Assembly (NCBI GenBank): GCA_000708835.1
Contig: DF237002.1
Location: 91,091-155,090 of the forward strand
Source: Klebsormidium nitens
Lineage: Eukaryota > Plantae > Klebsormidiophyceae
Length of the DNA: 64,000 nucleotides
Direction of reading: 5' to 3'
Shown here piece by piece: positions 1 to 64,000 of this stretch. Both the position numbers and the translations under genes were made by a program. The stretch's first letter is position 1; the number at the start of each line of letters is the position of its first letter. The notes under the pieces are model-generated. The model was given only the letters and a program-made list of their open reading frames with translations. It was not told the DNA's origin and ran no database searches.

Positions 1-1057
1 AAATTTTGGCAAAACTCCCATATATAGATCGTATTTTCTTTCCAAAGCATGGGCGTCCGAACAAGCTCTCAGGCAATCCTAATAGACAACAAACGGGTTG
101 GTGCTCAAGAGCTGCTGCTATTATGCATGTAAACCAGCTCAGTACTGTTGATCGCGTTATAGCATGTGATGTATAATATATGGCCGGCACAATTGCGTGG
201 AGGCAGGACCACGTCCACAGCTGTGTTTTCCAATCATTTCACACTGCGAAAATCGCGACGCTGTTGCATGGAGGTAAGATGGCAATATTCGCCAATCAAT
301 TAAGCGCAAACACCTCTCCTACAAGATGATGTATGCTGTTCACAACTGGAAATCCAAATCTTGTGACTACTCTTTCGTACGTGATACTTTAGTATTCATG
401 CGCTCCCCCGCTTTCTCATTGTTCTGAAGTGAGTTCTTGCAATCTGCAACTCTCCACCGCTCTAATCAAATCTCACACGCTTGAAGTCACGGTCAACATT
501 ACAACCATCCAGCTAATTGCGAAGTTCTATCCCGCCCAGACCTCCAAGTGCCGATTTTCGACAGCCGCTTGTCTGGTACGAAGAGTCCTTTTATAGCTTA
601 ACTGCCACTCGTAGGATGACGAATCTACTCTACGAAGCGTCCACTCAAAATCCGGCAACTTCATCTTGTGACCAACTTGCTGATTTCGCGACCAGAGTTC
701 CCTCCGCAGAAGCTTTCAAGACATGTGCTGATGGGGACTTCAAACCGTCTCCTTGAACGAGGAGCCACCTGCGTTCACCTGACTCTTTCCATTAACGGTC
801 CAGACCCGAACACTGGAAAGCGCTCTGCCAGCCGCACGTTGCAGTAGTCTTGCTAGACATACTCCAGGTCCGTCAACATGATCTCAACCCAGCAAGCGAG
901 GGCACAAGGTCTCCGCGCGAAGCATGTGGGTACTCCCCCGGCTGCGTGTTGCTCGTCCGAGGAGGCCCCGTCCCAAAGCTAAGAATGCTTAGATTTCTAA
1001 TGCACAATGATGTTTTTCAGCGACCGCGCATGCGGTTCGCCACAGACACGCCACGTG

Positions 1058-4000
1058 TCACACCGCCAGGCGCGTCATGGACTGCGTCATCTCCGTGGCG
1101 TTCCCGGTCTTGTGCTTGTCGAAGGAGACCGCGTGGTTCTTCGAGAGATGCTTGGCGGTAACGGGAGAGGTCGCCGACACGGGCTGGTGACGCGCGTCCA
1201 GGTGCGCGGTGTGGCTGCGGATCCAGGGGTGCTCCAGCATCTCGCCCACCGTCATGCGCTGCTCCGGCGACTTGACCAGAGCCTGTGCAGACAGAGGCCA
1301 TGTGTTAGGGCCAGCAACGAGCTTTGTCTCACTCTGTCACCTCGTCAATTGTACCGTTAAATTTGAGGCTAGGAAGGCAAAAACATACTTTGTCGATCCA
1401 TCGAGTCGACCTGCACATTGACTTCTCTGCAGGCGTACAACATTAAGAGAAGCGGGTCATCTGTCGACGTCGTCACTCGTTACGAACTGAGCTAGGGAAG
1501 GCGAGCGGGTCATTTGCTGATCTTCGCTCGCAGCAATCAAGGGCCACAATCACACGAAAAAAGTAATAGTTTGTCTTCTAGCTTTCTCCACAGACCGACT
1601 CTCACGCAAAACTCGATCATGCAAAGCAGCTACCAGAGATGCGGTGCAAATTCTTTTCTTTCATCTTCGCCTACTTCAGCACCTCAAGAGCGGGGCGCCA
1701 GAGTGGTATGCATTATGCACGTCCGTTCTTCGCTTTCCGCCTTTGAAAGTTTGATCTGCAGAATGTGGAGCTGCTTACCTTGGAGATGAAGTGGATGGCG
1801 TCGTCGGTGAGGTGCGCGGGCCAGCCGGAGCGGTCGGTGGGCAGCTCCGACCAGATGATCATGGCGCACGTGACGGCTTCGTCCTCGACCTCGAATGGCG
1901 GCTTTCCAACGAGCAGCTCGTACGTCAGGATGCCGCAAGCCCTGGGAATCCAAGCAGAGACGGTCACCAACGTAGCGAAGCAAAGGGTTCAAACCGCGTG
2001 CGTATTTGAGGAGGGGGGCCGTGCGGCGCGGTTGGCAGAGCTCAGAGTAAGCGGAATACACTGAGTTCCGAAAAAGGGCGATAAACTGTGCACAGAAAGC
2101 TTGAGAAGACAGCTGCTGGTGAACTTGATGGGAAAGAAGGTAAGTTGCTCCATCATGCGTACAAATCAAACAAACTCATTTGCCTTGACTTCCATTGTGC
2201 ACAAGGAAGCCCTTTCTGTCTGGTATCTCGCCCTACGCAAGTCGAAACCAGCTTGCTTTCCGGATCCAGGTATGAGCAATAGCACGGTCCCAGCACCATT
2301 ACGATTGCCAAGCACACACTGACAAAACCGACCGCATCACGGCGTGGCGTTCCTATTTATTGTCCCGTGTTCCTGTCACGAAGAGTTCATCACAATCAGG
2401 AAGAGCAATGGAACATTAGAAGTCAGGCGAACTCACCATGCATCGACTTGCTCATCGTACTCCTTCTGGCCTACGGGCTCTTCTCCCTGAGCAGAGACTG
2501 GCAGCATGAGGATCTCGGGGGCCATGTAGTCAAGCGTACCTGCAATAAGATGCATTTGGTTGATGACTTTCTGGAAGGAAACAGTGTGGCTCGGTTGTGC
2601 TGGAGAGGCGGGTTTGTCGTGGCCTGTGAACGGGCACACGCCCCTCGAGAAAGCTGGATCAGTAGCTCTTAGCAAGAAAGGCTCTTGATGGGGTGCACCC
2701 CAATCTGAAGGGTGCGCCATCTTGATGCACCTTTTAAAGCAGAGGTGAAATGTGAGTCTTTGAAAGGCTGGAGGACTGCAGATGGAGAGGGGTGTGCTTT
2801 TTGGAGTCCCAGGGTTCATAGGAACCTTACCAATCCGGTGAACAAGGCGTTCTGTGTGCTTGTTGATGGCAAGACCAAAATCGCCGAGCTTCACGAGACC
2901 ATCGGCATCGACAAAAAGATTCTCTGGCTTGATGTCCCTGCAAGAATGACGAATGTCTCATCAGCTGCTGGTCTATATCTCAGCGCAAGGCACAGGAGGA
3001 ACAATGAAGCAATCATCTCCTTGAACAAAGTGCAACATTGATCTGCACAAAAATGCCTCAGATTCTGGGGCTCTTTTTGCAGAGGACTGAGTTCGTATTG
3101 ACGTATGGATGCAGAATCGCAAGCGGGAATCGGCAAGAATGGAGGAAACTTCAGATCCACTCCAATGCGTACCTGTGAACGATGCCGAGCGCGTGTATAT
3201 GTTTGAGAGCACTGAGAAGGGGAAAGAGCACCTGGAGCGAGATACAACAAGGTCCTGATCAGATGCAGCTAGAGCATCAGCCAAAATGTGGCAGTCAGAT
3301 CTAAAAAGCTTTGTATGAGCAATCACAGTCCGAGATGCAAATGCAGAACCCAGTAATGCAAGCGCTTGCAAGAGGAGTTGCTTTGAATGAAGGACATCTC
3401 GTGTGCAAGGGGTCGTGTGAGATGGATGCGGGTCTGACCAGCTTGGCAGCTTCTTCCTCTTTAAGGCGACCCCCGGCGTCCTCCAGCATCTGTAGGACGT
3501 CCCCTTTCTGGCAGTACTCTTGAACCAAGTACATGTTTGCGGTGTCCTCAAAGGAGGCTAACACAGGACAGAGGTACTTGAAACTGCATTCAACAACATA
3601 GTTTAGGCAGTGAGCCAGTGCCCTGTGCACTAACCAGCAAAAAATGGGCTTCAGCTACCCAGACTGTGTGCTTTGCTGAAGTGCGCCAGAAGTATAAACC
3701 CTCACTTCCATAAAGAAAGTGCACAATTACAAAGCACTGAGGCCATGGAATGCCTTTACAGATCTGCAAGCAATTGGCAACTTGAATACCAAGAAGCTGA
3801 ATCCACCCTGTATTCGGGGTTCTAAAACCTCGAGGCAAATGTTTCGGTTTGGAGGGCTTTACTTACGCTCTTGCCTTCTCATCAAGGATATTGATCTCCC
3901 GCTCCACTTGCAGCCTGTTTGCGGCGCTCAGCTTGTTTTTGAAGTATGCTTTGATGGCCGCTAGGAAGCTCGTGCGGATGCATTTTGCAGCCCACACTAT

Positions 4001-4543
4001 TGACGCTCTGGAAGTAAAGAACAGACGCTCAGTTTTTGCAGCAACAGTACGCATCCAACAGATCCGAAGACCATGCTGTGCTGGGGGTTTCTAGCATTTC
4101 TCAGCTAAGTTAAAGCAAGCAAGCTGTATGAATAGCATCAGGAAGCTGCAGACTAGAGCTAAGAATCAAATGTGCAGAGCGGTTTCAACTGGTCTGCTCA
4201 AATTGACACTCGAGTCTGACATAGCTCAGGAATCCTTGTGGCTTGCATCTCCATATGTCAGAATTTTCTCTAGATCTTTTGGTGACGAGCGCCAGCTGCT
4301 GCATATTGATGAGCTTAGCCCATCTTCAGTTGCAGCACAGAAGCTGGACCACACAATAGATACAGAAAGGAGCCAAAAGGGAGATGATCCTCACCTTCCA
4401 TTGGCTATCTCCACTCGGTCTTTAAAGTCAGCTAGGCCGCGCCAATACTTTGCCATTAGCGCTAGGTCCTCGTCCGATCTGTCCTCAATCATTGCGGTAT
4501 TCAAGCCCGCAACCTTCGAAGGCTTTTGCCCCGCGGCCGGCAT
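1058..4543 (-). CDS. Aurora-like Ser/Thr protein kinase (8 inferred exons; start codon uncertain)
   Basis: Exons approx 4543-4395, 4007-3867, 3583-3439, 3231-3173, 2937-2831, 2539-2437, 1941-1779 and 1282-1058 join in frame at GT-AG sites. The product has AAIKAYFK (VAIK Lys), QVEREINIL, HRDIKPEN, VKLGDFGLA, GTLDYMAPE, DAWACGILTYELLVGKPPF and LEHPWI. The EREI, GTLDYMAPE and ELLVGKPPF motifs resemble Aurora-type kinases. Confidence 0.85.
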
Positions 4544-5714
4544 CCTGTGGACCAATTCAGCTCTATCTTAAGTTGTTCTGATTGGGGTTGACAGCATAGT
4601 GGAAGCGTCCTCTTGTTGATACACCTGCTGAGCATTGGGATGCCAAAGCTTGAATAAGTTTCTGCTTTACAGCTTTACAGCAGATACTAAGCTGCTGACA
4701 AGTTCCTTCTTTGCAGCTTTCCAGCAGATACCCAAGCTGGAAGTAGAGTAGTCCTAGCTTCAAACAGGCATCTTCATCAACATTCCTTTGAGTGAAGGGT
4801 CTGCACCAGTACTTACCTGTTGAAGATGGATCACGGCCAACCTCAGGAGCCTAATTAATACCTCGGTTCCTTCCACTCCAATCTTTTACAGGACAGGCAA
4901 ACTTCTCAAACAACCATGTCCTTCTTTCGGCCAAGAAGGAAATGGATCAGTCCCTTCACCAACAAGCGCCACAAGCTTCAATGTATCCCAGGTGATGGCA
5001 AACGTCCACAAAGGCGCCCTGTCCGCTTCGAAAACGCTTCTGTGGCAGCAGCACCACATCATTGATCAGGCCAGCTTCGAGGCGCGAGCTCCCATCATTG
5101 ACGAACAACAGATCTACCTATATGCTCCTTGCATGTCCTGACCTAAGATTACGGAAGTCAACAAGCAAACTTAGCCAAGCCGGGTCGTTAAGAACTGCAG
5201 TTGCGTCTGAATTAATGACTTATTGGAAAGTGTGCAGGCATGGATTCCTAGCTCTAGCCCTTTGTGAGTCACGACGATTTCGCTACATAGCGCTGGTACC
5301 TACCATATTACCTCTCCTCAGCCTACATATGGTATCTGCGTACCTATTTGGGTGAGAATTTCCTGTTCTGATCTACCTATGTGTACGGTACCGACATCTG
5401 CTACATCCTAGATCCAACCACCAGGGAGGTTGTATCTGATGTCAGATGAATGTCAACAAATGAACCGGCATGCAGCATCCTTGTAACAATGTAAGTTGTC
5501 ATTGTAGCTAGGACCAGTCCAACGTTCCTGGATAAAGTGCTGCAAAAAGTGCATTTCAGAAGAAATTTCAAGCATAAAATCTTTTTTGGTAGATTTGCAG
5601 GCGGAAGAACGGAATGGAATTCAAGGCTACTCAATGACTGAGCGGAATCACTCCAGGAATCAGTTCCGTCTATCAAGCAGGGAACCTGTTTCTGACAGCT
5701 TTCTGATAAGGATA

Positions 5715-5902
5715 AAGTTTAATACCTATAATTAAGGATCTAAGAGCTATAAGACACGCCCGGCGAACGGGTGGGGCTGGTATGGTGGTTAGGGTGGGTT
5801 CGGGTGCGGAGCACGTCATGTTTGTTGGTTAGGGTTTTTAGTTAGGTTGCTGCCCCGGGTACTTCCTTATGGGTATTAGATCCTAATATAGGTATTAAAC
5901 TT
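5715..5902. mobile_element. Short inverted-repeat (MITE-like) element with G-rich, telomere-like interior
   Basis: Left arm 5715-5743 (AAGTTTAATACCTATAATTAAGGATCTAA) is the reverse complement of 5876-5902 (TTAGATCCTAATATAGGTATTAAACTT) apart from two 1-nt gaps. The interior has TTAGGG at 5789 and 5829. No clear TSD. Confidence 0.5.
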
Positions 5903-6281
5903 GATGGATATGCTTTCTGGCCTTGTTCTATCCGGATCTGATTGCAGGCCGGAAGTGCAGCCAGGTATGTACCGTGCACGTACTCCAAGGCGCCTGACCA
6001 TACCTAGGTTTGGGAGCTACTTCCTGATTGGAGATGTTGCCTTTGAAAATCACATCTCAATTCTCAACTGCTTCCTCTGCAGCCAATGATCTCTCAGGCC
6101 CGATTTGGAAATTGCAACCAGGCTAAATGCAGACGATGAATGTACATTTTCTTGAGAGGACTTTGGACATTCGCGCGCGCACAGACTGGATACCCTCGAC
6201 TCTGAAGCGTCGATAATGTCATATCGACGGTTGCTGGGTCCCGACAAGAAAGCTGTCGGATCGGACGCGTTCAAGTTGCCA

Positions 6282-6350
6282 GGCACCGTCCGACGGTGCC
6301 GACGGTCGACGGTGCGACGGTCGACGTCCGACGGTGCCGACGGTCGACGC
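6282..6350. repeat. CGACGG(T) microsatellite-like array beginning with a 9-bp-arm hairpin
   Basis: GGCACCGTC-C-GACGGTGCC at 6282-6300 is followed by repeated CGACGGT/CGACGT units up to about 6350. Confidence 0.75.
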
Positions 6351-7096
6351 GTGCATACCGTACCGCTGTGGAGCAATTGCAAATGTTGAATGATGTCACA
6401 CTGATAATATGCATTTGCGTATTGACCTATCATATCATGTGCGCCTGCCAGGCAACCCGGCGTATATTGTAGTTGAAAGAAGACCATCATTCTTGGACGA
6501 TTATATGATGTATGTATCACGATGGGTATATGTATTATCAATGGTCACGCGTATGCATGTCGCATAGGCCCTTTGGTTAGACTGCACTCATTGGTGCGGA
6601 GCCGGTTCAACTTAAGAGGGCCTTATCGAAAGCAATAATCGAAGAGCAGATTAGTGGTGCGTCTAAGTTACATGCACTGACGCACGTGCGCGTAAATCAG
6701 AGGAATTCGAGCCGCGCTATGATGATGTAGCTGTGAAATCTAATGTAGAGTAGTAATATTTCATGGCATCGCTTTTGCGCACCTACATCTGAAACGTTAT
6801 GTCGAAAACTTGAGCCTTGAATGAGGTGCTAAGCATAGCGCCCAATAAGGTGGCATGACTACGTTACAATGGGAACTTGAACTTGGATAACAACGTAGCG
6901 GATCTCGCCGTAGGCTGGATATTCGACAATCGACTTGTCCAAAACGTTATTTGGCACACCGATCACTCTTTTCTTTGGTGATTGATATAAGCTCTGATAC
7001 CTCAACAATGCTCAATTGTTGTTCTATTTACATGTTCAACCTATAAACGAATGGTTTGAGGGGTTTGTATGTTATATGCTCAAGTCATCGAGCTTG

Positions 7097-10000
7097 CTAC
7101 CCGGCCCTTAACCGCCCTTCTTTTTGTTGCGACGTATTTGACGTCCGAGAGGGTTTGACAAGCCCGTTTGGTGCATTGAAAGGGCTTGGTTGCGCTAGGT
7201 TCTTGGAACCGCTTTGAGCAGACGTTGAGGACGAGGGCGGGAGCTCTCCCACCGAAGAGCCGGAGGATGTTCGAGCCGGAATGGAGGGAGCGGTTTCCAT
7301 GTACTCCTGCAAAATAAGGTCAAACTCAGTGAGTGCGTGTGGGAGGGAAGGAACGTGTGATTTAGGTCTAGCCGCCCCCTACATGCCCTTGTGTGCATCT
7401 CTTGTTTTAGACGCTGTCTTACCAACGCAACTGTCGGAAGGTGCCCCCAGGATACAAGACAGATCCGAAGATTTACCGATGGGAGCGCCAACTCAATGGG
7501 GACACGAGCACACTACTGCAGGCGTTTCTAGGTGATACGAACTCACACCAAAACAACGAGACACCGGCTATGCTTTCAAGCAAGAAGGCTCGGTCTGCCA
7601 CGCTTGCACAATCAAAACAAAGGCCATAACGACCTGACAACTGCGTTTACCACCGGATCAAAAGCCTCAAGAGCTGGTTGACAAAGCAACCGCATACTTT
7701 CGAACGGAGGATTGACCGTAAAACACTGCGGTGCTCGAATTCAAAAGCTTCAGCGCCAAAACGTCTTCTTAGCCAAAGCTTCTGCACGCCCAGATTCCCA
7801 AGCCCCGAAAGAGTCCGATCCCCACACTCTCCAGATCCAAACCGCCGAACGCCTTCAAATCCGAAACCCTCCAACCACAACCCTCCAACCTGAACCCCGC
7901 AAACAACTTCGGACTTGAGTTGTAACCTCTTCTAGGGCTTTAGGACCTCTAGCTTGAAATGTCGGAGCTCTAAACCCATGTGAGCTCCTCAACGGTTCTA
8001 CAGGGAAGAAGCTGGACGAAAGATCAGTAGAGCGTTGATCCCACCCTGCAGCGCCGCAAAGAAACACGTGTTCAAGTAAGGCAATCACAGCTAGTTAACA
8101 GCCCATGTCATAACCGCCCCCCCCCTCACCTGCAGCGCCGCCAGGTGGCGCACGACGGTGCCCATGGTGGGCCGCGACTTGGGGTTGTCCTTGAGGCACT
8201 GGTCGCAGATCTGGCCCGCCTTCTGCGCCGCCTTGACGTCATACACGCCCTCCAGCCGCGGGTCCATGATCTTGTACATCTTGCGCCGGTCGCTCAACAG
8301 CGGCTGCGCCTGTCGAGCTGAACGGAAACTTGGTGAAAAGGTCGGCCAGTTGGTTTCCTGAGAAAAGACTTTCCTTTAACCTGACCTGGTCCGCAGCTCT
8401 TTGCATGTTGCGCCGGTCGCTCAGCAGCGGCTGCGCCTGTTGTGGAAGATGAAATCATGGTTAGGAAGTCAACCAAGACCTTTCGGTTGTTCCTAAGCAA
8501 GAACCTCTAAAGGTTTCCTTGGCCCTTTTCTTGGGTCCCTTGATCTTGTACATCTTGCGCCGGTCGCTCAACAGCGGCTGCGCCTGTCGAGCAGAAAGGA
8601 CACTTGGTTACGGGTCGCCCTTTTCTGTTCTTACTGAGAGACATTCTCACAAGTTTCCTTGTCCTGAGTTGGTCCGTCCGTTTTGAGCTTATTGCGCCGG
8701 TCGCTCAGCAGCGGCTGCGCCTGTTCAGGAGACCGGAGACCTGGTTATGGGGTTGACCTTTCAGTTACTACTAGGTAAGGGTTCCCATTAGTTTCCTTCT
8801 GACCTAACCTGGTTAATAGTCCTGTGCATTTTGTAGCCTGTCGAGCGATATGGAGACTCGATCATAGGGTCGCCCATTTCGAATCCGATCCTGAGCAAGA
8901 GTTACTAGCAGCCTTGTGCATCTTGCGCTGATCGTTTAGCAGCGGCTCCGCTTGTCCCGGCCAAAGAGTAAGTTGTCGATTCATATGACAAATCCCTTTA
9001 GAGACCGTCCACTCCGTCCAGGAATGAAAAGAATCTAAGAAGGAACTTACCCACTGCACCTGTTGTGGGGCCCCCGCGGCTACCCCTTGTCCAACGCAAC
9101 CTTTCCTGTGAGCAGCTTCAGCAAGGCAGCGCAAAGATCTACTACCCCTCTAACATTCAGAACACCGTCTCAAGACGCCAAAAAATGCCGTCTGATTGAA
9201 TCCAAAATGTCAAAAAGCACTCACCCATTGCACCAGGTTGTGCTGCCCCTGCGGCCGCCCCTTGTCCACTGCAATCTTGCCCGTAAGCAGCTCCAATAAC
9301 ACCACTCCAAACGAGTAAACGTCACTGCGCGCCGTGAGGTGCCCCGTCATGACGTACTCAGGCGCGCAGTAGCCGTACGTGCCCATGACACGTGTCGACA
9401 CGTGGGTCTTGTCGCCCGTCGGGCCGTTCTTGGCCAGCCCAAAGTCGGACAGCTTTACGTTGTAGTCCTGCGAGGAGGATGTGCTCTGTTCAGACTCGGT
9501 GTCGCTTCTGTCGGGCTCGAAGGTATGCCGATGTGGCAGCCGCCAGATACACGCACAAGCGGCTTGAGCGCTTAAGAGGAATCTCGCATTTCTTTCTTTT
9601 AACTCCTCCTCTTGAATGCACCGCACCTGGGGTGCCCCGCTTTGAAGGCTCCTCTGGCAGAAGGCCTAACGTCTCCAAATCCCCACGATCATCGCAAAAT
9701 CCACAGAAACTAAAAGAAAAGAAGCCCAACCCTTTTCTTCTTCCCAACGGACATATTGTTGGCTCTGAAGCAACCTCCAACTGCATCCTCGCACGGAGAA
9801 CCGGCATGGGCGTTCCGAAGGTGCCCTTCTTCTTGACGGCAAATAGACGCCCTCTGCCATAAAGCCAAAACACTTCCTTAATTCCCGACCGTCTGTCCTC
9901 GATGCTTCGCCTGGCCCCTCTTCTTGACGTCCAGAGCAGAACTTCCCTCTTCAAGACCCCAAAACAGTTTTCCTCTTTTCCAACACCCCCCGCGGCGCCT

Positions 10001-13000
10001 CACCTGGTCCAGCAAGATGTTGGACGCCTTGAAGTCGCGGTAGATGACGGGCGGCTTGCCCTCGTCGTCGTGCAGGTACTCCAGCCCCGCCGCGGCGCCC
10101 AGCGCGATCTTCACGCGGAGCGCCCAAGAGAGGGGACTGCTGCTTCCTGCACGAGACAACAGCGAATGCAAACGTGTCAGCAGTCACGGCTGATGTCATG
10201 GATGTTTATGGCTGGTGGACTGATGGGTTACGAACGGGTGACTGCACGTGCAGCACCCAGGAGACGGGGCTGCTGCTCCCTGCACGAAGGACATTGCACA
10301 CACGGCTGAGCTTCGTCAGACTCACGGCTCTTGAGGCTGAAGTCCGGCAAGTCTTCTGGCGGGTAAAAAGGATAGCTTCACTCTTTGACTGTCTCACCCT
10401 TCTAATAAAGTTACTCTAAGGATGACAACCCGTCGTCGTCATCTCTGAGCTTTCAAGAGGTTGATAGACAACGCAAAGCGCCGTGGCTCCAGACAAACTG
10501 GAACCAGAGTGAAACCATTGTAAGCCGGATTCAACCGCACTTTCCCTGACGTATGACGGCGGACGACCTGAATGGAGACCCTCAACGAAAGTAAGCGGAA
10601 CCCGTGGCTGAGGAATGTAGACTCAAGTAAAGTTTTCGGCCCCCCGCCTCAGCTTCCCCCTCCAAGTTCGATGGTTCAGGATAGGGCTGGAAAAGCCTAG
10701 TGATCGTCCACATGGGGGGGTGGACAATGAGCGCGGTTCAGTAGAACCTGCAATTCTAATGAACCAGTTAGAATTGCAGGTTCTAACAGCATGGCGACGG
10801 CTCAAGAATCTTTGTAAGGCGACGGGCTCACGTCTGAAGAGGTGATGCTCCAGGCTGCCACGTGGCATGAACTCGTACACGAGCAGCCGCTGATCCTCCT
10901 CGGCGCAGTACCCAATCAGGTTGACCAGGTTGGGATGGTGGAGCCGGCTCAGCATGCTGACCTCCACCTGCAACAGTAGGTTCAAGTTTATGTTTCTGTC
11001 TCCTTGCATGTTTTCGCCATCATTAGCTTTTTCCGAGTCCCGACAGATGTGTGACTTTTAGGGCTCCGCGCAGAGCAACAGCACGTTGTCTCCGCAAGAA
11101 GGCAGCAGCACGCTGCCTCCGCAAGAAGGATTCGGTGCACCCCAACAACCCTATGATCCTAAAACCCATGAAGGACCCATTTGATAACCCAATTGCAGAA
11201 TTCGTTAATTCTCAAACTTGCGCAGGAAGCTGTCTGGTCTCGACCTTCTGATGTTTCACGCCTTTGGAGTTTGCAGTCACCAAATTGCGGGGACCCAAAT
11301 GGTAACCCATGACTTCTGATGCAAGCACGCCTCATCCCGATATCGCCGGTATGTCTCCTGCATCGAACTGAATCCACCTCCTATGAATTGCTCCAAGATC
11401 CCACACAAACCGGCATCAACTTCTCAACCGGCGGCGTACCTGGAACTCCTGGACTCTGACATCTGACAACCGAGGGGACCCTAAAGGAACTGGCAATGTA
11501 AACCCTCGTGGTGCTAATCTGCTGACAAAAACCTGCGACACCATTCACTAAACTAGTCAGACTCACGCGGGCGCTACTGCGACTTGAAGCCGCTGGATGA
11601 AAACATGTACAAATTGCAACGTAGTAAGTGTTTCACACATTCAACAACGAGGCCCAGGCGCATGTCAAGTACTCCTTGTAATTACGACTTCCCCGACTCC
11701 GTTCTGAGAATAATGAAGCGAACACAATTCGAGATCACAGTGAACCATATTTCAAAACTCAGAACAAGACCAGGCGCACATGAAGGAAATCCTGTGACCC
11801 TGGCTTGCAAATGGAGGTATGCTAGAAATAGATGTTACCAGAGCCCGAATCGAGGGTTTACTAGATGCATACCACAACTCCTCGTGACCCTGGTTTACAA
11901 ATGAGACTCCTAACCGTTTCCTGAGAAGCAAAAACAAGACAAACTAAAACTCAATATTCCGGGATTCCAAGTTGAGAAGGGATTAGGCGCCTACCATAAA
12001 CTCCTTGTGGCCCTGGCTCCCCTCGCGGTCCAGCTGCTTGACCGCAACCACCTGGCCCGTGCTCTCCAGCCGCCCCGCGTAGACCCGCCCAAAGCCGCCC
12101 TCTCCAAGGAGACTGTCCTGCCGAAAGTTCTTTGTGGCGGCTTTGAGCTCCTGCGGGGAACGGAGGGGGGCGGATGAGGTTGGACTGACCTTCAAATCAC
12201 GAATCGGTGTGACGTGAGTGCCAAGTGTAAGCTTTCTGCCATGGCCCATTTTGCTGGAGGATGCTGGTGTCCTGGAATCCTGATGGATGATCCCTCTTAA
12301 TGATATCGGTGCCTGAGCACACAAAGGGCAGAAACTCTGATTGGCGGTCTGCGGAAAAGCCGTTCCAACCGCTTTCGCCTCCTGCAAGGGGGAAGGATCA
12401 TGCAGACAGCCCCCTCATGAACTAGATTTGCACGTGTGAGAGGAGCGACGAGGTCAGAATTCACTCACCTGATAAGTAAACGTTCGGCACTTCACGGGGG
12501 ACGTCAGGGAAGGCGTCATTCCGTACGGAAAACCTGGACCCCCGGCCGCCCCCCCAAGATCACTGGAGGCACTGCCGGAGCTGCGATGGCCGCCCGTTAC
12601 GGGAACGACCTGAGGCAAAGGGAGGGCCTGCCGAGACGCTGGACGAATCCCGCTGTAACCTGGGAACGAGAAGAGAGGGTTCGGCACCCAACAAATTGCA
12701 GAGCTAGAGGAGTTTGTATGGCCGTATGGTTTTGTGGATGTGCGCCCATTAGAATACAGGAGAGGGAAGAAGTTGCATTCATCAGACTGCAGTGCTGATG
12801 AGGGCGGTGTGGCTGTATGGTCGGGTGGATTCGCGCTCACTAACACGGAAGTGTCGCATCTGTCAATTTGCTTAGCTGGCAAAGTCTTCAGCGTCTTGTG
12901 GATATTGCGCCCACCAGAACGCAGGAAAGGGGAAGTTCCGTTGACAAGCCTCCGATATTCAAATGATGGCCGTCCTTCTGAGAATGCTCGAGCTGACAAA

Positions 13001-14075
13001 ATCTGTTTGGCGATATGGCTCTCTGGATGTGCGCCCACTTGTAGGCAGGAGAGGAAAAGCTCAAGCACTTTCGTGGGGAGCAAATCTGGTCTCTTTGGTG
13101 CTGTAAGTTGCATCTATGGGCCAGGTGCAGTAGCTCAGCCCCACAGTGTATGGTTTGCAAGCGGGGCTCGATGGCAAGGTTTTTGGAGGCCCACAGAGAG
13201 ACAGGTCACCATTGAAGATCGTGATCATTCCACACTTAGAAGATCGATGGAGACTGAAAGGGTAGGAAAAGGAGAGAACAATGAGATGCGACCACAGTGC
13301 GCCTCGTAACCAACGGGCACTTTTGGGGACCGCCCGCGATTTGACGAACGCAACGAAATATCACAAAGTTGCATTGGACAATGACCATTGCTGCCAGTCG
13401 AACCAGCAGCATTGATATCCATCAGCATAATGCTGAAACCCAAAGTTTGCCCCTACGAACAAAACTGTGACATATGGTAGCAGGAACCAAACACAAAATC
13501 CAGGGTTCATAGGGTCAACAGAATTCAGAGCCTACAGATCCTTCAAATAGAACAGCTCCAAGTGGGGGAAAGACCGTACACTGATTGAAACCCTTCAAAC
13601 AATAGCAGTAGAGCGATGGGACCCACACCCAAAATGGAAAAATCAGACATGTGCATCTGTGAACGATGAGGCAGAGGCTAGCCCATTGTCTGAGAACTTT
13701 CTTTGAGACTGTAGATTCCAAAAAACAAGATGGGGCATCGCAATTGATGGGGATGGCGTCACCTGCCTGCCGTCGATAGAGGGAACCAAAAACTTCTTAA
13801 AAGGAACCAAGGTTGCTGGATTCTCAAAAATGGGGCACCATGTCTGGAATGAGCCGTCCAACGGTTGAGCTACATCAAAACCCTTGCATTGGCAAAACAC
13901 ACAAGAATCCCAAAATAGCATAAATATAAGCAAATTTACCAAACGTAATAGTCAATGCACCTGGCATACCTGAGCCATTGGTGTGGATGATCCCATTGCC
14001 ATAGTTGTACGAGCTGGGCGCGTGCGAAGACGAGGCATGCTTCTTTTTCGGCTTCCCTCCGCCAAAGCAACCCAT
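7097..14075 (-). CDS. PBL: Receptor-like cytoplasmic kinase, RLCK-VII (PBS1/PBL-like)
   Basis: The N-terminus MGCFGG (ATG 14075) is an acylation motif. Exons are 12609-12469 (RTFTYQ), 12150-11995 ([42 protein letters not shown]), 10967-10832 ([34 protein letters not shown]), 10146-10004 ([14 protein letters not shown]), 9467-9225 ([34 protein letters not shown]), 8309-8130 and 7306-7097. Splicing between 13960 and 12609 is unresolved. Confidence 0.93.
8268..8955 (-). repeat. Intronic tandem copies of the 3' splice site plus exon start of the PBL gene
   Basis: TTGCGCCGGTCGCTCA(A/G)CAGCGGCTGCGCCTGT occurs at 8281 (real exon), 8408, 8555 and 8692, with a more decayed copy near 8913-8955. 8542-8592 is identical to 8268-8318 (51 nt). 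Confidence 0.9.
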
Positions 14076-15793
14076 GGTTCACCACCGCTTTTGCTCTTGC
14101 TTTGTCCAAGAATCCTACAAAAGCGTCACTGGTGTCGACTTTGAAGCACTTAATCCAGAGAGGGGTCCCTCGAAGCTCGCCCCAAAAGCTGCCGTAATTT
14201 TTAGAGTTTTTGGGTTGGCATGAGCTGAAGGTCTCGAAGCAATCAGCTTGGGCGGCGTCTTGAATAGTCAGCTTAAAATAAAACCTTTCCTTTCAACCAC
14301 TGCAGGATCCTTCAAGTTCAAACTTCAGCGGCAATTTGTGTGCGCCTTGACATGCTGCATGACCAGGTCCATGGCCGACGCAGTTGCGGCCAAATAGAGG
14401 AAGGATCAGGAAGCACGAAGCGATGTCAGATCCAAAATCGCATTGAATGCGTTCAAGCAAGGTGTACCTAGGTACACTCAGACTGATATATCCCATGATT
14501 GGACAAACAAATTTTGATGTTAGGCCAGCGTGGCATGGTTTACAATGGAAAACCAGCCTGAAGACCTCAAAACCGCCCCTCCCAAGATTGGGTTAACCTG
14601 CCACGCTGGCAGCTAGACTCCTCGCCTAAATCCCAGGGACCCGGCCAGACGGTCGCATCTGACATTCTCCGAAGTTCCGTGACGAACGGCCTAAACTTTA
14701 GGGCTGAACTCTGATCAGTGAAGATGGCCAGCCGCCAGACCTTGTTCCATAGGTAAATGCCAACCGCAGATTCAGTATCGGTCAGCGAATATACAGACTT
14801 TCAACGGCCCAACTTTCTAGTTAGAGGAAAGGTAACGAACCTGTTGATGACATTGTTCAAACCCATCCTAGTTGCGGCTGCATTGCATAGCAGCACCATG
14901 CATGCTGTGCATACGAAAGAGGCAGAATTTCATTCAGATGGAAAATTTGGGCGCTCTCGTCAGCTCTTGTCGTTGAATAAAAGTGGAAGGGTGCATGATA
15001 GACATTGGCGCTCTCACACAGCGTGAATGGGGCAGGATGCACATCAGCAGGAATTTTGAGAAGACATTCTTGCGATTGCTGAGCCCTGCAAACCTGACAT
15101 ACGATACCATGGGGCCCAAGGTCAGCTGGGGAGCCTCTGCCAGCGCGTGTGAGCAAAGAGCCGACGTGGTAGACTCGCCGCTTTCACCATATTTCACTTC
15201 CTCAACTGGCGTGGTGAGTTGCATGCTCAAGGTCGGCACCTGCTAATATAGTGTGTGTCCCTTGATCTCAAGTCTTCTGTATCCTTTGCAACACCATGTG
15301 AAAATTGGATGGCAGTCAGATCATTATAAAAACCTTTCTCAAATGGTGACGTAGTCAGGGCGTTCTTTCAAAGAACCATCACTCTTCATTGTTGAAATCA
15401 ATGCGCCTTTCGTCCTTCCTTTCGAGTATGATGTGCATTTCAGGTGCAGTCTAATTTGAATATTGGTCCCTTAGGCGATCCTTTCTCACGAGAGAGAAGC
15501 ACACCGTTTGGTACAGCACGGCCGCAAACCCCACTTCTGGGGCGTGGCCAGCCTGCTGTGCAGATTACAGACCCCAGCATAGAGGGAATGCTGACGAACT
15601 TGAACCATACATTGCTACAGATCAGTTGTTTCAAGTCCAATTTTGATCCTGAGACAGTTTGGGTTAGTAAGGGCACTCGGAGGGGCTTGAATGCGGAGCA
15701 GGTATACATATGGGTTGAGGTTTTAGTTTTAACTCCGTTCTTCTCACGACTTAAATTCGTTATGCCTACCATAGGGACTATGTGTATGAGTAG

Positions 15794-18700
15794 GTCTTCT
15801 TCGAGCTGCAGGACATAACCGCAGCATCCATCGCCCTGTTCATCTGCGTTGCCTGGCTGAAGAGTGTTGACGCAGCAGTGTACTTTAATCTGCTGGATAT
15901 GGTGAGCGTGCATGAAAGAGGGCATCTCAAGACCGCTTAGCCCCTCTGAACAGGGGCCCGATTGAAGTTTCTTCTCCACCAGATATCAGCCGAACACGCC
16001 CTGAGGCAGAGATGCTTCTGTGCATGTCCATCCAATCTGCGCAAGCTCGCGAAGGGCCCAAAGGTGTCTGAAGCACTTACTGAAGGGCAAGGCATAAGAA
16101 GACTGCCCTTTTTGGCCATGATTCTAGCAATCTCACACTGCACCTCATCTTGAAGTTCGATCTTGAAACCCAGCCATGAAATTTCGTCGTTGACTGGGAA
16201 TTTTTGCTTTCTCTGCAGAGGTTGAGCCGGAAGATGATTCACATCGGGACCGGCCCCATCTTTCTGCTGACATGGAATCTATTCAGGTCTGTCTTGACAC
16301 CTTTCCTCCTCAAATGCTAAACTTTGCAACCTTGCTTTCGGGAAGAATCTGTAACTTCATTTGCCCTTTTTGAGGTCGTCGGGCATATTGTAAAGCTTCT
16401 CTCATCATGCAGCCTTCTCCTACAAATATTAACTTGCTCATACTTCTTCTCGTCAATGACCTGTCCTGGTGCTTTTCTTGGAGTAGCCTAGACCCATTAC
16501 CGTCTCATGGGGATTTCGAGTGCGTAACATCTCTAAAACGGCACATTGATACTTAAGAAAGTCTGCAGTCTCGCTCCGAAATTTGGCCCCGTTCGTTGAA
16601 ACTTCGACAGCCCGAACATGATCATGTAGTATCTCTATACAAGGAACTAGAGGAGTGAACCTTACCATGTAAAAGGCCAGAGCACGAACGTACTGAGAAC
16701 ATTCTTCTGGAAAGTCCTCCGAAGATCCTCATTTTATCCGTTGAACTTCTGGCTCTCTCTCAGCGGTCTTATCTGCCCCTTCCTGCTCGCAGTGACGCCC
16801 CTGAGGCGCGCTACTTTGCAGCGGTGGTCCCTTTGCTGGTCACCGCCCAATTTTTCCTCATCGGCGTTGGTGAGGATACACAACTATCACAATCACGCAC
16901 TTGACTTACCGTGTCAGGTCTCTTTCGGAGCTGTTTCAAATCTCGCACAGTGACGAAGCTGTCTGAGGGGATCTCCGAGGGACCAATCAAGAGGCCACTG
17001 CATGTCGCCTGACGTCACATGCATCATTGAACTCCATTGGCTCTCCTGACCTTGGATGAAAGTACTCTCTTTCGAGCAATCTGCGAGATCTCTGATGTAG
17101 TTGACTGACCAATCGACGATCCCATCTTCAATATCTGCTCCTCTCACCTTTGGAGCGATTCGCTCTTTCCCACACTTTGAGTGAGCCTTCATTCTGCAGA
17201 TGCGGAGTTCTCCCGTCTTCGATTGGGACGAGTGCATATTCTGTGACCTTAGCCCCCCGGTTCCATTGTTTGACCTGCCAAACTGGATGATATTTACAAG
17301 TTGGAAACAGAAATCAGTGGCAGGAAATCCAAGCAGATTACTCATGTCTGCGAAGCTCTGCCGCACGTTGCATACTTCATTTTGCAGGGTCGAAAGTGCG
17401 AATGTCAGACTCGGTACTTATGTGGCGGAGTCTTCTTTTGCAGGTGTGATCAATGACCCTCAGGCGGTGGCCTCCATGAGTCGACGGGGGGATCCCTCCG
17501 AGCTTCTTCGGGGGCCTCTCTACTACGGCATCGTCTTCGTGGTCTCGACTGTAAGTGCTCCTGCATGCTGCCAAAAGCTCCCCTCTCTCGGTTGATTTGG
17601 ATGAAACCCCCAGGAATCCTTCGGGGGATCCCTCAAAATATCTTCGACGGCCTCAACACTAGGGCATCGACTTTGTGGTCTCGACTATGAGTGCTCATCG
17701 GTCCCACCAAAAGCTCGCCTCCCCTAGTTGCCCCCTTGCTGAAAATCTGCGTAGAGAATCAATTGCAGACTTGATGTTCATATTCAGGTCGTCCGCTGAT
17801 GACAGCAGAGATGCATCCCAAACACAGTGGCCGGCGCTTCTTAGAAGGATCGAGCACATAATCGTCTCAGTCTGAAGGCACTACTTCGAGGCTGGCGGCT
17901 AGAGGTCTTTCCGGGTGCGTCTGCTGACAGCATAGATAGTGCAAGTGTCTGGTTAGCTACTCCAAACCGAGGCAAGAATGCCTGTTCCGCTTTTCCGGCA
18001 GGTTGTATTCTGGCGTAGCTCACCGCTGGGCGTGCTCGCGCTCTCCGTGCTGTGCGGCGGAGACGGCCTCGCGGAGGTGCTCGGCAGGAAGTACGGCAGG
18101 TGGGTGGGAAGCTTCAATATTAACTGCCATAATGATGGACGTAGTCAGGCTCTCCGAATACTATTGTAGCATTTTGAAAAACCTTCTAGGCTTCATAAAG
18201 AATAAGGGGGTGTACGTAGACAAACCTAAGAACGGACGCATTGAAGCTTGAGCGCTTCGCCAAACCGTTCGACCCATGAATCAAAAGCTTCAAAATTGAG
18301 TACCTACAGAGGAATTTATTCCTCAGCTCGTATGCAGGGTTCAATATGTGATTGCTGCACTGACGCGTGTCTGCAGCCCTTCAAAAGTCTGCAAGAAGAG
18401 CGGATGCTACGTTCGTTAGTGGAAACAGACAGCTTTCCTCGCACCTTTGCCGCTTCTGCTCGGCGCCTGCATTGCTGTGCATCACTCTGGTTCTTTTTCA
18501 AGCCTTGAGAAACAAAACCAAACCGAAGGGAAGGAGCGGAAGGAAACGAAAGGAAGCCTCCGGGTGACTGTTTTCACAACTGCTTTTGGTCCTTCACGTG
18601 GCATCCGTCGAGAGTGCAACACATCTCGTTTTCCACCAGTGCAGAGTGAAGCTGCCATGGTCTCGATCGAAGAGCTATGTTGGCACGGCCGCCATGTTTC

Positions 18701-19170
18701 TCGGGAGCTTTCTGTTCGGCTTCGGCTACCTGGTAAGCATCAAGGCCGAATCCAAGGATCTCGACTCCTGAAAATTTGCCATCGTTGGTATACTTGGACA
18801 TTCTTCCACTTTCTCGTCAGCCGGTTTCCTTGCATCCTCTGTGTAAGTCGATGTAGCGTTGACAACAACGAGGACTGTTTGCTTCCGTGATTGTCGCCTG
18901 GCATACGGCAGCACACTGATCTGTTTTTGCAGTCCGTGCTGAAACTGCGCCGCATATAATCGTTTGCAGGTGTACTTCAACTACTTGAAGAACTTCAACC
19001 CGGAGTTGTCTGTAGGTAGCACAGCGTTGATTGTTCTTTTGCTGAGCCTAGCAGCAGCGGCTGTGGAGGCTCTGCCTTTTCAAGACGTTGACAATATCAC
19101 GGTACCACTTGCTGTGATCATCCTCGGCAACTGGCTGTTGCCGTTTGGGACCGTCAACTGCGAATACTGA
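15794..19170 (+). CDS. Phytol/farnesol kinase (VTE5/FOLK family, CTP-dependent polyprenol kinase); 5' end not resolved
   Basis: Exons approx 15794/15812-15901 (QDITAASIALFICVAWLKSVD), 16219-16286 (RLSRKMIHIGTGPIFLLTWNLFS), 16793-16869, 17444-17550 (SMSRRGDPSELLRGPLYYG), 18002-18099 (FWRSSPLG..LCGGDGLAEVLGRKYG), 18645-18732 (KLPWSRSKSYVGT) and 18970-19170 (VEALPFQDVDNITVP). These are the typical motifs of the family. Confidence 0.9.
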
Positions 19171-19996
19171 TCTGATTTTGCAGGCTGAGGTATGTAGAGT
19201 TCATGATTCCGCTGATTTCTGTGTTCAAGTTCATATCATACTCAGACTAAACGCTCTGGGACTGCCGTTGAGGTGTCCGTGGCCGCCCTCGGCGTGCCGT
19301 ACGCTGACCTTTGCGGGTTGGTGACATCTTAAGGTCTGGTTCTAAGACGGGTTCCATGTACCTGCAATTATGCGAACATACTGATCTAGCTCGCAGCAAC
19401 GTACAGTTTCAGAGGCTGCAGCATGTGCTCGCGCGTATACTACTGCTTTCATGTACACACTGTCAGACTAGCTGGCAATCAAAATGCTGCTCAACTTCGA
19501 CTAAACGTAACGGCAATAACATGTGCAGTAGCATGCATTATCGATTGAGTATGGACGGTTGTCACTCAATTGAATGAAGTATATGCGTATATGTGCATGG
19601 TGGCATGTGCGCGTGGCTGGCCCCATGTGCAGCCCCATGTGAGTCGGCCCGCGGCCGCCTCGATCTGACACATCCGAAGCGCGCCGCGCATGCCTTTAAG
19701 AGCATGGTACGTCACGGCATGTACATGTACGTATATACTGAATGGTGATGCGGTCAACACATGAGAGCGCCTACGATCAGCAAAATATACAAAGCGCGCA
19801 ATCTGCTTGATCCTCGTGCACTGCGTAAGAATCCATGGTCACTCTCCGAGGATCGTTGTTCGCTCACGACTTGACACAACTTGGCAAGCGGCTGAGCATA
19901 CACTATGATTGACGAACGGTAGGCAGTATAGCAAGGTCATCTTTTAACGCCAACAGCGCAAGCGAGAATCCGCTTCACCAAAGAGCGGGGCTAGCG

Positions 19997-22900
19997 TCAC
20001 CTTTCGTCCGCATATCTAGCGGCTCTGCCTGACCGTCCCTTGACAGCTGGCACTACCGGCGTCTTTTCCATCAACTGTGTCACTCCGCCTTCGTCGAGCA
20101 TATGCTGCGGCACAGTCAGCCCCTGATACGTCCTCTTTGACACCAGATATTCCGCCCCTGTCTTTGCCGCGCTCTGCTGCCTTCTCTCGCCAGCCAGCGT
20201 CAAGGCGCCAGCCTCCCCTCTTACTTGCAAATCCTTGACACCATTTCCAACCACCGCAAGCGCCGACGATCCCTCTGCTTCCGGTGTCACTTCCTGGACA
20301 CCCCCCGGTTCGTACGTACCGCTTATCAACGAGAACCGCGGCTCGTCTTCTTCTGAATCATCCTCTCCATCCCCTTTTCCCTCCGATCCTAACCCGTTTT
20401 GTAACCCGTTTCCCGTCGCTAGACCGCCGTAGTCCAGCCGATACTCCCCCGTCCAAACCCGTTTCTCCACAAACGCCAGCTCCGCCTCAAAGGGCGTAAT
20501 CACCGGGGACAAATACTCTTTACTATCTAAGAGCGCAGTTTGCGGGCAGGCGACCAGCACAAACACCTCGCACTCTGGGAAGTTCGCCAGCTTGGCCGGG
20601 TTAGGTTTCCCCATGACAAACGTGTACGACTTTTTGCCCGCCGCCGCTATGACGTGGCGCAGCCGTTTGATGACGTCACGGAACCCCGCGGAGCTGAGCG
20701 TGCCGACTACGATGCCCACGATGGCCGCGTTCTTGGCGCGCTCGACTAGATAGTACCTGGCGGAGAGTAGATTTGAAACCTCCTTAGAGGATCGCGGATC
20801 AACGAGGGGTTTAGGAGTCGACGACGAAGAAAAAGGACTTTAAGCACTGTGGAACGCTTTTGTATATTTGTTGGGGCTCTGCCGGTGTGAGAGCAGACAA
20901 CATTTGAGAAGGGTCGGTCTGAAAATAAAACAACCGAGACATTTAAAGGCCTTGAGAACAGGTCGGGTAAATGGTGTAAGTGGCAATCGGACATGCACGC
21001 CTGTTTCGCGCAAGTGCGGCTTTCTTTTCAACGAACATGGTCAAGGGAACGCCAAAACAATAAACCATCAGGGTCATAAGCTCACAAATGTAAAACTGCC
21101 GCTGACATCAAGAACCACAGACTTACAAGACTGGCCCAAGATTGTCTTGAAGCTCCGCCGTTTACTTGAAGTGAAGCTTAACAACAGCAGACATTGCAGA
21201 AGGACATCGGACATTTCGCGCCATGGGAAAGCACAGCCTACGTCCAGCATTGAAAACGATTCTAGAGTTATCAACCCTTCGACAGATGAGAACTTTAGCC
21301 CAGCGGAGTGATCCGCGCAAAAAGGAGCCGGACGCTCACCTCCGTCTCAAAAACCGGCTGTTGTCCGACACGTCCGTCAGAAGCTTCCTCGTATCCGGGT
21401 CATATCGCGCCACCTGGCACCCATTGTGCGTCAGCATGACGTCAGTCAGCGCGGGACCCTCGCTCCCGACCCACACGATCTCAAAGTCCGACATCCGTTC
21501 GGTTCCGTACAAGTGCCACGTCAGCCCGCCCGACCGGAACTCCTGCTCCGCTCCGCTGCTCTCCGCTTGCGTCGAGAATCGGACCCGCTCTGCCTTTGCA
21601 TCACCCTCAGAAACGGAGTCGTTCTCACCCCCGAGTGCGCCTTCGTTAAACTCTGGTTCATCTTTCCCGCCCGTAGTACGTGTTCGTGTTGCTTCGTCCG
21701 ACTGACCGGTTTCCGTACCCCTACTTTGGCTGGGAACGGAGGCCTTGTCTGCACCTCCCCGGTCTCCTCCGCTAGGCGACTGCGCCCCACTCGACGCCCC
21801 ACCCTGCGCCTCACAGGGCCCCGAACCGGACGCCGGCTCGAGTTCGACGGGCGGCAGGTCCGCGAAGCGGATGTCCGCGAGTCCCGAGCGTTCCAGCGCT
21901 GCCCTTAGCGGGGGGATGGCGTGGGCGTACTCTAAACCGAACAGGACCTGCGAAAACAGCATCAGAAATGCATGTGGAATTGATTGGTCCGTTTCTTGCA
22001 GATTCTTTTACCGGAGTCACCTCGCTCTGATTGTAGGCGGCATCCAACAAATTTCAAACCGTCAATCCCCCAACTGCGCGATCGGACGACTGTTTTCTTC
22101 TGAAGGGCAACGTCCAATCCAAGGGGCGGCCGAATCTAACAGAAATGGAGGAAGAATCATGACCGCCTGCGGCGGATTCAGAGTTCGAAAACTGCCGCTT
22201 AGCCTGACAAATCTGTCCACCATAGACGTCCACAACGGTGCAGAGATTGCGAGCCCTCATTCCCCAAAGTTTGTACAAACAAAATCTTCAAAGTCGGACA
22301 GTCATGACCAGTGTTGATAAACACAACCAACTGAGACTGTGACCAGCTTGACTTGGCTGCATTTACCAGGATCTCGCTTCGTCAAGCTTCAGGGAGCGAG
22401 GCCAAAGAAGCTGTAGGACGTGAAGAAGAAGAAAGAGGGAACGCTATGAAGTGAAACGAAGGGCCCGACCTGGAAGAAGGTTCCAATCTCCGGTTCGTAC
22501 GTGGACAGCTTTGATGTTTGAGAAGAGGCCTCACCAGCAACGGCTTGCCGGTTTTTTCCGCCAGGCTGCGCAAGTGGGCGCTACAGTCGTCGACGTCTAT
22601 CGGAGCAGCGCCAAAGACAAACCGGACAGGTAGCCGAGACGTGCTGCAAAAGCGAAATTTTGCTTATCAAATGCATGCGTGGGATTCCAAATGTTTTGGA
22701 GTCCAATGGTGAGAGCCTCCTCCTCTTCCCTTTAGATAGGCAGTCAGAGAAGAGAAAAGGAGCTTGAGGTAGAGCAAGCTGCGAAGTTGGAGGGGGTGAA
22801 AAGCCGGCCACAAATCTACAAACAAAGGCATGACCAAGACAAGACGAGCTCCGGTGATGATTGCGAATGCAGAATTTCAGAAGAACCAGAAATGTTGATT

Positions 22901-24316
22901 TGGGACAGAAAGGGAGAGAAAAGCCTTTTCTTCGTCTTTAGCAAAATGACCGTAGTTAAGTCCTTCAATTGGTCCAGGTAATTCTCAGCCTCCCCAACAA
23001 ACATGCGCAAGCTCGAAATAAACTCCTGGGCTGACGCATGTGAGTGTCACTGTACAGGCAGACTCTTCACAAGACCAAGGGGGACAACGTATGGGCCTGT
23101 GGGGATAGCTTACGGGCTGAGGCATGCGCGTCCGAAGTGTACAACACATTGCGCGTCCGCATGAGCGGCCGCCACCTCATCCACGCAGCAGCTGCCGTAA
23201 GTTGTATCCGCCAGCACAAACACTCTGACAGGGCCTTTTGACTCAGTGACTATTTTATTCTGCTCGGCCCCGTTCTGAGTGGGGCCTTGTTCAGAGTGAC
23301 TTGGTGCATGATCAGAAGGAGTGGAATCTTGGTTAAGTGGGGGTTTGGGGGGTGCAGGCGTGCTTTGTTGGGTTGATGCGGGGTTAAGAGCTGGGTTTGG
23401 TGGTGGTTGTGAGGGGGGGTTTGTGTAGTTTGCGGGAGGGGTGAAAGGTCGATTTGACGTGGTTGGCGAATTGCATGCTGATGTGATAGCGGCGGCGACG
23501 TCTGGGGAAGCGGCGAGAAGCTCGTCCGGAAACTGCAGCGCACAGGAGCGGGAGTCATGCCTCTGATGACCACTTATCTAAGTAGTGTAGGCATATTGTC
23601 TTGAAAGTTTAAGAAGGTTGGGTCAAAGACCTAGCCATATCTTTGAGGCTTGTGCAAAGACATCAGCTCTGAAGTGGTAAGCAGCAGAGTATTCGGGCAA
23701 TTCAGACGCTGGCTGACCGAAGATGGCTATATTCCCAAAATTGATGCCCCAGCCACCATAAACAATGGGGCCAATCTCAAGGAATTCCCTTTTGCAAACC
23801 GTAAAAAGTCTTTTGAACCCAGCTGCTGAGAAAAACATGAAAAAATCAAAGGTTTGTCAGGAAGAGCATGGTATTCTATGGGGTGGTGGTAACACCGCAA
23901 GGTTGTATCGGGGAATGATGTGTACTTGTTGAAAGCATTCAGACTGGTGTGACAGGGTGTGTGACACTGCAGCATTGCAAGTCTGGCTAGACGTCGCCTA
24001 AATACCACCAACTTCATGCCAAAGAAGGACGCCTCGACTTGGAACTTCAAGTTCGCGTCACCATTGCAATCTTCTACATCGGCCAAAGTGCAATTGTTAC
24101 TGTCTCTGCAAAAGTGGAATACGGCGTGCATTGTCAATACAATCCCATTCAAAGTCTTTGAAAATTCACAACAGCTTGGACTTCATGGTTGGAAATTTAT
24201 TTCTGTACCTGCAGCGCCACCCTTGAGAAACCCCGCCGTAGGATGAACGATGCTATCTCGAGGAGCTCAGCCTGGGGCACCCACCACTCAGCGCTGTGAA
24301 GCCCTGCCTGCGCCAT
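19997..24316 (-). CDS. DPH2: Diphthamide biosynthesis protein 2
   Basis: Exons 24316-24209 ([16 protein letters not shown]), 23532-23114 (FPDELL...[37 protein letters not shown]), 22643-22535 ([11 protein letters not shown]), 21947-21340 (ARYDP..RFLRR) and 20756-19997 ([50 protein letters not shown]). Confidence 0.92.
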
Positions 24317-24614
24317 AGCGGCTGGACAAGAATTAGAATGCTGTGCTCAGCAGCCGAGCTAGGCAGACATGTCCTCGATTAGGCGCTAACCCGAACTGGG
24401 TGCTTACTGTGCTTACTGTAACTAGAACGAAAAGGGTGAACTTTATCGTTACCTCTTCGTCATCATCGTTCCCACCCTACCCGGCGTCATGGCGTACTAA
24501 CTCGTGACTGACTCATAGGTCAATCAATCAATCAATTTATTTTGTAGTCCCGTAGGAGCCATGGGTGGCTCATGAGACAAGGTCTGAATGTAGTCTCGAG
24601 TCCTAGGTTGTTCG

Positions 24615-24885
24615 CACTAGGGCAAATTTGTTGACGGCGTCGATTATTTTCCGTTAAAACTTCGGAAGGTCCGTCGACGGAGCATCGACGGCGTCGACGG
24701 AAAGATTGGTAGGTCCCAACTCCCCGTCGACGGAGCAGTGTCCGTTAACGGACTCCGTCGCTTGTGAAAGCCCGCGGTCCCGAGCAAATTTTTGACAGAC
24801 CGTCGACGGTCCGCCGACGGAAATATGACACTGCGAACAACCCAGTGTTTCCATCGAATTTTAGGAAGTCCGTCGACGGAGTAGT
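24615..24885. mobile_element. Possible non-autonomous CACTA-type DNA transposon remnant with palindromic CCGTCGACGG repeats
   Basis: CACTAGGG at 24615 and CCCAGTG at 24841-24847 (reverse complement CACTGGG). Perfect CCGTCGACGG occurs at 24671, 24724, 24800 and 24870, plus variants such as CCGTTAACGG at 24742. The 3-bp flanks do not match (TCG vs TTT). Confidence 0.45.
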
Positions 24886-25401
24886 CCGCACCTGCAGAGC
24901 CTGCAGATCCTCGTTGGTTGAAGGGCACATTGTCAATATCATATGAGGCGCCTTATCCAGGACTTGCGACAAGTTGCTGATTCAACTAGCTTGCTTCCAT
25001 CGAGGGGGCCCAACTCCGGATGAAGCCTTGTGAAGAAGATTGAGAATCTGACAGAGGAAGGAGGTGATTTGAATGAGAAGGATTCCCAGAACACCAAATT
25101 ATTTGACTATAGCAGAAGAGCTGAAGCAATCTGGTGGCAGCCTTTAGCTAGCAGCCTCTGACGAGAGTTTCAACTAGCAAGAAGAGTGGCTCAAATTGTG
25201 CCCAGTACAAGCACCTAGACGTCTTGGACTCGCTGGAGGTGCTGTGTGGATACGGCACAACAGTTTCCTGCTCCTCGTAAGACCGCATTGCAAGTCCTTC
25301 GGATCTAGTGCTCTGAGTTGATCGGCTAAAGTGGCTTTTTATACCCACTCCAAGCTTCAAAGCTCTACGTAGTGTAACCCCGTGGCAATCCCCTTCGCAT
25401 C

Positions 25402-28400
25402 ATGGTACGCCTAGGGAGCCCAGCCTTGCAAAGTCCACACCGCCAAGTCCTTCTTCTGCTGGGACTCCTTCTGTCAAGTTCCCTCCTCGTTTCGGGTCAG
25501 GTCGCCCTCCCCCCCCTCTCTCCAGCCCCAGCCCCTCAGGCTACCATCGCCACCAGTGTTCTTCCCAACGTTTCAGCTCTGAACGAATCCGCAAATGCGG
25601 CCATTCTAGCAACTCTCAACATTCTCCGGTCGGCGCCCCAACCGGCCCCCCCTGCGAGCAACCTACCCAACATTTCAGCCCTGAACGAATCAGCGAATGC
25701 GGCCATTCTAGCCACTCTCAACAGCATTCGCTCGGCGCCCCAGCCGGCCCCCCCTTCGAGCGACCTGCCGAACGCTTCTGCCTTGAATGCATCGGCGACT
25801 GCGGCCATTCTGGCCACTTTGACCGGAGTTCGCGGTGCGCCAGCGCCGGCGCCGTCGCAGACAAATGTCAGCAGTCTGACATTGCAGCAAATCTTGAACC
25901 AGCTGAACCAGAGGGTACCGGTGAGCTTCTTGTGGATCGTTCCCTGGTGCCGTTGAGAACTTGGAGGTTTCTGCAGGTTATGGAGTTCGGAGGCTCCCGA
26001 TGCAGCCCAGATCATCAGCATTTTGTCTTTTGGGAATTCAGATTTGCCCGATGTCGTTTGGGGGCTGGAGTTATTTCAAACCGTGTTCGCTGATGATATC
26101 TCGGGGGTTGGAGTCTACTAGAATTGTGTTCGTTGAGAGAATCTTCTGCTGACCCACTCAGGACTCCCCTTGGGCCCGTCACGAAACTTAGTTGAGGATT
26201 CTTGGGTGGGGCAGTGCACTAGACATTGTCTTGCACTTCATCACTCGGATCTACGAATTGGTTTTTTCCTTTGGCGCTTGAAATGAGAGATGGGCGCAGA
26301 TCGTATGTGCGCAGATCACTGGTCCCGCCAGCGAACTGTAAACTTTCTGCATCCATCATCTGTTCAAACGTACCCAATGCTGGAGAATGGTCTTAAAGAT
26401 AAGTCCATTTTGCGATTCCCACGAACCATCCCTTCCTCAATCTGGGCTTGCCCCATGCTTCAAGATCAGCACGTTCAAGAACGGTCACTCTTCGTCTCCT
26501 GCGCTCGCTCATGAGCTTTATTTTTGCGCAGCCACGTATACTCTCGCCTTAGTCACAGTCCCACAAGGACGAGTTTGCTGTTTTTCTTTCATGGTTCCAA
26601 ACTGGAAGTATAGGATGCAGACCCAGCGTAGATACTTCATTCCAAGAAAACAATATATAAAGTTCTAAACTTCAACTTGAACTTGACCATGAATCTGTTT
26701 TTTAAAGAAAGAATGAACCCTCCGTGACAAACCAAACATTCATAAGATTTTTCAGACCTTGTCATTCATCGGTATTTCTTCTTTGACTCAGCACGCTTGC
26801 AGACTAACCAAATTTTTCACCAGCCAATCAGCTGTCAGATTACCCAAACCCTCCCTCCGTGCAAATTACTCTGGGCCTGGGCGGGATTTGTGTGCCTTCG
26901 AATGAAGTTTCAAAATGGTGCCAAAAAAGCATCCTAAGATGTCAACCAGTATTTGACTTTCTAAGCTTAACACGCAAGCAAACTCATTTGTGCAGGCCGG
27001 TCTGGGCGTCGGCAGACTAGTGCGCCTTTGGATATAAGTTTCGAAGTTTTTCATGGTAACCTTTTAAACACCATTCCAACCACGATTTTACCACTACGCT
27101 TCATACTCGAGCAAACTCATTGTTTGGGCAGGCCACTCTGCGCCTTTGAAAAACTTTTATGAGGTTTTTGAAAAATTTAGCACCGTAAAATCTGTTCAAC
27201 CAGATTTTCACTCAGTAAGCTTTACACTGAAGCAAACTTATCACCTATGCAGGCCACCTTGGGTCTTGGCGCGCTCGGCGTGACCTACGGCGGCCAACAG
27301 GCGCAGCCGCTGCCCTTCTCTCAAGTGGTCACACTGCTGCTGCGCAACAACATCACCGCCATTCGCTTTCTGGACCCCCCCAACGCGGAGTATCTGGACG
27401 CGCTTTCAAACACAGGCATTCAGGTGCGGGCTTTTGCAATGTCTGCGTGCAGATGGGCATGCAGATGTGGCGCTGGAAACAGCCTCATCTTGGTTTGATG
27501 CATAATCTGTTGTGGTTGCTCGTAGTCCTGACTTTCTTTGCATGGAAAGGTCGGAGACTGAAGCGGACACTAGGTACCCGTGTGGCTTTGTGTCGGATGC
27601 TCAATGGTTAAAAAGCGCAAAGCTGCTTTCCCCGCTGTTTTCGGGACTGACACTCTGCAGTTAAGCAAGTGCCGACGATCAACAACAGTTCACGATGTTG
27701 AAGAATGATTTCTACTGGAGAGCAGGTGTCAATTATGGTGCCCAACAATTACATTGTGTACCTGAGCACCAATCCTGACGCGGCCAGGAGTTGGGTTAAC
27801 ACCTGGGTTGGGAAGTACATCGGGCGGGTTCAGTTCAAGTGAGTTTGGTTAACCCGTCGTCCAAAATCCTGGGTGCTTGGAAAGTCCCTGATCCAATCCC
27901 CTGGAGCTTTGAATAGGACAAGCTGTTACCGTCATGCATGTCAGCTTCAGCATCTATTTCTGAGACATTTTCTGAAGATGCAATTGTGTCAATCCTTCAC
28001 GTCCCTGCGTAAGCCTCCAGTCTCTGCTCCTAGAATAGCGGTTCCAAGGTTCACCTCTGTGGGCGTTCACATCCAGCAGTTATGATCGTTCAGATCAGGT
28101 GTGAATACTCCCTTGCGCAGGTACGTGGTGGTCGGTGACACCCCGCTCCGCTTGGTCTACAATTGCTACTACTGCGCCGCGCTGCCTCTGACCGTCGCCA
28201 GCATTCAGGCTGCAATCCTGGAACTGGGCCTTACGACGCAAGTGAGACTCTTCTTTCCTGGTCCCCCGACGTTTCCTGTATCTCAGATATTTTTCTTCAC
28301 TCGCTTGTACCTCCACTGATTCTGCTCTGCACCTCACTGCGCAAATGGCTCTTGAATCAAGCAAATAATACAGCTCTAACCCCCTAGCCAGGCTCAACAG

Positions 28401-31400
28401 TTAACGAGTCAGCTCCTAACCCCGATTTTGATTTTTGGTTTCAGGTCAGCGTCCCACTTGCGGCCAACGACGTTTTGGATTTTGCTGCCGGCGCATGGCC
28501 CCCCAACACGGCGGCATTCAATCCAGTCATTGGGCCCACGCTACTGCTAATACTGAAAACGGCGTTCGAGGCGAACGCCAATCTTTTGGTCGAGTTGGAT
28601 CCGTATGCGATCATTCAAGCGAACACGACCATTCCGTTAAACATGGCTTTGGGAACAGGTGGGTTGTCGGGTTGGTTATCGTTAACCCCTTTATGTTTGT
28701 TCCTCAATCCTGGATGTCGTTGCTGTGGTTCGCTTTGTTTGCCGTTTTCAACCTCTTCGCTGATGTGGCACGTGCTGTTATTCTTGGCGTCGTTGAGTTT
28801 CGCTTGTTCGTGTAGCAATTCTGGAACGTCAAACGCGTATTTGTCAGTTGTGGGAGTCCATGGCTCGATTGCAAGGCCCGTTCTGACAAGTGAATCCAGC
28901 ACTCTTTGTGCTAATTTGCAAGTTTCTTCAGTGTCTTCATAGTCAAAGTCGAAAGCGGTTTGTGTTGCTGCAGCGCAAATGGGCGATCCCGGCACGTTCC
29001 AGCTAATCACGGGGCAGAACTACACCAACATCTACGACATCTACCTGGACGCCATCGCTTATGCTGCTACCGCGGTAAGCTATCACGCTCAAGTCTTACG
29101 GATCGCTATACAAGCGGGCAGCTCTCGTCAGAGATGCGCAAAGACGGGGGCTACTGCCGCAGCTACGCCGCATTGAACTGAAGCGCTCGAGATGAGAGGC
29201 CGACGCAGCCGTCTGATATCCGGACTCATGACGTCAGCAGTGTTACACGGTGGCGTAAGCATCTTTGCGGATGGGACTGTTGACGACGTGTACACTCAAG
29301 ACGTGGAGAGTATGCACAAAGCCTTGTCAAGAACGGCTGGTGGGAAGGAGGTTGGTATGGTGGATATGCTGGATGCGGCAAAAGAGTATTCTGCGGACCA
29401 GCTGGCGAGTATGGATCTAGGGTTTTTGGGGCACGAGGTGGTGTACCGGCCTAAAGAGGACTATGCAAGGCGCCTCGGAGTGGACTCTAGACTTGCAAGG
29501 GAGTGGGAGGGGAGGATAGGACAGGACGAGAGAGGGACGGTAGATGATAGGGGAATTGGTTTGAAGAGCAAGAGAAAGCGGGAACGAAAAGGACAGAAGG
29601 ACAGGTTACGAGAATGCGAGAGGACAGACAAGACCGAAGGGGGGACAGAACAATGGCAATTAGTCATAAAAACACGTTTGTGGCAAAGATGGAGATCCGC
29701 ATGGGACAAAAACTTTCAACAAACATCAGCCGAAACTTTGTTTCCGCTTGTCCCTGCGGCTCCGCTTCCAGACTTGAACGTCACGGTCGGCTCCACGGGC
29801 TAACCCACGTTGAAAGAGGGAAAATCTAACCAACTATTGGACACCGACAAAGTTCCGTTTCCGCTGGTATCTGCAGTTCCGGTTCCCAACGCTGAACATC
29901 ACGGTCGCCTCCACGGGGTGGCCCACCGACGGCGGCGGAAACGCGACGCTGGCCAACGCGCAGACGTACGTGAACTACGTCATCCAGCGCGCGCTGTCCA
30001 ACGGCGGGACGCCCTACCGGCAGAGCCGGGTGAGGAACAGCCGGAAACGAGATGACCAAGCTGCTGAACAAAAAAAGTTCTTGACGTTGTGAGCGTTGAG
30101 AGTACGAAAGCGGTGGGGAATCCTGGTCTATGTTGAGTGCATGAATGGTTTCGGGTCAGTGCGTGAGGAGATGAGACTAGGCGTGGTCTTGAGATTTGTC
30201 CGATTGAGACTGGTGAGTAAGAAAGGACGGCGGCCTTTTCCCCCACAATGCGGCTTCAATTTCTATTCAAGGAAGGATTACGGAAAAGGGGTTTGCGACT
30301 TGCGATCGGCGGTCTCGGCGCATTGATGGGGAAGTGGAGGGCTTGATCGTCGATCCACTTCCTAAGAAGCCGACTGTTGCGACGTGGTATTGAAACGCCG
30401 TCAAAGGGTCGTGAAGCCCACTCACATGAGTGCGATCCAAGCTTCAATTCTGCCCCAAGGGATCGGATTGCCCTTCATTGCCCCTTCCTCACGATAAACC
30501 TGAACTGGACGAGCTCGATTCAAAATCATCTCGCACACATTTCTCCTCGACCATTGCATAGACTGGCCCTTCCTCCTCGAACGTTTCCAGGTGACGGAAT
30601 TATACTTGAACGAGATCATCGACCAGGACCTGATCGAGCTGACGGACGTGCCCTTCCCCAACGGCTGGCAGCGCCACCGGGGCCTATTCACACCACAGGG
30701 CGCGCCCAAGTTTGCGGCGAATCTGAGGGGGACGAATGCGCCGCCGCGGCCGATGAACGGGCTCCAGGATCTGATACGACTGCCTACCAGGTCGGTTCAT
30801 CTGTTCGGTTGGTCAGCCGGTTTGGTTAGTTGTCCACCCACATCTCGGATGATTCCCTTCACTTATTGTCACCCGTCTCCGCACCCCGTTTGTACGCATT
30901 GATCAGGTGAGCTGGACTGTAGTGTGGTCGCGCGAATCTATCTGCCAAGTCCGGGAAGAATTTTGGCAGAACGTCAAGAGTCCGTTTTCCAGCACGGCGT
31001 TCTAATTTAAGAATGGCGAGCTTCGTACACGTCCTCTGAGTGCACTCCAAATGAAAGGGCTGTCGCTCGTAGGCGAAGGGCTGCTTTTCGTCTGTGGGTT
31101 TCAATCGTGCAAGCCATGAGTGCGCCCGCTTTTTCCGAAGGCCACGGTTTGAAGGTGACTCACTGTCCAGCTGTGTCGCGAATAGATGGCCCACTATCGC
31201 CCATAAAGGTCACATGCAGACTGATTCCTAAGCCTGAGTACGCCAACAAAAATGACTGCACATTTGCGAGCTGCAAACCTCTGTCTATATCCACCAGCGG
31301 CCGGGGTCGTAGCCATTTCGCAGGAGTCTGATCCCGCCCTTTCTTCCCCCAGGTTCTGCGTCGCCAAGCCCGGTGTTCCCGACACCGCCCTCCTGCTTCA

Positions 31401-31743
31401 GCAGATTCAGGCCTGCTCCGGCGGCGCCGACTGCACGCCGTTCGCAAACGGGGGCTCGTGTTTCCTGCCCGACACGGTCGCAGCGCACACGTCGTACGCG
31501 TTTAATGATTACTACCAGAAGCACGCGCAGTGGAGCCCCGCTTGCGACTTTGGTGGGACCGCACAGCTAGTTACAGAAGACCCCTCGTACGGTAATTGCT
31601 CGTTCACTGGCGGGGTGGGTCTCCCGGGATACGGGGTTCCGGGAACGGTTAGGAGTGCGGGCGGCGAGGGGCGAGTCGGTTTTGCATTGAGGGTTGCGGT
31701 TACGTGCTTGCTTTCAGCGCTTTTAGGTCACGGGTTAGTGTAG
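25402..31743 (+). CDS. Secreted GH17 beta-1,3-glucanase homologue with X8/CBM43 domain and probable GPI signal; both catalytic Glu appear substituted
   Basis: Exons 25402-25920 (hydrophobic signal peptide plus repeats), 27253-27423 (LGVTYG), 27726-27838, 28121-28241 (YVVVGDTP), 28445-28658 (LLVELDPY), 28974-29074, 29877-30029 (ITVASTGWPTDG), 30591-30790 and 31353-31743 (FCVAKP..ACSGGADC..NGGSCFLPDTVAAHTSYAFNDYYQ..CDFGGTA..DPSYGNC, which is X8, then a hydrophobic C-terminus). Confidence 0.9.
25561..25845 (+). repeat. Three tandem 102-nt (34-aa) coding repeats in exon 1 of the GH17 gene
   Basis: Units start at 25561, 25663 and 25765: LPNVSALNESANAAILATLNILRSAPQPAPP, LPNISALNESANAAILATLNSIRSAPQPAPP and LPNASALNASATAAILATLTGVRGAPAPAP. 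Confidence 0.9.
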
Positions 31744-32836
31744 GCTATCGTCAGAAAGTCGTTTAGCTTAGCAGAGGAAGGTGCCCAGTGTTGTTGCCTT
31801 CGGGCTGTCCTTGAGATCACCAACATGCTGCCCGATCCTTCCGACTGGTTCTATTTCAGAAGATGTACCATATCGTTTGATAATTTGTTTTGTGCAATTT
31901 TCATGCGACCATCTTTGCCGGTCCGTCGTGATGTTAAGTCCAAAGATTTGGCAAACTCGCAAAATGAGCAGGAACATGGTTCCATACACGACTTCGCATG
32001 TGTATGGAGAGTGAAAAATTGCGCTGACAATTGTAAGAACACTGGGCTCTCCTACTTCGCACATGCAAACTATGATAGGACTTTGGCGCATACGGGGCGT
32101 GCAAAACCGTCTAGCTGGCCAATCAGCTAGCGGACTCATGAACGGAAGAAGTTCCTTTCTGGCTGAGCCATGCAAGAATCAATGTGCATACAAGCTCCTT
32201 TTGTGAAACATGCTAACTTATAGTGCCGTTCAACAGCTAAGTCGATCGGGCCTGATGCGCGATGCTGCATTGAATGTGTCGCTATCGACCGTACGGATCG
32301 ACCTCGATACTTTGTTACAGAGGTCCAACCTCTCGCGATATCGGGTCTGGGGACTGTAAGTTCCTTGCCTTCAAGCGAGCCCTGATAGCTTGACTGGCAC
32401 GCAGGGCGGACCCGGTTCCAAAAGTGCACACTACGGTGATATCCAAAAACGAATTGACGTCTATAGACCGCGAGTATTTTGCCCCAATTGACAACTGCAA
32501 GTAGCGAGCTGCCTCTCAGTAACTTCTACTCAGGAAGCTGTCTAGTACCCAGTACGTTATGGATCTCAGAATCGCTACATAGATACACGATTGCGCGCGA
32601 TTTTTCGGATCAGTGTGCCAGCGCCGCGATGTCCCGGCAAGCGTGTCACTGATTTGCGAGGCGGGCCTATGGCGTGTGTTGCTCAATCATGCCTACTTTG
32701 GATCTTGACGTCATTGGAGGAAAATCTGCTCTCCCGGACTCCACGTGCTTTGACACGGCGTGCGATGCAAATCGACCCGGCGGACCAAGCCCAATTTCAC
32801 TGCTGTGTGTACCTCAAATGATCACCAGACGGCGCT

Positions 32837-34859
32837 CTATGGCTCGTAAGTGCTTGCTGTGTGGTTGCCGACGGAGCCGTTCCAGGCGGTCCAGTTATGA
32901 GTTCCAGTCGCCGCAAGCCCGCAAGATAGGCGATAACCCACAGCACCTGAACGATGAAGCGCTTGATTTTGATTACGATCCGCTTTTCGATATCGTACCT
33001 GCTGTTTAGAATGAAGAAATGAAGAACAGATTGCAGACTATCTTTGACACCGTCAACCACCGTTGGGCTTGCGCACTTCCAGATGCAGCGGCTTGAATCA
33101 GTCTTGTGACTCGTTATCTACCCTCTGGATTTGATCTGTCTAACGGGCTGTGCAGAAGACAGCGCAGTGGACAAATTACCGGCTCGTAACCACCGCCTCA
33201 CGGAAAAAGCGCCTTCTCAAGCTGTCAAACGGGAGATCTCCTCCCAAACACAAGGTCAAAACAGAGAACGACGAGATGCTCGAGTTTCGCTTTAGAACGC
33301 ACTGACTCATACAAAAACCTTTCTGTAACTCATGTATGAAATGCAGCCCACTCACTCGAATAAACTAAGAAGGCGGCCTAAGAACAAACGCCCACTCCTC
33401 ACCTGGAAGTACGCCGCGCCTCCGACCATGCCTACGAGCATTGCGCCGAAGCGCGCCCCGGGCCCCGCGAGCGCGGCCGCGTACTTTTGCAACAGCCCGA
33501 GGATGAGCAGCACCGCGGTTATGGGCGCCGGCAAGCCCACCCCGTCCGCTAAAACGAAAAAGTCATTCAAGTTGGACCACGGGTTGCCGATGAGCACCGC
33601 GACAATGAACGGAGGCGCACACGCGCAGACAGCCATGCCGGCGACAGTGAGCAGGAAAAAGGCGACCATCTGCCAGCGCGCGGTGCGGGCGAGTCGCCAG
33701 CTCCGAAGGAGGGAAGCGAAGCCCCAACAGTCGGGGTCTAGGATGGTGGCGGGAAGTGCTAGGAGGGTGTTGGAAGCGACGAAGACGCTGAGTAGAGGCG
33801 CGGAGAATGCGAGTGACGTGTAGAGGATTGCGCTCGGGAGGTTGGCGTTCTTTCCTGCGGCGCAGCAAAAGGGAAAAGACTTCAGGCAGCGGGGAAAGGA
33901 AAACCTGACTGTCCCTGGGAGGGCTGTTAGATCACTCCGACAACCCCAACGAAACTCCAAGAGAAGCAAATGGAAAGCAGGAAACAGATACAGGGTGAAA
34001 AGAAGAATCAGGGGTGGTTCTTGCAGTCCAATCTTACAAGGTCTACAAACACCTCAGTGAGACCGAAGGTTCGGATTGTAGATGTGGTCAAAACTTTGAG
34101 GAGCGGAAAGGTGACACAAGCTTTTCTGATTAAGTGGACATGTAAAAACGGCGCGTCATACTTTCGAGTAAGGTCAGGGAGCATAGCGCCTAGTTGGCTT
34201 GGTTGTTTCCCAGGCTAGTTGACGCTCCAAAAGCAAAGAGAAGTCCCTTTGTCAGCTTCGGACACCGCACGGACACTGCGGCCTCTGAGAAGGAGTGGAA
34301 AAATATAAGCAAGCGGCATCGATCTAAGTAGCTGGTCAGCGCAGATCCACCCACCTTTTTCCACACCTGGAGAACCAGAACCCCACAGCGGCAGACGTTC
34401 ACAACCGTATTGGAGCCCCCCGTATAAGCTCAAGCACACAACCGCTGTGGTCAAGACCTTCAGAAACTTGACCAAACGGGAGCGCCTCCTTGTCGGAGCC
34501 ACCTCTTGAGCCTCCAATCTTTTGGTCCGATAGAACGAGACCACTTTACGCGCGGAAATGCCTGCACAAGCCGTCCACACGACGCCCGCTGCCGCCAGCA
34601 TTGTGACCCGAGCAACGGGTTGTCCGACGATTAGAGCTATCCAGAGCACCGTCACAATGGATGTGTCCGGGAAGGCTTTCCTGAGGAAGTTGAACACAGA
34701 AAGAGGGCTTGACAAGGCTACGGTTAGGGACACCAAAGCCAGAACTGTGGGGAGTGCGGCCAGCAGGAGCGAACCGGGTTGCGCTTGGAAGATGCGCCAC
34801 GAAAGGGCGATGACGGTAAAGAAGCCGGGCGGGGCCTCTGACGCGTTTGGCGTCATCAT
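32837..34859 (-). CDS. Uncharacterised multi-pass membrane protein
   Basis: Exon 34859-34406 joins 33854-33403 in phase at GT-AG sites, and a last exon 32998-32837 is tentative. There are many long hydrophobic segments (e.g. SLLLAALPTVLALVSLTVALSS, WQMVAFFLLTVAGMAVCACAPPFIVAVLIG). Family not recognised. Confidence 0.6.
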
Positions 34860-37113
34860 GGCGTCAGTAGTGCGTTTCTGTGAGGAGATCGGGGCTGAGA
34901 GCTCTTCAGGAAGGTGGCGCGGTACTCTTTTGGGGCAACTGCACGTGAAGCATTGATTGGATGTGAGTCATAAGAGGTTTTCGCAGCTCACAAGAGGCTA
35001 CGCAGCAACCAGCTGGCCGTCAGAAGTTAGCTACAGCTCATTCTACTGCAGTGAAAAGTCCAGCTAAGAAAGCACAGAGTAGTACTGCCAGATTAGTCCA
35101 CAACAAAGGGACTTGACTCCTTCTGCAATGCCTATCGGTGCCAGTACTGTGAACAGCAGTTCATCATGCAAAGCATGGAGTTCGTCAAGAGGTTCTGCCC
35201 TCAGAAACGATCTATACCTGAACCTACTATTAGTCGGAGGCCTCAGTCACTGCAAAGGACACCTCTTATGCTATCTAGTTCAGCCAAGTGAACATGCATC
35301 AGCTGATGATCAGATGGAGTGTGCGCTGCGTATTCTGACACAGGTCAGACACAACCTTGAATGCAATGCCCTTACCACGTCAAGAAGAGGACTGATTGGT
35401 CTGACGCTTCCTAATTTGCCAGCATTGGCAAAGATGATTGAGCGCCGCAAGAATGTCCTTCCTCTCTTCTTGCAGTCGGGCTGAGTAGGAGCTCCTGGCG
35501 GCAGCTCAGCGAAACTTCGATTAGTTGAGCACGAGTCGAATCAACAAGAACGCCTGGGGTGGAAACTTGATGAAGCTGAGTCGTCCAATGGACGTGTTCT
35601 TAAGGTACCTTGTAGGCTTGTACAGCTCCGACCAGACACCAAACCGATAGCTGAGCGTATGTATGGTACAGGCCGTGACCGCTTTGATCTGCCGTCGGGC
35701 CATTGACCAAGTCTACTCTGCAATCCCCCTGTACTTTAGGATACACAATCTCTTCGCATTTATGGCGCATTCAAGCAGGATTCCTTTTGTGAGCACGCAT
35801 TTGCTGCGACCTCCTGTTCGTACCGGTCGGTATTGCAACGCAATACAGCTCCTTCAGAGAACTCCCCTACGGAGCGCATTTGCCGAGGGTTGAGGAACTC
35901 CCCCAGTATTTATCCGACGGTTCGTAGAACTCGCCTGACCAAGATCGACGGTTGCAGCCAGAAGGGACTATCCAACCCCTATTGGTTGATGAACAGACCA
36001 TCGGACGGCCTAAAAGATACTTAGGCGGCCCAGCGGCCACGACGGCAAGTTTCGAAGTCGACAACGTACCAGTGAGTCCTGACGCGCGTCGCTTCGATGT
36101 CATTCTAGGACTTGACTCTAGCTAGATAATCTGCGGTGGCATGTTTCTCAAGGACCGTCTGTCTCGTCGACGATGCACTGAGCAAGCGGCCGCCACTTGG
36201 CTGTCGAAATTTATACGAAGCCTTTGGCAAAATCGTATTCTCGAATCAAACGATCAAAATCTCATGTCGAGCTTTCACAATTGCCCTAACAGAGCTCCAG
36301 CATTTGCAAGAGCTCCAAGGCCGGTCAGCAACAAGGTAGAGATTTTGCCTGAAGTGCCATGCCACATGCATCCTCAAATGCGAAGCGTTGCATCACATGT
36401 GAACGTTGACATGCATATGTGACCAACAAACCTATCTTCTGGTTGATCGGTTTTTATGTACATGTGGCGTAAAAGACGAATCAACCCGGTATAGGCCGGG
36501 CCCATGTGACTCCTTGTTAATAAAATATAATTCAGCCTACTGTCGACGTGCCAGTAAGCCTAGGCTGCCAACGACCTCATGCATGTGACCGGTAGCTTTC
36601 AGCCGACCAATTTTGCACCATACACGCTTCTCGGGGCAGCTTCACTCACCATACAAGCATTTGCAACCAGGCAGGCCAAACGTTGCCAGGGCTAACCGCA
36701 GTTCGACGCTGTTGTGGTGCACACGTTAGGATTCATCACGCAAGCCCCAGCCACAGCATTGTGGCACGACTGCCGGCAACCGGGACACTTGGAGTGACCT
36801 CAGCCGGATCCAGAGATCTATGGACTTGATGAAACCTGTAGAAATTCACAACATTTAGGACCACTATGGGCCCAGAGAGTGGTACAGAGAGCGCATCAAT
36901 GAGATTGCATGGCTTCGGGACATGAAGCCTTCACCTTTCAGAGCAAAATTTCCCCCAGAAAAAGCAAGCCCTCTGCTGCCATTGACCTAAAATTGCCGAC
37001 TCGAAATGTTCAACGGATGGAGACAAATACATGCAAACCTGTCTCCTAACTACTATGTGGCCAGCGCTCTGGCTTCGTCGCAGAAGCTCTCCCCTCAATG
37101 ACTGACCTCGGGT

Positions 37114-40100
37114 TTACCATCTTCTGACGAGGGACGATAAAAGCTGCACGGGGACAAAAACCACAGAGTTCACAACAGCGTTTGCGGCGAGCCCATAATC
37201 GCGAGTGCCGCGCATCACATCTTATAGGCTTTCTCAATTTTCAATTGACAAGATACACGAAGGAAGTGCATGCACAACCACAGACATGGATCACCCTCCT
37301 ATTCTTGACAGTCAATCGGAAAAGCGAGCCGCGGGTTATCTCCAAACGGGGGCTTCCGCTGAGCCCTTCACACTCATCGCCCGGCTTCAAGCGCCACCAT
37401 AAAGCACGGGTTCACCACAGAATCGTACCTCCAGAAACTCGAACGCGCTTCCCGACCGGTTTCCCACGTCTCTCTTTCCCCCCGTCGCAGCCAGGGCGGC
37501 CCTCCAGCCCACCAAGAGAACGAAGGTGCTGGCCAGCGTGACCAGGATGAACGGCGTGGGGGGGACCTGACCTTTCAAAACTCCTCGGATGACGATGCCG
37601 AGCTGCAATGAGGAGGTCATAAGAACAGATTAGATTCACAATGGGCAACGATCGAGGGGCCGGAAGGGAGCCCGTCACTTGCAAATATCGTTCCGTTAAG
37701 ATAAGCAAGGGACGACGGGCAATGCCTTTTCGGATCTTTTGTTGCTCTTGGCAACTCGGCCGAGAGAGCAGATGAGTGTAGTGATCGTCAGGCGAATGGA
37801 CAGGTGTGAAGGACAGCTGCCGCAATAGCTTCGGATGTTGGGTTTGCAAGGAAGACAGTTTGCAACTTGTTCCCCGTGCAGCAAAATTGCGCCGAACATA
37901 AACCCATGCGGTACCTGCTTCATAGCAAACATTTGGGGGCTCCGAACGAACAGAAAAATCCTCAAAAATGGCACGCGAAAGGCCCTTCACCAACGCAAGA
38001 AGCGGCAGAGATGAGCAGCGCAAGCTTTGAGAAGTGGCGAAAATCCGAAGGTGGGGGGATCAAGTCGGGTATTGATCAGATATTGAGCGGAACTTGTGGC
38101 GGCTTACTGGGATGCCCACAGCCCAGGCGATGCCGGTAGTCGTAACTGCCTTCAGGGGGCCGGACAAAGTTGCATCAGCACCGTAGCCGCCCAACAAAGT
38201 CGCTGAGGCGAACCAACCTGCGGGTGCGAGTACAGGACACTTTAATGCTGTATTCAATGCCCCAGGATGTGTCGAAAACTGAAGCGCTACGTGCCAGGTG
38301 ATCAGCACACATGTAGTCCCCAATAGGAGCACTATGTAATGAGTGAATTAGCACATACGTAGTCCGCAAATGCTTCTGGTGCCGACTCTACTATAAGGAG
38401 CTAGTTGCAAGCATGGGTCTGCCAGTATGTCAAGACGGTAACCTCTGGTTGAATGCACCAGCGCACTACATAAGAAGGAATTCGCCCAAGCAGAAGTGCG
38501 GTGAACCAGGCCCCATTCACGGCCTGCTCTTGGCAGAAAAACATCGAAACACTTCCAACGGGGGACGCACTTCTCAAGGGTGAAAAAGGTGCAGAGAGCA
38601 CAGGCAAGGCCATCAATATTCATCCAGGCGTGATCGAATGCGGGCGCGCCAAAAGCTCAGCTCTCTAGATTCTCTAACTGGGGATACCAGATAAGGGCTT
38701 TGAATCTAAAGTCCTTACCGACCAAGAAAGGGGCTGCCGTTGGCACCACCCCAAAGTCCGCTGTTCCTGAGTGGCTGACCTTCCCAGCAAGGGCAAAGAG
38801 GAGCAGGGCCACCGTGTCTCCAGCCACCAGAAGTGCTAGCCGCCTTGCAGAAGGAGAGAACAATTTTATTGGGCTGTGATCAACCAGGCGTTTGATGGTT
38901 GGAGAGAGTAGGATATGTGTCAAAACGTGAGTGCCGGCAGTGGGAGGAGCAAGAGACCGCAATCTCAGCACTACACGAAGGGGCGATTGCGACATAGATG
39001 GGGAAACCTCAAGTAGGATGAGCATGGCATGTTAGGAAGGCAATCCAGAGTACGCGGTTGGAAAGTTTTATCAGGGGTTTTATGATTGTGGACCCAGGCA
39101 GTCAAGTGAGGCAGCTGTTGGGAAAGCCAGAAGTTTGATGATAGCCGGAGAGTGTTGGTGAGAGGCAAATAAGACAGGAGCGTTCCAAACGCGCTCGAAG
39201 ATCATGAGGGAGGGCCATCAAAGATTGTAGGAACTGATTGCCTCAAGTGTGCATTCTCTTGGTCATGCTAACAGTGAATGCAGGCAGTGTGCGTTTCATC
39301 AAAAAGGGGGATGTATTTTGTGCCATGAATTACAGGAAGCAGGCACCAGAAGGTAGTCAAAGAAAATCTGAAACGTCAGCTAACGGAAGGGCAGTACCAT
39401 AAGAGAGGTGGCTGTTCACAAAACTTCTGTATGGCCACCTGCAAATCAACTTCGTTTGCAGTTCCCAGTTCAAAAACAGAGAATGGGGGGACAGGCGTAA
39501 CCACTGAGTTGAATCAGTCCAGTCCTCTAAGCTTTCAAGAGTCTTAGAGTCTGGTTGCTTCCAAGATGCGAAACTACTCAGGCAGCATGGTCGGACAGGA
39601 AAAAACCGCATGCATTGAGCTGCTGGTTACGCTCAATCTTAGATGCAAAACAAACATGTTGCGCAATGTTGCATTTCTGCTTCTTCTATTGAGAACCTTT
39701 TGGCGCCAGCAATAAACTGTTATTCTTGAAAAGGTTTTTGAACCATCATAACTGCAGAAGCAGAAGCAAATAAGATGTCAGAGAACCAGATAAACAGATA
39801 TCCCTACCCAAGATTCATGTTGTCCTCGCCCCTGTCGATCTTGGCCACCCCTTCCACCACCACATTTTCATCTTCTACGGCGTATGTCTTTAGGTTTGGG
39901 TCCGCCTCTTGCACTTTTACTTTCGGCCTGCGCACATATCTCTTCCCCGGAGCTTCAGAGGTACTCGCTTCCTCACCGCTCGCCGCTGCTCGACACCCCT
40001 TATCTACTCTTTTTAGATGAACTTGCTCTGTCAAGGAGTGTGTTTTAAGGGACGGCCTACCAATGTATGAAGAACATGTTTTGTCAATCGAAGGAAACGA

Positions 40101-40208
40101 GTGGAAATCTGCTGTTGCCAACGTGCGGCATTGTGACTGTTTGCAGCTGCTCTGGATAGACACCACCTCAGAGAAGGAGCAAGCCGCACAGCTGGTTGAG
40201 CACGCCAT
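37114..40208 (-). CDS. DUF3054-family membrane protein with probable plastid transit peptide
   Basis: Exons 40208-39808 (Ser/Cys-rich N-terminus), 38843-38719 (LVAGDTVALLLFALAGKVSHSG..TAAPFLVG), 38217-38108 (WFASATLLGGYG..AWAVGIP), 37602-37429 (LGIVIRG..PPTPFILVTLASTFVLLVGWRA..SGSAFEFLE) and 37143-37114 (LLSSLVRRW*). This matches my recollection of plant DUF3054 proteins. Confidence 0.8.
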
Positions 40209-41171
40209 GACAGTGCAGAGAGACAGCGGAAGAGACTAGGAATTCCGAATTGTGCTGGAATTGTTTCCAAGTATTTAAGGCACAAGCAGCAGCTCAGCCT
40301 CAGCCTCAGGCCCAGCCTCCAGGGCTTCCGCAGCTTGTATGCTTGCACGCTTGACAAACGTCGATCGTGACCTGCGGCGCATCTGTCACCGTCGGATGAC
40401 CTATGCGCGCACCTTCTACTGGCTTCCCACAGTTTCAAAGTGCACAGCACCGACGGCAAAGGAATGGTGGTGCAACAACGATTCATCAGATAGCATGGCG
40501 CTTTCACAAAGTAGAATCCATCAAACGAGATCTGATACCCATACCAAAGATTCGTCTGCAAGGCCCAAGCCGCAGGCTTACAAGTCGACCAACTTGCTGG
40601 GTCATGTCAGAAGTGCACGAGGAGGGCTTCGAAACAATCATCAGTGAACTGCACTCCTTATGACGTGGCCGAGATGGTAGAGAGAGCAAACGTGTACTTG
40701 AGAGCGGACATGTATTATAGGGCCCCTGCTTAATCTGGCATCCTTTCACAAGTTGGAGGAGTATCCTACTGGTTCTCGCACCATGAATGTGAGGTACGTG
40801 TCCAATTTTGAACAAAATATGCAGCTGATTGGCATTCTTCTGCCGGATGTGCAAAGACTAGCTGAGCTGCAGGACTGGCCTGGATATTCATGCACGTCAA
40901 TACGTTTGTACGGAATGCACCTCAGGGCACTCTGACCCCCTGAACTTGTATCAAAACTTCAAACAGAAAGCGCCTCGGCGCTAGCGCTGTTCTATCTTGT
41001 TTTAACTCCTATTCAAACGCAAAACAAGGTATCAGGGACAAAAACTACAGCGCAGCCGTTATATGCCAAAATGCCCACAATATCAGGAGTTGACATCATG
41101 CACTGGCTACTAGTGACAATTGAACAGTCTTGGTCCTACTCCACAAAGCTCATCAACTGTGCAATCGGTAG

Positions 41172-44100
41172 CTACGGTTCTTGGCTCCCTGGAGAGACGA
41201 GCCTGGGGGCATGGTGAGCAGCTCCTGTTGGCGTCTCTGGAACGTCAGCGGCCGGTGGGGGTCTCGGGGTTGCAGCTGCAGAAGGATGGTACGTCTGGGT
41301 GGGCATCGATCCAAATGCCGCGTGCACAGCTTCCAGGTGCGTCAGGCCCTTCTTCGTAATCTGCGGATAAGAGAAGCTCAGTATGGTCAGAGCCGACTCA
41401 AGATGCAGATCTTGCCTGGATATTAGCAATGTTGCCGAGCCTGTCAAGCTGTTCAAAGTCGTAAGTACACAGCTTCAGTTCAAGACACCAAACCAAAGGT
41501 GCGTCACGATCAACAGGCAAGTCAGTTTGTTGCACGACGAGCGGGCGGGGCTGTTCGTTACCTTGTAGATAAATGGATCAGGGCGGCCCCCAGTGCCACG
41601 TCTGTTGACTTTCTTGTCGCTGACCAGCCTGCAGTAAGAAAAGGGATAGAGCATCAATCAACCCTGCGCTTGCACCTGGAGATCGTTCTTTTTCGAAGGT
41701 TCATGCCTGCTCATTGCGCTCAGGACGCTAGCACCTGGGCTGAACTCAATCTAAAGATCCCATCAACTTTTTGCGTTGCAAAAGATGAACGTGCTAAGAT
41801 ATCAGATGCAACGTGACTGGATAGACTGATGACTGGTGAGATGGAGTCTCAAACTTACATTCTGAGCGCTTTGCTGGTGTCGGGCGTGTTCCCCATCTCC
41901 TTGCGGATCACGCTCTCAGGCGTCCGCTCCCGGCCGATGTAGTTCAAGATGTAGCGCGCGAACTTCTGGATGCGAGTCTCTTTGCCCCCGGAAGGATGAA
42001 CTCTCTTGTCGCCCAGGCATGCTTCCAGAGTCGCGCTCTGAGATGCGATGGGGCTGCTGTCAGGAGTTGCTGCTGCCTTGCTGGTCTTTGGGGCCACCTT
42101 GAACGCCCCAGCTCGCTTCTTCTCCTCCAGCTTATTGCCCTTCTTCAGCTTCAGTCCCTTCGTACCCTCCTTCTTCTCAGCCTTCTCTTGCACTTTCGCC
42201 TTTCTCTTGCCCGACGTTCCCTTCTCCTTTGGCCCTCCTCCCGTCGGCTTCTTCTTGTGGCTCTTCTTCTTCTCGTCTGCCTTCCCCTTTCCTTTCACAA
42301 GGACCCGCACCGCCTGCTTCTTCTTGGACACCTTCACATTTCCGGCGCTTCGCTTGGCCTTCTTGTCCCTCTTGCCTTCTCGCTTCTCCTTGTTTTTTGT
42401 GCCCTCGCGGGCGTGCTTTGGCGGCCTCCCCCTCTTCTTGACGGCGACCCCTTCCACTTCGAGCTTCGGCTTCTTTGGCTCAGGCGGCACGCGCAGTGCC
42501 AGCTCAGCAGCCCTCTTCACTTTCTGAAGCTCGCTCTTATCGTCGCGCTCCCCTTCCTCAGGGTTCACGGTTTCTTTCTTTGAGACGAACCGACCCTTTG
42601 GTGACCTCAGCAGACCACGTGGGGACTTGACCTGCGTGACGCTGTCTGTGTCCAACTTCCGCTTCTTCTCCGCAGCAGCACAAGGTGTCTCCTGCTCGAG
42701 AGACCTCTGCTTGTTCCCCTCACATGCGTTGAGTGACTGCAGAGGCGACTTGACGGGGCGTGGACTGAAGATCTCTGCTGCCAGGCCTGAGCTCGATTCT
42801 TTGTGAGGACGCTTCTTCAGGGGCAGAGCTTTCCTGCGCGGGCTGGTGGCTTCTTGCTCTCCTCTGGCGACTTTAGGAAAGTCTTCTTGGATGGAATCCA
42901 AGGTCTGGGAGGTAGAAAGCGTCGAGGCCTTGCACGTTTGGAAGGAGACCGGGGTCCTTGGCTTGCGCAGAATCTGCGAAGCGAGACGAATCTTTTCTGA
43001 TGCATACAGCAGAGCATACGAAGGGACCCCATAGATAAACTGATTCGAAAGCAGGCAGGTTGCAGGTCCAAGCAGCAAGTTTGCTTGCTTCAACACGACA
43101 GCCAGATTTCTTCTCTGCACTCTTTCAATCCAAGTTTTACATTCTCTATCAAGAACTCCTGAGAAGCTCATCAATGATCGAGTATTACAACAGGAAATTT
43201 CTACAGAAATATTCATACCGCAACCACGTTGCTCACCTTTCCGGCATCATGATTTGGCTGGTCCGATGGGGATCTGCACTCTGTCGCAACGGATGCAAGC
43301 CAGTCCAGCCGTTCCAGCCCAGGCATCCCGCTGCAGGACGTTGCCAGGCTTCCACGGCTTCGAGCTGGTCTCTCGAAATTAGTGCTCTTCACCCCGCCTG
43401 TCCTGCCACAGTTCGAAGCAACAGCTCGCGCACCCGTTTGCCCTTCTTGTACTCCCTTCTTTTCTTCGTCCAGGGAGTCACTAGCTTCGGCCTCACCCTC
43501 AGCATCTCGACCCAGGGGCCCCATCAGGCGAACACATGCTGGTTCTTCCTCCAGCATCTTGGCACTTTCCCTGAGCTTTCTGAGCACGTGCGGCGGCTTC
43601 TGCCACTGCTTTGCCATCGGGGGGGGCTGCAAAGGACTGCTGACTTCCTCTCCAGGGCAGTCGTCTTCTTCTGGGGCTTCCACACGATTGAGCAGCGTTT
43701 TCGACCTGTGCTTCGCGCTGCACTTAGGGCTGGAATCGGGCTCGTGACGCGGTAGAGAAGGCCCCACAAGCTCGTTCCCATCACCCTGAACTTGTCTCAT
43801 CCGCATTCCCTGCTGTCTCTGGCTATAGGTGTTCAGAGAAGCTGCGTGCTCACTAGAGAAAGGCTTGTGAAAGTCACTGCAAATGTCTTGCAAGCCAGCA
43901 AAAGTTCCTGAAGTCGCACGATCGCTTGTGACTGCTGGCCTGGTTTCCAGATTGTGAATTGCGGGCTTTTCCTGACTGTCCAAACCATTCTCAAAGCTTC
44001 GAGAGAAGCCTATTGGGACATTTTGAACCCTAGAGCTGCCAAGCTTGCTTAGGACGTTGCCTTGTAGGTCACACGAGGAGCTGCCTGGGAGGCGAAGAAT

Positions 44101-44622
44101 GGGACTCGACCAAGCTTCGAATGCTGAAGGCGACTCTAGTTTTGAGGAGAACAGATTTGGATGGGCTCTAACGTCTGTGGTTGGTGGGAAGAACCTGACA
44201 TCGACAGCCCTGGAAACAGGGACAGAGCCTTTTACCTGGGTCCCATGCTCTGTCTGGCTACCAATGCTGGCTGTTTGTCCAAAAGCAGGGCTCGCATTGG
44301 TGGCCAGAACACCCGTAAGTGCAGGCTGGCCTGGTTCGAAAGGCAGATTGCAGGACTGGCTGGGCTCTACACCCGCAATGTTACTTCTCTGCAGCTGAAG
44401 ATCGAGAGTGCTGCTTCCAGGATCAAAGTCACTGCTAATCGGGTTCTGGAGGATCGACGAGAGAAAACCCCCTGACTGTGTTTGGTTGGCAGCTTCAGAG
44501 GCTGGATCCACGTTGATCCGACCCTGCTGTTGATGCTCCAAATGCTGACTTGCAAGGAGACTTCTGTGCCTGCCAGAAAGCAAGGGATATCTATGAATGC
44601 GTGTCGCAACAACAAACGTCAA
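41172..44622 (-). CDS. Large low-complexity nuclear protein with AT-hook, Lys-rich tract and C-terminal HTH-like domain (5' end uncertain)
   Basis: Long open exons ~44600-43237 and 42973-41859, then 41628-41562 and 41360-41172. The product contains KKRGRPPKH (AT-hook), a Lys-rich stretch and the C-terminal FARYILNYIGRERTPESVIRKEMGNTPDTSKALRM|LVSDKKVNRRGTGGRPDPFIYK, which resembles a plant helical DNA-binding domain (G-D/N-S/T-PDTSKALR motif). Confidence 0.7.
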
Positions 44623-46993
44623 GCCAGCTTGATTTTTGGCAAGGGCGATCCAGTTGAATTGAAAGAGAAAATAACATCAGACAATCAAAAGCAGCCTCAA
44701 AGAAACTCCCAAGAATTTTCGGTTTTCAGCTCTATAATGCAATATAGGAAAAAATCAGAATCCTGATAATTCAGTCAGACCTCTCAATCCTTCACAGCTT
44801 CAAGAGTGGCTCTGAACTTTGGCATTGAATAGTTGGCTCTAAGAAGTTAAGTTGGCCACCCACCAGTCTGCGTTGTATCTCTTGAAGGGGTATGCTGGAT
44901 TCTGCAGTTGACTCGAACAAGCAAAGCTTGGAAGTGATAGCTGGCTGGGCAGTGGACAAGCTTCTGTGCCACTGTAAAAACCTGCAAAAGTCCTGATTTT
45001 AGAGTCGTAATGCATTACAAGTACTGAATGCAGTTTCTCTAAGTTACACACCAACAAATCAACATTGAAAATGGAAGAGCTCTAGATCTGTTTATTTTCA
45101 TCTTCGTTCTATTACTGATTGAGAAAATCAACCCTTCATTCCTTCGACAAGGCAAACAGTTCTAATCATACAGATCCAGAAACAATCTGCAGAAAAGCGA
45201 TCACTTTCAAACTCACCGTGAAGACCTGTCATGTTTGACAAGGGCAGTTGTGAAGCTCCCGAATCATTGACAACGGGGAAGAAAGCGGTCATCCAGTCGT
45301 GGGGCTCCATTTCGAAAATCTGACACAGTCCTCAACTGCAAAGACTACCCTCCAACCAGCCCTCAATTTCAAAAGCAGGTTTTCTGCTTCGTTAAACCAT
45401 ACTGCTCTCAGATCAGACCTTCTCCTCCAAGAGAGTATCTTTTTGAGATTAAGTCCCGCCTGTTCAAAGCCAACGGCTCCCGAGGAGCTCAACGCTCAAG
45501 CCATCGTCCCTGCTTCTTTCCTGTCCAGGCAACCTGTTACAACGCACGCCTACCATCTCGAAGCCGCACGCTCCCAAAAAAGATCTTAAGGCTGCAATCT
45601 CCCGCTCCATTCTTCCTTTGTGGCTTGAATCAGATCACGGCGTCCTGTTTCTCCGTGCATGTTCAGTTCTGCTAGTGCTTCTGCTCTCGACTTGCTTCGT
45701 CGTCGATCCACATCAGACAATTTATCCAGGCACATGCGCTTCGACGGGGCCACGTGACGCTACAAGCCGAAGCCTTGCAAAAGAAATCATGTGAAGTGAA
45801 TCAGATCGTTTGAGTGGGATGATCATGAAATAGGCGGGAGGAAGGAATCCATGACGATCGGACGGTCCACGTTTCGCTGGCAACAAGCGGGAAGATCCTG
45901 TGAGCGAAAAGCACTGGCGGAAATGGATTTGAATACGAACAGAGATTTGGCAATGGCCTTGAGCGGAGCGAAGGTCGAACTGCATTCACGATATAACAGT
46001 AAGACAAGATTTTGTCAATAGTATTGTCTGCATCTCTAGACTCGATTAGTCGTTCCTGTGGCCGGATCGCTGGAGGATTGTGTGACTCTGGCCGGGCTTG
46101 AGTTAACATGTCGGAATGTCACCAGTGATTACGCTCTGCATGGGCTCGCTCAGTAAAGCGTTGATCTGGTTCTGACCTTGACAAACATTAGCTTCTCAAT
46201 CAATCACTTGCTCCGCGCATGGCTCGCGCGACCGCCAGCTTGCAAGTCCGCATGGCGGCCCCCATGTGATTTGCATGTGACCATACGTGGCCTACAGCGC
46301 GGCGCCCACCATGTGCTCGGGCCAGCTTACAGTGCTGACGTATATGGTAGCATGAGCCACTACTAAGTTGCACGCGACAAACTACCGATGATCACGTACG
46401 TCAGATCCAATTGCACATCTGCAGAATCCATGTCCTCGGCAGCATCTAGATATGCACCTTGATGATCCGATCGGACCGTAGTTATAGTAAGCCGCCTAGC
46501 GGGGTATGTGGAGAAGATGCATGCGGGCCTAGCTGCAGCTTCTGTATGAATGCTCGAGTGCAATATTTATACAGGAAATTCTACGCACAAAGCCTCAGGG
46601 CAGATAATCCCGAATCAAACGTTTGCACAATGATATTTCACGTGTGGAACAAGACAAAGTTTATGCAATACAGATCCGTTTAGGCAGTTCTGCAGGACTT
46701 GCCGCGCACGCCTAGCTAGCTATCGCCATGAAGCTTTTTATAGGGGCCACATATGGGGCATGCGCGGTCATGTATCCAAAATCTTGCTGCGGCCTGTTTG
46801 CATCGTTTTTGACAGCATCTGGCTGATTCTAGGCAACTGTACTAATGCAAGACGAGGCGTATTTTGCACTGCACTGCGGCATAGATCACTTGAAGCACAT
46901 GCTGGCATGCTGCATCGAGTGTATAAGTTCGTCGGAGTACTAGAAAGGTAGACATACACATGCGCGTTTTACCAGTAGACCTCGAAACAAAGA

Positions 46994-49900
46994 TCAGTCC
47001 CAAGGTAATCGTCCTTGATACAATCGCGGCCCGCAGTATGTAAAAAGCGCTTCCATCTCCGGACAACCTTGAGGGTACGGCAGCCTCCTCCGATAAGGGT
47101 CCCTCAAAAGCCTCTTCTCGTGCAGCGCGCCGTTGCAGCCGTATGGATCTTCTTTGTACATGGCCGCGACCTGCAAGCGAAATGTCACGTGAGGGAACTT
47201 TCCGTTTCAAAGATTCTCTGCGACTCTCTGAAACTGGAAAGCCACCTGTGCTCCCTGGCGTGCAACATACTGAATCTAGCTAGAAGCAATTGAAGGTACA
47301 AGCAAGCTTCATGACCACACGATGTGCAACGGAAACCTGCGTTGCGAGAAACTTGTCGTCTTCTTCGTAGCAATCTTCTTTGCATGAGTACTGCTCACAA
47401 TCAGCTCTGACAATAAACAAGGAATGAAGTACTGAGAGATAGCGGAATTCGAAAACTCGTGGCGACTTCGGATGTCCTGCTGTCCTGGTTGGAAATCCCT
47501 TCAAGACGACAGGGTTCGATAGGGAGAAGGAGCAAATCAATTGTCGGAAGCTGTCGGAATTCCATAAAAGGATCGGCTGGCGTCTGTAGAGTCCTATCAA
47601 GAAGCGCTGAAGCTACCGCCAGGCAGACGGGAACGGGTGATACAGTTCGAAAGCGAGGTCTGGCACCACAATTGAGCGGGACGCATCGATGCTAGAAAGA
47701 CAGAAGGAGAGGTTGAGGACAGTGTCGGTTGGCACCAAACTTCACTGGAAGTCTTAGATAGTCCATATGTGGCTGACACGTACTAACGAGCAAGGTACAT
47801 CTACGAAGTCTGCTTCGGGCTGCTTCAAGCTGCTTCAAGAGTGGTGCGCACGTCCCCTCAGCTGCAACAGAAGTCCTGAACTCCTGTGTGACATCCCGAG
47901 AAGGCCTGACTCGCGACTAAGCCGGACAAAGGGACAAATTGGGCCGATCGATTCGGCAAAAGTCACAATTGTGAAAGAATGACGCCACCTACCTTCGCCT
48001 CGCCTTCCCGCGCTGCCGTTTGCACCGATTCCGCTGCCGGGGTCCCCACGTAGAAGAAACGGCTGGCGGGAAACGCGATGGCGTCTCGGTGCAGGCTGGC
48101 AAAACGCCCCTCCTTGAACGCATAACTTACGACCTGGGCCGCAACATACGGACGGTTATTGAAATGAGTGGAATGAACGGTGACAAGCAGAAGGTTACAA
48201 GTACTGTCTTGGATGCGACCTTGACTGTGTAAAAGGAAAACCTGCGCCGATCGAACAAGCCGTTTTGACTGTTCGTACAGGGGCTGGATACTTGTCCTGA
48301 ATCTCGCTTCATGGAGCTCCGTTAACCGTCGATTGGGCCTTATTGATCGCTCAATGATCGACACTTCCCTCAAACACTATCCTATTTCGCATCCGCCTTT
48401 CTGCCTGCTTCTTGAGGGACTCCTGCGACAGAAGCGAACCGACACGCAATGCTTCCGCAAACATCCTACTCTAGGTCTGGTAGTGCGCCGCATCTGGTAA
48501 TGCATCGCTTCTGGTAGTGCATCGCTTCGCATGCACTCCCCAATGCCAAAAGCTCGCGAGGACTTTTAAAAAGCCAGAGCCGTACCGTGATATTTAAAGG
48601 GTAGTGGCCCGTGAGCTCCCGGAAGCGGCACACACTGAAAAGCAGGTTCTCAAAGCTGTCCCGCGCGTGCTCTTCAGTGACTGCTCGGCCCCGCACGCTC
48701 GCCGCCTGCCCTGCACAGAGTTTCAGTGGTAGGCATGCCGTTAGGGCCAATACTTTCTGCCTCCTTTCTAGTTTCTGTGTCCGAGTTGTCTTGTCCCCTA
48801 TCGCACATATTGAGGACCCTTGGCTTCTTTCTTCCTTTCCTTCAGCTTCTCTTGTCATTGCACCAGGACCACATACGAGCAGGACCCTCGCCCTGATGGG
48901 TTCATGGAGAAGAAGGCAAGCCAATCAAGATCGAAGATGCACAGGAGGTGCATCTATTACGCACCAAAAGTTCAGATTGACCTTTCTATTCCTCTACTCT
49001 GTGTGGCAGATTTCCTCTCTCTCTACTCTGTGATACGACTTTTCTCATGACGAAGGTTGCCATGATGTTTTCAAACAAACGGAATCAACCTACGAATCAG
49101 TGATCTCCAGGTCGTTAGTCCAACGAAGCTAGTCGGTTGTTACTTTTTCCCATCATCCAATGCATCCTTCCCATGGAGCAAGAAAACCGAAGGAGTGGGA
49201 AGGAAGCTACTAGAATGACAGCAAAGCTCTCAGCGTAACATTGACACCCACCGTACCAGTCTGCAGCGTCCGCTACGGCCCAGTAGCTCTGAGCTTCGCT
49301 CTTCGGGCCGGCCTCCCGCCGTGTCTCTCCGCCACTGAACATCAGCAGGGCTCTTGGGTCCCTGTCCAGATGAAAAGGACGACCGCCATGGAAACAGAAT
49401 ACGGGGGCCTAGCTGTTCAGTTCTGGTGAGTGAAGCATTTGACAGGGACATTTGACATTCCATTGGCGACAGTTTGAGAACGTTAGAGAAGTTCGAATAC
49501 TTGGGAGTCATTAAAGCCTCGGAATGTTGTCAGGGAGTCTACAACGTTTGATTGGAGACCTACCTTGCAGCCTCTTTAATGCCTGCCCTGATGTGGTCCA
49601 CAAACGTTTGTGCCTGACCAGCGGCCTGCTGGTATGTCTCCAACCACCACGAACTCTGGAAGCAAAATTAGGTGGAAGTTTTTGTCAGCCTGAAACAGAT
49701 CATGGGGACTGGACAAAGAGCTTGATTACGATGAAGCTAGATTTGATTGTGGCTAAGCTAGATCAGGTCACCTTGGATCAGAGAGAAATTGAACAGCATC
49801 CTACTTCGATAGATCCTTCATAGGATGCGCATCAAAGCGAAGAGAACTTGGTTGATGAAACAACCCATGGGCAGATCTCCACACCAGAACTTGGAACATC

Positions 49901-50757
49901 TGGCGTCACTTCAGAAGTGACTCTGATATTGACAGACTCTGTTGATCAGACTTCGTCAACTCTGCGTGATTTTGCTTCCACTGCACATAGTCATCAGTTA
50001 TGCCTTTCCAGGTGCTTTTAGCAGGGTGCTCGAGGACTAAACCTGGTTTCTCAAGTGCCTGCAGGGCTGCACTTCTAACTTCGCCAAAGCAAGCCCTGCC
50101 GCAAGGTGATGTCACTCTCACATGAGCTTAGCTGTTGCGGTTACTAGTAAGCTCTCCCCCAGGAGCTGGAACATTGTCTCGCCAGAGAGCTTGACTACCT
50201 CCTTCATTCTCACAAACAGACTCCCTCGTTATTTCCATGTAATTAAGTGAGTGAGTCATTGTGATCCTCACTTTTTAGGAAGTGGTGAGCTGCAACTGCG
50301 ACCGCATTTGAAAGAGAACATAGTAACTGTGGGTCCTCCATTTCTAGCTCCAAAGAACTCCGAACCTCACCTCCGCGTCAGCATTTACGTAGTTGGCACT
50401 TGTGAAGACAGCATGTCCGGCCACCATCACAAGGTTTGAGAACCCAGCGAAAGGGGCTGGTCGCCCACCGTACATCTCAAGCCCATTACTGTCTAACAGC
50501 TGCCTACTTCTAGAACCAATCAATTGGAAGCCTACCAGCAGCCCAAAGCAGATGAGAACCACTGCAACAAGCATAGTCCTGTAGTGCCTTGCCCTAGAGG
50601 CACCAAGAACTCTGCTGCCGCTCCCGAGTCTGAGCAAATCGCCAAGGAAGCCATGTCGATCTTTCGGTGGACTTTTCAACCCTGATTCAAGATCGTCCAT
50701 GGATGCGTCCCGCAAGCGTGCCCCGCTCAACGTCAACATACTAGAGGAACGCAGCAT
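46994..50757 (-). CDS. Conserved uncharacterised protein, C57A10.07/YOR238W-like (DUF218-related), with N-terminal membrane anchor
   Basis: Exons 50757-50371 (TM segment, NLVMVAGHAVF), 49655-49564 (WWLETYQ..GQAQTFVDHI), 49361-49252 (LLMFSGGETRREAGPKSEAQSYW), 48710-48586 (TEEHARDSFENLLFSVCRFRELTGHYP), 48133-47993 and 47170-46994 (DPYGC..RDPY..YPQGCPE..CG..LPW). All join in frame. Confidence 0.85.
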
Positions 50758-51982
50758 GAAGTTGCTGCCCTGCTTTCAGATGAGTCTGGTAAAACCATCG
50801 GCGGCCAGCTTGGGCAGCGCAATGCAGGGTCAGGCCGCTTCCTCATCATGAATTCTGCATTCAAAATTTGCAAAGAAGGTCGTCTTGTGATGGTCACTTC
50901 ATGAACACGTGCACACCCGGGCGCATAACACATAAAACATCAGAGTAGCGTTCGTAAATGCAAAGGCTACAGCTGTGATCGGCTTGGCTGGCTATAGAAC
51001 AAGACATCCAATCAAATGCAGCGCTCTCGTTGCCTCCAGTGGCAGCCGCCCTCTGCTGCTGAGCTGCGCTGATCTGCAGCACGGCTGCCTGAAACACGAG
51101 GTTATTGGCATGGTTAAAGTTTTGGTTAATTTTAAACTATTTGTCGGAGTACCGCGCCGCGCGGATTGTTGAACCTGCTAACCCTGTGTACCGCGCGGCC
51201 GCCGTAAGCGTGCCCGCGGCCGGCCCAGGGCCTACATCGGAAAGGGCCCAGGCGCGTAATGCCTAGGTACATGGGCATATACTGGGCCCTGGGTGGCATG
51301 GCGTCAGGCCTTCGCAGATAAGGACCGATCTTGGAGGAGCCACGAACCGCATAGGTATGTCGATTTCCAAAGCTAGCAATCATTGTCGCTTGGGCATCCG
51401 AAGGCGCATGCAAACCCAATTACATAGTGTTGCAGCGTCAAGCCAATGTCCAATCAGACCAATGTAGAAACCGGAGGAAAGCTTGACTGCAGAAGCATCC
51501 ATCCTAACAACTGATAGCCATTGCCTAGACGGCTTTTGATGCACCGCCTTGAAGATTACCCATGCGCTAGTTAAGCTGTCAGATTTCTCCCCGGAACCAA
51601 GCCACGGAACTAAGCCTTGAAGCTTCAAAAAGTTGTGGACCCGAAACTTCGTGATCGTTACAACTTCTCATGCATAAAACTTCGTAAATCTGTCGAGACC
51701 GACACAGTAACAAAAGTACGTACTTGTGCTCAAACACGCAATAACCACCACCAGAAAACGGCAACAAAGAAAGTTGCTTATTGTTTATCGTTTGTACCCG
51801 TGGCTTTCCTCCAAGTCTAGCTTTGTGCCGCGAGTACCTATGTTCCATACGCAATAAATGGTGCAGCCTTTCGCAATCTTTGATCCCAGCCTCCTGAAGA
51901 ACCCCTACCTTGCAGTCAGACTACCAATGTAGCTCAAGCGTACCAGTGACCATCTCAGTCTTTGGACCTTCCAATGAACTTC

Positions 51983-54759
51983 TTAAGACGACGGCAACTT
52001 CAAAGGCTCAGGTTTGGGTGGCGGTGCAGATCCAGTTGTCGGCCTGCAAAACAGGCCAGTAGACCCATTCAACCATCGTCTTGATTCACAGCTCAAGGGC
52101 AATATAATCTGAATCTTACTGTACACACAAACTCAGTAAGTCCTTTAACGACAACCAATTAGCGATTCTAAGACTCGTCTTGCCACAGGAAACCTCGCTA
52201 CAAGCACAATCGCCCTCCGACTATCACTCCGGCAAAGCTACAAAATTCGTCAGATACAGATATTATCACAGATTCGCCAGTCAGATATTCTACAAGAAAG
52301 AAACGATGAACTATTCTGGTGCAAAAGGAATGGATCATCGACTTACAGGCCAACGTAGACCTTGAATGCATCGTAGATGCCCCACTGCAGTCCAGTCAGC
52401 GTGCCGACCATGACAATCCTGAGCGGCAGGCCTCTGGTCATGAGACCAACGAGGCCAATATCCTTCACAGCCTGCAGATCCAGATCAGAACCTTTTGTCA
52501 GCAAGTAATCACTGTTCCATGCAAGAAGTACCTTCTAATGCAGCGACACTGCTGGTGAGCCAGTCAATAAGTCTCCCTCGCCTGGGAGCTTTTGTAGATT
52601 TCGAGGACTCCACGGACAACAGCTGATTATACACGGGCATGGTGGAATTCTGCAGTAACTTCTCCTTCCAAAATCTCAGCGGCAAGTCCAGATTTCCATG
52701 GCAAGCCCCAGAGACCATGTGGGAAGGAACAACTTCAGCCAGATCGAAATTCGAGCCCGTTTCGAAAGAGCAGATATCCAAGTCAGAAATTTTCACACCT
52801 CCTCACTCCAGAAAGGAGCCGCATGGACCAGTTGAAGGTGGGAAGGGGTGCACCGTCTGGCTGTACGATTGCGTGCAAGAACCTTCCAGGACCAATAGAA
52901 ATATCAAAAACGAGGACGAAACATAGCACAATCCAGCAACTGACCTGGCCAACAGTAGCGCCCTTCTTGTTGTTCAGGTATGACACAAGGTTGTCAGCAG
53001 GATGGGACACAACGGCGCAGAAGACTCCGGCAATATATCCTGCCAGGAAGCTGACGCCCAGCTGCGTCTGCTTGGAGCACTCGCTCTTGGGAATGGGAAC
53101 CACATGCTTGTACAGGGCCTCAACCGTGCTCTCGAAGCAGGCAAACTTCATCATCGTGTCTGTAGGAAGAGTGTGGTGATGTCAACGACTGAAATGCAGA
53201 TATTCGATGTTATGATCCACAAACGAGAGCCCAGCCCCTGCAAGTTGTTGCGATGATGCTGCAGTAGAGTAACTTGTCTTGAACAGTGCTTGTGACGCCA
53301 TTGCAAGTCAATCACAAGCAGACTAAAGAGGGCACCGGATTGAAGCCTTGGCTCTACCGCCCATCTACCAGAATTTCGTGTGCAAATTGAGCAGCAAAAG
53401 AATCAGGCTCTTCAAAGTTGAGCGGCACCAAAATCAGGCTCTTCAAAGAAGGCTACCAAAAGTGACAACACACTCACAAGGAATTTGGCGGCCCCACAGT
53501 GGTACAAGGCCCTTGTACAACCTGCAATTGGGAAAGTGTGTCTGCTTAAGATACCCTCAACAACTCAAGCACTGCAGGCTGCAGGGCTTCACAACCACCA
53601 AAACAGATGGGGTAAAGTGCAAAACGCAAGTTGCCACCAGCAAGGAACAGCCAAAGATCCACCGCAGCAAGAGCAGAAGACCAGTATCACTCACCCTCCA
53701 AAGCCCTCTGCTGCAATGAACTTCGGGAAGCCGTCAGAGAGGCCCTGTGCAAATCCAGGCTGCGTCTGCACGCGCACCTTGACAGCCTCAAATGGACAAA
53801 GGGCGATGTCTGCGATGAACTCTGCTGAGGCACTTCCAGCCAGGTAGATGAGCGTCTTGTACTTCTTCGCATTCTCCTCCCCGGCCAAATCAGAATACTT
53901 CTTCTTGAAATACTCGTAGAAGCCAAATTTGCAAGCTCCCTGAGCGGAGTAACCCAGAAGCGTGGGTGCCCAGCCCTTGAAGAAGCCCTTCACACCCTGC
54001 TCCCGGAAAAGAGTACCAAACCCGGACCCAATGCTCTTGTACTTGGTAGGATTGATCTGCAAGCAAAAGCTTTCATCGTTACCAGCTCTCCAGACCCAGA
54101 TCTCAAATCGGCTTCTACAATGGTAGAAGAACAGTCACAGGATATGCCTAGGCCTGCTGTGCTGAACAATCCAACAAACTCGGGCCAGTAGAACCTATTT
54201 ACATGGTCAGATCCTGTATCCAGCGCACACAACCTTTCCCCAGCCACAGCTTGATCCATGTAATATGGTTATCTTCCAATGACCTCATGCAGGGACCAAC
54301 AAGGATCAATTACAGACTTCGCAATTATTGCTACTTACAATTACCAGCAAGACGATACTGATCAGCTAGAAGAGGACCAATCAATAATCAGCATCCTACC
54401 TGCATGTTGCACTTGACTAGATCCAGCGGAGTAACAGCCATGTGGGTGAGGCCGCAACTCAAGATCCCACCAACTGTGCACGCCGCATAGAACTGAGGCG
54501 AGTACATCTCAATCTTCCCTTCACCAGCAGCCGGCACAAAGACCTTCTTTCCGATGTTGAACTTCTCTCTCAAGCTGATCTCATTTGGGGAAGGGATGAA
54601 TTGGCTGGGAGCTGGGTCTGAAGCGGGGGCAGATGCAGGGCTGCCATTGCTCAGAGCAGAGAAAGCCTTCTTGGAGGTATACAAATGCGATGCAGGAGAA
54701 AGAGATGTGAAGGCAGTCGACTGCACGTCCTGAGCTTTCCAGGACAGAGAGAACGCCAT
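51983..54759 (-). CDS. MPT: Mitochondrial phosphate carrier (SLC25/PHT3)
   Basis: Exons approx 54759-54400 ([37 protein letters not shown]), 54056-53695 ([37 protein letters not shown]), ~53521-53478 ([14 protein letters not shown]), ~53157-52945 ([19 protein letters not shown]), ~52470-52347 ([24 protein letters not shown]) and ~52044-51983 (LPTTG). Px[DE]xx[KR] carrier signatures are present. Confidence 0.95.
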
Positions 54760-55357
54760 GTCTATCCGCGCAGCTTGCACACCTGGACGAAGCGTTGTTC
54801 TCCGAGGGATTTTTGCTGCTGCTTCTGAAGGCAGAAACCTACGATCTGTTCTGACGGGCCCCGCCCAAACTGACTGGAACTTGATCCAGACCTTTCCTCC
54901 TCCACCACTGCACTGGTCAGCACTCAGCAGCAGCAGCATGGATTCTCGAATCTCAGAAGAGGGATTGCGAGTTCTGTAACCGAATCAGTGAAGTTCATCT
55001 GCAATTGAATCGAGGCGGTCGAAACTTTTAGAGAGTTCATTCTTAGCCGTTAGATTCTTCAGACTTAAAATATTCGGCGGACTTCCGAAGCAAGATCCGT
55101 GCATTTTGTCGAACAAACTAGACACGCGAACTTCTACGCAGGTGTGAGCACTGAGGCCTGCATTGCATGGTGACTCAACTTCTTGCTCAATTGGACTTCA
55201 CCGCCATGGCATTCGGATGACCACTTTCCACCAAGCAGCAATCAGACGGCCAAGAGGGCGCAGGCCACCTGAACACCCATTGGGGAGTGCTTAAAGGGGC
55301 CCCGTGGGAGGGCGCTGGAATTAAAACGTGCGAGTTGCGAATTATTCGTTCCGAACG

Positions 55358-57587
55358 ATGGCAAAGGGGAAGAGAAGATTTTATGCGGTTCGAAGAGGTT
55401 ATCAGCCAGGCATCTACAAATCCTGGGAGGAGTGCTCGGTGCAGGTACGTTAGAGGTGCCATGTGGTTTCTCGACTGCCTATAGATGCTCTGAATCTCAC
55501 TGCTGCCTTCCTTCAACTTCTTCCTTGAAGTAAGCCTCTTGCTGGTCTGTGACGCTGCTGTCTGTCTTGCAGGTGCTGGGGTTTCCTTCAGCTGATCACA
55601 AGAGCTTCAGCACAGAGTCTGAAGCGAGAGCATACTTACATGCTTCAGATGTGACGGCATTACACACTTCAGAGCATGGGATTTCTCTCCAAGACAATGA
55701 TGTCTGCACCGAAGTTTCTCAGGTTCTGCAAGTGGTAGACAGTAGCCAGCAAAGAAGTCCGTTAGAAGATCCCACTTGCCAGCCTGCCAAGAAGAGAGCT
55801 GTCGGCCTATATAACCACCAGCCTGTAGGGGGAAGTGACGGAATGCTGAAAGAGAGTCCTGCCGGAACTGAGTCCACAGATACTAGGCTTGAAACGTTGA
55901 ATAACGTTGATGTGGTATCAAATTCAGCATCTCCAAACTTCCAATCAAACAACCTGGTTGAAAGCAGCCAGAATTTAGAACAGAGACTTGGTGGTGAGGA
56001 TGGAGATGCTGTTCGGAGCAATCTTGCGAGCGGGACAGCAGATGCAGGTGTGGCCGGCCCAAGTGTGCTCATCAATGCAGCAGCATTGCAGAGAAGGGCA
56101 AAGACCATCTCTGAGGAAGTGAGCAATCTCACGTAAAACTTTCACTGGCTCGTTAAATCCAATCAGAGTGTAGTCAAAGAAGCCCGTGGCTGTTCGCTAC
56201 AAGTGTCCTGCTCGTCAAATCCAATCAGTGGGTGGTGAAAGAAGCTTGATTGCGCAACACGTCTTTGGTTTGAGAAGAGTGCAGAAGTGATGCCGACAGT
56301 GCTTGCTCAAGATGCACAACATCGACTGGGTGTCTTCAAACGGGTTCTTGCAAGTGTTACAGGTGAAGAAAGCGAACCAGCCTTGATGTCTAAATCATGC
56401 CCCCTCTCCCAACAGCCTGTGTATGTTCTCGAGTTCGATGGTGCGTCAAAGGGTAACCCGGGGCCAGCGGGGGCCGGTGCTGTTTTGCGGAAGCCCGATG
56501 GTACAATAGTGAGTGCTTCGATGCCCCCTCGCTCTAGCCACACTGCGTCCACGACCAGCTCAGATCAGGCAATCTTCAGAAGCATCGGTGAAGGAAGCAG
56601 CAGCGTAAGGTTTGCTTGTCATAGGTGCCGCACCAAGTCTCTTGCGTTTTTTTCCCTTTGGGGCGTTGCTCAGTGTACATTAGGTCTGGCGAATCTTTGG
56701 TGGTTGCAACCAGATTGAACTCTCTTCCTGACCCACAACTTCTTCGCCTATGCCAGGAAGAAGAACTTGTTGAGTACGTAGGTCCAAAGGCCACAAACAA
56801 CGCCGCAGAATACCGAGGGCTGATTATTGGTTTGGAGGCGGCGCGAGCAAGGGGCATTCGGCGGTTGCATGTCAAAGGAGACTCGAAATTGGTTGTGTGC
56901 CAAGTAAGTTCTCTTTTGAAGCCCTTGGACCTAACCGGGTTGATTCTGCTTGCCGTCAACCTTGCACCAGGAATGTTGATTCCGGATACGCGCAGCATTT
57001 GGTATCAACACCATGTGAAACAGGAGGGGTCACGATGAGCACAGTATGGATCAGAGTCTGGGGCCTAGTGGTGTTAAGCTGCACTTCATTCGCTGCCTGC
57101 ATAGCTTTGATGAAACGGTGGTACAGTAATTTCCGTGTGGCTTTTCAATCCTACAGATGTTGGGCCGCTGGAAGGTCCAGAATGTCGACATGATTGCGCT
57201 TCATAAAGAGGCAAAGAGTGTGGCAGCCAGCTTTGAAGAGTTCAAGATCGAGCACATGCTGCGGGTGAGGCAAAACTGCGATTGTCTTTCAGTATGTAGG
57301 GACACAGATCTGGAGGGGTCATTAAAGGACGACAAGCTCGTAGACTGTCCTCAAAATTGCTTAGAGCGCGGCAGATGCGACACAGGCTTGGACAAAAACC
57401 TTATCTCTGTCTTTTGTTCTTGTCTTCCAAATGTCCCAGCCTCCGCAATAAGTAATCTGGGGCTCTGAACCCATGATGAAACAGTTGCCCCCTTCCGCCC
57501 CTGACAAATCTGAGTGCCACTCTTTGCAGGAATTCAACTCAACCGCTGACAAGCTTGCAAACATCGCTGTCTTGCGAGCCCCAAACG
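55358..57587 (+). CDS. RNH1: Ribonuclease H1, plant type (N-terminal hybrid-binding domain plus RNase HI domain); 3' end beyond 57587 unresolved
   Basis: Exons 55358-55444 (FYAVRRGYQPGIYKSWEEC), 55573-56118 (VLGFPSADHKSFSTESEARAYL plus spacer), 56416-56508 (LEFDGASKGNPGPAGAG), 56757-56903 (ATNNAAEY..KGDSKLV), 57157-57264 (WKV) and 57530-57587 (NSTADKLAN). All four acidic catalytic residues are present. Confidence 0.88.
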
Positions 57588-59259
57588 GTGAGTTTCCAAA
57601 AAGGTACCTCCTATTGGTGCTGTTGAAATTGGGGTTGGTTCGGGGTTTTCGATTGCATCCTACGTCCCGAGATTTGCCCAACTTTACAGAATGTAAGGAG
57701 TGACGCTGCTTGCCTTCTGAGAGTCTAAAATTCTCGATTGACCAGTCTCTAGGCGTCCTGTCATGCAACAGCGGGCCGCCAAACACCTCCATATCTGCTT
57801 GTTGTGGCAGCAACGACTCCTTCAAGTTGTCGTGCTGATCCTGCTCTTGCTTTTGAAAGGTCGGCCGGATTTGGTCGGTATGGGCGCCGTCCTGACCAGC
57901 GGAAGCGCTGGAGGGGCCCTCTGTAGCAGCACATGTTCTGAGTCCGCATCCGCAAGCGATGCCACTCTGCTGACCATGAGCATGCGTGCCCGGCGCTCTT
58001 TTCTGCACAGCTGCCGGCAGGTACTGAGGGCCAAGTTGAACCGGGTGGAGACGATCCCGCCGGTGAGTTCGGTGCTGCCGAAAACCTGCTCTTCTGATGC
58101 TTGCATTGTTAAATTGGTGGTGAAATGCGGTGCAGAAGTAGAACTTGCACAGGTTTGCATATGTTGTGTTGCGCTGTGGATAGTTGCGGTGTGTTGACTT
58201 TTCTATAAAGTGTATACTGACGTGCAAAGCAACTGATGGTGAGGACGAGAAGGGCGGGAGTTACCCTCCGCTGCACGTAGCATGAGCATGAGAAGCTGCA
58301 CTTCCGTGTTTCAAAAGGTGTGTTGCTCGATTTCGAAATGAAGCTTCGCTTCTGACCTTTTTATTGGGACCGGGCTAGAATATTTACGATCCTCTTTCAT
58401 TGATCTGCTCTCTTGTTGCAGGTGGCCTCGCATTCGTGGACTCCCTGCAGACTTCTTATGCATCACAGTTCAACGCATCGACCACAGATCCAACGAGACC
58501 TGCAATCAAGTCGTGTGAGGTATAGGACCCCGCAACAATTGGCCGGTTTACTAACTCTGCATTTTCTGAGAAGTATCCCAAGGGTTAGAATGCTGCGACC
58601 AATGCCGATGCTCCACCGTCAGAGCTTCGCTCCAACCTTAATCAGGATACTGCATTAACAGGAAGTCGCCAGGAACTTGCGGATTGCGGCACTTTCTATT
58701 TACTTCTTACGAACTCACAGCTAGTAGGGGCAATGAATGTTTTGCGCGACGCGTAGCTGACTGTATGAATGGAACCGTCTTAATGCAAGAGCTGCAGTGG
58801 ATGGTCGCATGCAAGGTGGTGTCGACTAGAGTGTCTCATCTGTTTCATCCACGTCTTGCTGACCATGATTTAAGGTGGATCTCGTCATTTTCATGATTGA
58901 TTGGATCACTAAGGCATCCTTAATGGTCCTACTCTGCCGCACTTGCGGGCATGGGCTGGCAGCAATCTGTCTATCTGGTAGTATGCACGTATGGTCACCC
59001 CTTTCATACATGCATACATGTTTAAACATGAGAGAAGTGGTTGTCAGTGTTTTATGCAGATGGAGCCTCTGGCGCTCTTGTTGCATCGATCAATTTGGAT
59101 TATATATGTCATGCAATCTCATGGATCGAAAAGAGACCACATTCAACAAGAGGCGGCTGTGGTCGACCACTAGGCCATGCAGCGCCTCATGTGTGTAGTG
59201 CCCACGTGGGCGGCCGCAGCGTATGTGCTTATAGCAATGCAAATCCATTATTCTGTATA

Positions 59260-59302
59260 AGTGACCATATAGTGACCATATAGTGACCATATCATGGTCA
59301 CT
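59260..59302. repeat. Three perfect AGTGACCATAT 11-mers followed by an inverted copy
   Basis: Units at 59260, 59271 and 59282, then ATGGTCACT at 59294-59302 (reverse complement of AGTGACCAT). Confidence 0.85.
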
Positions 59303-59775
59303 TCTTTTTATACACGCTGAAGCACTTGGGCCCATGGCGCGCAAAAACAAGCAAATTCGGAGTTCAAAGTTCGGGCCCTTCATCAAAAATGATTACTGTT
59401 CTAGTTACCGTGCGCGGTTACTAACAACAAAGCAATTCATGACTAACATGTGACATGCTACCTCATCATGGCGTAACTACTGGGTATATAAAAGTCACTT
59501 CTTTCTATAGTCAGAGGCAAAGGGATTATCATTGTCTCTATAATGAAAGGGACTCCTATAATCAAACTAGTTTCCCTTCTTCTCCGCGCGCTTGTTGGGC
59601 TGCGGCAAGTTGTGGAGCAACAGCTGGAGCGCCAGCATTGTGTGTCCCCACGCGCGGACGGTAGTCCAGAAGGTAGTTCAAGCGGAGATTGTCGCTTTGC
59701 CTCGATCTCATGCAAAACCGGAGCAGGCACTGCAGACGTAGGGTGGTCAACCGGGGTGCTCTTGACAATTAACAT

Positions 59776-60826
59776 AAGCCACAAGCTACTTAGGGTGGGC
59801 ACTGGGTACCGGCCGAGTCGATTCTGACTCGATTCGCGACGATATTGTGACTCGGCGAATCAAATTTCGTCAGTAGTACTCACTGCTCAGGCGGACCGCA
59901 GAACTTCGCGATGGACGAAATCGCAGCGCTACCGTCCGATCTGAACGTAAGGACTCCAGTCTGCAAAGTTTAGCTAGGGGGTCGCAAGCCTTGGCAGGAC
60001 AGGTTCCGATACTCGGGTTTGGACAAAACGGGCCTAACTGAGAATCAACGAAAGATCTCGAGCGTTCATTTTCTGACGTCAAAATCTGGACGGCAGCGCT
60101 GCGATTCTTGGTCGTCCCCCAGCTATTCTGCGGTTCTGCGGTCCGCCTGTACTGGCGGTTCACGCCGAGTGACATTTGTGTAACACGTACGGTACAAGTA
60201 CTTAGAATTTTCCGCTCGGCCGTGACGCAGTGTGATAGAATCGTAAGATAGTGTTATGATTTACACTTTCAAAGAAGCAACAAAATAGCGCACATAGATG
60301 AGGCTTATGCAGCATGTAGGAACCTTTGACAAGCATAAAAAAATGTTGGGAGAGCGTCACTAGGTGTTGTTTGAAGCCCAAAGTGTTTGTTTTGTTGAGG
60401 ACAAATCTGGAAAAAGAGCATACGAGGCGCAAAGTTGGCCGCCATTGTTGGTTTTCAGAAAGCGCCTTCTCTTACACTTCTCTTTCGAGTCTCTGCACTT
60501 CTCTTTCAGCCTAGGTACCGCGGTACTCTTCCGTGGTCCAAGTCGGAACTTCCGACCGAGACCATAAAATTTGAATTCTCGGGACCCGCAGACTCGATCC
60601 ACCCGCGACGGTACCGTACCACCGAATTTTACGCATGTGTCAGTCGGCCGACGTGTCAGAAAAATGCCAATTCATGAACTCCGACCGGATTCTCAAGTAC
60701 CGCCGAGTACATTCGTAAGTACCGCGTACAAAATTCGTCGCGACGCGTGACACCGGTGAATCAAATCGTGACCCAATCGTCGCGCGATCGATACCGTCGA
60801 TACCCACCCTAGGTTGCTTGTGGCTT
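59776..60826. mobile_element. About 1.05-kb non-coding element bounded by 26-bp imperfect terminal inverted repeats (non-autonomous DNA transposon-like)
   Basis: 59776-59801 AAGCCACAAGCTACTTAGGGTGGGCA vs the reverse complement of 60801-60826 AAGCCACAAGCAACCTAGGGTGGGTA (23/26 identical). The subterminal regions are CpG-rich with many short palindromes (GAGTC/GACTC, GGTACC, TCGCGA). No credible ORF and no TSD found. Confidence 0.55.
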
Positions 60827-61849
60827 GCATGGGGGGTTTCATCTGATCTTCTCGTTTCAAGCGTCGTAGCCACATGGGCCGGGCCATAGGCTTCCATGGC
60901 ATACATCATCATTGGAATATGTGTCTTGAGTTTTGAACAATCACGAACATGCTAGCCGGCTTCATTTGTCACTAAATATGGTCCAGCTTCAAATAGTACA
61001 CTTATCCAATGTTGGCACAGATGATATGGTCCACGCCCTCGTTAGCTATCATTGAATTGAGTATTCCTGTAGAAAGCAATCGCATGGGCGTGTTCATGTA
61101 CATACCGCACCGGCCATATGCAATTTCTCATGCCATCCGCACAATACGGCTTGCACAAACAGCGTGCCACCTCTCCCAACCAGGATTACACTAGAATGCA
61201 TACGCAGCACTAAGAAAAGATGCATGTGCATGTTTGCAACCGTGCAGACTAATTCGGCGATGCCCCATTCACTTTCAACTATGGATGGATTGAATACTGA
61301 CCAACAGTACCGTCTCAGTTAAGGATCACACAAAACTGTGAGATGCACAGAACCAGAAATGACCCTCCTAGTTATGAACTTGGAATGCATAAGATTGAAA
61401 ATGGAAATGAAATAGGTGCATTCAGATGTTGAAGGCTGGAGAAAACAACCTTTCAAGGATAGGTTATAGATTTCTGAGAATTGTAGCACAATTTATGCGT
61501 TTGTCAAAATCGTCTCAGGTATTATTACCAAAGCTAGACCTACTCAAAGAATGGTTCAATATCACTGCAGAGCAATGTACCCCGGGAATATCAGTACTCA
61601 ATCCAAAGTTGGTATTATTTGACGCCAAATGAATCAACTACCTACTGCAGTACAAAAATCAGTGTATATCATACTCCTTCCTCTCGTGCTCACCTCAATT
61701 CAACAAATGCCACAATTGCAACCCCAGGGCCGAGCGAGATTGTTAACCTAACAATGTACAACTACATTACCGTGAGTCCCAAGTCCCAAGTGGAGGAAGG
61801 ATTCCAAAACAATCCAGTAGTCAGCCTCTGGATTCAAGCATTCACTCAA

Positions 61850-63419
61850 TTACTGATACAAATTCCGGACCTTGTCCTGGATCAAATCCCGCTCCCACGG
61901 GGCCACGTTGTTGAACGCATCAGCAGGAAGGTGTTCAAACCTTTCCCAGTGAAAGTCTCCTTTCACAAGGTCAAAGGTGGCTGCTCGGATAGCGTCCTTC
62001 TTGGGCCCACAAGGTCGCTTTGACGTTAAAAACTCGTAAGCTTCCTCCATCTGCAAAAAGTTGGACAAGGAGCGTCAATTTTGAGAGGAGGCGTCTGAAC
62101 AAATCAACTTCCAGCTGCTTCATGCGGAAGCAGATTTAACGAGTAGTTGAACTCCTCCTCTTGTTGGAAGCACTTGGCAGAGCAGGAACTTCATCTGCCT
62201 TCCACTGAAACAGATAGTGGCGCAAGGTAAAGCGCATGTCCTCTTTGTTTCCATAGATCAGAAGAGCAGGCTCAGGCACTGCAGAAAACTGCCGTAGCTC
62301 TCTCTTTTCTCTCTGATAAGACTGCAAGGTAAGCTGCAACCAAGCTGCACTGTCACTTACCGTCATCCGCTGGAACCAGAATAGATATGCAATGGCACAC
62401 CCGGGCGCCCTGCCAAGCCCCGCTGTGCAGTGCAGATACACATTCCTGCCCTCGCAGGTCAGCCTGTCAATCGCAGCAACCATCCTAGGGAGCTCCTGTC
62501 TGAGACTGTTGGGGTCAAAGTCACGAGCGGGCCTGCGGATGTGGACCACCCCGAGCTCCTCGCAACGCTTCATAATGGGGTGTAGATCCACATGCCAATA
62601 AGCAATGTCATGGTCCTGCTGCAGGTTGACAATTGCTGTGATGCCCTCCTGATGGAACAATCTCTCTACATCCTCAGGGGTCTGAGGCTGCGAGCCAACA
62701 ATGAGGTTCGGTGTGATCCTTGTGTAGTACATGCCTGCAGCAGAGATGAATTTTCCTGTCAGTCTGACTGGTGAGGAAGAGTCCACCTTTACTTACGCCT
62801 GTAAAAGAGCATAATGAGGAGCTGCTTGACCAGAATAGCACGTGCAAGCTGGCTCTAATTTTGCAGGAAGCTCCTCGGCAAAACTTATGCAGATTGCTCG
62901 AGACCCAGGCATCCATACATGCACAGCATGCATATACTTTAAGGCTTTGAGCGTCACAATATTAAAAGCTCATCATGGCTTGATCTAGCTCTCACTTGCA
63001 GCAGGTCTGAAAACAACTCCCAATCTGACGTACATTTCCATTACAGCTTCAAAAACAGAGAGAAGCAGAGCAGCTTTGCTGCAACCAAGTAGCTCACCCA
63101 TCTCATGGTGATACTCGTATGGATTCGCCATGGCGCGCTTCATGTTCTCGTTGTACTCAGAAACTTTCGAGTCCTGGGAGGTCTGGACAGCACCAGAAGC
63201 CATGCAACTCTTCATGCCTGGAGCTCTGCTGCATGATTGATGCAGACTCTTACCTTGGGTATGACTCTGATTCAAAACCTGGAAACCTCTTCCAAAGAAC
63301 GGAGAGCTTGCAAGCTGCTTGCTAGGTAAGTGCGACGACTGACTGCTCTGCGAGGTGGACGGTGCACACAGCGGTGCCTCCAACACACCCCTGACGCACA
63401 AGCCCTGACAAGACGCCAT
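61850..63419 (-). CDS. LSF2: Phosphoglucan phosphatase LSF2 (chloroplast starch metabolism)
   Basis: Exons 63419-63098 (transit peptide, EYNENMKRAMANPYEYHHEMG), 62734-62361 (MYYTRITPNLIVGSQPQ..NLQQ..DFDPNSLR..VYLHCTAGLGRAP, with the CX5R site) and 62050-61850 (LTSKRPCGPKKDAIRAATFDL..ERDLIQDKVR). There is no CBM48 domain, which fits LSF2 rather than SEX4. Confidence 0.93.
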
Positions 63420-64000
63420 GCCAGCTGCGCCCAAGTTGGTTACCGCTTCCTGTCAGCGCTTTGCACACTCCCTCTTAGCTGCTACCTATCTCTCCCTAAG
63501 AGGTCAAGGTTTCTATGCTCTGTACCCTACAGAAACCTTTAAACTCCTAGATCTGAGCAAGCAAGACAGCTTTCCTCAACCTTTTTCAGGTTGCTCACTT
63601 TGACCTCTCCACTTTTTGGGGCGATTTCCCGCAGACACAAAGAGTCCCTTGCCGCAAACCACAAGCTGTCGCTCTCCTATGACCTTTTCCAAGGATGGCG
63701 GATGCGCTTTTCCTTGCACAGCTTCACTCTGGACAAAGAGTGAAGAGATCGAGGGAGGAGGAGGCACGGTCGGAAGCTTTGCGGGAGCAACTTCTGAGCC
63801 ACATTTCGCATGCGCGGTCAAGGGGACGCGTGTCATCTTGAGGGCGCTCACCCTTGACACCAGTTCGAAGCTGCGTGGCTGGGAGTCCAGAGAACCAGAT
63901 CTTTGTTGAGCCGTGCAATCGACTTCCTGGCGTCAAATTCGATCTCCGAGCATCTCTGTGGCGAGGAAGTCAACGATACGCGGTGTGTGGAGGTCCGGTT

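Follow-up and report, generated by a model that had tools for sequence, protein, structure and literature searches.

Gene structure and transcription

The window analyzed was a stretch of 64,000 nucleotides of Klebsormidium nitens DNA (contig DF237002.1, positions 91,091 to 155,090). A GH17-X8 gene of nine exons was found on its + strand, starting at position 25402 and encoding a 660-aa product identical to the public K. nitens protein GAQ80396.1, which is annotated only as 'O-Glycosyl hydrolases family 17 protein'. The initial annotation had placed the gene at 27253-31743 and had counted eight exons. The frame and the splice phases were indeed intact, but the spliced contigs revealed nine exons, the proposed span being that of exons 2-9 only. 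Similarly, a putative signal peptide was present as had been described, but it was located outside that span, in exon 1.

Exon 1 (25402-25920) contained the start codon and a putative signal peptide, followed by a Pro/Asn-rich N-terminal extension, and was defined by the ORF, by the spliced contigs of four runs and by the identity to GAQ80396.1. The start of the GH17 barrel (beta1-beta2, with LGVTYG) was encoded by exon 2 (27253-27423), as judged by Pfam and spliced contigs, and beta3/alpha3 by exon 3 (27726-27838; spliced contigs). Exon 4 (28121-28241) carried beta4 with a degenerate acid/base motif, which was recognized by alignments to PDB sequences in addition to spliced contigs. Spliced contigs and alignments also defined exon 5 (28445-28658; beta5-beta6, with E358 and D360), exon 6 (28974-29074; GH17, with Q389) and exon 8 (30591-30790; beta8 and the C-terminal part of the barrel, with Q476 and Q491). 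Beta7 and a degenerate nucleophile motif were found in exon 7 (29877-30029; GC3 of 0.96; spliced contigs). The X8/CBM43 module, a Gly-rich linker, a candidate omega region S632-A633-G634, the hydrophobic tail F641-V660 and the stop codon were all contained in exon 9 (31353-31743). All these exons lay on the + strand.

All eight introns were bounded by GT..AG, and the ORF was open across the nine exons (660 codons). Every one of the eight junctions was present in spliced RNA contigs from four runs of four studies, at a word depth of 54-238 versus ~3-22 for the intron-bearing contigs, and both the exon1-exon2 junction (25920/27253) and the last junction were spliced in each of the 4 runs. The confirmation of the exons by RNA-seq that had been suggested initially was thereby obtained, and the gene was found to be transcribed and correctly spliced, as would be expected of a maintained pseudoenzyme. 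The RNA contigs did not differ from the genome by a single base and contained the modelled junctions only, which ruled out a restoration of the Glu residues discussed below by RNA editing or alternative splicing. A giant-virus origin of the gene was also ruled out by its eight spliceosomal introns, its plant-type architecture and a viral contig scan that gave no match. A 203-aa ORF within intron 6 matched no family in a Pfam search. Local tandem duplication of an acceptor boundary was observed twice at the locus.

Domain organization of the predicted protein

Residues 1-32 (25402-25497, + strand) formed a candidate signal peptide, judged by eye and by hydropathy, with a charged n-region, a Leu-rich h-region (Kyte-Doolittle value of 2.1 for residues 15-31) and V-S-G before Q33. 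The N-terminal repeat extension was 140 residues long and included three tandem 102-nt (34-aa) repeats of the form LPNxSALNxSAxAAILATL...APxPAPP (25561-25866, + strand; TRF: period 102, 2.5-2.8 copies). The protein contained 13 N-glycosylation sequons, six of which were inside these exon-1 repeats. For the repeat region, no family was found in Pfam and no usable neighbour in the Atlas.

The homology to GH17 extended over the whole domain. The Pfam profile PF00332 matched residues 181-506 with an E-value of 1.1e-34 and a score of 120.9 bits (cut-off 28.2), covering profile positions 1-303 of 306. When Pfam and PDB were searched exon by exon, matches were obtained for exons 2 (weak), 7 and 9 only; the acid/base exon alone returned nothing, and the laccase matches of exon 5 alone were taken as chance. 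The barrel was modeled by AlphaFold2 with a pLDDT of 85.4 and a pTM of 0.87. The top Foldseek matches of the model were the plant GH17 enzymes 6jms, 3ur8, 2cyg and 1ghs (TM 0.91-0.93, rmsd 2.0-2.5 Å), so that the predicted (beta/alpha)8 barrel was superposable on solved GH17 structures. The model strand 91-97 stopped just before D274/T275 and S425 was within the model strand 246-251, which positioned T275 and S425 at the predicted ends of beta4 and beta7, respectively. The G-W-P turn after beta7 was retained.

The X8/CBM43 core (31354-31596, + strand) was recognized by Pfam (2.5e-15, 57.3 bits versus a cut-off of 25.7) and contained six Cys residues (C533, C552, C558, C567, C595 and C613) and the HxSYAFNxYYQ motif. 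Its alignment with Ole e 10 (PDB 2jon) was gapless, with an E-value of 1.9e-21, ~48% identity and all six Cys aligned, so both the profile and the cysteines assigned the module to X8/CBM43. The C-terminal tail F641-V660, the last 20 residues, averaged 1.8 on the Kyte-Doolittle scale, but it included Arg and His. Hence, the Cys-rich X8 domain and the hydrophobic C-terminus were as intact as the initial annotation had held. Together with S632-A633-G634 and the spacer G635-G640, the tail formed a candidate GPI signal, and a GPI anchor was suggested by this arrangement, as read by eye and from hydropathy. The protein did not have the PDCB-type architecture of a signal peptide, X8 and a GPI signal without a catalytic-type domain, as a full GH17 barrel preceded its X8 module.

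Replacement of the catalytic and cleft residues

In plants, callose is degraded mainly by GH17 glucanases. The two catalytic Glu residues of the family have been reported to be highly conserved among charophytes, fungi and embryophytes, a range that reaches from fungi to angiosperms (PMC4033164). An enzyme of this family is expected to have its acid/base Glu in an N-E motif at the end of beta4, its nucleophile Glu in E-[ST]-G-W-P at the end of beta7, and auxiliary Glu together with cleft Asn and Tyr residues. None of these was found in the K. nitens protein.

The sequence V272-G273-D274-T275-P276 was encoded at 28131-28145, and in the alignments to 6jms, 4hpg and 2cyg its VGDT was located under the VGNE of the solved GH17 enzymes. 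Thus, D274 (GAC) and T275 (ACC; together 28137-28142, + strand) occupied the positions of the canonical Asn and of the acid/base Glu, respectively, as had been anticipated from the degenerate motif. The nucleophile region read V-A-S-T-G-W-P (~29904-29924). It was degenerate where the initial annotation had placed it, but the residue that replaced Glu was Ser425 (TCC; 29910-29912, + strand) rather than Thr, since Thr426 corresponded to the neighbouring position, where Ser or Thr is usual. This assignment was based on alignments to 6jms, 2cyg and 4gzi, the last being a potato GH17 E-to-A active-site mutant that was used as the nucleophile alignment reference.

Two further Glu residues, which are 86-100% conserved across the family and are found after beta8 in the contexts F-N-E and E-[KR]-x-[FW]-G-L-F, were both replaced, by Q476 (30624-30626) and Q491 (30669-30671). 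Within the cleft, E358 (28592-28594) took the place of Asn and D360 (28598-28600) that of Tyr in the N-x-Y-P-Y motif, Q389 stood for an invariant Asp, and further cleft residues at Tyr/Phe positions were changed as well (A363, I365 and G378). The acidic side chains newly present near the old centre were D274, E358, D360, E472 and D475.

The residues were mapped by three independent alignments, namely to PDB sequences, in a 60-sequence MAFFT alignment and by hmmalign of 142 proteins, and all three showed that both catalytic Glu were missing, in agreement with the initial annotation; its proposal to map them on GH17 HMMs and structures led to T275 and S425. Glu occupied the acid/base column in 54/59 sequences by MAFFT and in 127/142 of the fetched GH17 proteins by hmmalign, and the nucleophile column in 138/142. 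The K. nitens protein was the only one of the 142 in which all four Glu were absent. Given these column counts and the uniqueness of the fourfold loss, the substitution pattern was not considered an effect of chance or alignment. The codons were distant from GAR, by two to three changes for ACC (T275) and by three for TCC (S425), therefore the losses of Glu appear to be old. In total, 25 of the 64 highly conserved GH17 columns were changed; these were not significantly focused on the catalytic face (10/21 there versus 15/43 elsewhere, p = 0.42).

Based on the model and the alignments, it was concluded that the predicted barrel keeps its fold without the canonical catalytic machinery. A literature search found neither a described GH17 pseudoenzyme nor a mention of the accession numbers.

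Relatives, divergence and selection

The nearest relatives of the protein were ordinary land-plant GH17-X8 proteins of ~31% identity (range 27-33%). A word search with residues 175-640 found land-plant GH17-X8 proteins only, at 28-32% identity, and a search with residues 176-525 returned only the K. nitens protein itself; 8000 candidates were scored in each, with a length filter of 0.55-1.75x that leaves out fragments and short transcripts. When representative sequences were searched with the X8 exon, mostly X8-only or multi-X8 proteins were obtained, and the best full-length GH17-X8 match was 32.6% identical. Viral and metagenome contig scans gave no match. Hence, no close orthologue or paralogue was found in the word, representative, viral or metagenome searches. 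The protein cluster showed no Logan source, yet Logan RNA contigs carried the whole CDS, so the lack of an entry from that collection is weak evidence of absence.

By sequence comparison, divergence was much greater in the GH17 domain than in the X8 module. The identity ratio of GH17 to X8 was 0.62 versus a median of 0.99, the second lowest of 138, and the terminal branch of the GH17 domain (1.55) was the third longest of 140. It had been suggested initially that the gene could inform the origin of PDCB-like proteins. This idea was not sustained, as the gene is a long-branch one from a single species with ordinary land-plant GH17-X8 proteins as its nearest relatives, and no phylogenetic link to PDCB was found.

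A decayed tandem copy of the intron-6/exon-7 boundary was located inside intron 6 (29740-29808, + strand). Where the acceptor would be CTGCAG, this copy read CTGCGG; its frame was interrupted by a TAA, and its TCC-ACG (Ser-Thr) codons were the same as in exon 7. Compared with 29857-29926, the fossil copy showed 55 matches, 14 mismatches and 1 gap, being ~20% diverged over 70 nt. Since the Ser codon was already present in the fossil copy, the Ser425 codon predates ~20% of neutral divergence. In simulations of neutral drift at 0.08-0.15 per site, only 1.2% to 0.025% of the trials ended with an open ORF, and at the low end of the drift range, 0.045 per site, the ORF survived in 7.6% of neutral trials. 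The dN/dS between the repeats, which concerns 34 codons per copy and exon 1 only, was 0.13-0.37. GC3 was 0.725 versus an intron GC of 0.494. The fossil copy, the repeat dN/dS and the GC3 all pointed, indirectly, to coding constraint.

These data were weighed against the explanation that the locus is a transcribed relic, that is, a duplicated GH17-X8 gene which has lost its function and is drifting, its frame being open by chance or by a recent loss of constraint. Such a relic would agree with the very long GH17 branch, with the 25 changed columns and their lack of a significant catalytic-face focus, and with the failure of the searches to find a relative above ~32% identity, and the two tandem acceptor-boundary duplications suggest a structurally unstable locus; it is at odds, however, with an ORF that is intact over 660 codons, with eight canonical splice sites that are intact as well, and with a spliced transcript that was plentiful in four studies. 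A recent loss fits poorly with catalytic codons at least two to three changes away from Glu, which point to an old loss, and with a Ser codon predating a neutral divergence that an unconstrained ORF rarely survives. The low dN/dS of the repeats, the confidently predicted barrel, the six intact Cys of X8 and a GC3 well above the intron GC also speak against a relic, which we regard as unlikely. The gene is probably maintained, with indirect indications of selection. The opinion of the initial annotation that this was not a dead gene was upheld by the spliced transcript in four studies, the intact ORF and the confidently predicted barrel.

Proposed function and alternative explanations

We propose, with a probability of roughly 0.6, that the gene encodes an expressed and maintained pseudoenzyme that is tethered to the cell surface, binds callose-type glucan by X8 without cutting it, and uses the barrel as a scaffold or binding surface. 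The GH17 pseudoenzyme itself appears to be real, and it is probably maintained. The product would be secreted to the surface of K. nitens cells, heavily glycosylated and probably held there by a GPI anchor. Its (beta/alpha)8 barrel would be folded but unable to run the retaining two-carboxylate mechanism, because Thr275 has taken the place of the acid/base Glu and Ser425 that of the nucleophile Glu; the replaced residues thus suggest a loss of hydrolysis. The X8/CBM43 module is a likely beta-1,3-glucan binder by its homology to Ole e 10 and the PDCB-type modules, and callose binding is suggested by the same domain homology. Any glucan binding would probably be by X8 alone, because aromatic and polar residues of the barrel cleft have been replaced as well. 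The biological role would then be at the interface of the plasma membrane and the wall, where the protein may hold callose-type glucan uncleaved through X8, and the remodelled barrel may act as a scaffold or offer a surface to which a ligand binds. Callose is abundant and stress-inducible in the walls of Klebsormidium, where it is laid down within minutes of desiccation, and the alga has no plasmodesmata (PMC4650865).

The protein might instead still be an enzyme, possibly of another specificity or mechanism, in which D274 (by the old acid/base) and E358 and D360 (both on beta6, by the old nucleophile) act as a new catalytic pair or substrate site. This was judged improbable. Three of the changes do bring in an acid (N to D274, N to E358 and Y to D360), and neither the fold nor the G-W-P turn that follows beta7 has been lost, but four family-invariant Glu were lost together, along with an invariant Asp (now Q389) and the cleft residues at D360, A363, I365 and G378, in a pattern seen in no other of the 142 homologues. 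A literature search found no GH17 precedent, and Asp at the Asn and Tyr positions would be expected to sit further from the anomeric carbon. A broader version, equally doubtful, is that the same three residues form a rebuilt catalytic or ligand-binding site with new chemistry or a non-glucan ligand, X8 still targeting callose; the GH17 fold would then have been rebuilt in a streptophyte alga of an early-diverging lineage.

The slightest chance was given to a decoy or signalling partner, as this is pure analogy. In that case a protein, for example a microbial glucanase inhibitor or a receptor, would be the ligand of the dead barrel, in a manner suggested for inactive hydrolase paralogues and for the GPI-anchored GH17 protein ZERZAUST, and X8 would serve only for wall targeting. 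In its favour, the architecture is that of a surface protein, a fast-evolving barrel is joined to a conserved targeting module, and tissue morphogenesis through the STRUBBELIG receptor-kinase pathway requires ZERZAUST (PMC6643898).

Comparison with known systems

The proposed pseudoenzyme shares with the plant GH17-X8 enzymes the order of a signal peptide (putative in K. nitens), GH17 barrel, X8/CBM43 and hydrophobic C-terminus, the full-length Pfam GH17 match and a superposable predicted fold. It differs from them by its 140-residue N-terminal repeat extension without relatives and by an identity of only 27-33%. Both catalytic Glu are reported as conserved in those enzymes (PMC4033164), whereas the K. 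nitens protein lacks these, two more Glu, and the cleft Asn and Tyr. With Ole e 10 (2jon) it has in common a gapless X8 match, the six Cys and the aromatic motif HxSYAFNxYYQ; a surface location and no hydrolysis are predicted for it. Neither PDCB nor Ole e 10 has a GH17 barrel, while the K. nitens protein has a full, folded one by prediction.

ZERZAUST is reportedly not a regulator of callose, a finding said to come from Vaddepalli et al. in 2017. This protein (At1g64760) is an atypical GPI-anchored GH17 of Arabidopsis with a morphogenetic, signalling-linked role (PMC6643898). The K. nitens protein resembles it in being a putative GPI-type GH17 with a presumed role other than classical callose degradation; however, the ZERZAUST clade is conserved in land plants and includes a close paralogue, whereas its K. 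nitens counterpart is an orphan that lacks four Glu.

If the proposal is true, the protein would illustrate cleanly how a hydrolase can become a cell-surface binder in nature, and enzymes of the K. nitens genome would be miscounted wherever the public annotation 'O-Glycosyl hydrolases family 17 protein' is taken at face value. Should binding be confirmed, it would mean that non-hydrolytic callose-binding surface proteins can come from full-length glucanases, independently of the PDCB type, and a tool-like, non-cutting beta-1,3-glucan binder would be at hand.

TIM-barrel glycosidase folds without catalytic carboxylates have been reused for binding in the GH18 chitinase-like lectins and in beta-Klotho (GH1-like). 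Those proteins, which have known ligands, come from other families and other organisms, and the likeness is one by analogy. Beta-Klotho itself appeared at rank 37 among the distant Foldseek fold neighbours of the barrel.

Gene structure and transcripts

The stretch 24600-32300 was read and its in-frame pieces were joined, which gave a gene of nine exons on the + strand with GT..AG at every intron. Exon 1 (25402-25920) contained the start codon, a candidate signal peptide and a repeat-rich extension. It was followed by exons 2 (27253-27423), 3 (27726-27838), 4 (28121-28241), 5 (28445-28658), 6 (28974-29074), 7 (29877-30029), 8 (30591-30790) and 9 (31353-31743). The span 27253-31743 proposed in the initial annotation thus covered exons 2-9, while the start codon and candidate signal peptide were sited in exon 1. 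The predicted 660-aa product was identical letter-for-letter to GAQ80396.1 / A0A1Y1HV29 (K. nitens, contig DF237002.1), which is publicly annotated as an 'O-Glycosyl hydrolases family 17 protein'. The neighbouring genes, encoding a diphthamide synthase, two proteins without a Pfam family and a DUF3054 protein, did not suggest a functional cluster.

Contigs from four public runs of four studies were placed on 25790-31780 (5,991 letters); the label of the runs as RNA was a guess, and their behaviour was RNA-like. All eight modelled junctions, for which the initial annotation had proposed a check by RNA, were found spliced, each as a GT..AG skip, at a word depth of 54-238 (not an expression level or condition), and contigs retaining introns had a word depth of ~3-22. 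The entire coding region was covered by a single 2,613-nt contig, and no base differences, insertions or deletions relative to the genome were reported for the contigs over 25790-31780. From the junctions and the identical bases it was concluded that the gene is transcribed, that its splicing follows the model and that the RNA keeps the genomic Thr, Ser and Gln codons.

Catalytic positions

GH17 was assigned by Pfam to residues 181-506, covering profile positions 1-303 of 306 (1.1e-34), and X8 to residues 532-601 (2.5e-15). The catalytic positions were mapped by phmmer against solved GH17 sequences, by a 60-sequence MAFFT alignment and by hmmalign of 142 GH17 proteins, three independent approaches that were concordant. 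The acid/base Glu of V-G-N-E, present in 127 of the 142 proteins, was replaced by T275 within V-G-D274-T275 in all three, and its loss was therefore annotated correctly at the outset. The loss of the nucleophile Glu of E-[ST]-G-W-P (138 of 142) was confirmed as well; however, the residue in its place was Ser425 of S425-T426-G-W-P and not the Thr named initially. The Ala of the potato E-to-A active-site mutant 4gzi aligned with the same serine. Further replacements were Q476 for the Glu of F-N-E (138/142), Q491 for the Glu of E-K-H-F-G-L-F (130/142), E358 and D360 for the Asn and Tyr of N-x-Y-P-Y (138 and 135 of 142, respectively) and Q389 for an invariant Asp (138/142).

GAQ80396.1 was alone among the 142 GH17 proteins in having lost all four Glu residues, and 11 others were changed at the acid/base position only, to Asp or Gln. 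The ACC codon of T275 was at least 2-3 base changes, and the TCC codon of S425 three, away from GAA/GAG, so the catalytic losses were not recent single hits.

A Cys-x-x-Cys pair, C283/C286 (N-C-Y-Y-C, 28161-28172), was observed in the loop that follows beta4, which is enlarged and modelled with lower confidence. Canonical GH17 sequences do not have this pair, which could form a disulfide or a metal site adjoining the old acid/base position.

Probable maintenance of the gene

The reading frame and all splice sites were intact despite a GH17 terminal branch of 1.55 substitutions per site, the third longest of 140. The barrel had diverged far beyond X8. With a mean identity ratio of 0.62 (median 0.99), it ranked second lowest of 138, a value somewhat biased because part of the comparison set was picked by X8 similarity. 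The three exon-1 repeats, each 102 nt long, differed mostly synonymously, with dN/dS of 0.17, 0.13 and 0.37 at dS of 0.4-2.1. The GC3 of the coding sequence was 0.725 versus an intron GC of 0.494, and it reached 0.96 in exon 7, where the degenerate nucleophile motif lies.

The start of exon 7 (first 50 nt) and the preceding intron-6 acceptor had a decayed tandem duplicate 118 bp upstream (29740-29808). This intronic copy was 20% diverged, its acceptor was mutated or lost, and it had an in-frame TAA stop. It contained TCC-ACG, hence the Ser codon was older than the duplication. When neutral substitution of the coding sequence was simulated, the proportion of trials with an open frame was 1.2% to 0.025% at 0.08-0.15 per site and 7.6% at 0.045 per site.

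The combined evidence, namely the open frame and intact splice sites on a long branch, the divergence of the barrel relative to X8, the repeat dN/dS, the GC3 and the intronic copy with its simulation, favoured a maintained gene, as had been proposed initially, rather than a pseudogene. Each of these lines draws on little data, and it was considered rather unlikely, though the best placed of the alternatives, that the gene is a transcribed relic.

Close relatives were sought in a length-filtered word index of 5.8 billion clusters, from which Logan proteins of the relevant runs were apparently absent. Among the candidates scored, only land-plant GH17-X8 proteins of 28-32% identity were obtained, the nearest being a grass protein, and a barrel-only query returned GAQ80396.1 itself only. 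Viral and metagenome scans were empty. These blanks were a weak sign that relatives do not exist.

Fold and proposed function

An AlphaFold2 model of residues 176-525, built with 59 homologues, had a mean pLDDT of 85.4, a pTM of 0.87 and eight barrel strands, with T275 directly after model strand 91-97 (beta4) and S425 within strand 246-251 (beta7). The best nine PDB matches by Foldseek were plant GH17 glucanases only (TM by target 0.91-0.93, rmsd 2.0-2.5 Å, 24-30% identity), and a wide gap separated them from other clan GH-A barrels. The protein retained 39 of the 64 GH17-domain columns with at least 85% conservation. On the catalytic face the retained conserved residues were Gly, Pro, Val, Trp, Phe and one Asp, and the remaining conserved polar side chains were all changed; the replaced columns were not significantly enriched on that face in a crude test (p = 0.42). 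The Cys-rich X8 domain noted in the initial annotation was borne out by a gapless alignment with the CBM43 of Ole e 10 (2jon; E 1.9e-21), in which the six cysteines and the aromatic motif were kept.

The N-terminus was of the secretory type by sequence, and 13 N-glycosylation sequons and Pro-rich linkers were present. The C-terminus consisted of a Gly-rich linker with the small residues S632-A633-G634 and a 20-residue hydrophobic tail. The protein would be secreted and GPI-anchored. It would be incapable of retaining hydrolysis, because both the nucleophile and the acid/base of the established clan GH-A mechanism (cited in PMC4033164) are absent. An active site rewired around the new carboxylates D274, E358 and D360 was judged improbable. 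We proposed that beta-1,3-glucan would be bound via X8. Canonical glucan binding by the barrel itself is unlikely, as its cleft aromatic and polar residues have been lost as well, and the barrel may serve as a scaffold or bind another ligand. Klebsormidium walls are callose-rich and callose increases within 30 minutes of desiccation (PMC4650865); callose is a plausible ligand and context for the protein. The protein might instead act in signalling or as a decoy that binds proteins, as the analogy to ZERZAUST (PMC6643898) suggests; this was regarded as the least probable of the alternatives.

Comparison with known systems

GAQ80396.1 belongs to the GH17-X8 family by descent but fails its defining catalytic features, so that its classification as a glucan endo-1,3-beta-glucosidase is not warranted. 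It differs from PDCB-type proteins by its retained barrel and so is not one of them; nothing connected it to the origin of PDCBs, for which it had initially been thought of interest. Pseudoenzymes with glycosidase folds are a known kind, e.g., GH18 chi-lectins and beta-Klotho. The literature search gave no account of a natural GH17 protein with both catalytic Glu lost and no mention of the accession. The observation of a predicted GH17 pseudoenzyme is real and testable, and is known from a single species.

About 8% of the retrieved GH17-X8 homologues had Asp or Gln at the acid/base Glu with the nucleophile kept. These land-plant proteins (P0144, P0175, P0187, P0197, P0198, P0212, P0219, P0232, P0238 and P0243) came from Sphagnum, Selaginella, Riccia, Trapa, Cannabis, Prunus and Helianthus, and 'atypical' GH17 proteins with one such change may be widespread among land plants. 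Two further proteins, P0067 (886 aa) and P0109 (1455 aa), had two or three GH17 domains in tandem. A second case of a degenerate barrel may be one domain of P0067, in which F-G replaces N-E and the nucleophile is replaced by Q.

Repeats and other elements at the locus

The palindromic decamer CCGTCGACGG occurred in four copies within 210 bp (24671-24879), interspersed with several near-copies; these four were the only exact copies in the 64-kb window (0.03 expected). If the 2,613-nt RNA contig is colinear, the transcript starts at ~24922 and the cluster precedes it by ~40-250 bp. The cluster could represent a group of promoter elements or a small repeat.

The 3' end of intron 1 (26820-27252) contained three to four tandem units of ~118-133 bp, each ending with a degenerate intron-1 acceptor and the first exon-2 bases (GCAAACT...GCAGGCC...); splicing uses the last unit only. 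The acceptor-boundary duplications of introns 1 and 6 were similar in unit length (~118-133 bp). The 802-nt intron 6, which was retained in low-depth contigs, also contained an ORF of 203 aa (29192-29803, +) with many charged residues and no Pfam match.
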